This document shows positions 1-42,663 of a stretch of DNA of 42,663 nucleotides, piece by piece (position 1 is the first letter of the stretch; the number at the start of each line of letters is the position of its first letter). The DNA is taken from the NCBI GenBank assembly GCA_001824215.1, contig MHWS01000005.1:1219-43881 (forward strand). Reading direction: 5' to 3'. This stretch comes from Candidatus Zambryskibacteria bacterium RIFCSPLOWO2_12_FULL_39_16 (GTDB lineage: Bacteria; Patescibacteriota; Minisyncoccia; Phycocordibacterales; WO2-35-19). A program made the translations under genes and the position numbers. The notes below the pieces were generated by a model. The model was not told the origin of the DNA and did not search any database. It worked only from the letters and a program-made list of their open reading frames with translations.

Positions 1-157
1 TTTATCAAAGCCTGCCCGCAACAACTTGCGAGTCGGACAGGTTGCAAAAACATTAAAACGGAATAACATTTACATATGCTCGCAAAATACAAAAAAAGAA
101 TGAAAAACGGATGATGATATGTTATGATGTGACTTATTATCAATTAATAATATAAAT

Positions 158-610
158 ATGAACAAGAAAATTACAATTATTTTAATTATTGTTGTTGTGA
201 TACTAGGAGCTTTATTCCTATTCAAAAATAATAGTGTAGCTCCAACAGTGCAAAATGTAGAAGAGACTCCAAGTACAGACAATACAGCACCTGTAACGTC
301 TCCTACTGCGACTATAATAATCGATGCCACAACAAAGAGCACTGTGGTCGTGACTTACACCGACAGCGGATTTTCACCACAAAACATCACAATCAAAAAA
401 GGTGACACGGTTACTTTTGTAAATAAAAGTTCCATAGGTATGTGGGTCGCTTCTGGTCCTCACCCTACTCACACCAATTATCCGGCTTTTGACGAAAAAG
501 CTACAGTTAGCAATGGCGGTAGCTGGAGTTTTACATTTGACCTCGTCGGCAGCTGGGGTTATCACAACCACAAAAACTCTGCCGCTTTTGGTAAGGTGAT
601 TATAGAATAG
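158..610 (+). CDS. membrane-anchored cupredoxin-like domain protein
   Basis: N-terminal TM helix ITIILIIVVVILGALFLF. C-terminal beta-rich domain ITIKKGDTVTFVNKS...SWGYHNH resembles cupredoxin/EfeO-type folds. No Cys ligand is present. Confidence 0.5.
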   Translation: MNKKITIILIIVVVILGALFLFKNNSVAPTVQNVEETPSTDNTAPVTSPTATIIIDATTKSTVVVTYTDSGFSPQNITIKKGDTVTFVNKSSIGMWVASGPHPTHTNYPAFDEKATVSNGGSWSFTFDLVGSWGYHNHKNSAAFGKVIIE

Positions 611-616
611 CAAAAT

Positions 617-877
617 ATGCAAAATAGGGCTTTTATTTTAATCTTTATCGCTGTGGTCTTTATCCTCGGGGGTCTTCTTTATATTTACAATCCAAACCCA
701 ACAGAATACGAAAATCCAAAAGAAAAAGAACCTGCGGTTTGCACAATGGAAGCCAAGCTTTGCTCTGATGGCTCTTATGTCGGCCGCACTGGACCAAATT
801 GTGAATTTACAGCTTGCCCGATACCGCCGGACGCAATATTTGAAGACGGAACGGTAAATGCCAACGGTTCGCAATAG
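617..877 (+). CDS. small membrane-anchored Cys-containing hypothetical protein
   Basis: 86-aa ORF with a TM helix (FILIFIAVVFILGGLLYI) and a 4-Cys ectodomain CTMEAKLCSDG...CEFTAC. Tightly packed between neighbouring genes on the same strand. Confidence 0.45.
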   Translation: MQNRAFILIFIAVVFILGGLLYIYNPNPTEYENPKEKEPAVCTMEAKLCSDGSYVGRTGPNCEFTACPIPPDAIFEDGTVNANGSQ

Positions 878-879
878 TA

Positions 880-3087
880 ATGATAATCAAAACAGATACC
901 CTGCTTGAATCAATTCAAAGACTCTCGCCTTTTCAAAAGAAAGCGCTATCTAAAATGCGGCTCAAAAAAGTCCTAGATATTTTGAGATATTTTCCGTCCA
1001 GATATGGGGAATCCGGTTTGGTCAAATCCATAGAATTTTTGATGTCTGGGGAAAATGCGGTGTTATTTGGCAAGATTTCAAAATTAAAAACTGCTAAAAC
1101 TTGGAAGTCCAGAGTAGCTATATCAACAGCCGAAGTAGAAGACTCCACCGGGAGAATAAAACTCGTTTGGTTCAACCAGCCATATATAGCTAAAATGTTT
1201 TCCGAAGGAAATCTAGTGAGGATTGAAGGTCGAGTGAGCCAAAGGCGAACGAAGATTCCGAGCGACAGCGAGGAACAGCTTTATATCTCCAACCCGAAAA
1301 TTGAAAAAGTTTCTTATATACCCGAAGGTACGAGTGATTCTTTGTTTCCCGGAGAAGAAAATCATAACCTTTCCCCTGTTTATCCGGAGAGCCGAAGTAT
1401 CTCTTCAAATTGGATTTACCATTGTCTGCAAAAAATATTCTCCGCCCAAGGCGGATCCGCCTCTGGCGGAAAAAACTTCTTGGATACTCTGGAAGATCCG
1501 ATTCCACAAGAAATTTTAAAAAAATACAGTCTGCCTTCCCTTAAAACAGCTGTAGTTTGGATACATGCTCCAAGAAAAAAAGAGGACGCCGAAATCGCCA
1601 GAAAAAGATTTGCCTTTGAAGAGATTTTTTTCATCCAGCTTGATAGACAGAGAGAAAAATATATAGCCCAAAAAGAAAAATCTTTTTCTATCACAAAGAA
1701 AAATGAAGAAATGCGAGATTTTATAAAAACTTTCCCTTTCCCATTGACTCTGGCTCAAGAAAAATCCATAGGAGCGATACTTAGCGATTTTAAGACTGGC
1801 CACCCGATGTCTCGACTTCTTGAGGGAGATGTTGGCTCTGGTAAGACTGCGGTAGCGGCAACGGTAAGTTTCGCTGCAGTCACCACTGCCCCGCCCAACA
1901 GGAAGTTCGGTAATTTACAGGTGGCATACATGGCGCCAACAGAGATTTTGGCCGAGCAGCATTTTGAATCTTTCATAGAATATTTTTCTAAATATAAAAT
2001 ACCAGTAGGGCTAATAACCGGCAGCGGAGCTAAAAAATTCCCATCAAAAACTTCAAAAGATCGTTGGACAAAAATATCCAAACCCCAGCTTTTAAAATGG
2101 GTGGAAAACGGCGAGATACCGATCCTCATCGGCACTCACGCCCTTATCCAAAAAACTGTCAGATTCAAAAATTTGGCTCTCATAGTCATAGATGAACAAC
2201 ACAGATTTGGAGTAAAACAGAGAATGCAACTTCGCAGGAAACATGATATCGCCCCCCATCTTTTATCTATGACTGCCACCCCTATCCCCCGTACTCTGGC
2301 CCTGACAATATTCGGGGATTTGGACCTTTCTTTGCTTGACGAATTGCCGGCAGGCCGTCAGGTACCAGAGACAAAAATAGTTCTGCCACACCAAAGAGAA
2401 GAAACCTATGAAAAAGTGAGAGTAGAACTCCAAAAAGGCAGACAAGTTTTTGTAATATGTCCAAGGATAAATGATCCTGACCCAGATAAAGAAAATGTTA
2501 TAAACGCCAAATCGGTGAAATCAGAAGTTCTAAGGCTTCAGAAAAAAATCTTCCCCGAATTTAAAGTGGATGCAATTACAGGAAAAATGAAACCTCTGGA
2601 AAAAGAAAAGGTAATGAAAGAATTTAAAGATGGAAGAATAAATATTCTTGTAGCTACCTCCGTGGTTGAAGTGGGAGTTAATGTGCCGAATGCTACCGTT
2701 ATTATTATTGAAAATGCCGAGAGGTTCGGTTTAGCCCAGCTTCATCAGCTGAGAGGCAGGATTTTGCGAAGCTCTCACAAGCCATATTGTTTTGTTTTTG
2801 CCGATAGCAAATCTCAAAAAACAATTTCCAGATTAAAATCTTTTACCACCGCCAAAAATGGATTTGAGCTGGCTGAGGCTGATCTAGAGCAGAGGGGCAC
2901 TGGAGACTTAGCAGGAGCTAAGCAATGGGGCATCTCCGACCTCGCTATGGATGCTCTCAAAAATATAAAAATGGTGGAGGCTGCTCGAGAAGAAGCCCGC
3001 TTACTCATTGAACAAGATTTTGATTTAAAAAAATATCCCCTTCTCTCTAAACATTTAAGCCAAAAAACAGCCACTCATATGGAATGA
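880..3087 (+). CDS. recG: ATP-dependent DNA helicase RecG
   Basis: Walker A GDVGSGKT, DEQHRFG box, SMTATPIPRT, QLHQLRGRILRS, plus an N-terminal wedge/OB region. 735 aa. Confidence 0.93.
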   Translation: MIIKTDTLLESIQRLSPFQKKALSKMRLKKVLDILRYFPSRYGESGLVKSIEFLMSGENAVLFGKISKLKTAKTWKSRVAISTAEVEDSTGRIKLVWFNQPYIAKMFSEGNLVRIEGRVSQRRTKIPSDSEEQLYISNPKIEKVSYIPEGTSDSLFPGEENHNLSPVYPESRSISSNWIYHCLQKIFSAQGGSASGGKNFLDTLEDPIPQEILKKYSLPSLKTAVVWIHAPRKKEDAEIARKRFAFEEIFFIQLDRQREKYIAQKEKSFSITKKNEEMRDFIKTFPFPLTLAQEKSIGAILSDFKTGHPMSRLLEGDVGSGKTAVAATVSFAAVTTAPPNRKFGNLQVAYMAPTEILAEQHFESFIEYFSKYKIPVGLITGSGAKKFPSKTSKDRWTKISKPQLLKWVENGEIPILIGTHALIQKTVRFKNLALIVIDEQHRFGVKQRMQLRRKHDIAPHLLSMTATPIPRTLALTIFGDLDLSLLDELPAGRQVPETKIVLPHQREETYEKVRVELQKGRQVFVICPRINDPDPDKENVINAKSVKSEVLRLQKKIFPEFKVDAITGKMKPLEKEKVMKEFKDGRINILVATSVVEVGVNVPNATVIIIENAERFGLAQLHQLRGRILRSSHKPYCFVFADSKSQKTISRLKSFTTAKNGFELAEADLEQRGTGDLAGAKQWGISDLAMDALKNIKMVEAAREEARLLIEQDFDLKKYPLLSKHLSQKTATHME
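1441..1470. repeat. tandem pair of perfect 15-nt hairpins inside recG, in frame
   Basis: TCCGCC-caa-GGCGGA followed directly by TCCGCC-tct-GGCGGA. 30 nt = 10 codons, encoding SAQGGSASGG. Confidence 0.85.
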
Positions 3088-3127
3088 AATTGAAGTTTGT
3101 TAAGATTTGTATTATCCTAGAATCATT

Positions 3128-3201
3128 GCGCGCGTAGCTCAGTTGGTAGTAGCACCGAGCTTATACCTCGGGGGTCGTAGGTTCGAGCCCTACCGCGCGC
3201 A
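3128..3201 (+). tRNA. tRNA-Ile, anticodon UAU
   Basis: Cloverleaf read by hand: acceptor GCGCGCG/CGCGCGC, D arm GCTC-AGTTGGTAG-TAGC, anticodon stem CCGAG/CTCGG with loop CTTATAC, T arm GTAGG-TTCGAGC-CCTAC, discriminator A. CCA is not encoded. Confidence 0.85.
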
Positions 3202-3228
3202 CAAAAAAGTGAGTTTAAAACTTTAAAA

Positions 3229-3681
3229 TTAGTTACAAGTATCGTCGCCGTTTGGTTGGGTATTATCTTGGGCTCTTGAAGTTCCACTGGAATCAACGCA
3301 CCAATTATCATCGGCACCTGACACGCTCAAAAGATTTGCGGATACGGCGTAACCCGTTCCAGTAGATACGCATTTTACAGTAACTCCTGATGACATATTA
3401 TTTGTATAAGTTGCAACTATGTTATCGTCAAAAGCATTATTACAGGAATTTGTAGCCGTACCATAACTACCGTTATTATCATAATAAAGCTCCATCGCAG
3501 CTCTAAGGCCGGAAAGTTGGGCTTTGGTTTTTGCATCATTACCTTTATTTCTAGCACTATTAAGAGAGGCAAGTACTATTGAAGAGAGTACCCCTATAAT
3601 CGCAATGACCACCAATAATTCTATTAGAGTAAAGCCTGATTTAGTCAAAACTCTTACATAAAGATTAGTATCTTTACTCAT
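3229..3681 (-). CDS. type IV pilin / pseudopilin with prepilin N-terminal methylation motif
   Basis: Leader then KSGFTLIELLVVIAIIGVLSSIVLA (class III signal, G/F cleavage site, Glu at +5). C-terminal Cys pair. Confidence 0.85.
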   Translation of the reverse strand: MSKDTNLYVRVLTKSGFTLIELLVVIAIIGVLSSIVLASLNSARNKGNDAKTKAQLSGLRAAMELYYDNNGSYGTATNSCNNAFDDNIVATYTNNMSSGVTVKCVSTGTGYAVSANLLSVSGADDNWCVDSSGTSRAQDNTQPNGDDTCN

Positions 3682-3687
3682 AGTCTA

Positions 3688-3715
3688 AGTATAAAACTAT
3701 AAGCACATCAATCAA
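3688..3715 (-). promoter_or_regulatory. candidate promoter of the pilin gene, leaderless geometry
   Basis: Minus strand reads TTGATT (3715..3710), 16 nt, TATACT (3693..3688), 6 nt, ATG (3681). No SD. Confidence 0.4.
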
Positions 3716-3736
3716 CTTACACCTGTTGATAAACAA

Positions 3737-5659
3737 TTATGACAAATTTTCTTTTCTTTTGGGTTGGATACCGTTTGCCACAAGTATAGATTCAAATTCA
3801 TCACGTTCAATAGTCTCTTTATCAATAAGTCTCTTAGCTATTATATCAAGAAGGGGCCTGTGTTCTTTAATGATTATTTCCGCTTTGTCCAAAGCATCTT
3901 TCATAATTTTGGAAACTTCCTTGTCTATCAAGGCCCCCACTTGTTCAGAGTATTCTTTCTCATTTATTCCTCTACCAAAAAGAGTCTTGCCTCCAACACC
4001 TTCAAGAGCCACCGGCCCCAGATTTTCAGACATGCCATATTTGGTCACCATATCCCGAGCCAAAGCGGTAGAAACTTGTAGATCGTTTGACGGACCAGTG
4101 GTAATATCACCATAAATATTTTTTTCCACTACGTAACCAGCTAGAGCAACGGTAATATCGTCCAAAAATTCTTTTTTGGACTGGAGTTTCTTCTCCTCAA
4201 TAGGAAGTTTAAACACATAACCGAGAGCTCGCCCACGAGAAATTATGGAAATCTTATGGACAGGGTCAGCATATGGGAGCACAGAAGCTGCAACAGCGTG
4301 GCCAGCCTCATGATAAGCAGTCATTTCTTTTTCTTTTCTAGATAAGATGTGGCTTTTACGCTCCGGACCCATCATCACTTTTTCTATGGAGCGAATCAAG
4401 TCAAATTGAGAAACTTTTTTTCTGTTTTCTCTAGCCGCTAAAATAGCTGCTTCGTTCATAAGTGAATACAAATCGGCTCCGGAAAATCCGGGAGTACGTT
4501 CAGCGATAACAATCAAATTAACATCTTCAGCAAAAGGCTTCTCTTTTGAATGTATTTTCAAAATTTCTTCCCTATCATTACGGTCAGGTAAATCAATAGT
4601 CACTCGGCGATCAAATCTGCCAGGACGAAGAAGGGCTGGGTCTAAGACATCGGGTCTGTTTGTAGCGGCTATTATTATCACTTTTTCGGTTGGTTCAAAA
4701 CCATCCATTTCAACCAAAATCTGATTTAAAGTTTGTTCTCTTTCATCATTGCCACCGCCCAAACCGCCACCTCTTACTCTGCCTACTGCATCAATTTCAT
4801 CCATAAAAATAATCGCCGGAGCGGTTTTCTTTGCCATTTGGAAAAGATCTCTGACTCTGGAAGCACCGACACCGACAAACATCTCAACGAATTCAGATCC
4901 AGAAATAGAGAAAAAGGCGACCCCAGCTTCCCCTGCCACCGCTCTGGCTAAAAGCGTTTTGCCGGTACCGGGAGCACCCATTAAAAGTATCCCCTTGGGA
5001 ATCCTGGCTCCAATTTCAAAAAACTTTTTTGGATTTTTAAGAAAATCTACTATTTCAGAAAGTTCTTCTTTAGCTTCTTTACATCCAGCCACGTCTTTAA
5101 AAGTTACCCTCTGTTTGGTATCGTCCGGCTCCGTCAGTCTCGCTCGCGATTGGCCAAAGGAGAAAGCCTGCATACCCGCCCCTTTTATCTGGCGGCTCAT
5201 AATCCAAATGAAAACTGCTATGAAAAGAACTGGAAATAATATAGGAGAAAGATTAATCAGCCAATAAAGAAACCCTGTCTCTTGATTGACACTTACTTTT
5301 ACTTTATCGAGTTGGTCAGCAGTGACACCATAGGCAGCTAAAGTATCGGTAAAACTTGCACTATCCTCCTTCTTTGAAGTCTTGATTATACCGTCTTGGA
5401 AAGTGGCATCTATTGAACTATTGGTAACTCTTATTTCCTTTATTTGACCAGCTTTCACTGACAGGGCCAAATCAGAAATGCTTATTTCTTCTTTACTTTT
5501 GTTACTGGAGATTAGAGAATAAATTGAAACTACAAAAAACAAAACCAGAACACCTATCACAAAATTGCCAAAAAAAGAATTCTTCATCCCCCTGCCTGGA
5601 ATTTTATCTAAAAAGACTTTTTTTGGACTATCTTTTTTGTTTTGTTTTGGTTTTGGCAT
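3737..5659 (-). CDS. ftsH: ATP-dependent zinc metalloprotease FtsH
   Basis: Two TM segments, AAA+ Walker A GAPGTGKT, Walker B IIFMDEID, second region of homology, zinc site HEAGHA. Confidence 0.95.
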
Positions 5660-5772
5660 ATTAATCTGATTTGCCGAGTTAAAACAAAATTCAAAAGTTG
5701 GTTCTACCCCGCAAGAGGCGACCCGAGGACTTTTGCAATTTTGATTTTAATGAGGCAATGATAACATAAAAA

Positions 5773-5781
5773 TGATAAAAT
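5773..5781 (+). promoter_or_regulatory. extended -10 element upstream of smpB
   Basis: TGaTAAAAT, then 7 nt (tacgagt), then ATG at 5789. No SD. Confidence 0.45.
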
Positions 5782-5788
5782 TACGAGT

Positions 5789-6232
5789 ATGTCGCTAATT
5801 CAGAATAAAAAAGCATATTTTAACTATGAAATCCTTGATAAAATCGAGGCTGGTATTGAATTACTAGGTTTTGAAGTAAAGTCCTTAAAAAAAGGACAGG
5901 GTTCTTTGGAAGGCTCTCACGTCATAGTACGGGGAAACGAAGCATTTGTCGTCAATATGCAGATTCCTCCATATCAGCCGGCAAATACCCCAAAAGATTA
6001 CGATACTACACGAAATCGTCGCCTACTTTTAACCAAAAAGGAAATAGAGAGCTTATCAAAATCAGAAAACCAAAAAGGATTGACAATAATACCTATTTCG
6101 GTGTATAATAAAGGTAGAAAACTTAAATTAGAAGTCGCTATCGTTCGCGGCAAGAAAAAATATGATAAACGCGAAAGTATCAAAAAGCGTGATGTGGAGC
6201 GCGATATCCGAAGAACTTTGAAAAATGAATAG
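5789..6232 (+). CDS. smpB: SsrA-binding protein SmpB
   Basis: NKKAYFNYEI...GIELLGFEVKSL...RNRRLLL...GLTIIPISVY, with a basic C-terminal tail. Lies immediately upstream of tmRNA. Confidence 0.93.
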   Translation: MSLIQNKKAYFNYEILDKIEAGIELLGFEVKSLKKGQGSLEGSHVIVRGNEAFVVNMQIPPYQPANTPKDYDTTRNRRLLLTKKEIESLSKSENQKGLTIIPISVYNKGRKLKLEVAIVRGKKKYDKRESIKKRDVERDIRRTLKNE

Positions 6233-6286
6233 TTGTCTGCCAAAAATTCCCCCATTGAATAGAATATGAAAAACACCATTCAGTGG

Positions 6287-6691
6287 GGGGATGATCGGCC
6301 TAGACAATAAGATATATTTGCAAAATGCAAGAGAGAGCCGTAGTGACTCTTAAATCCGCTATAAAAGATAACTGTAAACAAAGTTGTCGCAAAAGCTCAG
6401 TCCGTTGTATCTCCATATTTTGGAGCCAATGACTTCGCTTTCGCTTACGTTAGAACTTAAAAGCTAACCTGAGCGACGTCAAATTCTCTAACGTCTCATA
6501 GGAGAAATTTGGTGTAATAAACTGAGACTCTGAGAAACAGCCGCTTCGCTGTTTCTCGAAATGTAGAAGCTCGATGTTTTAAGATTTTGTTTGTTCCTCA
6601 CTTAAAACATTTAAACAATCAAAACAAACTACCTCTTGTAGAAATTTTTCAAATCTCTTGTTGCATGCGAGTTCGATTCTCGCCATCTCCA
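6287..6691 (+). ncRNA. ssrA: tmRNA (ssrA)
   Basis: 5' GGGGATGATCGGCCTAGAC pairs with 3' CATCTCC, including a G3:U70 pair. T arm GCGAG-TTCGATT-CTCGC, discriminator A. Internal tag frame runs from GCA 6389 to TAA 6458-6460. Adjacent to smpB. Confidence 0.85.
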
Positions 6692-6696
6692 CAAAT

Positions 6697-7644
6697 TTAA
6701 TTTACCAAACACGTCCTGCCATCGCGGTTGAGGGAGACTTTGTGTTCAATTATTTTGATATTTCCATTTTTAATATACATTTCCAAAACTAATCCAGTAG
6801 AAACATCACTATTCCAATACTGGTCAAATATGAAGTTGCCGAGAGAATAATAAACTGTTGCTTGCGGTGAGCCTGTCGAATCCGTCCCCTCTTGTCCTGA
6901 GTTTGTCGAAGGAATTTTTTCGGAAGGTAAAACGATGTGGGGATGAGAACCTACAATGAAAGATGCGCCGCTTTTTGCAAAAAGAGCGGCTGTATTTTTG
7001 ATGCGGGCCGGAACATCCGAATATTCATCTCCCCAATGAGCATAAACGAAAACAGTCTGCCCATTTTTCTTTTCATCGGATATTTTTTGAACTACTTTTT
7101 TAGAAGAGTCTCCTCCAAATTCGTTATAAGAAATAAAAGAAACGTTTGTCCCGCCCATGTTAGTGCGATAAATTGGTTCACCCACCTCGTCGTCGGGCAG
7201 ATCTCCACTTAACCCTCCGAAATAATTAACGTCGGCTTCACTTAGATATTTTATTGTTGAGGCAATTCCCTCTTGTCCGAAATTACCTATATGATTATTG
7301 CCCAGATTAACTAATCTTATATTGTTGTCTGCCAAAAGTTTTGCGGTATTGGTCGGAAATGTGAAAGTGTAATTACCGTCTCCACCTGGTTTAGTAAGCA
7401 TACTAATTGAAGCATTTTCTGTAATCGGTCCCTCCAAATTTCCAACTACCAAATCTGAGTCTTTCAAAAAATTATTAATGCATGAAAAAACAAAATCGCC
7501 GCCTTTGACATAACTTACCTCTCTTATATAGCGGTCAAAAAACATATCTCCGACAAATAAAATTTTAGCTCCTCTATTTTCATATAAAAAGAAAGCTCCA
7601 AATAAAATTACTGCGACAAAAATAAGTATATGGGTTTTCTTCAT
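6697..7644 (-). CDS. CapA-family (PGA_cap) metallophosphatase-like protein, membrane anchored
   Basis: Motifs VGDMFFDR, NLEGPIT, NLGNNHIGNFG, YAHWGDEY, GSHPHI. The ORF-track start at 7647 is TTG; the ATG at 7644 is preferred. Confidence 0.75.
   Translation of the reverse strand: MKKTHILIFVAVILFGAFFLYENRGAKILFVGDMFFDRYIREVSYVKGGDFVFSCINNFLKDSDLVVGNLEGPITENASISMLTKPGGDGNYTFTFPTNTAKLLADNNIRLVNLGNNHIGNFGQEGIASTIKYLSEADVNYFGGLSGDLPDDEVGEPIYRTNMGGTNVSFISYNEFGGDSSKKVVQKISDEKKNGQTVFVYAHWGDEYSDVPARIKNTAALFAKSGASFIVGSHPHIVLPSEKIPSTNSGQEGTDSTGSPQATVYYSLGNFIFDQYWNSDVSTGLVLEMYIKNGNIKIIEHKVSLNRDGRTCLVN
6860..6912 (-). repeat. two tandem copies of a GC-rich ~20-nt element, in frame within the CapA-like gene
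   Basis: Plus strand reads CTTGCGGTGAGCCTGTCGAA and CTTGTCCTGAGTTTGTCGAAGG. Together they encode PSTNSGQEGTDSTGSPQ. Confidence 0.7.
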
Positions 7645-7651
7645 CAAGATA

Positions 7652-7657
7652 ATTATA
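7652..7657 (-). promoter_or_regulatory. -10 hexamer upstream of the CapA-like gene
   Basis: Minus strand reads TATAAT, then 7 nt (tatcttg), then ATG at 7644. Confidence 0.4.
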
Positions 7658-7695
7658 ATACAAAATCTGATATTTAAGTTTTTAGTAAAAAGTTA

Positions 7696-7728
7696 AGACC
7701 CGCCATGTCCTCTAGGACTGGCGGGTCT
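7696..7728 (-). terminator. rho-independent terminator of the 651-aa gene
   Basis: AGACCCGCCA...TGGCGGGTCT stem extended by GTCC/GGAC. On the minus strand it is followed by TAACTTTTTAC. Lies 24 nt after the stop codon. Confidence 0.6.
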
Positions 7729-7751
7729 GAGTGAAAGAGCTATTGGAACAA

Positions 7752-9707
7752 TTATTGTGCCGTGGCTTTGAGCCAAATTCTTATTTGGCCAAGTCTCGAA
7801 TCGCTCGATCCAAGACTATTGTCACGGGGATTGACCGTATGAATATCGGTCCGGGAAATAAATGAGCCAATATAGCCTGATGGTTGAAAGAACTGTTTAA
7901 ACGGTAAAGTGTCTCCGGGGTGCATCGTGACTACTTTGCACTGCAAGTTGCTGGGGCAATTTGTCCATGCGGGATCTTGAAAGTCGACGGGTCTAAAAAA
8001 CCCAAAACCACCACCACTTTGACCAAATGACCAAGCAAACTGTAAAGCAAGGTTGGTTGTTCCATCATTGCGCAGGGTGATGGTCTGATTAACTTCTGCC
8101 CCACCCACACTGACCTGTGCAAAAGAAACATCGAGATCCATAAGCGGACCATGGTAACGTGAAAAATTCACACCATCAGTGCTAATGCTTAAGATAGGAT
8201 GCTCCGTTTGCGGAAATGGGCGCAAGGAGATGGTTGGGTCACCGAATAACTCTTCGGACCATGTTGGCGCCATCTCAATATCCGCGAAAGTAGCGCCATC
8301 TGCGAGCATATGATAATTCCTCCCTACCATATCTCCTTCGTAGCTGTCACCAATGCCCATGATAGGAGTAAACGCGTGGACGAGTAGCGTATCGCCTCCA
8401 AAAAGGGCGGCACCAGCGAAGTAGTCGGGGGAAAAAAAGTTGCCTGTACTGCAGTTAACCAGATTGATCACCCGCGCGTGGTTGGGGAGGTTAAGTAAAT
8501 TATCTGAGGAGAGTGTTACCGTGTCGTTGGAGTAAAAGGTACCCACAACCCCAGCCCCCTCCATAGTGATAAAAGTTGACGCTCCATGCGTATTAAGCGT
8601 CACAAATTCAGCCCCCTCCGCCAACAGATTTTTAAAATCTTGCAGACGGCTTAGGGCAGTGTCATCTACCGATTCGTAGTTTATGACGTAACTAATATCA
8701 TCTGGATGGTATAGGTTATTTGTGACCCAATATTGCGTATGGTCCTCTTCTACTGAACCACCAAACCATCCTCCCCGAACATATCCGTATTTTTTCAAGT
8801 TGGGGCTTGTATGGCGTGTATTCAGATCCTTTTGAATAAACGCCAATACTTGGTCCGGTGTGCCATAGATACGAGATGACCACGCAGATTTATTACATGC
8901 GGAGTCGGACGATATTGAGCCATCCGGCAAATTGGTGAGACTACCATCACCTGCGACCGTATATAGGCTGCAATTTGGAACCCTATAAGACCAGTCTGTT
9001 GGAGTGGGTAATCCATCTTGGAGAAACCATGCTGCCGGCACTTGGCCGATGAGCATAACCCCCCAGAGGTGGTCTACATTCTGCAATGCGGCACGCACAC
9101 CGAGGACATCCGCGGGACTAGGAATGATCGTAGTCGACACGACAGGATCATTGACGCCAGCTTTTGCCGCATAGTCGCCGGAAATAGTTTGAGCAAGTTT
9201 TGCCACAAGACCATTTGTATCTACAGCGGTTACTTTAGGGTCCACTACCATGGCAATCATTCGCGGTGCAGCCATTACATCAACCATGGGTAGTCCTGTG
9301 ACAGTTACAGTTGCACTACCATTTTTGTTTGTGTCTTGAACCGAGGTAGCCGTCACAGTCACAGTTCCAGTAGTGCTAGAAGCCGTGAACAGACCTGATG
9401 AATTTATGGAGCCTATGCTAGTGATCCAATTTATGGACGAACTGTAGTTGCCTGTTCCCACCACTGCCGCCATACATTGCGAGGTCTGCCCAACCTGCAG
9501 TGAGGTTGGGTCGCAGACAACAGAAATCGACGTTATGGTGGGTGCGATAGGTGAGGTGTTCCCCCCACCGCCTGAACCACTTCCTCCACCTAAACCGCTT
9601 CCGCCGCCTGAACCACTACTCCCGCCTGAACCACTTCCTCCGCAACCATTGGAAACAATATAAACCATTAGTAAAATCAGAAAAATAGAGCGTAGTCTTC
9701 GGATCAT
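7752..9707 (-). CDS. secreted or lipid-anchored Big_2 domain protein with a C25 (gingipain)-like cysteine peptidase domain
   Basis: Signal peptide ending NGC, Gly/Ser linker, Ig-like segment VGQTSQC...ATVTVT. Then WGVMLIGQVP and a His/Cys pair LNTHGAS...LVNCSTGNF. Strong SD GGAGGAAGGGG. GC-rich. Confidence 0.5.
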   Translation of the reverse strand: MIRRLRSIFLILLMVYIVSNGCGGSGSGGSSGSGGGSGLGGGSGSGGGGNTSPIAPTITSISVVCDPTSLQVGQTSQCMAAVVGTGNYSSSINWITSIGSINSSGLFTASSTTGTVTVTATSVQDTNKNGSATVTVTGLPMVDVMAAPRMIAMVVDPKVTAVDTNGLVAKLAQTISGDYAAKAGVNDPVVSTTIIPSPADVLGVRAALQNVDHLWGVMLIGQVPAAWFLQDGLPTPTDWSYRVPNCSLYTVAGDGSLTNLPDGSISSDSACNKSAWSSRIYGTPDQVLAFIQKDLNTRHTSPNLKKYGYVRGGWFGGSVEEDHTQYWVTNNLYHPDDISYVINYESVDDTALSRLQDFKNLLAEGAEFVTLNTHGASTFITMEGAGVVGTFYSNDTVTLSSDNLLNLPNHARVINLVNCSTGNFFSPDYFAGAALFGGDTLLVHAFTPIMGIGDSYEGDMVGRNYHMLADGATFADIEMAPTWSEELFGDPTISLRPFPQTEHPILSISTDGVNFSRYHGPLMDLDVSFAQVSVGGAEVNQTITLRNDGTTNLALQFAWSFGQSGGGFGFFRPVDFQDPAWTNCPSNLQCKVVTMHPGDTLPFKQFFQPSGYIGSFISRTDIHTVNPRDNSLGSSDSRLGQIRIWLKATAQ

Positions 9708-9790
9708 ACCCCTTCCTCCTATGCCAAAGAACGTATGCAGGATCGCAAAACCCTACATCTGAATACAATATACGCTTATAGTCTAAAGAT

Positions 9791-11329
9791 TCAATACTTC
9801 TGTTGTTTGGGGCGATAAGATATGGCTTCAAGGATATGGCTAACAGAGATTTCGGGAGAAGAGTTGAGGTCGGCGATAGTGCGAGCCAGTTTTATTATTT
9901 TGTGATATGAACGGGCGGAAAGGTCCAAAGTTTTGGCTGATTTATTTAAAATCTCTTTGACTTCATCGGAGATTTTTAAAATAATGGTGATGTCGCGAGC
10001 ACTCATCTCGGAGTTGGTGCTTATTTTCCTTCCAGCATCTCTAAATCTTTTTCCTTGAATCCCTCTTGCTTTGATTATCCTCTCTCTGGCTGGGACACTT
10101 TCGCTTTTACCCGCTTTTTCGGTCAGCTTTTCGTGATCCACTTTGGAGACTTCTGTCCAAATATCAATGCGGTCAATAATAGGCCCTGAAATTTTTCTTT
10201 TATACCTTTCAATCTGCAAAGGCGCGCAGGTACATGGTTTACCTTTAATGCCAAAGTTGCCACAAGGGCAAGGATTCATGGCGGCTACAAGTATGAAATG
10301 CGCTGGAAATTTGACGGTGCCGCGAGCGCGCGAAACTGAAACTACTCTTTCTTCCAACGGTTCACGCATTGACTCTATCGCTTTGTTTTCAAACTCCGGA
10401 AATTCGTCAAGAAACAATACTCCTTTGTGGGCTAAAGTAACCTCCCCAGGCCTTGGATTGCTCCCACCACCGATGATGGCGACATGAGAAGCGGTATGAT
10501 GTGGAGAACGAAAGGGTCTTTCGGCAACCAATGTGTCATTCAAAGCTCCGGTCATAGAATGTATTTCAGTCACTTCTAAAACTTCATCAAAAGAAAGAGG
10601 AGGTAAGATCCCTGAAAGAGCCTTGGCTAACATGGTTTTACCTGTCCCGGGTGGACCATAAAGAGCTATATTGTGTCCGCCAGCTGCAGCAATTTCAAGC
10701 GCTCTCTTAGCCCCCTCTTGGCCTTTGATATCGGATAAATCAAGAGAAATCTCATCTAAATTTTTTATTTCTTTTTTCTTTTCTGGTTTTAATTTTTGAT
10801 TCAAATCGGTATCATGGGAAATATGATTTATTATTTCCAATAAAGTTTGTGCCCCGAAAATAGAAACACCATCTACTAAAGTAGCTTCAGGGGCATTTTC
10901 AATAGGCAAATATATTTCTCTAAATCCTTTTTCTTTTGCTTTTCTGGCAAAAGCCAAAGCGCCTTTGACCGGCCTCAATCGGCCATCCAAAGAAAGTTCT
11001 CCTAAAAATATTTTGCCTTTGGAATCAAAAAGAATATCGCCGCTAGCCAAAAGATATGAGAGAGCAATGGCTACATCGAGGCCTGAGCCTTCTTTTTTAA
11101 TTTCTGCCGGAGCCAGTGAAATAATCACTTTGTGATTTTTTGATTTTGGGGATTCAAAACCGCTGTTTTTGACGGCCGCGCTGATCCTGTCTTTTGCTTC
11201 TTCCACAGCTTTATCTCCCAATCCAACTATAGAAAAAGAATTGAGGCCTCTCGAAAGGTCTGCCTCTACATCAACAATATAAGGTTTGAGAAGAAAAGCT
11301 TGGGCGCTATGAACCTTGGCGTAAGACAT
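9791..11329 (-). CDS. comM: YifB/ComM-family Mg-chelatase-like AAA+ ATPase
   Basis: Lon-like N-terminal domain, Walker A GPPGTGKT, Walker B VLFLDEFPEF, Cys cluster CPCGNFG...CTC, C-terminal Mg-chelatase domain. Confidence 0.88.
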   Translation of the reverse strand: MSYAKVHSAQAFLLKPYIVDVEADLSRGLNSFSIVGLGDKAVEEAKDRISAAVKNSGFESPKSKNHKVIISLAPAEIKKEGSGLDVAIALSYLLASGDILFDSKGKIFLGELSLDGRLRPVKGALAFARKAKEKGFREIYLPIENAPEATLVDGVSIFGAQTLLEIINHISHDTDLNQKLKPEKKKEIKNLDEISLDLSDIKGQEGAKRALEIAAAGGHNIALYGPPGTGKTMLAKALSGILPPLSFDEVLEVTEIHSMTGALNDTLVAERPFRSPHHTASHVAIIGGGSNPRPGEVTLAHKGVLFLDEFPEFENKAIESMREPLEERVVSVSRARGTVKFPAHFILVAAMNPCPCGNFGIKGKPCTCAPLQIERYKRKISGPIIDRIDIWTEVSKVDHEKLTEKAGKSESVPARERIIKARGIQGKRFRDAGRKISTNSEMSARDITIILKISDEVKEILNKSAKTLDLSARSYHKIIKLARTIADLNSSPEISVSHILEAISYRPKQQKY

Positions 11330-11342
11330 ACTTTCTTATACC

Positions 11343-11708
11343 TCATTTCATATGCTTTTTGCAAGTGCGGGCAGCTTGGTTAGCGATTAAACGATCTTCT
11401 TCTATAGGTTCTCCAGCAACTTCACAAATACCGTAAGTTCCATTTTCAATTTTTACTAAAGCGTCTTTTATATCGTTATATCTGATTTCTAATTCTTTAA
11501 GAACCGCCGTATTCCCCTCAAACTCTTCCATTTTATCTGCCGTTTCGCTTGAATCGGCGCTATCAGTATCAAAATCAGCCGGTTCCGCTTCCCAATCGAG
11601 CTTATTATCAGGATTTTTTCTGCCAACGCTATTTAGTTCTTTCTCAACTAAAGAAAGCTCCTCTCCCAATTTGCCCTTAAAATAATTTATATCTATATCA
11701 TTTCTCAT
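11343..11708 (-). CDS. DksA/TraR-family protein (two-Cys variant)
   Basis: Coiled-coil region plus C-terminal GTYGICEVAGEPIEEDRL...ARTCKKH. Start moved to ATG 11708 (MRNDIDINYF) because TGTTAAAAT lies 7 nt upstream. The track start at 11717 remains possible. Confidence 0.65.
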   Translation of the reverse strand: MRNDIDINYFKGKLGEELSLVEKELNSVGRKNPDNKLDWEAEPADFDTDSADSSETADKMEEFEGNTAVLKELEIRYNDIKDALVKIENGTYGICEVAGEPIEEDRLIANQAARTCKKHMK

Positions 11709-11715
11709 GATTCCC

Positions 11716-11724
11716 ATTTTAACA
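11716..11724 (-). promoter_or_regulatory. extended -10 element upstream of the DksA-like gene
   Basis: Minus strand reads TGtTAAAAT, then 7 nt (gggaatc), then ATG at 11708. Confidence 0.45.
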
Positions 11725-11732
11725 TAATGAGA

Positions 11733-12746
11733 CTATCTGACAATCGAGCGAGAAGCATAAATAGTATATATGTCTCCTATGGATGAAAGACTGCTGGTAA
11801 TCAAAATAGTATTTTTATCAAGGAAAGTATAGGCGATTTTTGCTTGGTTTTTTTGGTTTATTAAGGCCCTAGTATCTTTGTTTTTAACAATCATATCTTT
11901 CCAAATGAAAGAGTCCAGTTTCATTGGTATTTTAACGCTTAGGGTAGTAGATGCAGTACTGGAAGTAGTGGTGGCAGTACTAGTGGCTGTGCTGGTAGGA
12001 ATATTTGCCGTAGTATTAGCAACAACAAAAGAGTCAGTCCTCGCATTCATGAAAGACAGATCTTTTTCCATATTGCTCTCCCAATCAAGCATGCCAGAAA
12101 AAGCGCGACCAAAATCACTTATGGTAATCACAAGAAAATATGAAATTTGGTTATTTTGAAACATTATTCCAACAGCATATTTTTCTTTGATAGTCCTCTC
12201 TAAAGTGGCCGGCAGTGATATCCCTAAAAAACCAAAGAAGTCTTTGGTTGTTTGAAACGAGAGACTATTTTTATCTGATATTTTCAGAATGCTTGCGCCA
12301 TTTGATGGGGACAGTTTAGCAAGTTCTGAATCAAAGTTTTCTTTTGTTATATTGGTCAAGGTAATTAAATTGTTGTATGGGATAACTTTTTCTTCAACAG
12401 CCACTTCACTCATCGGCTCTTTTTTCAAAGCATTAAAAATATAAAAAGAAACCGCTACCCCGCTAGCCAAAAGAACCAGACTCAAAGTGGCTATGATTAA
12501 GTTCTTTTGGAAACCTTCTTTTTTTGATTTTACAACCGGTCTAAGTTTCTCTTCTTCTTTTTCTATTCTTTCCTTTTTTTCTTTTGCTTTTACAGTGATA
12601 GAAACCACCGATTCGTTTTTTTCCTTTATAAATTCAGCCATATCGCCCTGATAGGTGCGCAAAGAAGGAAGCTTCTGCTGATTATGCAAAGTATCAATTA
12701 TCTTTCCAAACTTGTCAGGGTTACCTCCCTTTTTTTCTTCGTCCAT
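11733..12746 (-). CDS. hypothetical single-pass membrane protein
   Basis: 337 aa. Lys/Glu-rich N-terminus, TM LIIATLSLVLLASGVAVSFYIF, external domain with a Thr/Ser-rich tract TSTATSTATTTSSTASTT. Confidence 0.5.
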   Translation of the reverse strand: MDEEKKGGNPDKFGKIIDTLHNQQKLPSLRTYQGDMAEFIKEKNESVVSITVKAKEKKERIEKEEEKLRPVVKSKKEGFQKNLIIATLSLVLLASGVAVSFYIFNALKKEPMSEVAVEEKVIPYNNLITLTNITKENFDSELAKLSPSNGASILKISDKNSLSFQTTKDFFGFLGISLPATLERTIKEKYAVGIMFQNNQISYFLVITISDFGRAFSGMLDWESNMEKDLSFMNARTDSFVVANTTANIPTSTATSTATTTSSTASTTLSVKIPMKLDSFIWKDMIVKNKDTRALINQKNQAKIAYTFLDKNTILITSSLSSIGDIYTIYASRSIVR

Positions 12747-12753
12747 TTTTTAT

Positions 12754-12759
12754 ATTATA
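12754..12759 (-). promoter_or_regulatory. -10 hexamer upstream of the 337-aa gene
   Basis: Minus strand reads TATAAT, then 7 nt (ataaaaa), then ATG at 12746. It abuts the pnp stop codon. Confidence 0.35.
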
Positions 12760-14922
12760 CTATTTTCTTTTGATGAAATTTGGATTTGCATCTTTAATCG
12801 AGAGTTTTAATCTGCCTTTATCATCTATGCCTTTTATAAGTATCGGCACTTTCATTCCAATTTTCAAGTAATTTTCGGTTTTTTCAATTCGGAAAGATGC
12901 AATCTCGGAAACATGAACCAATCCGTCACTTTTTGGACCAAGTTTTACTATGACCCCAAAATCTGCCACCCTGACTACTTCTCCAAAAACTCTGTCGCCC
13001 TCTTTGTATTCTTTAACGATTTCCTCAATTGAAGTTTTGGCTTTTTCCGCTCCAACAGCTCCTCCTGTTATGTAAATTGTACCATCTTCTTCTATATCAA
13101 TCTCTGCCCCGGTGTTATCTTTAATTTCTTTTATGATTTTGCCTCCAGTGCCGATGACCATCCCAATTTGGTCTGGACGGATTTTGATAGAGATTATTCT
13201 TGGCGCTCTAGACGATAATTCTTTTCTCGGTTCTTTTATTTCAGCTTCTATCACATCCAATATTTTCATTCTGGCCGCTTTAGCTTTTTCAAACGCTTCT
13301 TTAAGAATAAGCAAAGGAATGCCTGATATCTTGACATCCATTTGCACTGCCGTAACCCCATCTTTGGTGCCAGCCACTTTGAAATCCATGTCGCCATGTT
13401 CGTCTTCCGGGCCCTGAATGTCGGTCAAAATTTTATACTTAAAATTTTGACCCTGAGCGGAGTCGAAGGGTTTTTCCTTATTGATGCTTAACATAAGTCC
13501 CGAAGCAATACCCGCAACCGGTTTTTTTATAGGCACGCCAGCATCCATAAGGGCCAAGGTTGAAGCGCAGACCGAGCCCATGGAAGTGGACCCGTTTGAT
13601 GCCAGAGCTTCTGATACAATACGAATGGTATAAGGGAAAATATCTTTATCCGGAATTATGGGTAAAAGGGCTTTTTCTGCTAAAGCTCCGTGACCGATCA
13701 TTCTCCTGTTCATTCCTCCCACTCTGCCAACTTCACCAACCGAAAAAGGAGGAAAATTATAATGATGCATAAATCTTTTATCTGTATGACTTTCCATGCC
13801 GTCTATCACTTGGGAGTCTCCGGGAGCGCCAAGAGTTAGAGCCGAAAGTATATGAGTGCCACCGCGATAAAATATACCAGAACCATGAAGAATACTGGAA
13901 AGGCCCCCTGCTTTGGCAAATAAGCCTCTCAAATCATCGAAACCTCTGCCGTCTATACGCTTATTTTCTTCAATAGAAATTTTATGGACAAAATCGTTTA
14001 TAGCTTCGTGAAAAAGTTTTTTAGCAATTTTTTGGTCCGCTTCAGGCATATTTTCATTCAAATATTTAAACCATTCGTCCTCCAGAGCATAAATCTTATG
14101 TTTGCCCACCTCACCCATTAAGCCCTCCATTTTTGTCAAAACTTCCACATCGAAAGCTTTTTGCAAATCTTTTGGCACTTCTGTTTTTTTCACTTCCATT
14201 TTTTTCTTACCTAATTCTCCAATTATTTTTTCCTGAAATTTCTGAATTTTTTGGAGTTCCTCTTTGGCTTTATCCAAAGCTTTCATCAGAGTCTCCTCAG
14301 AAGCTTCATCTGCTCCAACTTCAATCATGTTTATGGTGCCATCTTTACCACAAGCAATAAGATCCAACTCATATTCACTGATTCCCAGAGTCGGTGGACT
14401 GGAAAGAGGATTCCTCATTTCATAAGAAGGGTTAACTAAAAATTCTTCCTTGTCCTTTAATTTTCCTATTCTTACAGCCGAAACCGGACCATTCCATGGG
14501 ATATCTGATATGCCGAGTGCCAAGGAAGAAGCAATTACCCCCAAAATATCTGGATCGTATTTATCCAAAGAAAGCACGGTAACAACCACCTGAATTTCAT
14601 TGCGCAGATTGCTGTCAAAAAGAGGTCTTATGGTTCGGTCTACAATCCTACCGGAAAGTATAGCTTCGTCCGATGGTCTTCCTTCCCTCCTTAAAAATCT
14701 GGAGCCCAAAATTTGCCCGGAAGCATAGAAGCGTTCCTCATATTCAACCGAGAGAGGAAAATATTCCAAATCTTTTTCTCCTTTTGACATCACTGCTGTT
14801 GCAAGAACTGTCGTATCTCCTAACCGCAGAAGCACCGAGCCATGGGCATTTTCTGCCAAATCGGTAAATTCGGCAGTTAATTTCTCACCACCAATCTCCA
14901 TCTCATATTTTTTTGATTTCAT
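12760..14922 (-). CDS. pnp: polyribonucleotide nucleotidyltransferase (PNPase)
   Basis: Two RNase PH domains (GRPSDEAILSGRIVDRTIRP; GHGALAEKAL; GDMDFKVAGT), KH domain (GGKIIKEI) and S1 domain (FGVIVKL). Start set at MKSKKYEMEIGG; the track start is 14955. Confidence 0.93.
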   Translation of the reverse strand: MKSKKYEMEIGGEKLTAEFTDLAENAHGSVLLRLGDTTVLATAVMSKGEKDLEYFPLSVEYEERFYASGQILGSRFLRREGRPSDEAILSGRIVDRTIRPLFDSNLRNEIQVVVTVLSLDKYDPDILGVIASSLALGISDIPWNGPVSAVRIGKLKDKEEFLVNPSYEMRNPLSSPPTLGISEYELDLIACGKDGTINMIEVGADEASEETLMKALDKAKEELQKIQKFQEKIIGELGKKKMEVKKTEVPKDLQKAFDVEVLTKMEGLMGEVGKHKIYALEDEWFKYLNENMPEADQKIAKKLFHEAINDFVHKISIEENKRIDGRGFDDLRGLFAKAGGLSSILHGSGIFYRGGTHILSALTLGAPGDSQVIDGMESHTDKRFMHHYNFPPFSVGEVGRVGGMNRRMIGHGALAEKALLPIIPDKDIFPYTIRIVSEALASNGSTSMGSVCASTLALMDAGVPIKKPVAGIASGLMLSINKEKPFDSAQGQNFKYKILTDIQGPEDEHGDMDFKVAGTKDGVTAVQMDVKISGIPLLILKEAFEKAKAARMKILDVIEAEIKEPRKELSSRAPRIISIKIRPDQIGMVIGTGGKIIKEIKDNTGAEIDIEEDGTIYITGGAVGAEKAKTSIEEIVKEYKEGDRVFGEVVRVADFGVIVKLGPKSDGLVHVSEIASFRIEKTENYLKIGMKVPILIKGIDDKGRLKLSIKDANPNFIKRK
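13448..13470 (-). repeat. GC-rich element in frame within pnp
   Basis: Plus strand reads TGACCCTGAGCGGAGTCGAAGGG. Sense strand reads CCCTTCGACTCCGCTCAGGGTCA and encodes PFDSAQGQ, at a loop that is shorter in E. coli and B. subtilis PNPase. Confidence 0.65.
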
Positions 14923-14931
14923 AACACACGT

Positions 14932-14940
14932 AATATAACA
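14932..14940 (-). promoter_or_regulatory. extended -10 element upstream of pnp
   Basis: Minus strand reads TGtTATATT, then 9 nt, then ATG at 14922. Confidence 0.35.
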
Positions 14941-15046
14941 CGAAAACCGCTCCACTTAAAAGAGGAGTTATTCCGACCAACGAGGAACAAAATGAAAATC
15001 TATTTTCATTTTATCCGAGTGCCGTCGGAACAAAGTGCGCAGCACT

Positions 15047-17200
15047 TTATTTCCTTGCTTCAACTATAGAGAGAGCGACATTGGCAGGTACAATAGTGTA
15101 GTGATCAAATTCGATGTTGGCGGAGCCGCGGCCTTCGGTCATCGAACGCAAAGTAGTGACATAACCGAAAAGCTCTGACAGAGGCACCTTGGCTTTGACA
15201 ACTTTATTTCCCGCTCTGTCATCCATACCTTCAATAAGGCCTCGCTTGGAAGAAAGATGCCCGGTGACATCACCCATGAATTTTTCTGGGACGACAACTT
15301 CAACTTTCATAATAGGCTCTAAAATAACCGGTTTGGCTTTTTTAGCTGCTTCCTGGAAAGCTTGAGAGGCGGCGATTTTGTAAGCGATTTCGGAAGAGTC
15401 AACATCATGATATGAGCCAAAAGTAAGTTCGCAGGAAATATTTACCATTTTATATCCGGCTACAATACCTCGCTCCATTGCTTCCTTCACTCCTTTTTCA
15501 ACGGCCGGGATAAATTCCTGAGGGATAACACCTCCCTTGATGGAATCGATAAACTCAAATCCTTCTTCGCGATGGACATTTTTTTGTTTCTTTTTATTTT
15601 CCACTACCGCTTCCAAAGGTTTTAGATTGAGTTTGACGTGACCATATTGACCTTTGCCTCCGGTTTGTTTGATATATTTGGTTTCCGCTTCAGCCGTGCC
15701 GGTAATTGTTTCTTTGTAAGCGACCTGCGGAGCGCCGACATTTGCTTCAACATTAAATTCTCTTTTCATCCTATCAACGATAATATCCAAATGAAGTTCA
15801 CCCATACCTGAAATAACAGTCTCTCCTGTTTCCGAATCGGCCTTAATCTTAAATGTCGGGTCCTCGTCTGACAAGCGGTGCAGAGCCATACCCATCCTTT
15901 CTTGGTCTCCTTTGGTTTTTGGTTCAATTCGGAGAGAAATGACCGGCTCAGGGAAAATGATAGTTTCCAAAATGATAGGATTGTCTTCGTCACAAAATGT
16001 ATGAGAAGTTTTGGCGCTCTTAAGTCCAACTGCGGCAGCGATTTCTCCGGAAAAAACTTTTTTGACTTCTTCTCTTTTGTCCGCTTGCAGTCTTACTATG
16101 CGACCCAGCCTTTCTTTGTCCCCAGTGGTTGCATTATAAATATAAGATCCAGATTCAATGGTACCAGAGTAAACTCTAAAAAATGTAAGCTGGCCGACAA
16201 ATGGATCGGCTTGGAGCTTGAATGCCAAAGCAGAAAAAGGTTCTGCATCGCTTGGATGTCTTTCTATTTCTTCTCCAGTTATTGGATTAATACCTTTTAT
16301 AGCTGGTATATCCAAAGGTGACGGCAAGTAGTCAACTACAGCATCCAAAACAAGTTGAACTCCTTTATTTTTCAGAGCCGAGCCGCAAAATACAGGAAAA
16401 ATCTTGTTTTCAATAACCGCTTTTCTTAAAATTTTCTTTAAGTCAGAAATTGGCACTTCTTCTCCTTCCAAGTATTTATGCATTGCAGCATCATCATTTT
16501 CTACGATTCTTTCTATAAGTTCCCCCCTAAATTTTAAAGCGGATGCTTTAAAATTTTCTGGTATTTCCATCTCAACAACATCGCCGCCAAGTTGTCCTTC
16601 AAATTTGTAAGCTTTCATCTTTAGCAAATCGATTTCTCCTTCATGCTTTTCTTCCTCTCCTATCGGTATTTGCATTCTAACAGCTTTCTTTGAAAGTCTT
16701 TCCAAAATTGATTGGTATGATTTTTCAAAATTAGCGCCAGTCCTATCCAATTTATTTATAAAGCAAAGGCGAGGTACAGCTGCTTCTTCGGCATATCGCC
16801 AGTTGGTTTCAGATTGAGGTTCAACACCGGCCACTCCGTCAAAAACAATCACAGCACCGTCCAAAACACGCATTGATCTTTTTACTTCGGCTGTAAAGTC
16901 AATATGTCCGGGAGTATCTATAATATTAAAACGATATTTGTTTTCTTTATTTATTCTCTCTTCTTTAGTTAGATATGTCGGTGCCCAAAAACAAGTGATA
17001 GCGGCAGCGGTGATAGTAATACCTCGTTCTCTCTCCTGTTCCATCCAGTCAGTAGTAGTCTCCCCTTCATGAACTTCACCAATTTTGTGCTGACTACCGG
17101 TGTAATACAAAATACGCTCGCTCGTTGTGGTCTTACCAGCGTCGATATGGGCTATGATTCCAAAGTTTCTGACTCTCTCTAACGGATAATCGCGGTTCAT
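15047..17200 (-). CDS. fusA: translation elongation factor G
   Basis: G domain AHIDAGKTT, DTPGH, NKLD, followed by domains II-V. 717 aa. Confidence 0.96.
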   Translation of the reverse strand: MNRDYPLERVRNFGIIAHIDAGKTTTSERILYYTGSQHKIGEVHEGETTTDWMEQERERGITITAAAITCFWAPTYLTKEERINKENKYRFNIIDTPGHIDFTAEVKRSMRVLDGAVIVFDGVAGVEPQSETNWRYAEEAAVPRLCFINKLDRTGANFEKSYQSILERLSKKAVRMQIPIGEEEKHEGEIDLLKMKAYKFEGQLGGDVVEMEIPENFKASALKFRGELIERIVENDDAAMHKYLEGEEVPISDLKKILRKAVIENKIFPVFCGSALKNKGVQLVLDAVVDYLPSPLDIPAIKGINPITGEEIERHPSDAEPFSALAFKLQADPFVGQLTFFRVYSGTIESGSYIYNATTGDKERLGRIVRLQADKREEVKKVFSGEIAAAVGLKSAKTSHTFCDEDNPIILETIIFPEPVISLRIEPKTKGDQERMGMALHRLSDEDPTFKIKADSETGETVISGMGELHLDIIVDRMKREFNVEANVGAPQVAYKETITGTAEAETKYIKQTGGKGQYGHVKLNLKPLEAVVENKKKQKNVHREEGFEFIDSIKGGVIPQEFIPAVEKGVKEAMERGIVAGYKMVNISCELTFGSYHDVDSSEIAYKIAASQAFQEAAKKAKPVILEPIMKVEVVVPEKFMGDVTGHLSSKRGLIEGMDDRAGNKVVKAKVPLSELFGYVTTLRSMTEGRGSANIEFDHYTIVPANVALSIVEARK

Positions 17201-17206
17201 AAATTA

Positions 17207-17212
17207 AATATA
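17207..17212 (-). promoter_or_regulatory. -10-like hexamer upstream of fusA
   Basis: Minus strand reads TATATT, then 6 nt (taattt), then ATG at 17200. No SD and a weak -35. Confidence 0.3.
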
Positions 17213-17334
17213 AAAACACTACAAATAAAAAATCCCCTGAGGAACATTGAAAATATACACTAATTGAGGATAAATTGCAAAATTAGCGCTAAAGAGGTGA
17301 AAAAAATTGTTGAGTGGAGCGCCAATCTCGGAGT

Positions 17335-17934
17335 CTAGACCCCGCCCATAAATAAAGCGTTTGTAACTTGCAATCGATATGAAGCTGGTTGATAATATGT
17401 GGCGGGTTGAAAGACAACTGTTCCGTACAAAACTAGATATTCATTCAGGTAACTATTCATGGTCACAGGAAGGTTCGGTGATCCATTTGGTGTAGTAGAA
17501 ATCTCAAGCGGTACCCATGCATTAACAGCAAATTCATCAGTGTCGTCAGTTATGAAAAAAGCTGGATTAAGAAAATAATTTCCCTTATTGATGAGTTTGC
17601 CTGATACCTGAACTTTTTTGGAAACATAGGCAGATGGGTTTGCGACGAGATCATGAACCGTAACGGGCAATGTAACTGCGGTGGAATTAGTTGATATTGG
17701 TATACCTGTTGAAGTAGCGCCAGATACCGGAGGGTTTGTGGATAAAGAATTTTGAGTAGAAGTCATAGAATTCTGGGTATTTGTGCCGAGCACTTGTGTC
17801 GCCAGTGAAATAGCTTGTGTAGCTATCGAAATAGCTTGCTGCCGCATTGTGTCACTAATAGTGGCAGTGTTTGCCTGAACAGACATAAGCAAAGCGAGCG
17901 CTAGTTGCAGAACCGAGCTTGCGAATGAAATCAT
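17335..17934 (-). CDS. hypothetical secreted protein
   Basis: Signal-like N-terminus ending SVQANTA, tandem heptads QAISIAT/QAISLAT, Ser/Thr-rich linker, ~110-aa beta-rich C-terminal domain. Confidence 0.45.
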   Translation of the reverse strand: MISFASSVLQLALALLMSVQANTATISDTMRQQAISIATQAISLATQVLGTNTQNSMTSTQNSLSTNPPVSGATSTGIPISTNSTAVTLPVTVHDLVANPSAYVSKKVQVSGKLINKGNYFLNPAFFITDDTDEFAVNAWVPLEISTTPNGSPNLPVTMNSYLNEYLVLYGTVVFQPATYYQPASYRLQVTNALFMGGV

Positions 17935-18004
17935 AATAATTTGTATTAAATTTTATTAATTAATAACCAATAACAGTTATTAATTATATAGCAAAAAAAG
18001 CAAA

Positions 18005-18475
18005 CTACCAAGCGAAGTGAGCAAAGGCTTTGTTGGCTTCGGCCATTTTGTGGACGTTTTCGCGTTTCTTGATAGCCTCCCCTTCATTTTTGCTGGCAAG
18101 GATAATTTCTTCTGAAAGTTTTTCGGCCATCGGTTTACCCTTTTTTGCCTTGGCGGCTTCAATTATCCATTTCATTGAAAGATAGGTCCTTCTTTCCGGT
18201 CTAACTTCTCTTGGAACCTGATAGTTTGCTCCACCAACCCTGCGAGAACGAACTTCCATAGTCGGTCCGGTATTTTTAAGAGCAGCGTCAAATATTTCCA
18301 TTGGACTTTCTACTTTGGTCTTTTCTTTTATCAAATCAAAGGCGGTATAAACTATCTTTCTGGCTGTGTTTTTCTTACCCCTCTGCATCACATAATTTAT
18401 AAACTTCTCTACTTTTTGAGAATTAAAAATTATATCTGGCTTTGGTATATTTCTGTTTTTGACAGCTCCTCTCAT
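18005..18475 (-). CDS. rpsG: 30S ribosomal protein S7
   Basis: KFINYVMQRGKK, MEVRSRRVGGANYQVP, and the KMAEANKAFAHFAW C-terminus. Confidence 0.96.
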   Translation of the reverse strand: MRGAVKNRNIPKPDIIFNSQKVEKFINYVMQRGKKNTARKIVYTAFDLIKEKTKVESPMEIFDAALKNTGPTMEVRSRRVGGANYQVPREVRPERRTYLSMKWIIEAAKAKKGKPMAEKLSEEIILASKNEGEAIKKRENVHKMAEANKAFAHFAW

Positions 18476-18478
18476 ATT

Positions 18479-18895
18479 TTATTTCGCACTCTTAGGTTTT
18501 TTAACACCATAACTTGATCTAGAAGTCATTCTCTTGTCTACTCCTCCGGCATCAAGTCTGCCTCTGACTATGGTGTATCGCACCCCGATATCTTTTACCC
18601 TGCCACCGCGAAGCATCACTACGGAATGTTCCTGCAAATTGTGTCCAATACCAGGGATGTAAGCTGTCACCTCCATACCGTTAGTCAAACGAACTCTAGC
18701 GATTTTTCTGATAGCTGAGTTTGGTTTTCTTGGGGTTTTGGTAGTTACTTTGGTGCAAACACCACGTTTAAAGGGAGAAGGGTAATAAACCGGTCTGTTT
18801 TTAATAGTATTAAAGCCACGCGCCAAAGCCACCGCTTTTGATTTAGAGCGCAAAATTTTTCTTTTTTTCCTTTTTAACTGATTGATTGTCGGCAT
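18479..18895 (-). CDS. rpsL: 30S ribosomal protein S12
   Basis: MPTINQL..., [20 protein letters not shown], and [18 protein letters not shown]. Confidence 0.96.
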
Positions 18896-18927
18896 AGAAT
18901 AAAATCAGCCAATTTGGCTGAAGTACT

Positions 18928-18956
18928 AATATAATATATCACACACAAAAATGCAA
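18928..18956 (-). promoter_or_regulatory. candidate promoter of rpsL-rpsG
   Basis: Minus strand reads TTGCAT (18956..18951), 17 nt, TATATT (18933..18928). A 7-bp hairpin TCAGCCA/TGGCTGA lies in the short leader. Confidence 0.3.
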
Positions 18957-18978
18957 ACGGGTTTCTCTACTCTACAAA

Positions 18979-19365
18979 TTAATTATTCCTAAGCATCGTC
19001 TTCACTTTTTCAACCACATCATCCATACTCTCATTTGTTTTTATAAGGTATGCCAAACTATTATCTTCAACTGCTCGCGCAATGGCCTCGGTATTTTCAA
19101 TTACAGTAAGCATTATGACTTTTGCTCCTTTGCCCCATTCATCTTCTCTTAATTTCTTAAGCATTTCCCATCCGTTTAATATAGGCATTATAATATCAAG
19201 TAATATGACATCAGGATGTGTTTTAAGAGCTTTTTCCAATCCTTCTTCGCCATTAGACGCGCCGATCGCATAAAAGCCGGACATATTCAACTTATCGATC
19301 AACACAGTTCTCAAATTATCATCATCATCAACTACAAGAACATTTTTTTTATCTGTTTTTTCCAT
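18979..19365 (-). CDS. single-domain response regulator (CheY-like receiver)
   Basis: VLVVDDDD, phospho-acceptor context DVILLDIIMP, conserved K in VIMLT...; no output domain. Confidence 0.85.
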   Translation of the reverse strand: MEKTDKKNVLVVDDDDNLRTVLIDKLNMSGFYAIGASNGEEGLEKALKTHPDVILLDIIMPILNGWEMLKKLREDEWGKGAKVIMLTVIENTEAIARAVEDNSLAYLIKTNESMDDVVEKVKTMLRNN

Positions 19366-19381
19366 ATGTATAGTTTAGTCT

Positions 19382-20707
19382 CTAAAGTTTAATTGTAAAG
19401 GTGCTACCTTTATTTTCTTCAGATATAAAAGAGATACTGCCACCCATTGTCTCCACGATTGATTTTACCAGATAAAGACCTAAACCGGTACCTTGAATAC
19501 CTTTCAAATCGTGTACATTTCTCGCTCGAAACATCTTAGTGAATATTTTATCTTGCTCGCTTTTTGGGATACCAATCCCTGTGTCAGAAACAATGATAGA
19601 TTTGCCCGTGAAAGAATCTTTAAAACTTATCGTGACAACGCCATCCGTTGGTGTATATTTTACCGCATTGGACACAAGGTTTTGTATTACTATGCGCAAT
19701 AGTTTTGGATCACTCCGTATATTTTTCAAATTATCGTTGTATTGCTTGTTGATACTTAACTTTTTTTCTTCAATTTGAGATGAAAGTTCAACCAATACGC
19801 TTTCGGTAATCTCAATGACGTTGGTTGATTTTGATTCGACTTTGATAGAACCAATTTCAACTCTTGAGACATTTAAGAGAGCATCTATAAGGTCGATCAT
19901 TTCTTCGTTTACTTTGAATACTATATTTAGATAATCTTTCTGTTTTATGGAAAGTTCTCCCAGATTACCAGATAGCAACATGTCTATATACCATTTGACA
20001 GTAGAGACCGGTGTCTTTAGTTGATGTGAAGCGAGGGATACGAATTCTGTTTTGGCTTGGTCTAACTGTTTTTGTTCGGTTATATCAAAAATAGTAGCCA
20101 ATCCTGTGCGTCCAGAACCCCCAAACGCCTCCATTTCAAAAACAGACAAGAGTACCCACTTTACGGAACCATCTTTGATAATCATTCGCATTTCTTCCCT
20201 ATTAATAGGCACTTTTGATTTGTAATACTGAAAAAATCTTTCTGTTTTATCCAAATCTTCTTTGGACCCATAAGAGAACAAATTTTTACCTTCAATTTCT
20301 TTCAAAACTCCTCCAAAGAAACGCAAAGCCGCCTTGTTTGGGTTACATATTTCTCCTTTATCATTTAAGGTGACATATGGTACAGGGGCTCCATCATAGA
20401 TTTTTACAAATTGCTCCCGTGACGCATCAAGAGATTCGGTAGCTTTTAGGATCATAAGTTCCGCCCGGGTGCGCAATGTCAATAACAAATAAATAATAAA
20501 CGATATAAGAACGCAAATTACAATAAGTGAGGTATAGACAACAAAAAATTGAATCTCCTCGAGTGATAATCCGGTACTAAAATATCTGTAGGGATTTATC
20601 AAAACGTCTTTAATCAGAGAGAACGAAACAAGAACAATACCAAGGAGAACAATAAGTATGGTTGATGAGATGGTTATATGTTCAGTCAAAATAAGACTTT
20701 TTCGCAT
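19382..20707 (-). CDS. PAS-domain sensor histidine kinase
   Basis: Two TM helices, PAS-like segment, H box FVSLASHQLKTP, N box and G boxes DTGIGI and GTGLGLYL. Confidence 0.88.
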   Translation of the reverse strand: MRKSLILTEHITISSTILIVLLGIVLVSFSLIKDVLINPYRYFSTGLSLEEIQFFVVYTSLIVICVLISFIIYLLLTLRTRAELMILKATESLDASREQFVKIYDGAPVPYVTLNDKGEICNPNKAALRFFGGVLKEIEGKNLFSYGSKEDLDKTERFFQYYKSKVPINREEMRMIIKDGSVKWVLLSVFEMEAFGGSGRTGLATIFDITEQKQLDQAKTEFVSLASHQLKTPVSTVKWYIDMLLSGNLGELSIKQKDYLNIVFKVNEEMIDLIDALLNVSRVEIGSIKVESKSTNVIEITESVLVELSSQIEEKKLSINKQYNDNLKNIRSDPKLLRIVIQNLVSNAVKYTPTDGVVTISFKDSFTGKSIIVSDTGIGIPKSEQDKIFTKMFRARNVHDLKGIQGTGLGLYLVKSIVETMGGSISFISEENKGSTFTIKL

Positions 20708-20715
20708 AATGTACT

Positions 20716-21327
20716 CTAAAACACCGATTGATTAACCAAAAAAGTAAATACCCAATATATTATTGGTGTTAAAAAATGCCAGAAAAAAAATATGAATATT
20801 AAAATAAAAATGAATCCGGATATTTCAAAAGATTGCCGCAAATTTTGCCATTTGTAAGGTAAAATAGCGAAAAGTATCTTAGAGCCATCAAGAGGTGGGA
20901 TGGGCACTAGATTGAATACAGCCAAAGTAATATTTATAAAAACAACATATTCAGCAAGACTTAAAAAAGTCTGACTCATTAACGTTTGTCCGGTAAATCT
21001 TATAACAAGCCCAAAAATAATAGCCAAAGCAATGTTTGAAAGAGGTCCGGCTATGGCGACCAAAGCTTCTCCCCATTTTTGATTTCTTAAATTGTAAGGA
21101 TTAAAAGGCACTGGCTTAGCCCAGCCAATAATAAAACCTCCAACAAAATATCCTAAAAGCGGCACTAAAAACGAGCCGATGGGGTCAAGATGAGAAATAG
21201 GATTGAGGGTCAAGCGGCCTTGATATTTGGCAGTCGGGTCGCCTAAAGCCAAGGCAGCATAGCCATGTGAGACCTCATGAATAACCACTGACATTACCAG
21301 AATCGCGATTACAAAGATAAATTCCAT
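20716..21327 (-). CDS. site-2 protease family (M50) membrane metalloprotease
   Basis: HEVSHG motif in a TM helix; polytopic; NLVPIPPLDGSKI. Start moved to the second ATG at 21327 because TGTTAAAAT lies 6 nt upstream. The track start is 21333. Confidence 0.8.
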   Translation of the reverse strand: MEFIFVIAILVMSVVIHEVSHGYAALALGDPTAKYQGRLTLNPISHLDPIGSFLVPLLGYFVGGFIIGWAKPVPFNPYNLRNQKWGEALVAIAGPLSNIALAIIFGLVIRFTGQTLMSQTFLSLAEYVVFINITLAVFNLVPIPPLDGSKILFAILPYKWQNLRQSFEISGFIFILIFIFFFWHFLTPIIYWVFTFLVNQSVF

Positions 21328-21333
21328 GGCCAT

Positions 21334-21342
21334 ATTTTAACA
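21334..21342 (-). promoter_or_regulatory. extended -10 element upstream of the M50 protease gene
   Basis: Minus strand reads TGtTAAAAT, then 6 nt (atggcc), then ATG at 21327. Confidence 0.45.
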
Positions 21343-21383
21343 TATTTGATTAATAATTTTAATATGATAGTATTGTAGCCGCT

Positions 21384-21626
21384 ATGGCAAAAATTTGTGC
21401 AATAACAGGAAAATCATCCCAAATGGGCGGCTCTTATTCAAACAGGACTAGAGCTACTCAATTCAATCCTTGCGGCAACTCAAGGAAGTTTGCTAATTTG
21501 CAGAAAAAGAAAATTTTTGTGGCGGAACTCAACAAATCTTTCAATTTGGTTATTTCCACTACAGCCATCAAAACTATCCAAAAAAATGGCGCTTACGCTA
21601 CTCTAAAGAAAGCCGGTATAATATAA
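21384..21626 (+). CDS. rpmB: 50S ribosomal protein L28
   Basis: MAKICAITGKSSQMGGSYSNRTRATQ... is a typical L28 N-terminus. TGaTAGTAT lies 10 nt upstream of the ATG. Confidence 0.88.
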   Translation: MAKICAITGKSSQMGGSYSNRTRATQFNPCGNSRKFANLQKKKIFVAELNKSFNLVISTTAIKTIQKNGAYATLKKAGII

Positions 21627-21652
21627 AAAAGTAAAATTTTGTGTTTCTGTTT

Positions 21653-22507
21653 TTATTTTAATTTCAAATTAGTACCATCGCTTTTGAAGACGATGATACC
21701 AAGTTCGTCGGTTCGCAATATTTTGATGCCAAAATTGTTTAAAATATCCAACACTTCTTGGTGTGGGTGAGTATATCTATTGTTTTTACCTGCTGAAATA
21801 ACGGTATGTTGCGGAGCAACTGCCCTAACAAATTCATCACTGCTTGAAGTTTTTGATCCATGATGGCCAGCTTTTAGGACATCGCTTTGTAATCCACCCA
21901 AAGAAACAAGATAATCTTCAATAGCAATCGGTGAATCGCCTGTAAGCATAAATTCATTTTCTCCATAAACAAGTTTCGCCACAATAGATGACATATTGGT
22001 ATTCGTGCCAGGCGAGTCTATGACTGGAAAAAGAATTTGTAAGATAGCTCCATCTCCTAAATCAACTACCATTCCCCTTCTTGCCAATATTTTTTTAATG
22101 TTTGATTTATTGTTGCCAACCATTTTTTCAAGTTCTTCATATGAAGAAGAGGGACCGGATAACCCCGGCTCCATAAAAATGTTTACTTTATAATTTTTTA
22201 AAACATTAGGTAAACCGCCAACATGGTCCTGATCGGCATGAGTAGCAATAACAACATCAATTGATCTATCATAAAAAGGCATAACTTTTGATAATTCCCG
22301 GAGCACCGATTTGCCGGGACCTCCATCAATGAGCATTTGATTACCACTTGGGGCATCAATAAATATAGCGTCTCCTTGGCCGATATCGAGAAATGCGACA
22401 GTCAAGATACCACCTCTATCCTCCCTGGAAGCTGCATAAACAGAAAAAGCAGCTCCAAGTAATAGAATGACCAATATGACCAGTCTTAATCTAAGGGTTT
22501 TCATCAT
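21653..22507 (-). CDS. secreted or membrane-anchored MBL-fold hydrolase, resembling the ComEC C-terminal nuclease domain
   Basis: Signal/anchor LVILVILLLGAAF, then GQGDAIFI, the HADQDHVGG metal motif, and LKAGHHGS. Confidence 0.8.
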   Translation of the reverse strand: MMKTLRLRLVILVILLLGAAFSVYAASREDRGGILTVAFLDIGQGDAIFIDAPSGNQMLIDGGPGKSVLRELSKVMPFYDRSIDVVIATHADQDHVGGLPNVLKNYKVNIFMEPGLSGPSSSYEELEKMVGNNKSNIKKILARRGMVVDLGDGAILQILFPVIDSPGTNTNMSSIVAKLVYGENEFMLTGDSPIAIEDYLVSLGGLQSDVLKAGHHGSKTSSSDEFVRAVAPQHTVISAGKNNRYTHPHQEVLDILNNFGIKILRTDELGIIVFKSDGTNLKLK

Positions 22508-22553
22508 TTAAATGATATAATAAGAATACAATATTATAAATAAATCGAAATAA

Positions 22554-22598
22554 GGTCGCACTCTAATCGACGTATCGTGCGACATGATTTCGCTAAAT
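22554..22598 (+). repeat. hairpin + 12-mer motif, copy R3 (sense strand is +, upstream of the SOD gene)
   Basis: GGTCGCAC-tctaatcgacgtatc-GTGCGAC-atg-ATTTCGCTAAAT, then 3 nt, then ATG at 22602. Confidence 0.75.
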
Positions 22599-22601
22599 CA
22601 A

Positions 22602-23198
22602 ATGCAAAAGTTTGAAGAGAAAAAGTTCAACATTCCAAAATTAAAAGGTATTTCGGAGAAAACTATTGAAGAACATCTGAAACTTTATGTCGGGTATGTA
22701 AAAAACTCGAATCTTATTTTGGAGCACATTGAGGAACTTGTAAAAGATGCGGATAAATACGCTTACGAATTGGGTGAAATACAGAGAAGATTTTCTTTTG
22801 AATACAACGGTATGAGAAATCATGAAGTTTATTTTGATTCGTTTTCAAATGAAGCAAAAAATCTCAATGACGAAAGTGAGCTTAAAAAACAAATTAAGTC
22901 TGATCTTGGATCTTTTGAATTATGGTTAAACAGATTTAAAGCGATTGCCCTCACCCGCGGGGTTGGTTGGGCAATGCTTTGGTATGACAGAGGAGACAAA
23001 AGACTTCTTGCTTCTTGGGTTGATGAACAACATCTAGGACAGCTTTCGGGCTGTACGCCAATTCTTGCTCTTGATATGTGGGAACATTCTTATGTTGCTG
23101 ACTACCAGCCAAGCGGCAAGAAAAATTATATTGAAGATTTTTTTGCAAACCTAAATTGGGAAAATGTTGAGAATAATTTCTCAAAAGCACTCAAATAA
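22602..23198 (+). CDS. Fe/Mn-family superoxide dismutase
   Basis: EEHLKLYVGYV, NGMRNHEVYF, LALDMWEHSY (Asp/His ligands). Start set at MQKFEEKKF. The track start at 22584 lies inside repeat R3. Confidence 0.8.
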   Translation: MQKFEEKKFNIPKLKGISEKTIEEHLKLYVGYVKNSNLILEHIEELVKDADKYAYELGEIQRRFSFEYNGMRNHEVYFDSFSNEAKNLNDESELKKQIKSDLGSFELWLNRFKAIALTRGVGWAMLWYDRGDKRLLASWVDEQHLGQLSGCTPILALDMWEHSYVADYQPSGKKNYIEDFFANLNWENVENNFSKALK

Positions 23199-23258
23199 TC
23201 TTGAGACGAGACTTGCGCAGGCTGACTGAGCCGAGCACAGCAAAAATTCACCAGAATT

Positions 23259-24749
23259 TTATGCGTGTCGAGACGAAAGTTTATTTGAGTGCTTTAGTTT
23301 TTTGTTTATTTTATAAAACAAAATAGCGTAACCCAAGTACCAAATAAAAACCACCCAAAGAGGCAATGCGCCGATTGAAATAGTGGCGAAAGGTACCCGA
23401 GCTCCAAATTCGGTAATGCTGATTATTATCTGGGTAAGAAGATATGAGAGAGCGCCAAACGGCCAAGATGAAATTTGAGAAAAAATTCCTAAAGCGCCGG
23501 TTGTCGCTCCGAGAGCCATTGCCCACGGCACCAAAGGTAAAACAATTGGATTGATAATAAAAGAAATTAAAGAAACAAAACCAGACATTCTAATAAGTAT
23601 TGGCAAGACAAAAAACTGAACAGCTAAAGTAGACGAGACAATCTCCCGCAATCCAAATTTTGTCGTAATAAATTTTTGAAATTTATGCTCGGAGATGAAA
23701 GATAAAATCAAAGGAGAGAATAATATAAGCCCCAAAGTTGCCATAAAAGAAAGCTGGAAAGACGGGTCATAAAAAAGAATCAGCGGATTCCAAATAAGCA
23801 TGAAAAATCCTGCAATAAAGAGCCAGCGCAAAGCATCTGCCGGTCTGCCTAAAAATCTGGCAAGGATGGCGATAAGGGCCATGATACAAGCTCTGATAAC
23901 TGTGGCCCCAAGACCGACCATCACAGCAAATAAAATAATTGAAACAGCGCTTATTGCAAAACCAATATTTCTTTTGCCGAGAAAGGACGCCAGATAAAAA
24001 ATACCAATAGCGATAATAGTAATATTGTATCCGGAAAGAACGACAATATGAATCAGGCCCGCTTTTTTGAAATCATCCAATAATTCTTGCCCTAAAGATT
24101 GTTTGACCCCAAAAATAACTCCACCAAGAAGCGAAGAATTCGGCTCCGGTACAACGGCAGATATTTTTTCAATAAAAATATTTTTTATTGAATATAAAAA
24201 AGAAATTGTTTTATTACCTTCTCCACTTCCTATTTTTTCAATTTGTGGATAATAGATTAAAAAATGGATTTTATCTTTTGAAAGATAGGAAATATAATCA
24301 AATTCAACACCGTTATCACTCTCAAAATTTTTTGGTAAGTCCAATTTGCCAGAAACCTTCACTTTGTCTCCATATTGAAATTCGGGGAAGCGGTTTGCTA
24401 TTAATAATACAAGACTTTTAGAAGATATTGGTCTTACCGTGTAACGCGCGGAAGTATCTCTGACATCAGGCTCTTCAAGGATGGCCACTTCAAAAGAAAT
24501 TTTTTGGCCAATGGATTGAGAGAGACTTTGATCGGGAGAAACATCCAAGAAAGCCATTCTTAAAACTCCAAGACAAAGAGCAATGCCGACTATAAAAAAT
24601 ATTTTGGCTAATTTGGAGTTATCTCTCCAAATTACTAAAGTTAAAACTGAAGATAAAATTAAAACAAAAAAACCAATGCTCCATCCAAAATGAAAAATTT
24701 CTTCAAATACAATCCCTATGGTAAATGAAACAACAAATGGATAGATCAT
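23259..24749 (-). CDS. comEC: ComEC/Rec2 competence channel (DUF4131 + Competence domains, no MBL domain)
   Basis: Polytopic membrane protein with an OB-like insert (ARYTV...KVKVSGKL). Core motifs GLIHIVVLSGYNITI and ATVIRACIMA. Confidence 0.85.
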   Translation of the reverse strand: MIYPFVVSFTIGIVFEEIFHFGWSIGFFVLILSSVLTLVIWRDNSKLAKIFFIVGIALCLGVLRMAFLDVSPDQSLSQSIGQKISFEVAILEEPDVRDTSARYTVRPISSKSLVLLIANRFPEFQYGDKVKVSGKLDLPKNFESDNGVEFDYISYLSKDKIHFLIYYPQIEKIGSGEGNKTISFLYSIKNIFIEKISAVVPEPNSSLLGGVIFGVKQSLGQELLDDFKKAGLIHIVVLSGYNITIIAIGIFYLASFLGKRNIGFAISAVSIILFAVMVGLGATVIRACIMALIAILARFLGRPADALRWLFIAGFFMLIWNPLILFYDPSFQLSFMATLGLILFSPLILSFISEHKFQKFITTKFGLREIVSSTLAVQFFVLPILIRMSGFVSLISFIINPIVLPLVPWAMALGATTGALGIFSQISSWPFGALSYLLTQIIISITEFGARVPFATISIGALPLWVVFIWYLGYAILFYKINKKLKHSNKLSSRHA

Positions 24750-24750
24750 A

Positions 24751-24788
24751 ACCTCACCCCTTACCCCTCTCCTGGATGCAGGAGAGGG
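24751..24788 (-). repeat. GC-rich hairpin + GGTGAGGT-tail element, copy A
   Basis: Minus strand reads CCCTCTCCTG-catc-CAGGAGAGGG-GTAAGGGGTGAGGT, then T, then the comEC ATG. Confidence 0.8.
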
Positions 24789-24833
24789 AAAACATATCTC
24801 ATAATATCTATAACCTCCAGATTTCTTCCTCCT

Positions 24834-24872
24834 CCCTTCCCCTGCGCCTAGGGGAAGGGCTGGGGATGAGGT
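24834..24872 (+). repeat. GC-rich hairpin + GATGAGGT-tail element, copy B
   Basis: CCCTTCCCCT-gcgcct-AGGGGAAGGG-CTGGGGATGAGGT. Inverted relative to copy A and abutting the rnhA stop codon. Confidence 0.8.
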
Positions 24873-24874
24873 TT

Positions 24875-25354
24875 TTAATGAAACAAATCATATCCTGATT
24901 TTGAACCATTGTAGAATACCACTTTTTCGTTATCAGCAAAATCAGTCGCTATCTCATCACATCTTTCATTAAACTCATGGCCGGAATGGCCCAAAACTTT
25001 TTTCCATTCGACTTTCTTTTTTTGAACTTCTTTCAAAAGCTCTTGCCACAAATCTTTATTTAAAACTCCTTTCTTGTTTTTGGTTCTCCAATTATTTTTT
25101 TGCCAATTTTTTATCCAAATAGTTATACCTTTCATCAAATATTCTGAATCTGTTTGCATCTCTATTTTTGAGTTTTCTGGAATGCTTTGAAGCGCTTTGA
25201 TCGCCGCTATCATCTCCATTCTGTTGTTTGTGGTTTGCTCTTCCCTGCCCCCAATTTCTTTTACACGCTCTCCATCGAAAATAATCACTCCCCATCCTCC
25301 CGGCCCAGGATTGCCTTTTGACGACCCATCTATATAAACAATTATTTTATTCAT
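24875..25354 (-). CDS. rnhA: ribonuclease HI
   Basis: IYIDGSSKGNPGPGGWG, TNNRMEMIAAIKAL, TDSEYL, GHSGHEFNERCDEIA. Confidence 0.92.
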   Translation of the reverse strand: MNKIIVYIDGSSKGNPGPGGWGVIIFDGERVKEIGGREEQTTNNRMEMIAAIKALQSIPENSKIEMQTDSEYLMKGITIWIKNWQKNNWRTKNKKGVLNKDLWQELLKEVQKKKVEWKKVLGHSGHEFNERCDEIATDFADNEKVVFYNGSKSGYDLFH

Positions 25355-25450
25355 CCCGTTAGAATTTTTGTTTACTTAAATTACGTAATAATACGATTAT
25401 ATGCATAATAACATTTTTACTCCATTTGATGCATGTAAAACTCTAACGGG
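25355..25450. repeat. 14-nt inverted repeat bracketing the whole rnhA-recJ spacer
   Basis: CCCGTTAGAATTTT (25355-25368) versus AAAACTCTAACGGG (25437-25450): 13 of 14 positions complementary. Confidence 0.7.
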
Positions 25451-25451
25451 A

Positions 25452-27206
25452 TCATGAAAAGAAATCAACTATACGGAGGCGGATTTCGACTGAGTTGTTG
25501 TAAAAAGATTTTTCAATGTTGGCCACTATGTTTGTTTTTATGCCTTCTTTTAAAGAGTCACCAAACTGGTCGGGAGAAGTAAAAAAAGAAATGGCTCTTA
25601 TGGTACTTCCGCCGTCGCGCAAATTTATTGAAAGATGTTCTTTGGCTTTGCCAAAACGGTTTATTTTCTCCGGCAAAATGTCTCTAAAAATAAATAGTGG
25701 TTTTTCGTTACCCATTCCAAAAGGAGCTAAGCTCAGAATCTCAGAAACTGAACTTTCTGAAATATCCTTTAAACTTAATTCGGCATCAACTAAAACCTGC
25801 CCGACTGAGTCGTTCAGGCGGGTTTCTATGCTTGCCTCAATAAGCACATCTTCAAGAGTATGAATTTTTTCATGACTAACAGAGAAGCCGCCGGACAATT
25901 TATGGCCTCCAAATTCAATAAAATGACCTTTGACTCTCCCCATCAAAGCAACGAGGTCTACCAAACCATCCGACCTGCAAGATCCTTTCAAAATTTTCTC
26001 TGCTTCGTCCGCTATAGATTCATCATGAGCGCGACCCCAAAGAAAAACCGGCCGATTGTATTCTTCCGCTATTGAGTTGGCCACCAGACCTAAAAGAGCT
26101 GGCCGCCAAAGAGGATTACCCAAAACTATGATTGGTTTCTCTCCAAAATTTTCAAACTTTTCTTTTATTTTTTTCTTGGCTTCTTTTACCATACTAGTCA
26201 CCGCTCCTTTTCTCTCATTGTTTATATTATCCAAATGTTTTACAAAAACTTCGGCTTCCACTTCATCGGTTGCTGTCAAAAGTTTAAAAGCGTCCCTAGG
26301 GTGACCCATCCGAGAAGCGGCATTGATGCGAGGAGTGATCATAAAAGTTATATCGTCTTCACTTATATTATTTTTATTTATTTTAAGGGTACTAAAAAGT
26401 CTAGAAAGTCCGGGACGCCTACTTTTTCGCAAAACAGAGAGACCAAAGTGAGCGAGCGCCCTATTTTCCCCAACCAGAGGCACCATATCTGAAAGTGTCG
26501 CCAAACCTACCAAATCAAGCAGCCATTTTTCTTTACCTTCCTTTAACAAATCCCTTTTTGTCTGAAGTATTGCTTCAATTAATTTCCAAACAACACCCGA
26601 ACCGCAAAGTATTTTTTCGGGGTATTTAGAATTTGCTCTTTTGGGATTAATTATGGCAAAAGCCTTTGGTAAACTGTCAGATTGCTTACTCGGAAGCGAG
26701 GCAGGCTCGTGGTGGTCGGTAATGATAACTTCCATTCCCATTTTTTTGGCATAATCAATTTCCTTATGATTTCTTATACCACAATCAATTGTTATCAAAA
26801 GTTTTACCCCATCTTTTGATAGTTCTTCTATTCCTTCATTATTAAGACCATAACCTTCAAGGTGTCTGTCGGGAATATAATTTATAAAATTATTAAGACC
26901 AATCAGTTTGAAAAAATCGTGAAGCAAAGCCCCACCGGGGATACCATCAGCATCATAATCGCTCCAAATGCCTATTCGTTCATTGTTTTCAAAAGCTCTC
27001 AAAATCCTACCCACCGTTTTCTTCATGTGAGATAAAAGAAACGGGTCATGCAGATGGTTTACAAAATCGGGCCGGAGAAAAGCTCCAGCTTCTTTCTTGG
27101 TTTTAATTCCTCTATTGCTCAGAAGCTGGGCTGTTAAAGTATTGTAATTCTCCAATTCTTTCTCTTTTTTTCCTATTTTCTTCTTTGCTGTATATTTTTT
27201 AGACAT
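25452..27206 (-). CDS. recJ: single-stranded-DNA-specific exonuclease RecJ
   Basis: DHH motifs DYDADGI, ITIDCG, ITDHH, plus a DHHA1 GGH motif. Start set at MSKKYTAKKK. The track extension to 27443 overlaps the HIT gene and lacks RecJ-like sequence. Confidence 0.88.
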   Translation of the reverse strand: MSKKYTAKKKIGKKEKELENYNTLTAQLLSNRGIKTKKEAGAFLRPDFVNHLHDPFLLSHMKKTVGRILRAFENNERIGIWSDYDADGIPGGALLHDFFKLIGLNNFINYIPDRHLEGYGLNNEGIEELSKDGVKLLITIDCGIRNHKEIDYAKKMGMEVIITDHHEPASLPSKQSDSLPKAFAIINPKRANSKYPEKILCGSGVVWKLIEAILQTKRDLLKEGKEKWLLDLVGLATLSDMVPLVGENRALAHFGLSVLRKSRRPGLSRLFSTLKINKNNISEDDITFMITPRINAASRMGHPRDAFKLLTATDEVEAEVFVKHLDNINNERKGAVTSMVKEAKKKIKEKFENFGEKPIIVLGNPLWRPALLGLVANSIAEEYNRPVFLWGRAHDESIADEAEKILKGSCRSDGLVDLVALMGRVKGHFIEFGGHKLSGGFSVSHEKIHTLEDVLIEASIETRLNDSVGQVLVDAELSLKDISESSVSEILSLAPFGMGNEKPLFIFRDILPEKINRFGKAKEHLSINLRDGGSTIRAISFFTSPDQFGDSLKEGIKTNIVANIEKSFYNNSVEIRLRIVDFFS

Positions 27207-27213
27207 AGAAATG

Positions 27214-27223
27214 ATGATACCAT
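27214..27223. promoter_or_regulatory. overlapping divergent extended -10 elements for recJ and the HIT gene
   Basis: Plus strand: TGaTACCAT (27215-27223), 7 nt, ATG 27231. Minus strand: TGgTATCAT (27222..27214), 7 nt, ATG 27206. Confidence 0.45.
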
Positions 27224-27230
27224 ATATGTA

Positions 27231-27614
27231 ATGAAAGACTGCATTTTTTGCAAAATAGCAAATAGAGAAATACCAGCTCATATAGTCTATGAAAATAAAG
27301 ATTTTTTGGCATTTTTGGATATAAACCCTAAATCCCCCGGACATTGTCAAGTAATCCCCAAAAAACACTACCGATGGGTTTGGGATGTGCCTAATATAGG
27401 GGAATATTCCAAAGTTGTTCAACAAATAGCCAAAGCTCTGCAAAAAGCATTCAAAACTGATTGGGTGCTTTCAAAAGTTATAGGAGACGAGGTGGAACAC
27501 GCCCATATCTGGGTTTACCCCGCCTGGGCGGGGGCGACTCCAAACTCCGAAATCAAAGGTGATTTGAAAGATTTTGAAGGAAACGCCAAAAAGATAATTA
27601 AAGAATTAAAATAA
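27231..27614 (+). CDS. HIT-family (histidine triad) protein
   Basis: MKDCIFCKI N-terminus, PKSPGHCQVIPKKH, and triad region VEHAHIWVYP. Confidence 0.88.
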   Translation: MKDCIFCKIANREIPAHIVYENKDFLAFLDINPKSPGHCQVIPKKHYRWVWDVPNIGEYSKVVQQIAKALQKAFKTDWVLSKVIGDEVEHAHIWVYPAWAGATPNSEIKGDLKDFEGNAKKIIKELK

Positions 27615-27655
27615 AAATTTCCAGCCGTAAGAATTCTGCCCGTCCATAAAAAACA

Positions 27656-27685
27656 TAGCCTCGCCAACCGAAGTTGGCGAGGCTA
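27656..27685 (-). terminator. rho-independent terminator of the GC-rich orphan gene
   Basis: Perfect 13-bp stem TAGCCTCGCCAAC-cgaa-GTTGGCGAGGCTA. On the minus strand it is followed by TGTTTTTTATGG. Confidence 0.65.
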
Positions 27686-27696
27686 GTGACAAAGTG

Positions 27697-28404
27697 TTAA
27701 AGAGACCCAGTGTAGTTGCAGAAGAAGAAACGGCGGTCGGCAGACCAGACACTGCCGCGGCCAAGCCCGCGGACGTCCACGCGCCAACGGCTGCCGTCCA
27801 AGCGCGCGTAGACGACCGAGACACTTTCGTTTTTGTCTTCTACAAAGAAGAAGTTGGCATAGCCATTGATTCTGAGACCAATGTCTTCACCCGCTTCTTG
27901 TCGCTCAATGAACGACTCAATTGTGGGAAGTGTCGTACAGCAGTTACGTTCTTTGAGAAGCTTGACGAGAGTCTCTACATTGCTAGACTGGCCAAGAAAA
28001 GTCCCCATCACTTTCTTGAACGTTGCCGATTGCGAGAGTTGATTGATTGAGAACTTACTCTCTCGTTGTTCGGGCTGTTCTTTCGGAAACCAAGCATCCA
28101 GATTGTTGTCGCGGTAGTAGTACCGCTTCTTATTGGTAAAGCAATCGCGAGTTTTCTTTCCCGCAACTGCCGGCGTTGTGATTGTTTTGACCAAAGTGAG
28201 AAGCGATACTACCGTTTCTTTCGCTTTCTTTAGCACGATTTCGGCACGACCCTGGATCAAATCTAGAACACAACCAAGGATAGCTGGGTTGGTCAAACAT
28301 TTCACGTCCCCAGCCGCCCATTCTGATCCATCGCTTCCGCGAGCCGCGCGAAAAGCCAGCTCTAATTCGTTTGCAAGTCCAACATCGAGCATAAGATCGC
28401 TCAT
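27697..28404 (-). CDS. hypothetical protein, GC-rich orphan with no family recognised
   Basis: 235 aa from MSDLMLDVGL. SD GGAAAGGAAG lies 6 nt upstream. The track start at 28464 has no SD. It has its own terminator and a composition unlike its neighbours. Confidence 0.55.
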   Translation of the reverse strand: MSDLMLDVGLANELELAFRAARGSDGSEWAAGDVKCLTNPAILGCVLDLIQGRAEIVLKKAKETVVSLLTLVKTITTPAVAGKKTRDCFTNKKRYYYRDNNLDAWFPKEQPEQRESKFSINQLSQSATFKKVMGTFLGQSSNVETLVKLLKERNCCTTLPTIESFIERQEAGEDIGLRINGYANFFFVEDKNESVSVVYARLDGSRWRVDVRGLGRGSVWSADRRFFFCNYTGSL

Positions 28405-28531
28405 AATTGTCTTCCTTTCCCGCAATATAGTTCCAACGAACATAGTTGCTATGTGAATTTGCATCCGAGTTTCGTTATATCACAGAATAATAAAAATACA
28501 ACCTTTTGTTAAAATAGGCCTTAAAAACAGC

Positions 28532-29524
28532 TCATTTAAGGACTTCAATTCCAGGCAAAGTGCCGGTAGCCAAAAAATCGAGCATAGCGCCGCCGGCGGT
28601 TGAGATGAAGCCGTGAGTTGAAATTTCGTCTTTGATGTCTGGTTTCAGAATTGCTAAAGTGTCCCCCCCACCGACTATTACTTTAGCTTCGGATTGAGCC
28701 AGCATTCTGGCTAGAGCCATCGTACCGGCTATAAAACCTTTTTCGTAATTACCCAAAGGCCCGTTCCATAAAATAAACTTTGCCTGTTTTATTTTTGGTC
28801 TTAGTGTTTCTAAAGTTTCAATATTGGCGTCCAAAGCCTTAATATCGCCGATAGGAAAAATAATTTTTGGATTGTCAGCGATAGGATTGCCTGCACTATC
28901 AGACATTTCCGAAGCTCTGATAGCCAAAGCTCCGCCGATAAAAATATCGTCGGCAATATTTAAAAATTTCTGAACCAAAGGCAATTTTGTTTCAAATTTT
29001 GCCCCACCCAAAACAAATAGAAAAGGATGCTCCGGATTAAAAGCTTCCTCTAATTTTTGGTATTCTTCTAAAAAATGGAAGCCTACATATGAGATTATAA
29101 ACTTCGGCACCCCTACGATTGAAGCATGCTCTCGATGCGAGACAGAAAAGGCTTCGTTTACATAAATATCCGCTTTGCTCGCTAATTCTTTTGCAAACTC
29201 TTCGCTGTTCAACTCTTCCCCCGGATTTTTTCTTAGATTTTCCAAAAATTCCACCCCTTCTGTCAAAACCGGGTAATGTTTTTTTGCAAAATCTATAACA
29301 GGCTCTAAAGAATCGCCTTCTCTGCCGAAGTGGCTCATAACAATCGGCCTACCACCGCATTTTTTTATATAATTTATGGTTGAAAAGGATGCTTCAATGC
29401 GTGAAGCGTCCAATACCTCTCTTACCCCTCCTACGTCGGGATCCCCTACGGGGACATTCCAATCAACTCTTACTAGCACTCTCATATCGTCTTTTATATT
29501 TGCATCTTCAATTGATTTAATCAT
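28532..29524 (-). CDS. pgk: phosphoglycerate kinase (short form)
   Basis: RVLVRVDWNVP, MSHFGRE, YVNEAFSVSHREHAS, GGAKFETK, WNGPLGNYE, GGGDT, STAGGAML. 330 aa. Confidence 0.9.
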   Translation of the reverse strand: MIKSIEDANIKDDMRVLVRVDWNVPVGDPDVGGVREVLDASRIEASFSTINYIKKCGGRPIVMSHFGREGDSLEPVIDFAKKHYPVLTEGVEFLENLRKNPGEELNSEEFAKELASKADIYVNEAFSVSHREHASIVGVPKFIISYVGFHFLEEYQKLEEAFNPEHPFLFVLGGAKFETKLPLVQKFLNIADDIFIGGALAIRASEMSDSAGNPIADNPKIIFPIGDIKALDANIETLETLRPKIKQAKFILWNGPLGNYEKGFIAGTMALARMLAQSEAKVIVGGGDTLAILKPDIKDEISTHGFISTAGGAMLDFLATGTLPGIEVLK

Positions 29525-29528
29525 AAAT

Positions 29529-30299
29529 TCATCTTTTCAAATCAGCCGCTTTTAGAATAGCGGAAAATTGTTCAGCAGAAAGAGAAGCATGACCCACAAG
29601 AAAACCGTCAATATTGCCGTATTCCACAATAGACCCTGCATTTTCTGCTTCAACAGAGCCGCCATAAAGGATCTTGGAACCCACAGCAATATCTCCGCCA
29701 AAAAGTTCGCCTATGACTTTTTTTATAAATAAAGTCGTTTCATGTATATCAGTCGGCGTCATTGCTTCTTTATATGATTTGCCTATGGCCCAAATAGGTT
29801 CATAAGCAACAATAATGCCAACTAGATATTTTTTATGCAAACCGGTAAGGCATTCTTTAATTTGATTTTTAATAAAAGCCAAATGATTTCCATCCTTGTC
29901 TCTCTCTTTTTCTCCAACACACAATATCGGTATCAAATCTGTATCAAAAGCAACCTGCAGTTTTTTCCTGATTATCTCGTTACTTTCACCCATCGCCCTC
30001 CTTTCAGAATGGCCGATGATTGAAAATTTGGTCCCTATACCTTTTGCCATATCAGCGCTTACTTCACCTGTAAAAGCTCCTTTTATTTCACTGGCGATAT
30101 TTTGAACTCCAAAAAATACATTCTTGGGATGATTTAATTTTAAGAGAGGGTAAAGGAAAGGGAAGGGTGGACAGATGATAATGTCAGTATTTCTAATGCC
30201 TTTTGCCAAACCCCTCACCGAATTGAACACTTTTTTGGCTTCAATCAGTGTTTCCGGGCTCATTTTCCAGTTAGCTACTACGATATCACGTCTTTTCAT
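29529..30299 (-). CDS. tpiA: triosephosphate isomerase
   Basis: VVANWKM, IIGHSERR, VAYEPIWAIG, YGGSV. Confidence 0.93.
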   Translation of the reverse strand: MKRRDIVVANWKMSPETLIEAKKVFNSVRGLAKGIRNTDIIICPPFPFLYPLLKLNHPKNVFFGVQNIASEIKGAFTGEVSADMAKGIGTKFSIIGHSERRAMGESNEIIRKKLQVAFDTDLIPILCVGEKERDKDGNHLAFIKNQIKECLTGLHKKYLVGIIVAYEPIWAIGKSYKEAMTPTDIHETTLFIKKVIGELFGGDIAVGSKILYGGSVEAENAGSIVEYGNIDGFLVGHASLSAEQFSAILKAADLKR

Positions 30300-30307
30300 T
30301 TAATTTA

Positions 30308-30351
30308 ATTTAGCGAAATTATGTCGCGGCTCCGTCAATTAAGACGCGACC
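30308..30351 (-). repeat. hairpin + 12-mer motif, copy R2 (sense strand is minus, upstream of tpiA)
   Basis: Sense strand: GGTCGCGTCT-taattgacgg-AGCCGCGAC-ata-ATTTCGCTAAAT, then 8 nt, then ATG at 30299. Confidence 0.75.
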
Positions 30352-30362
30352 TCTATTATACC

Positions 30363-31787
30363 CTAAATTTCTTCCCAAGAAAGAATACTGTACTGGTCGG
30401 AAGTGAGAGGGAAAGAGGGAGGCGGACCGTAAAGAAGATTGGCATCGTAGTTTATGTTTCTTGTTAGATAGCCGGTATTGTCCGTATATGCAAAACCATA
30501 ACGGATACTGGTGGCAATCATGCCGTAAAGATTGAGGACACTCCTGACATTATACGGCGAGCAGTCGCTCTCATAATAATATCTGCCCACTCTGCCATTT
30601 TGAGAAACCAAAGCGGCATCGATGGTCAGGTTGGTATCCGAAACCATCCCAACATTCAAATTTCCTTGTGAAATAAGAGCTATAACATCCGTACCGTCAA
30701 GATTTGTGTAAGTAAGGTCGTTGTTTATGGTAAGTTGAGGTCTATTTGATGGATTATCAGGAAAACGGCCGACAGCAATAGTCACTCTAGCGCTATCTAT
30801 AGCACCTTCCACCCAAGTATTGTCTTCTACGAATATAAGTCCGTTTGCTGGTATTGCATAATTACCTACAAGTGTACGACCATTTACGCTCCAAGTGTTC
30901 CAATTGGTCTGATTTGCCACATTGGTGCAATTACTAGGAGGATTTGTCTGCGAATTTACTTTATAAACATCAAAAGTATCGTTCGTTTTTAAAATAATCT
31001 GATAACCTTGAGCGCCGGAGGCCGCAAAATACTTGCCACTGGTTTGAGCGTCAGATTTTATATTTGCCAGATTATTTGTCAGACTGGTGAAATCCACTGC
31101 TGGGACAGGAAATTGTCTACCAACTTCAAAAACGTCCGTGCGTGAAGGTACAGCAGTCGGAGGCGATGGGTCATCAGGATTAAGACAAGTATGAACCGCA
31201 AATGAAGAGTTGTTGTTGCAATCATCGAAATCAGGATCGTTATAAGAAGACAGGGCGCTAGTGACGATATTATGAGCCAAACCATCAAAACGGATGCCCT
31301 GATTTGAATGTATTGGACCAAAAACTTCCGTTCCTGCCCCAAAACGCATTACATCATTTGATACTACAGAATATTTTGCCAAAGAAGGTATGGCCATTTC
31401 CACCCTAATGGCCCTAGAAATAGTCGAACTCACCGGAGTACCAGTCGATTCAATACGAACTTTGGTTGAACCAATAATTGGCGGCGTAATAGACAAGCTG
31501 AATTGCCCAACTAGATTATTATCTTTGTCAAAAACTTGATGGATATAAGGTCCTGCTACTCCGGTACCATCTTGATAATCGGTATGATTGTGAGCCAAAT
31601 GCCATCTATAATAATCAATACCTGATTCGGCCAATTCTATGGCATTTTCTCTCGTTACAAGTTGCCTATTTGCTTGCATTGTAATTTGAGCCCATTTCAT
31701 AATACCGCCCATAATTATTATGGATATGGATGAAAAAATAATTATAGGAATGAGTAGCTGCCCCTTTTCCAGATTTAAAATTTTCAT
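30363..31787 (-). CDS. PilX-like pilus-associated protein
   Basis: N-terminal hydrophobic segment LLIPIIIFSSISIIIMGGIM without a G-F/E prepilin motif, and a large Ser/Thr/Asn-rich ectodomain. Last gene of the pilus operon; overlaps the upstream gene by ATGA. Confidence 0.5.
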   Translation of the reverse strand: MKILNLEKGQLLIPIIIFSSISIIIMGGIMKWAQITMQANRQLVTRENAIELAESGIDYYRWHLAHNHTDYQDGTGVAGPYIHQVFDKDNNLVGQFSLSITPPIIGSTKVRIESTGTPVSSTISRAIRVEMAIPSLAKYSVVSNDVMRFGAGTEVFGPIHSNQGIRFDGLAHNIVTSALSSYNDPDFDDCNNNSSFAVHTCLNPDDPSPPTAVPSRTDVFEVGRQFPVPAVDFTSLTNNLANIKSDAQTSGKYFAASGAQGYQIILKTNDTFDVYKVNSQTNPPSNCTNVANQTNWNTWSVNGRTLVGNYAIPANGLIFVEDNTWVEGAIDSARVTIAVGRFPDNPSNRPQLTINNDLTYTNLDGTDVIALISQGNLNVGMVSDTNLTIDAALVSQNGRVGRYYYESDCSPYNVRSVLNLYGMIATSIRYGFAYTDNTGYLTRNINYDANLLYGPPPSFPLTSDQYSILSWEEI

Positions 31788-32398
31788 AGATTATCTTTAA
31801 GATTACGCAAAAATACCTGACTTGTGACGATAACTGGCCCAATAGTCTTGGTTGGATTTGTGTCTTCTTCTATTTTAAGAGTAACTCGGACAAGCCTCAC
31901 TTGGGTTATCTGCACCGGTTGAACGAGCGGAGTGCTAGTGCCAGTATAAGAAGAGTCAAAATATTCAAAAATCGGAGAAACACCATTGTTTATACCAGTC
32001 ACCAAAGTGCTTATTTGTTCATTGGCCGAGTTATAAGAAAGCGGAGAGCCGGACGGTTTGATTATTCCTCTTTTCAAATCTTTGTCGGAAAGAAAATATC
32101 TTATCTGCTCTTTGTATGGATCACTATCAATGTTGGAGAAAAATGTTATTCCTGTAGTACTGGCCAAACTTATGGTGTACGAACCCAAGCTTGACGGGGA
32201 AGCGCTTCGGAGTTCTTTTACCATGTTTTTGAGCACCCTTCTAGCGTCCGTTTGGGCGCTTAAATTTTTTTGGGCATTTGAATTGAAAGAAAAGATGCTG
32301 TTGCCAAAATTGAAAACTGCTATAAAGATAACTGAGCTAATGGCAACCACTACGATTATTTCAGTCAAAGTAAATCCTTTTTTGTTAAAAATTTTCAT
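31784..32398 (-). CDS. minor pseudopilin with prepilin N-terminal methylation motif
   Basis: KKGFTLTEIIVVVAISSVIF, with Glu at +5. Confidence 0.75.
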   Translation of the reverse strand: MKIFNKKGFTLTEIIVVVAISSVIFIAVFNFGNSIFSFNSNAQKNLSAQTDARRVLKNMVKELRSASPSSLGSYTISLASTTGITFFSNIDSDPYKEQIRYFLSDKDLKRGIIKPSGSPLSYNSANEQISTLVTGINNGVSPIFEYFDSSYTGTSTPLVQPVQITQVRLVRVTLKIEEDTNPTKTIGPVIVTSQVFLRNLKDNL

Positions 32399-32403
32399 AT
32401 TGT

Positions 32404-34191
32404 TTATTGAGGAGACATACTAGCTCCTATGCCCTGCCAATCGCCGTTAGTTATGATATTTACTCCATAAGTTTGATTTTGGTAGCCACTTTTCTCCAGA
32501 AGCAAATCGTGGTTGCCAGACGAAAGATTGCTGAACAAAGCCTGACCTGGCGGTATGCAGTCAGAGGTATAAGTAACGGCAATACTTGCGACATTCGGCG
32601 TCTTGTTATCTGCCGCGCTACTCAAAAATACTTTATACCTGAAATATCTGTCGCCGTTATGAACAGGATTTATGTTGTTGTCTGAGAGAGTGTAATAAGT
32701 GGCTCCCGTGCCGTCAGACCCCAGATACTGCCATGTGGTGGTTGCTGTACTGTCTCCAGATGTTGCCAGTTGAAACTTCACACTATCAGTGCCGGATTGT
32801 GGAGGTTGGTCAGTCGGAGTCCATACTATGCTGCTGAAATTTGACGAAGTACCTGTATCAAAAATAGATGAAGTAAGAACTCCGGAAGAGACGTAAGATC
32901 CGAGTACTTTAAGCAATTTCAATTCTCCCGCTGGGGAATTGGTATCGATATTACCATCACTGCTCCAATATTTTGTCTGGTCCGTAAAATCGCTCTGGCC
33001 GGCACCCCCAGACCAATCGGTTTGTTCCAGATAACCCATACCGGTAATTTGGGATGCCGAAAAACTTCCTTGAGTGAGAGTAAGATTTACTCCAGAAAGA
33101 GGCAACCCTGTGGCACTATCTTTTACTGTAACAAGAAGATTATTGGGTGCCCCTTGAGCAAGGATAATATCAACATTTTGAGTCGAATCCGGAAGTACTG
33201 CAAAAGGCGACGGCGGATTGACGCCAGCCAGGTTAAACCCGCTTCCAACTGTAAATGTAAAGGTATCCCATTCCATATTACTGAGAATTTTTGAGCCAGA
33301 GGCATCAGTACTGAAGCTCCCGCTAAATTTTAAGACATCAGGATTAGTGCCTATAAGTTTAGCTCCGGTAATAGTAAACGGTACATCGGCTATCGGAGTA
33401 CATTGTATGTTTTTGGAGTAGACATTTATAGTGCTGACTTTGTCTATTACAAATGATATTTGAGTAAGTTGCTGTAAAATGACCGTAGCATCAAGTTTTA
33501 TCGGATGCGGATTGCTTACCGAAGCCGGATAGGTTCTATCTGTGGTATACCCATCCTTTGTAACTATAATCCTGTATGCATTTGAAGCGGGCGGCACATC
33601 AACAATTTCCAAAGTACCAGTATTGTTTGTAGTGTCGCTTATATTAATTCCTAAAGCGCCTTCAACGATACTGACATCAGCTTGAGACACCGGATTGCCA
33701 TTTGCATCAAACACTTTAACAAACAAAGCTCCGTTGGTTGAAGCCGTCTCAAGATTTTTTGGAGAAACGTTGGAAACAGATGAAATGTCCAAAGGATTTT
33801 TGCAAGCATTGCAGGAAACTTTTATTTGGACCATTTTATAATCGGCTGGAGAAAGATCGTTTGGCGAACCTCCAATGGTACCGTCAAAAGGGTCATCTAT
33901 GTTGCGGATCGTTCTTGTTATATCAAATTCCCTGCCGTCTTGGATAATAGTAGAAGTAGCCAAAAGAACCCCGTTTGGTATACCACCACTAAGCCCAACG
34001 TTCGAATAAGAAAGATTTCGTATAAGCTCAAACTCGCTGTTTATCAAATTCACCGCCGCTATTTTATCGCGAGAAGCCGAGATAAGAGCATTGATTGAAA
34101 TAAAACCCTGATAAATAGACATAGCCACTATAGCAAAAATAGATGATGCAACAATAACTTCTACCAAAGAAAATCCCTGACTATTTTTCAT
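32404..34191 (-). CDS. large PilV-like pseudopilin with Ig/carboxypeptidase-regulatory-like repeats
   Basis: MKNSQGFSLVEVIVASSIFAIV prepilin motif. The track start at 34203 is GTG; ATG at 34191 gives a typical short leader. Confidence 0.7.
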   Translation of the reverse strand: MKNSQGFSLVEVIVASSIFAIVAMSIYQGFISINALISASRDKIAAVNLINSEFELIRNLSYSNVGLSGGIPNGVLLATSTIIQDGREFDITRTIRNIDDPFDGTIGGSPNDLSPADYKMVQIKVSCNACKNPLDISSVSNVSPKNLETASTNGALFVKVFDANGNPVSQADVSIVEGALGINISDTTNNTGTLEIVDVPPASNAYRIIVTKDGYTTDRTYPASVSNPHPIKLDATVILQQLTQISFVIDKVSTINVYSKNIQCTPIADVPFTITGAKLIGTNPDVLKFSGSFSTDASGSKILSNMEWDTFTFTVGSGFNLAGVNPPSPFAVLPDSTQNVDIILAQGAPNNLLVTVKDSATGLPLSGVNLTLTQGSFSASQITGMGYLEQTDWSGGAGQSDFTDQTKYWSSDGNIDTNSPAGELKLLKVLGSYVSSGVLTSSIFDTGTSSNFSSIVWTPTDQPPQSGTDSVKFQLATSGDSTATTTWQYLGSDGTGATYYTLSDNNINPVHNGDRYFRYKVFLSSAADNKTPNVASIAVTYTSDCIPPGQALFSNLSSGNHDLLLEKSGYQNQTYGVNIITNGDWQGIGASMSPQ

Positions 34192-34221
34192 TTTCACTTT
34201 CACTTTAATTTTTGGTTAACC

Positions 34222-35436
34222 TTACTGTATAGCGTCTACCAAAGAATATGTCGGTAACATCATAGCAATGGCAAAAATACCTACAGCAATACCCATAAGT
34301 ATCATAAGGAATGGCTCTATTATTGTCGATAAGTCTTTTGTTTTTTGGTCCACTTCGGTCTCATAGTAAGTGGCGATATTGTCTAACATCTCGGTCAATT
34401 TGCCGGTTTCCTCACCAACCGCAAGCATTTCTCCAACAAAAACCGGATAAAGGTTTCCTTTAGAATCCGAGAGTGATTGAGACAAGAGTTCACCGGTTTC
34501 CACTTTTTTGGACGCGCTATTCAGCAAATCTTTAAAATAATGATTTTGGAGAACATCGCTAGTGATGCCGATTGCCGAAAGAATACTCACTCCGGAGGAA
34601 ACAAGGGAAGAAAGAGTTCTGGCCGTCCTAGCAGCATTCACTTCTTTGGTCATAGTTTTAATCATTGGCATATGAAGAAGCACAAAATCGGAAGTATTCT
34701 TGCCATTTTTTGTTTTATGCCAAACAATATAGCTGAATACAGCTACAAAGATAGCCGCCAAAGTTAAAAAAATATTGCCTCTTAGAAAATCACTTATAGC
34801 TATGATAATCCTTGTGGGCAAAGGTAAAACTATGTTAAGCCCTTTAAAAGTCGATGTCAGTGTTGGCACCATATATATCATAAGAACAATACCAATGATC
34901 AACATGAGGCTGACGATAACCGCTGGGTAGATCATGGCTCCTTTTATTTTTTTCGAAAGGCTTTGAGACTTTTCAAGCTGATCAGCAATGATACGCAGAG
35001 AATACGAAAGTTTGCCAGATTCTTCACCCGCTTTAACCATGGAAACAAAGAGATTGGAAAATATGTCCGGATAAGCTTCCAAAGATTTGGATAATGTTTC
35101 TCCCCCACTGACCGAAGCATTTATGTTTTCAAAAACAGCAGTCTGACTTTTATTCTTTGATTGCTTGGAGAGTACAGTCAAAGCTCTGGAAATGGAAAGG
35201 CCGGCATCTATCATTACCGAAAGATTTTTAGCAAAAATGATAACCTGCTGAGATTTCATTTTTTTTCTCAGAGAAAAAAGTTTGATAGAAATTTTTGGAG
35301 ATCCCATTTCCTTAACCGATATTATCGAACCGTTATTAGAGCGTAGCGCCAAATAAAGCGCCGCTTTGTCAGAAAATTCTTTGGTTTCTTCAAATTCTTT
35401 TCCGTCTTTTATATATTTGTATTTATAAAAAGGCAT
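34222..35436 (-). CDS. pilC: type IV pilus / T2SS platform protein (GspF/PilC family)
   Basis: Two T2SSF repeats, three TM helices, and the conserved GEESGKL and GEETGKL motifs. Confidence 0.9.
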   Translation of the reverse strand: MPFYKYKYIKDGKEFEETKEFSDKAALYLALRSNNGSIISVKEMGSPKISIKLFSLRKKMKSQQVIIFAKNLSVMIDAGLSISRALTVLSKQSKNKSQTAVFENINASVSGGETLSKSLEAYPDIFSNLFVSMVKAGEESGKLSYSLRIIADQLEKSQSLSKKIKGAMIYPAVIVSLMLIIGIVLMIYMVPTLTSTFKGLNIVLPLPTRIIIAISDFLRGNIFLTLAAIFVAVFSYIVWHKTKNGKNTSDFVLLHMPMIKTMTKEVNAARTARTLSSLVSSGVSILSAIGITSDVLQNHYFKDLLNSASKKVETGELLSQSLSDSKGNLYPVFVGEMLAVGEETGKLTEMLDNIATYYETEVDQKTKDLSTIIEPFLMILMGIAVGIFAIAMMLPTYSLVDAIQ

Positions 35437-35492
35437 CGTTGCCTTTAATTATAGCAACAATAGAAAATAATATAGAAAAAATTGTGAGTATT

Positions 35493-37244
35493 TTATTCCG
35501 ACACTACACGCAAAACTTCCTCAATGGTAGTGAGACCTTGAGCTGCTTTGAAGATGCCATCTTCAAGCATAGTGAGCATCCCCTCTTTTTTGGATTGGAG
35601 TTCGATATCTTCGGTAGTAGAACCTTTGATTATAAGATCTTTAATTGCAGTAGAGACGTTGAGTACCTCGTAGATACCGATGCGACTTTTGAAGCCTTCT
35701 TCTCCAGCGTCTTTTTTAGGTTTAAAGAAAGGTATATTTTCCCAGTTGTCGCTTTTACCAACCATCTTCTCTTCTCTAAGAATTTTTAAAACATTATCCA
35801 GATTAACCACTTTGGATATTGAATCTACTTCCGCTTTTGAAAGATAATATTTCTCTCTTTTGTCAGAAAGTTTTCTAACCAGCCTTTGGGCAATAATAGC
35901 GTCAAGAGTGGATATTATAAGAAAAGGTTCGACTTTCATATCAATAAGGCGAGGTACTGCACCGGCAGCCGAATTAGTATGCAAGGTTGAAAGTACCAAA
36001 TGCCCCGTAAGAGAGGCGTTGATAGCGAGTGATGCCGTCTCATTGTCGCGGATCTCACCTACCATTATTATATTGGGATCTTGACGTACCAAAGTGCGCA
36101 ACCCAGTAGCAAAAGTCAGCCCTATTTCCGGCTTAACTTGAGTTTGATTGATTCTTTTCATTTGGTATTCAACTGGGTCTTCAATGGTAGAAATGTTGAC
36201 ACCAGGTGTGTTTAAAATATCCAGCATGGTGTAAAGTGTCGTTGATTTACCGCTACCAGTTGGACCAGTAGTCAGTATCATGCCGGTGGTATGCTGTAAT
36301 ACTTTGTGTAACAGTTCCAGACCCTGTCCATGAAAACCTAAAGATTCCAAAGTAAAGCCTGATACGGATTCACGTAAAAGCCGCATGACCGTTTTTTCAC
36401 CATAATAGACAGGCAAAGTGGAGACGCGAAAAGAAACTTTTTCTCCATTCATATCGATTTTAAATCTGCCATCTTGAGGCAATCTTTTTTCATCAAGTTT
36501 CAAACTGGAAAGCACTTTGATGCGGGCCACCAACGAATAGCCGATATGTTTTGGTAAAATCATGGCGTCATGCAAGATACCGTCAATTCTATACCTGACT
36601 AAAATCTGGTCTTCCAAAGGTTCTATGTGAATATCGGAAGCATTTTGGATAATGGCATGCTTGAGCAAAGTATCTACGATCCGCACTACTGGCAATTCTT
36701 CAGCCAATTTTTTAAGATCACCTTCAGAAGCGCTTTCGGCTGGCAACTTATCGGATATAGTCTTGATTTCATCAGAATCGATTTTTATAAGGTCGCCAAA
36801 TTCGTCCTTAAGGTTTTTCTGGTATTGGATTAAGGCTCCCCGCATTGATTCAGAGTCGGTCAGGCGAGGTAATATTTTCAGCCCCACTTTTTTCTTTATT
36901 GAATTTAAGGCTTGCAAGTCATCGGTATCGAGCATAGCAACCTCAAGAGAATCGTCTTTTTTTTCAAAAGCGATTATGTTGTGCTTTCTGGCAATTGGTT
37001 CGGGGATAAGACTTAGAATTTCATGGTTTAGAACCTGCCCTTTCAAATTTATGAAAGGAATACCGAGGATATAAGCTTGAACCCGACGCAAATCATCATC
37101 AGAAAACTTACCTTTTGATATGAGGATTTCGCTTATCGGTTTCTTTTTTGATTTGGCTTCTTTTTCCACTTCCTCCACTTCTGATTTGGAGATAAGCCCG
37201 GCATCAATAATAAAATTTTTTATTTGTGAATCTTCTACATGCAT
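35493..37244 (-). CDS. pilB: type IV pilus assembly ATPase (GspE/PilB family)
   Basis: N-terminal GSPII_E-type domain, Walker A GPTGSGKST, Asp box, Walker B IIMVGEIRD, His box TGHLVLSTLHTN. Confidence 0.93.
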   Translation of the reverse strand: MHVEDSQIKNFIIDAGLISKSEVEEVEKEAKSKKKPISEILISKGKFSDDDLRRVQAYILGIPFINLKGQVLNHEILSLIPEPIARKHNIIAFEKKDDSLEVAMLDTDDLQALNSIKKKVGLKILPRLTDSESMRGALIQYQKNLKDEFGDLIKIDSDEIKTISDKLPAESASEGDLKKLAEELPVVRIVDTLLKHAIIQNASDIHIEPLEDQILVRYRIDGILHDAMILPKHIGYSLVARIKVLSSLKLDEKRLPQDGRFKIDMNGEKVSFRVSTLPVYYGEKTVMRLLRESVSGFTLESLGFHGQGLELLHKVLQHTTGMILTTGPTGSGKSTTLYTMLDILNTPGVNISTIEDPVEYQMKRINQTQVKPEIGLTFATGLRTLVRQDPNIIMVGEIRDNETASLAINASLTGHLVLSTLHTNSAAGAVPRLIDMKVEPFLIISTLDAIIAQRLVRKLSDKREKYYLSKAEVDSISKVVNLDNVLKILREEKMVGKSDNWENIPFFKPKKDAGEEGFKSRIGIYEVLNVSTAIKDLIIKGSTTEDIELQSKKEGMLTMLEDGIFKAAQGLTTIEEVLRVVSE

Positions 37245-37247
37245 ACG

Positions 37248-37291
37248 ATTTAGCGAAATCGTGTCGCCCCAACGTCAATTGAGGGGCGACC
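37248..37291 (-). repeat. hairpin + 12-mer motif, copy R1 (sense strand is minus, upstream of pilB)
   Basis: Sense strand: GGTCGCCCC-tcaattgacgtt-GGGGCGAC-acg-ATTTCGCTAAAT, then 3 nt, then ATG at 37244. Confidence 0.75.
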
Positions 37292-37316
37292 CAGAGCACG
37301 ACTTTACTTCTTTTTA

Positions 37317-37325
37317 ATTATACCA
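37317..37325 (-). promoter_or_regulatory. extended -10 promoter element upstream of R1 and pilB
   Basis: Minus strand reads TGgTATAAT. This would place R1 inside a leader of roughly 65 nt. Confidence 0.45.
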
Positions 37326-37371
37326 AAAATATAATCAATAAGAAAAAACTAAGGGGAACAAAAAATTATAC

Positions 37372-37899
37372 CTAATTTCTGGACCTGTTTCTCATCACTG
37401 GAATTAGGTACTTCCTTGTATTTTTATCCAAATCGATGAAGTCATCAGCCGCTTCGATGAGCCTTGCTGAAGTTGATTTGCCAAAAGAGGCCACTTCAAC
37501 TTGGCAGCCGCCATTTTTTAAATATTCCACCAATGGCACGTAATCACCATCACCGGTAATCAAAATAACCGCATCCAGCTTTGGCGCAAGCTTTATTGCG
37601 TCTACCGCCAAACCCACATCCCAGTCCCCTTTTTTGGCTCCACCAGCAAAAACTTGCAGATTTTTTGTTTTGGTCTCAATGCCTATTTTTTCCAAAGCTT
37701 CAAAAAAACTTTTTTCTTCACCGGATTCGGTGGTAATAACATAAGCTATGGCTCTAGTAAGCGACCTTCCTGCCAAACCTTCTTTGACCACTTGGTCAAA
37801 ATTTACTTTGGCTCCATAAATATTCTTGGCGCTGTGATAAAGATTTTGAGTATCAATAAAAATACCAACGCGCTGATTCTTGTGTTTAATAACTGCCAT
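37372..37899 (-). CDS. NYN-domain (LabA/DUF88-like) protein
   Basis: VGIFIDTQNLYHSAKNIYG, DVGLAVDA, ILITGDGDYVPLV. Confidence 0.8.
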   Translation of the reverse strand: MAVIKHKNQRVGIFIDTQNLYHSAKNIYGAKVNFDQVVKEGLAGRSLTRAIAYVITTESGEEKSFFEALEKIGIETKTKNLQVFAGGAKKGDWDVGLAVDAIKLAPKLDAVILITGDGDYVPLVEYLKNGGCQVEVASFGKSTSARLIEAADDFIDLDKNTRKYLIPVMRNRSRN

Positions 37900-37985
37900 A
37901 AAATTAACTTAGAGCTTGAAGTTTATCTGCCGAAGAGGCAAGCCTTCAAACCTTTCTTATAAAAATGCGAACGAATTAAAAAATA

Positions 37986-38258
37986 TTAAGAAGTCTTTTT
38001 TAGACCAAGCTTCTTAACAAGGCTATTATACCTTTTTGTATCTTTTTTCTCCAAATATTTCATATGAGACTTTCGGTCTGCTACCAGACCCAAAAGGCCT
38101 CGGCGAGAGTGTTTATCTTTTTTGTTTTTCTTCAGATGAGCGGCCAAATCATCGATCCGACGCGAAAGCACTGCGATTTGCACTTCCGGGCTACCAGTAT
38201 CGGTGTCGTGAATTTTCACCTCTTTTATGATTCTTTGCTTTTTGTTCTTTGTAAGCAT
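37986..38258 (-). CDS. rpsO: 30S ribosomal protein S15
   Basis: GSPEVQIAVLSRRIDDLAAHLKKNKKDKHSRRGLL. SD GGAGGA lies 4 nt upstream of the ATG. Confidence 0.93.
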   Translation of the reverse strand: MLTKNKKQRIIKEVKIHDTDTGSPEVQIAVLSRRIDDLAAHLKKNKKDKHSRRGLLGLVADRKSHMKYLEKKDTKRYNSLVKKLGLKKTS

Positions 38259-38274
38259 GTTTCCTCCAAACTTT

Positions 38275-38529
38275 TTAGCTTTTAAAATAATTCATCAATA
38301 ACTTCTTTATATTGTTTCTACCCCACCCAGTCTTAAAAAATTGCTCTCTACCAAATGCATCTTCTTTATTTAAAAATGCCTCGTAGTAAATCAGCTTCAA
38401 CGGAACTCTATTTCTTGTAGATGGCACTCCTTTGGAATTATGCAAATGAAGCCGCTTTTTAAGATCACCTGTACAACCAATATATAACTCATCATCCTTT
38501 TCGCTTTTTAGTATATACACATATTGCAT
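38275..38529 (-). CDS. GIY-YIG nuclease-family protein (small stand-alone type)
   Basis: YVYILKSEKDDELYIGCTGDLKKRLHLHN, matching the GIY...YIG...R pattern. 84 aa. Confidence 0.8.
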   Translation of the reverse strand: MQYVYILKSEKDDELYIGCTGDLKKRLHLHNSKGVPSTRNRVPLKLIYYEAFLNKEDAFGREQFFKTGWGRNNIKKLLMNYFKS

Positions 38530-38641
38530 AATTCCAAAGCTAAAAAGTTAGTGAGGATGAGCCCCATAAACATATCACAAAACCCTATTTTATGCAACAT
38601 ATCCTTTGTATCCCCAATAAAATGTGATTTATTTAAAATAC

Positions 38642-38670
38642 TTGACAAAAAGAGTGGGTAGGTGTATAAT
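38642..38670 (+). promoter_or_regulatory. consensus sigma70-type promoter
   Basis: TTGACA (38642-38647), exactly 17 nt, TATAAT (38665-38670). Confidence 0.6.
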
Positions 38671-38718
38671 GCAAATGTAAAAGATACACAATCTTTAGTT
38701 CTTTGGGAGGAGACACTA

Positions 38719-38967
38719 ATGATAACGCAACAGATTTTCCTGTTGGTATTAGTTATCTGGGTTTCAGTCTACGGCTTCTCAATGATAATCGGCCAACACC
38801 AGTTTTTTGCTCGGTGGACTGGCAGAACATTGAGGGGGGCCGTGTCGTATCTCTGGCGCCAGCTAGTCAGATTTGTCCAGTGGGTTTGGCGCCGCCACTG
38901 GAAGTTGGTCGTAGGGTTTGCCGCCGGAATTTGGGTGGCACTCTACGTCACAGGCTACTTTCGATGA
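38719..38967 (+). CDS. small two-TM Arg/Trp-rich hypothetical protein, GC-rich cassette
   Basis: 82 aa, MITQQIFLLVLVIWVSVYGF...WRRHWKLVVGFAAGIWVALYVTGYFR. SD GGAGGAG lies 6 nt upstream. The track start at 38662 has no SD. Confidence 0.55.
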   Translation: MITQQIFLLVLVIWVSVYGFSMIIGQHQFFARWTGRTLRGAVSYLWRQLVRFVQWVWRRHWKLVVGFAAGIWVALYVTGYFR

Positions 38968-38989
38968 AGTTATCGAGGGTAGCCTTTTT
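38953..38989 (+). terminator. rho-independent terminator overlapping the stop codon of the small ORF
   Basis: 13-bp stem GGCTACTTTCGAT/ATCGAGGGTAGCC (two G-T pairs), 6-nt loop, followed by TTTTTGTTTG. Confidence 0.7.
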
Positions 38990-39010
38990 GTTTGCGAAAA
39001 TATTACTGTG

Positions 39011-39062
39011 TTGTGCGACTTTAGCTTTGCAAAGTTGTATAACACATATTGTGCGACGTTAG
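39011..39062 (+). repeat. 14-nt direct repeat pair flanking a 10-bp palindrome
   Basis: TTGTGCGACtTTAG (39011-39024) and TTGTGCGACgTTAG (39049-39062). Palindrome CTTTGCAAAG at 39025-39034. Confidence 0.7.
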
Positions 39063-39066
39063 AAAG

Positions 39067-39075
39067 TGTTAGAAT
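39067..39075 (+). promoter_or_regulatory. extended -10 element upstream of the recombinase gene
   Basis: TGtTAGAAT, then 6 nt (ggaagt), then ATG at 39082. Confidence 0.45.
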
Positions 39076-39081
39076 GGAAGT

Positions 39082-40005
39082 ATGGCTCAAGATCTGGAAC
39101 AATTAAAAAGGCAGTTTTTGGAATATGTTGAGATTGAAAGAGGCAGAGCTTTGAAGACTGTTGAAAATTATAATCATTACCTTTCGGTTTTTTTAGAGCA
39201 AACTAAGGTTAAAAAACCAAATGAGATTAATGATAATATGTTGCGCGAATTTCGCCTTTGGCTCAACAGACAATCAACCGGTTTTTTGAAGAAAAAAGGC
39301 GAGACACTCAGTAAAAAAACTCAAAATTATTATCTGATTGCCATCCGGGCCTTTTTGAAATACCTAGCAAGGCAAGAAATCAAATCAATGCCATCAGAGA
39401 GAATAGAACTGGCTAAAGTGTCAGAAAGATCGCTTGATCTCATAACTGATGCAGAGCTGGGGCGACTTTTAAAAGCTCCTGAGGGTGATAGTGTCAAATC
39501 ATTAAGAGATAAAGCCATACTTCATCTCCTGTTTTCAACCGGGCTGCGCGTCTCCGAACTTTGTAATCTGGATAGGGATATTGATTTGAAAAATGATGAA
39601 CATTCTATAAGGGGTAAAGGTGGAAAGGTTAGAGTTGTTTTTTTCTCGGATGAAGCCAAGAAGGCTTTGCGTGATTATCTGGGGAAAAGAAAAGATTTAG
39701 ATGACGCAATGTTTGCCCAACTTTCCAAAAATGGAAATTTTGGTAAAAAAGGCCTTAGGATAAACAAAAGATCAGTAGCTAGGATTATAAAACAATATGC
39801 CATTGCCGCCGGTATTTCTAAAAAAGTGACGCCCCATACCATGCGCCACCTTTTTGCCACCGACCTCCTTTCAAACGGCGCTGACTTGCGTAGCGTCCAA
39901 GCTCTCTTGGGACACGCCAATATCGGCACTACCCAAATTTATACCCATGTCACCGACAAGCACTTGCGCGACATCCACAAAAAATTCCACAACAGAAAAG
40001 CATAA
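39082..40005 (+). CDS. tyrosine recombinase, XerC/XerD-like
   Basis: SAM-like N-terminal domain. Catalytic residues in GLRVSEL, HTMRHLFAT, LLGHANIGTTQIYTHV. Confidence 0.88.
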   Translation: MAQDLEQLKRQFLEYVEIERGRALKTVENYNHYLSVFLEQTKVKKPNEINDNMLREFRLWLNRQSTGFLKKKGETLSKKTQNYYLIAIRAFLKYLARQEIKSMPSERIELAKVSERSLDLITDAELGRLLKAPEGDSVKSLRDKAILHLLFSTGLRVSELCNLDRDIDLKNDEHSIRGKGGKVRVVFFSDEAKKALRDYLGKRKDLDDAMFAQLSKNGNFGKKGLRINKRSVARIIKQYAIAAGISKKVTPHTMRHLFATDLLSNGADLRSVQALLGHANIGTTQIYTHVTDKHLRDIHKKFHNRKA

Positions 40006-40007
40006 CA

Positions 40008-40081
40008 GAAAAACAAAATATGAAATTTCTAAAAGCTGCAGAACAAGTCTCGCTTATTAAAAATCTCATATTTTGTTTTTC
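40008..40081. repeat. 16-bp perfect inverted repeat (long hairpin) directly after the recombinase stop codon
   Basis: GAAAAACAAAATATGA (40008-40023) and TCATATTTTGTTTTTC (40066-40081). Four more pairs follow after one mismatch. Confidence 0.8.
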
Positions 40082-40085
40082 TTCT

Positions 40086-40124
40086 CCCCTCTCCTGCTTC
40101 TAGGAGAGGGGCTGGGGGTGAGGT
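40086..40124 (+). repeat. GC-rich hairpin + GGTGAGGT-tail element, copy C
   Basis: CCCCTCTCCT-gcttct-AGGAGAGGGG-CTGGGGGTGAGGT, then 12 nt, then the xth ATG. Confidence 0.8.
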
Positions 40125-40136
40125 ATTATTATAAAT

Positions 40137-40949
40137 ATGAAAATTGTATCTTGGAATGTAAATGGTCTACGAGCAGTGCATAAAAAGGGGCTGTTTTTGT
40201 CTTTTGTGGAGAAATACAAACCAGATATTATTTGTTTACAAGAAATCAAATCTCAAAAAGATCAAAATGAGTTTGATTTGAAAGAATATGAAGAATACTG
40301 GAACCCAGCAGAAAAAGCTGGTTATAGCGGCACTGCCATATTCAGTAAAGAAAAACCGATTCAAGTAATTTTTGGCTTGCCGGATGATTTATGTAAAAAA
40401 TACAGTATTGAAAATGATGTTTATGGAGACCCAAATAAAGAAGGTCGTGTTTTAATAGCTGAGTTTAAGGATTTTTTCGTTGTAAACGTTTACACTCCAA
40501 ATTCCAAGCCAGATTTGAGCCGTCTTGGTCTCCGCCATAAAAAATGGGACCCAATATTCCTGGAGTATGTCCTTCGACTTCACTCAGGACAAGTAAATAA
40601 AAAAGGAAAGAATGTTATTTTCTGCGGTGATTTAAATGTGGCTCACACTAAAGATGATCTCGCCAATCCAAAACAAAATGAAGGTGGACATGGTTTTACT
40701 AAAGAAGAAAGAGAAGGGATAGATAAAATTATAAAAGACGGGTTTATTGATACCTTTCGCCATTTTACCAAGGGAAATGGGCATTATACTTGGTGGACAC
40801 ATTGGGCAAATGCCAGAGAAAGAAACGTGGGCTGGAGAATAGATTACTTTTTTGTAAACAAAGAATTTATATCTAAAATCAAAACGTCAGAAATTCTTCC
40901 TGACGTTTTGGGTTCGGACCACTGCCCTATTTTACTCGAAATCAAATAG
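40137..40949 (+). CDS. xth: exodeoxyribonuclease III
   Basis: SWNVNGLRA, CLQEIK, CGDLNVAH, GFIDTFR, WRIDYFF, GSDHCPI. Confidence 0.93.
   Translation: MKIVSWNVNGLRAVHKKGLFLSFVEKYKPDIICLQEIKSQKDQNEFDLKEYEEYWNPAEKAGYSGTAIFSKEKPIQVIFGLPDDLCKKYSIENDVYGDPNKEGRVLIAEFKDFFVVNVYTPNSKPDLSRLGLRHKKWDPIFLEYVLRLHSGQVNKKGKNVIFCGDLNVAHTKDDLANPKQNEGGHGFTKEEREGIDKIIKDGFIDTFRHFTKGNGHYTWWTHWANARERNVGWRIDYFFVNKEFISKIKTSEILPDVLGSDHCPILLEIK
40571..40593 (+). repeat. GC-rich element in frame within xth
   Basis: CCTTCGACTTCACTCAGGACAAG, encoding LRLHSGQV. Near-identical to the CapA copy apart from a 1-nt indel. Confidence 0.65.
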
Positions 40950-40962
40950 ATTACACTCGCAG

Positions 40963-41169
40963 TTAAGCGCCCATCTTCTTTTCACAATGCTTGCAATTGC
41001 TTTTGTGTGTAAATATTTCAACGATTGCCGAAATACCCACCAAAGCATATACGAGTGTTGCTAAACCTTCGGGTATATAGTTACCTATTCCCCACCCCAA
41101 AACTTCTAGCCCCCAATTTAGACCTCCTACTACTAGAAGAATCCAAGTTACCATGTGAAGTCCTTTCAT
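40963..41169 (-). CDS. DUF378-family small membrane protein
   Basis: WILLVVGGLNWGLEVLGWGIGNYIP...LVYALVGISAIVEIF is a typical two-helix DUF378 pattern. The start may instead be the internal MVTW. Confidence 0.7.
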   Translation of the reverse strand: MKGLHMVTWILLVVGGLNWGLEVLGWGIGNYIPEGLATLVYALVGISAIVEIFTHKSNCKHCEKKMGA

Positions 41170-41545
41170 ATTTTTAAATTAGCTTTTAATAACATCCATT
41201 ATACAACCTGTAAAAAATGAATACAACAAAACCGCCAAGATGCGGTGGAGGATTCGCACAACAAGGCGGTTTGTAGAAAAGAACATCCCCCCAGCATAGC
41301 TGGGATAAAAGATAAGTTTCGCCAAAAACATGATTCATAAAAATTTTATAATATCTCTATCTTTAAAAATTTAAAAAGAGTGAGGAGATTTATATTTCAT
41401 TTTTATGCTTAACCAAACTTTCTTTCAATCCGACGTACATCGGATTATAAGGAACTAATGCTGATTATAGTCTTTAAAAAATATCAGCTGTCCGATATAA
41501 ATTTTATGTCTTTTAAAATTATTGTAAAGGACAAATTGTGGATAA

Positions 41546-42663
41546 TTATTTCACATGATGTTTGCCTCTTATTTCTTTTATTTCTTTTTCCTCTTCTTTT
41601 TCCTTCTTTATTTTCCCTTTATCTCCAAACTCTTTTAATTCTTTATCGGACATTTTGGATAATCCCATTGTCCTCTTCTCTAAATATTCTTCAGTATTGA
41701 GAGAGGGATCTTCCAACACTTCTTCCAGTAAAGAATTCAGTATGTTCCCTATTTTGGGTCCAGGAGAAATGTCAAGGATTTCCATAATTTTCTTACCATC
41801 AATTTTTAACATACTTACCGATATAGGATCTCTCATAACCTCCTCTATCATGGCTTGATATTTTCTCAATCTATAAGGGTTTTCCTTTGGTCTTCCTGTA
41901 CCGATACGATCACACCCTCTCAAATTTATTAAATCCCAGACATTTTCCTTACCAACATTTGCCACTAATCGTCTAACCGCAGAAAGGCTTATTTTTTCTG
42001 TATCGGAAAAGAACATATGCCAACGGACAAGATTGACTACCTGGTCTATTGTTTCACGTGAAAATTTTAAATTCTCAAGTATTTTCTTAGTTACACGTGA
42101 ACCAACAACTTCATGCCCATAAAAAGTCCATTGTTTTGCTTCCTCGTCCCATCTTCTGGTTTTTGGTTTTGATATATCATGGAGCAAAGCGGCAAGTCTC
42201 ACATGTAACGGATATTTTTTATCTGCTGAATGTTGAGCAGTTTTTAGTAAATGAGTCCAAACATCAAAAGCATGAGCTTTGTTTTGTTCAATACCAACGC
42301 CTTCTTCTAATTCCGGGATAATATATAGCAATAGACCCAATTTTTTTAAGATCATAAGCCCACTGCTTGGATTAGGAGACATCATTATCTTTACAAATTC
42401 ATCTCGTATTCTTTCACGAGAAACTTCTTTTAAAATATCTTTATTTTCTAATATTGATTTTTCTGTTTCTGGATCTAGAGGAAATCCTAGTTCCACATGA
42501 AACCGGATAGCCCTAAGTATTCGAAGACCGTCTTCAAAAAACCTTTCTTTAGCTTTGCCGACAGTTTTTATAACACCTCTAGCTAAATCAGCCACCCCAA
42601 AAAATGGATCTATAATTGCTCCGCTTTCTACATCGTATGCAATGGCATTAATAGTGAAGTCAC
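41546..42663 (-). CDS. cca: CCA-adding enzyme / poly(A) polymerase-family tRNA nucleotidyltransferase with HD domain; 5' end lies outside the window
   Basis: DFTINAIAYD...GVADLARGVIKTVG...RFFEDGLRILRAIRF, then the HD region LLHDISKP. The frame stays open to the window edge; the track's M is an internal GTG. Confidence 0.85.
   Translation of the reverse strand, partial: DFTINAIAYDVESGAIIDPFFGVADLARGVIKTVGKAKERFFEDGLRILRAIRFHVELGFPLDPETEKSILENKDILKEVSRERIRDEFVKIMMSPNPSSGLMILKKLGLLLYIIPELEEGVGIEQNKAHAFDVWTHLLKTAQHSADKKYPLHVRLAALLHDISKPKTRRWDEEAKQWTFYGHEVVGSRVTKKILENLKFSRETIDQVVNLVRWHMFFSDTEKISLSAVRRLVANVGKENVWDLINLRGCDRIGTGRPKENPYRLRKYQAMIEEVMRDPISVSMLKIDGKKIMEILDISPGPKIGNILNSLLEEVLEDPSLNTEEYLEKRTMGLSKMSDKELKEFGDKGKIKKEKEEEKEIKEIRGKHHVK

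Follow-up and report, generated by a model that had tools for sequence, protein, structure and literature searches.

Directly upstream of three unrelated genes on one contig of an uncultured bacterium, a hairpin is followed by a near-palindromic 12-mer that ends a few nucleotides from the start codon, raising the question of what such a module is and why it lies there. The window, defined here as the whole stretch of 42,663 nucleotides that was analysed, is part of the assembly of Candidatus Zambryskibacteria bacterium RIFCSPLOWO2_12_FULL_39_16 (contig MHWS01000005.1). It carries one copy each before a pilB-type ATPase gene (R1), the triosephosphate isomerase gene tpiA (R2), and a superoxide dismutase gene (SOD; R3). 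A sequence-only reading of the window had proposed that the structure is under selection and offered three identities for it: a cis-regulatory RNA, a DNA operator next to a hairpin, or a REP-like mobile module. The evidence presented below suggests that it is probably an undescribed mobile element that is transcribed into mRNA leaders, and not a regulator of pilB.

Anatomy of the three copies

With both strands read, the architecture, coordinates, and sense orientation of the three copies are as originally described (Table 1). Each composite consists of GTCGC…GCGAC and ATTTCGCTAAAT, in sense and 3–8 nt 5' of the ATG. The exact 12-mer ATTTCGCTAAAT occurs three times in the window, each time 3 nt 3' of the GTCGC…GCGAC hairpin and on the strand of the downstream gene, and the pattern GTCGC-N8-30-GCGAC is observed three times against 0.11 expected. 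When up to two mismatches are allowed, the count of the 12-mer alone in the window is not above chance, and the significance of the arrangement therefore rests on the composite of hairpin and 12-mer.

Table 1. Positions of the three copies and of neighboring features, numbered from the first nucleotide of the window
Feature	Position	Strand	Description
R1 P1	37263-37290	minus	arms GTCGCCCC (37290-37283) and GGGGCGAC (37270-37263)
R1 P1 loop		minus	12 nt; tcAATTGACGtt, given also as tcaattgacgtt
R1 P2	37245-37262	minus	ACGATTT (37262-37256) / CGCT / AAATCGT (37251-37245); flush with pilB ATG
12-mer of R1	37248-37259	minus	inside P2
R1, whole	37243-37294		covariance-model match, 66.6 bits
pilB-type ATPase gene	35493-37244	minus	ATG 37244-37242; Pfam T2SSE and MshEN
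Extended -10-like box	37317-37325	minus	TGGTATAAT, as read from the sequence; 26 nt upstream of R1 P1
R2 P1	30323-30350	minus	GTCGCGTCT / taattgacgg / AGCCGCGAC; one U-C mismatch
R2 P2	30305-30322	minus	(A)TAATTT / CGCT / AAATTA(A); 12-mer 30319-30308
R2, whole	30303-30354		covariance-model match, 62.8 bits
tpiA ATG	30299-30297	minus	TIM domain Pfam match (triosephosphate isomerase)
TATAAT	30360-30355	minus	4 nt upstream of R2 P1
R3 P1	22555-22583	plus	GTCGCAC / tctaatcgacgtatc / GTGCGAC
R3 P2	22584-22601	plus	ATGATTT / CGCT / AAATCA(A); 12-mer 22587-22598
R3, whole	22551-22603		covariance-model match, 68.5 bits
SOD ATG	22602	plus	Fe/Mn superoxide dismutase, Pfam match

The first hairpin (P1) adjoins a second one (P2), whose core is the near-palindromic 12-mer. 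The suggestion that it forms a separate DNA operator did not stand, as it is a hairpin with covarying pairs. Even among the three copies of the window, the outer pairs of P2 vary together, being ACG/CGT in R1, ATA/TA in R2, and ATG/CA in R3. Folding of single sequences yields both P1 and P2 for R1 (−25.2 kcal/mol, z = −2.6). P1 is present in the minimum-free-energy fold of R3, in which local alternatives replace P2, and the fold preferred for R2 is an alternative that pairs the 5' arm of P1 with downstream sequence.

The genomic context of the copies bears on both orientation and gene starts. R3 lies on the plus strand amid minus-strand genes, showing that the orientation of the element tracks transcription and not the chromosome strand. 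A second ATG, at 22584, is in frame with SOD, and the corresponding extension is present in only 1 of 120 SOD homologues. Orthologues of pilB start at the same MHVE... residues. The extended −10-like box that had been noted upstream of R1 is present in the sequence and would put R1 within the pilB leader; a scan of R1 against the promoter consensus found no matching −35/−10 pair. An intrinsic terminator was considered for R1 and rejected, as no U-tract is present and the AYGAUUU that comes after P1 takes part in the pairing of P2.

A covarying two-hairpin family in Patescibacteria

The distribution of the element was surveyed with the pattern GTCGC-N8-30-GCGAC-N2-4-ATTTCGCTAAAT in one genome per GTDB species, yielding 66 loci, nearly all from metagenome-assembled genomes (MAGs) of Patescibacteria. 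The depositor labels of the loci include Paceibacterota, Nomura-, Zambryski-, Taylor- or Magasanikbacteria, and Minisyncoccia. A few loci bear automatic labels, such as Saccharibacteria or Gammaproteobacteria. A covariance model was built on 67 copies, and the final set comprises 78 copies from MAGs of Paceibacteria, a single class of ultra-small cells. One match in a Burkholderiales MAG (L032) scored only 21.8 bits in GC-rich DNA and was treated as chance.

The element measures ∼45 nt (42 nt in the copies within ORFs) and consists of two unlike hairpins, P1 and P2. P1 is a GC-rich stem with an invariant GUCGC/GCGAC base and a top that is variable yet paired, closed by a loop of 10–16 nt in which an A-rich stretch precedes (G)GACG. 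P2 has the form NNN-ATTT-CGCT-AAAT-N'N'N' and the consensus (A)YGAUUU-CGCU-AAAUCR(U), with outer pairs that covary across copies (e.g. ATG/CAT, ACG/CGT, ATA/TAT, and GTA/TAT). Many P1 loops read AAGGA(C/G)G and resemble a Shine-Dalgarno sequence; the loops of the window, UUGACG or UCGACG, bear little likeness to it. A Shine-Dalgarno function of the P1 loop was rejected on these grounds, as the window copies differ from AAGGA(C/G)G and the conserved core is GACG. A pseudoknot between the loops of P1 and P2 was likewise discarded, since inspection by eye revealed no consistent complementarity. The flanks are AT-rich, with A-G-(not T) as the consensus on the 5' side. The AGC of the 5' flank is complementary to the GCU of the P2 loop.

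Selection on the structure, as proposed from three copies, is borne out by strong covariation in both helices of the 78 copies, and the compensatory stem changes hold in these copies from other genomes. In the alignment fitted to the model, 98.3% of the stem cells are standard pairs and 9 of 13 pairs have changed on both sides. None of 500 shuffled controls reached the observed pairing values, and sliding the pairing partners left 20–50% of the cells paired. Most copies were retrieved through an exact 22-nt pattern; hence, their apparent sequence conservation is inflated and covariation is visible at fewer positions. Divergent copies found by the model display compensatory changes at the 'fixed' positions of P1 (GCCGC/GCGGC, GTTGTGC/GCACAAC, and GCCGGCC/GGCCGGC) as well as in P2 (TGATC/GATCA and ATGATTC/GAATCAT).

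The absence of a named motif matching the element, stated already in the sequence-only reading, is borne out by database and literature searches. Rfam has no match at the three window copies, either at gathering scores or at E≤10, and ARAGORN detects no tRNA-like fold at the element. No copy was found in the viral contigs of IMG/VR, the phages of INPHARED, or the plasmids of PLSDB. The literature search retrieved neither an account of a motif of this kind nor one of palindromic insertion in Patescibacteria, and ATTTCGCTAAAT gave only chance matches, in two unrelated papers.

Placement before genes, insertion within genes

The tight link to start codons noted in the window extends to the family. 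In 57 of the 78 copies (∼73%), the P2 core is followed in sense, within 0–20 nt, by the ATG of an ORF with 50 aa or more, compared with 7.9% for random placement in the same loci (p ∼1e-45). The modal spacing from P2 to the ATG is 3 nt (29 of 56 copies; range 2–20 nt), and the 3-nt spacer (CAN) usually extends P2, such that the helix ends flush with the AUG. Seven out of eight copies that the model detected in loci not seeded on them are also within 20 nt 5' of a gene start and in sense. Gene starts were taken from ORFs and homology. The sequence-only reading had named random orientation, intragenic location, and lack of covariation as marks of an ordinary repeat. The copies are mostly in sense, start-proximal, and covarying; some are intragenic, and two are antisense or 3' (L018 and L043).

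The interval from the element to the ATG contains no Shine-Dalgarno sequence in any copy, and the GGA of the P1 loop, which is absent from the window copies, lies ∼35 nt upstream of the AUG. No 16S rRNA 3' end to set against the element was present in the loci examined. Some copies begin 3–4 nt after a −10-like box, others 0–9 nt after the stop codon of the upstream gene, and many are within operons. Shine-Dalgarno sequences are missing from most of the 40 long ORFs of the window, and a TATAAT-like box lies 6–10 nt from the ATG in many. Similarly, the pilB and SOD orthologues of relatives have a TATAAT box followed by an AU-rich leader of 6–29 nt.

The downstream genes, identified by reading of the sequences with a Pfam check for the three window genes, are diverse and of a housekeeping nature, and do not form a coherent regulon. 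Ribosomal protein genes include S19 (four genomes), L2, L22, S18, S12, L9, and L31. Further hosts are rpoC (two genomes), gyrA, dnaG, dnaJ, frr, secE, and tatA, along with SOD, PPDK, glyA, murG, ftsW, RNase III, and response regulators. The element is tolerated before essential, highly expressed genes, such as those for ribosomal proteins and rpoC.

Several copies reside within ORFs; all of these are 42 nt long, in sense, and in a single stop-free frame encoding xRxxxDGxRHDFAKS. Their hosts are ksgA (L011), trmD (L045), a TfoX_N gene (L061), and the N-terminus of a RluB-like gene (L003), and the Pfam TrmD and TfoX_N domains align across the insert. In a set of 120 TrmD orthologues, 73–85% identical to the query and accompanied by the entry of the query itself, the peptide is found in 8 of the 120 and in one Lys-rich loop. 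Most other orthologues are empty there, and many others contain unrelated inserts at the same place, two of which (∼20 aa) are partly palindromic themselves at the DNA level. The eight carriers are scattered over a neighbor-joining tree and their junctions differ, a pattern indicative of a hot spot for recurrent insertion. Pairing of P1 is preserved in the TrmD peptide variants (RV..TR vs RA..AR), and the junction beside the element in ORF copies is not sequence-specific. Around trmD in three genomes, no copy was detected besides the ORF copies.

Filled and empty sites are also evident outside ORFs. Covariance-model search of 80 metagenomic pilB loci (642 kb), with orthologues of 41–91% identity, found no copy anywhere, and even at 91% identity the leader of pilB is a short, AU-rich, and unrelated sequence, indicating that R1 is specific to the species of the window. 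Within that species R1 is fixed, as an identical copy is present in all five readable contigs with the same PilB, which were recovered from different samples; in a sixth contig, the site falls in a scaffold gap. The contigs that match the window stem from Hainich and other aquifers. Two genomes have an empty rpoB-rpoC spacer of 16–19 nt, and two others have one of ∼70 nt that contains the element. Syntenic SOD loci are filled in three lineages (the window, L030, and L150/L151) and empty in two (L152 and L153). Orthologous sites thus show presence and absence, with more than one independent insertion, as expected of a mobile repeat.

The density of the element is low and uneven, with about 3 copies in 55 kb here; the ∼10 kb beyond the window start, on a contig sharing the first gene of the window, contain no further copy. 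Odd arrangements include a nested copy (L029), a tandem pair (L050), and a copy in a terminator-like stem (L040). In addition, a tRNA-Thr gene is preceded, at a distance of 7 nt, by a copy that has P1 only (L025). The direct repeats present in the flanks do not exceed in length those of shuffled pairings, giving no sign of a target-site duplication, and no gene for a RAYT (Y1 transposase) was seen in the loci examined.

Constraint beyond mobility is suggested by the SOD copies of the window and L150, a pair that was not pattern-selected. The element is 91% identical between the two, compared with 70% for the 60 nt upstream and 76% for the first 180 nt of coding sequence. The L150 copy also harbors a compensatory P2 change from A-U to G-C (ATGGTTT/AAACCAC). 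Pattern-selected orthologous pairs display the same conservation trend in what is a biased sample.

Competing explanations and relation to known systems

The reading that best joins these observations, held with about even confidence, is that of a ∼45-nt palindromic family that spreads by insertion and is kept in leaders as a start-site module independent of Shine-Dalgarno sequences. The family would spread into AT-rich leaders and spacers and, repeatedly, into A-rich coding DNA. Copies would persist in two settings, either in sense, closing an mRNA leader as its final 45 nt and placing the 3' arm of P2 0–3 nt from the start codon, or in a single stop-free frame within a gene, to which they add xRxxxDGxRHDFAKS. 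The element would be transcribed, and its two self-contained hairpins may leave the AUG unpaired. The conserved loop and stem-base nucleotides, together with the covariation and the flush geometry, suggest an RNA that is recognized by a conserved factor and serves as a portable start-site or leader module. Its invariant nucleotides could be contacts of that trans-acting factor, be it the ribosome, an RNA-binding protein, or a nuclease. A recipient gene would stay translatable, possibly with a more stable message, in host genomes that would be mostly leaderless or endowed with short AU-rich leaders and make little use of Shine-Dalgarno sequences. A stable hairpin flush with the AUG is normally expected to hinder 30S binding, not to help it. 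The more specific proposal that the mobile module is read through its structure by the ribosome or by a leader-trimming endonuclease, allowing initiation at internal AUGs without a Shine-Dalgarno sequence, is rather doubtful; if true, the start-site module would represent a transposable equivalent, in bacteria, of an IRES or of punctuation in mitochondria.

The main rival is purely selfish DNA, in which the hairpins serve recognition of single-stranded DNA by a transposase (e.g. HUH or Y1), the RNA has no role, and the bias toward starts and sense orientation arises from preferential insertion into A-rich DNA and from the loss of harmful insertions. Patchy occurrence, absence from close relatives, and low density are also what a selfish element would show. 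The recurrent independent insertions in one A-rich trmD segment that also hosts other palindromic inserts, the filled or empty orthologous sites, the nested, tandem, and terminator-loop copies, and the AT-rich flanks all fit this explanation. It accounts for patchiness, but not readily for the rarity of copies at neutral sites upstream of promoters and downstream of genes, which are larger targets yet rarely occupied, when 73% of copies end at an ATG. Moreover, the junction that adjoins the ATG is not sequence-specific in ORF copies, orientation tracks transcription (as in R3), the SOD copy at the orthologous site combines a compensatory change with stronger conservation than that of its flanks, and insertions are tolerated before ribosomal protein genes and rpoC. 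Neither a target-site duplication nor a transposase was found in the loci examined. The selfish explanation is regarded as possible and less probable than the joint reading.

Other explanations assign a role to the RNA or the DNA alone. A host endonuclease could cut at the 3' foot of P2, in which case the element would be a processing ('punctuation') signal in RNA, and the near-leaderless mRNAs freed within operons would be translated by the leaderless pathway. P2 ends 0–3 nt from the AUG in most copies, many copies occupy operons and immediately follow the stop codon of the preceding gene, promoter geometry of the leaderless type is frequent in the window, and the P1-only copy just precedes a tRNA, itself a processing signal. 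However, the spacing to the ATG varies from 2 to 20 nt, copies directly after a −10 box would gain nothing from cleavage, and relatives translate the same genes from leaders of 6–29 nt without the element, rendering this explanation unlikely. Still more improbable is a dedicated cis-regulatory role, with the element serving as a riboswitch or protein-binding leader for a coordinated regulon to which pilB, tpiA, and SOD would belong. The covarying stems, the conserved loops, the 5' UTR location, and the over-representation of ribosomal protein and transcription genes among hosts would be in keeping with it. Yet the hosts are heterogeneous and differ from genome to genome, orthologues of pilB, rpoC, and SOD in relatives do without the element, and copies occur in frame within ORFs. 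Only ∼45 nt are available, with no supported pseudoknot or junction for a ligand pocket, and Rfam offers no match. Specific regulation of pilB, in particular, is not supported, and the proposal of a cis-regulatory RNA for the three window genes had to be abandoned. An element acting as DNA, either as the operator of a dimeric repressor (the 12-mer) or as a promoter whose −35 and −10 would be TTGACG and TAAAT, can be given almost no credence. P2 is an inverted repeat in DNA and the window loops contain TTGAC, but the pairs of P1 and the outer pairs of P2 covary without specific bases being kept, and most loops read GGACG. The −35/−10 spacing would be 19–21 nt with 3 nt left to the ATG, and strand-specific placement misfits a symmetric operator.

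A mobile family kept in leaders would have consequences for both biology and annotation. It would be the first in-frame palindromic insertion family described in Patescibacteria (candidate phyla radiation), of a kind best known from Rickettsia, and would indicate that streamlined genomes too carry proliferating repeats that remodel proteins (TrmD and KsgA) and mRNA leaders. Flush placement in sense, in genomes that rarely use Shine-Dalgarno sequences, offers a concrete way to approach the definition of translation starts in these uncultured organisms. The in-frame ATG of P2 leads gene callers to add a false MISLNxM extension, e.g. in the 204-aa SOD ORF of the window, and annotated proteins are longer where a copy lies in frame. 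Copies of the element can be flagged with the covariance model.

Comparison with known systems places the element near small palindromic repeats and, in its position, near structured leaders. Phage T4 genes 25 and 38 have ribosome-binding sites bridged by hairpins, and enhancers independent of Shine-Dalgarno sequences are also known. A stable hairpin between upstream sequence and the AUG is the shared feature, along with the Shine-Dalgarno-like AAGGA(C/G)G of many P1 loops; the UUGACG or UCGACG loops of the window have little resemblance to a Shine-Dalgarno sequence. In mitochondria, polycistronic transcripts are punctuated by tRNAs and leaderless mRNAs are translated. The element resembles this arrangement as a compact structured RNA just before starts and differs from it in having no tRNA-like fold.

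REP sequences are extragenic, mostly 3' of genes, often in clusters of alternating orientation with a GTAG head, and are associated with RAYT transposases. The element is similar to REP/BIME as a short, GC-rich, imperfect palindrome repeated many times, with maintained stems; such repeats are usually co-transcribed with genes, as the element would be. In contrast, it is start-proximal, in one orientation, mostly solitary, also present in ORFs, and followed by a second, AU-rich hairpin. Of the earlier proposal of a REP-like mobile module, mobility is supported by the in-frame ORF copies, the recurrent trmD insertion, and the filled and empty sites; orientation, position, and architecture differ from those of REP. 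MITEs have terminal inverted repeats and target-site duplications and range from 50 to 500 bp. The element is alike as a small repeat but lacks the terminal-inverted-repeat architecture and any detected duplication that would align it with MITEs such as Correia/NEMIS, ERIC, BOX, and RUP. The latter repeats are non-autonomous and are transcribed as parts of mRNAs, and their hairpins can be cut by RNase III or RNase E or can alter mRNA stability (PMC10969869).

A close parallel is provided by the Rickettsia palindromic elements (RPEs), which are inserted in frame and without stops into unrelated housekeeping genes, adding a conserved peptide (PMC10969869). In-frame, stop-free insertion is shared with the element, whose hosts are trmD, ksgA, and a TfoX gene. 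RPEs also occur in non-coding DNA, with orthologous sites filled or empty, as here. They measure ∼100–150 bp and are confined to Rickettsia, whereas the element described here has ∼45 nt, two unlike hairpins, and all-Patescibacteria hosts; it is set apart from the RPE families by size and host as given in their descriptions. The observations agree with a new family of mobile elements that are small and palindromic, RPE-like in its ORF insertions. To our knowledge, RPEs have not been described as flush with start codons in sense, as are ∼73% of the copies here, and this association with the start codon is unusual among small palindromic repeats that enter both leaders and ORFs.

Arrangement of the two hairpins and a possible pseudoknot

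Among the 78 aligned copies of the element (alignment A3), the loop of the second hairpin (P2), CGCU, hardly varies, and the three bases 5′ of the first hairpin (P1) have the consensus A-G-(C/A/G). Because a flank of AGC is complementary to the GCU of the P2 loop, a pseudoknot between flank and loop is possible. At L025, a locus from another genome, a P1-type hairpin is followed by ACGATTC and then at once by a tRNA-Thr gene, and thus P1 can occur without P2, ahead of another structured RNA. Further unusual arrangements are listed in the table.

Insertion sites and additional repeat families

In other genomes, the Lys-rich loop of trmD that receives the element also accommodates several unrelated inserts, likewise in frame; these are represented by DNA loci (table) and by the proteins P0009, P0019, P0020, P0030, P0043, P0048, P0051, P0058, and P0107. 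The longer inserts add ∼20 aa, and at least two of the inserts consist of partly palindromic DNA. Judged from these sequences, the loop is a hot spot for insertions in general, and Paceibacteria carry further families of small insertion elements besides the two-hairpin element. The window contains a second repeat family, AGGAGAGGGG-NNN-GGGGTGAGG, in two copies where none is expected by chance.

Coordinates of the element variants, other repeats and inserts, gene starts, and RNA features (L, loci from other genomes)
Feature	Location	Strand	Remarks
P1-type hairpin	L025:5643-5669		tRNA-Thr gene at 5677-5750
Nested copy	L029:4925-5010		one element within the P1 loop of another
Tandem pair	L050:260-383		two copies 21 nt apart
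Terminator-embedded copy	L040:4230-4310		terminator-like GC stem around the element, between convergent genes
Unrelated trmD-loop inserts	L154:10184-10315; L155:10190-10321		
AGGAGAGGGG-NNN-GGGGTGAGG	window 24752-24773	-	within GC-rich palindrome; shortly 5′ of the start of ORF 23259-24749 (-)
AGGAGAGGGG-NNN-GGGGTGAGG	window 40102-40123	+	shortly 5′ of the start of ORF 40137-40949 (+)
P2 5′-arm ATG of R3 through SOD ATG	window 22584-22604		
Starts with TATAAT-like box (examples)	window, upstream of ORFs 11733-12746, 5789-6232, 34222-35436		
tRNA-Ile gene	window 3128-3202		anticodon TAT
tmRNA gene	window 6287-6694		adjoins smpB (5789-6232)
trmD-rpoB spacer blocks	L067:10640-10830; L068:10685-10895		

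Gene starts and leaders

In R3, the window copy preceding the superoxide dismutase (SOD) gene, the 5′ arm of P2 contains an ATG in the same frame as the SOD start, and therefore ORF callers yield a 204-aa SOD beginning with MISLNQM. Since the sole carrier of this extension among 120 SOD homologues is the window's own database entry, the 204-aa form is probably an annotation artefact due to the element.

Conserved blocks, such as ttgacaaaa…aaatagagtaggcta and gattcattgattgagt, are present in two genomes in the trmD-rpoB spacer, which is ∼200 nt long and lies 5′ of rpoB; this spacer may be a structured rpoB leader.

Across all long ORFs of the window, a Shine-Dalgarno sequence is missing from most genes, and in many a TATAAT-like box lies 6-10 nt 5′ of the ATG, a start pattern shared by pilB and SOD orthologues elsewhere. 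The scarcity of Shine-Dalgarno sequences, together with the closeness of these boxes to the ATG, suggests that leaderless or very short-leader mRNAs are widespread.
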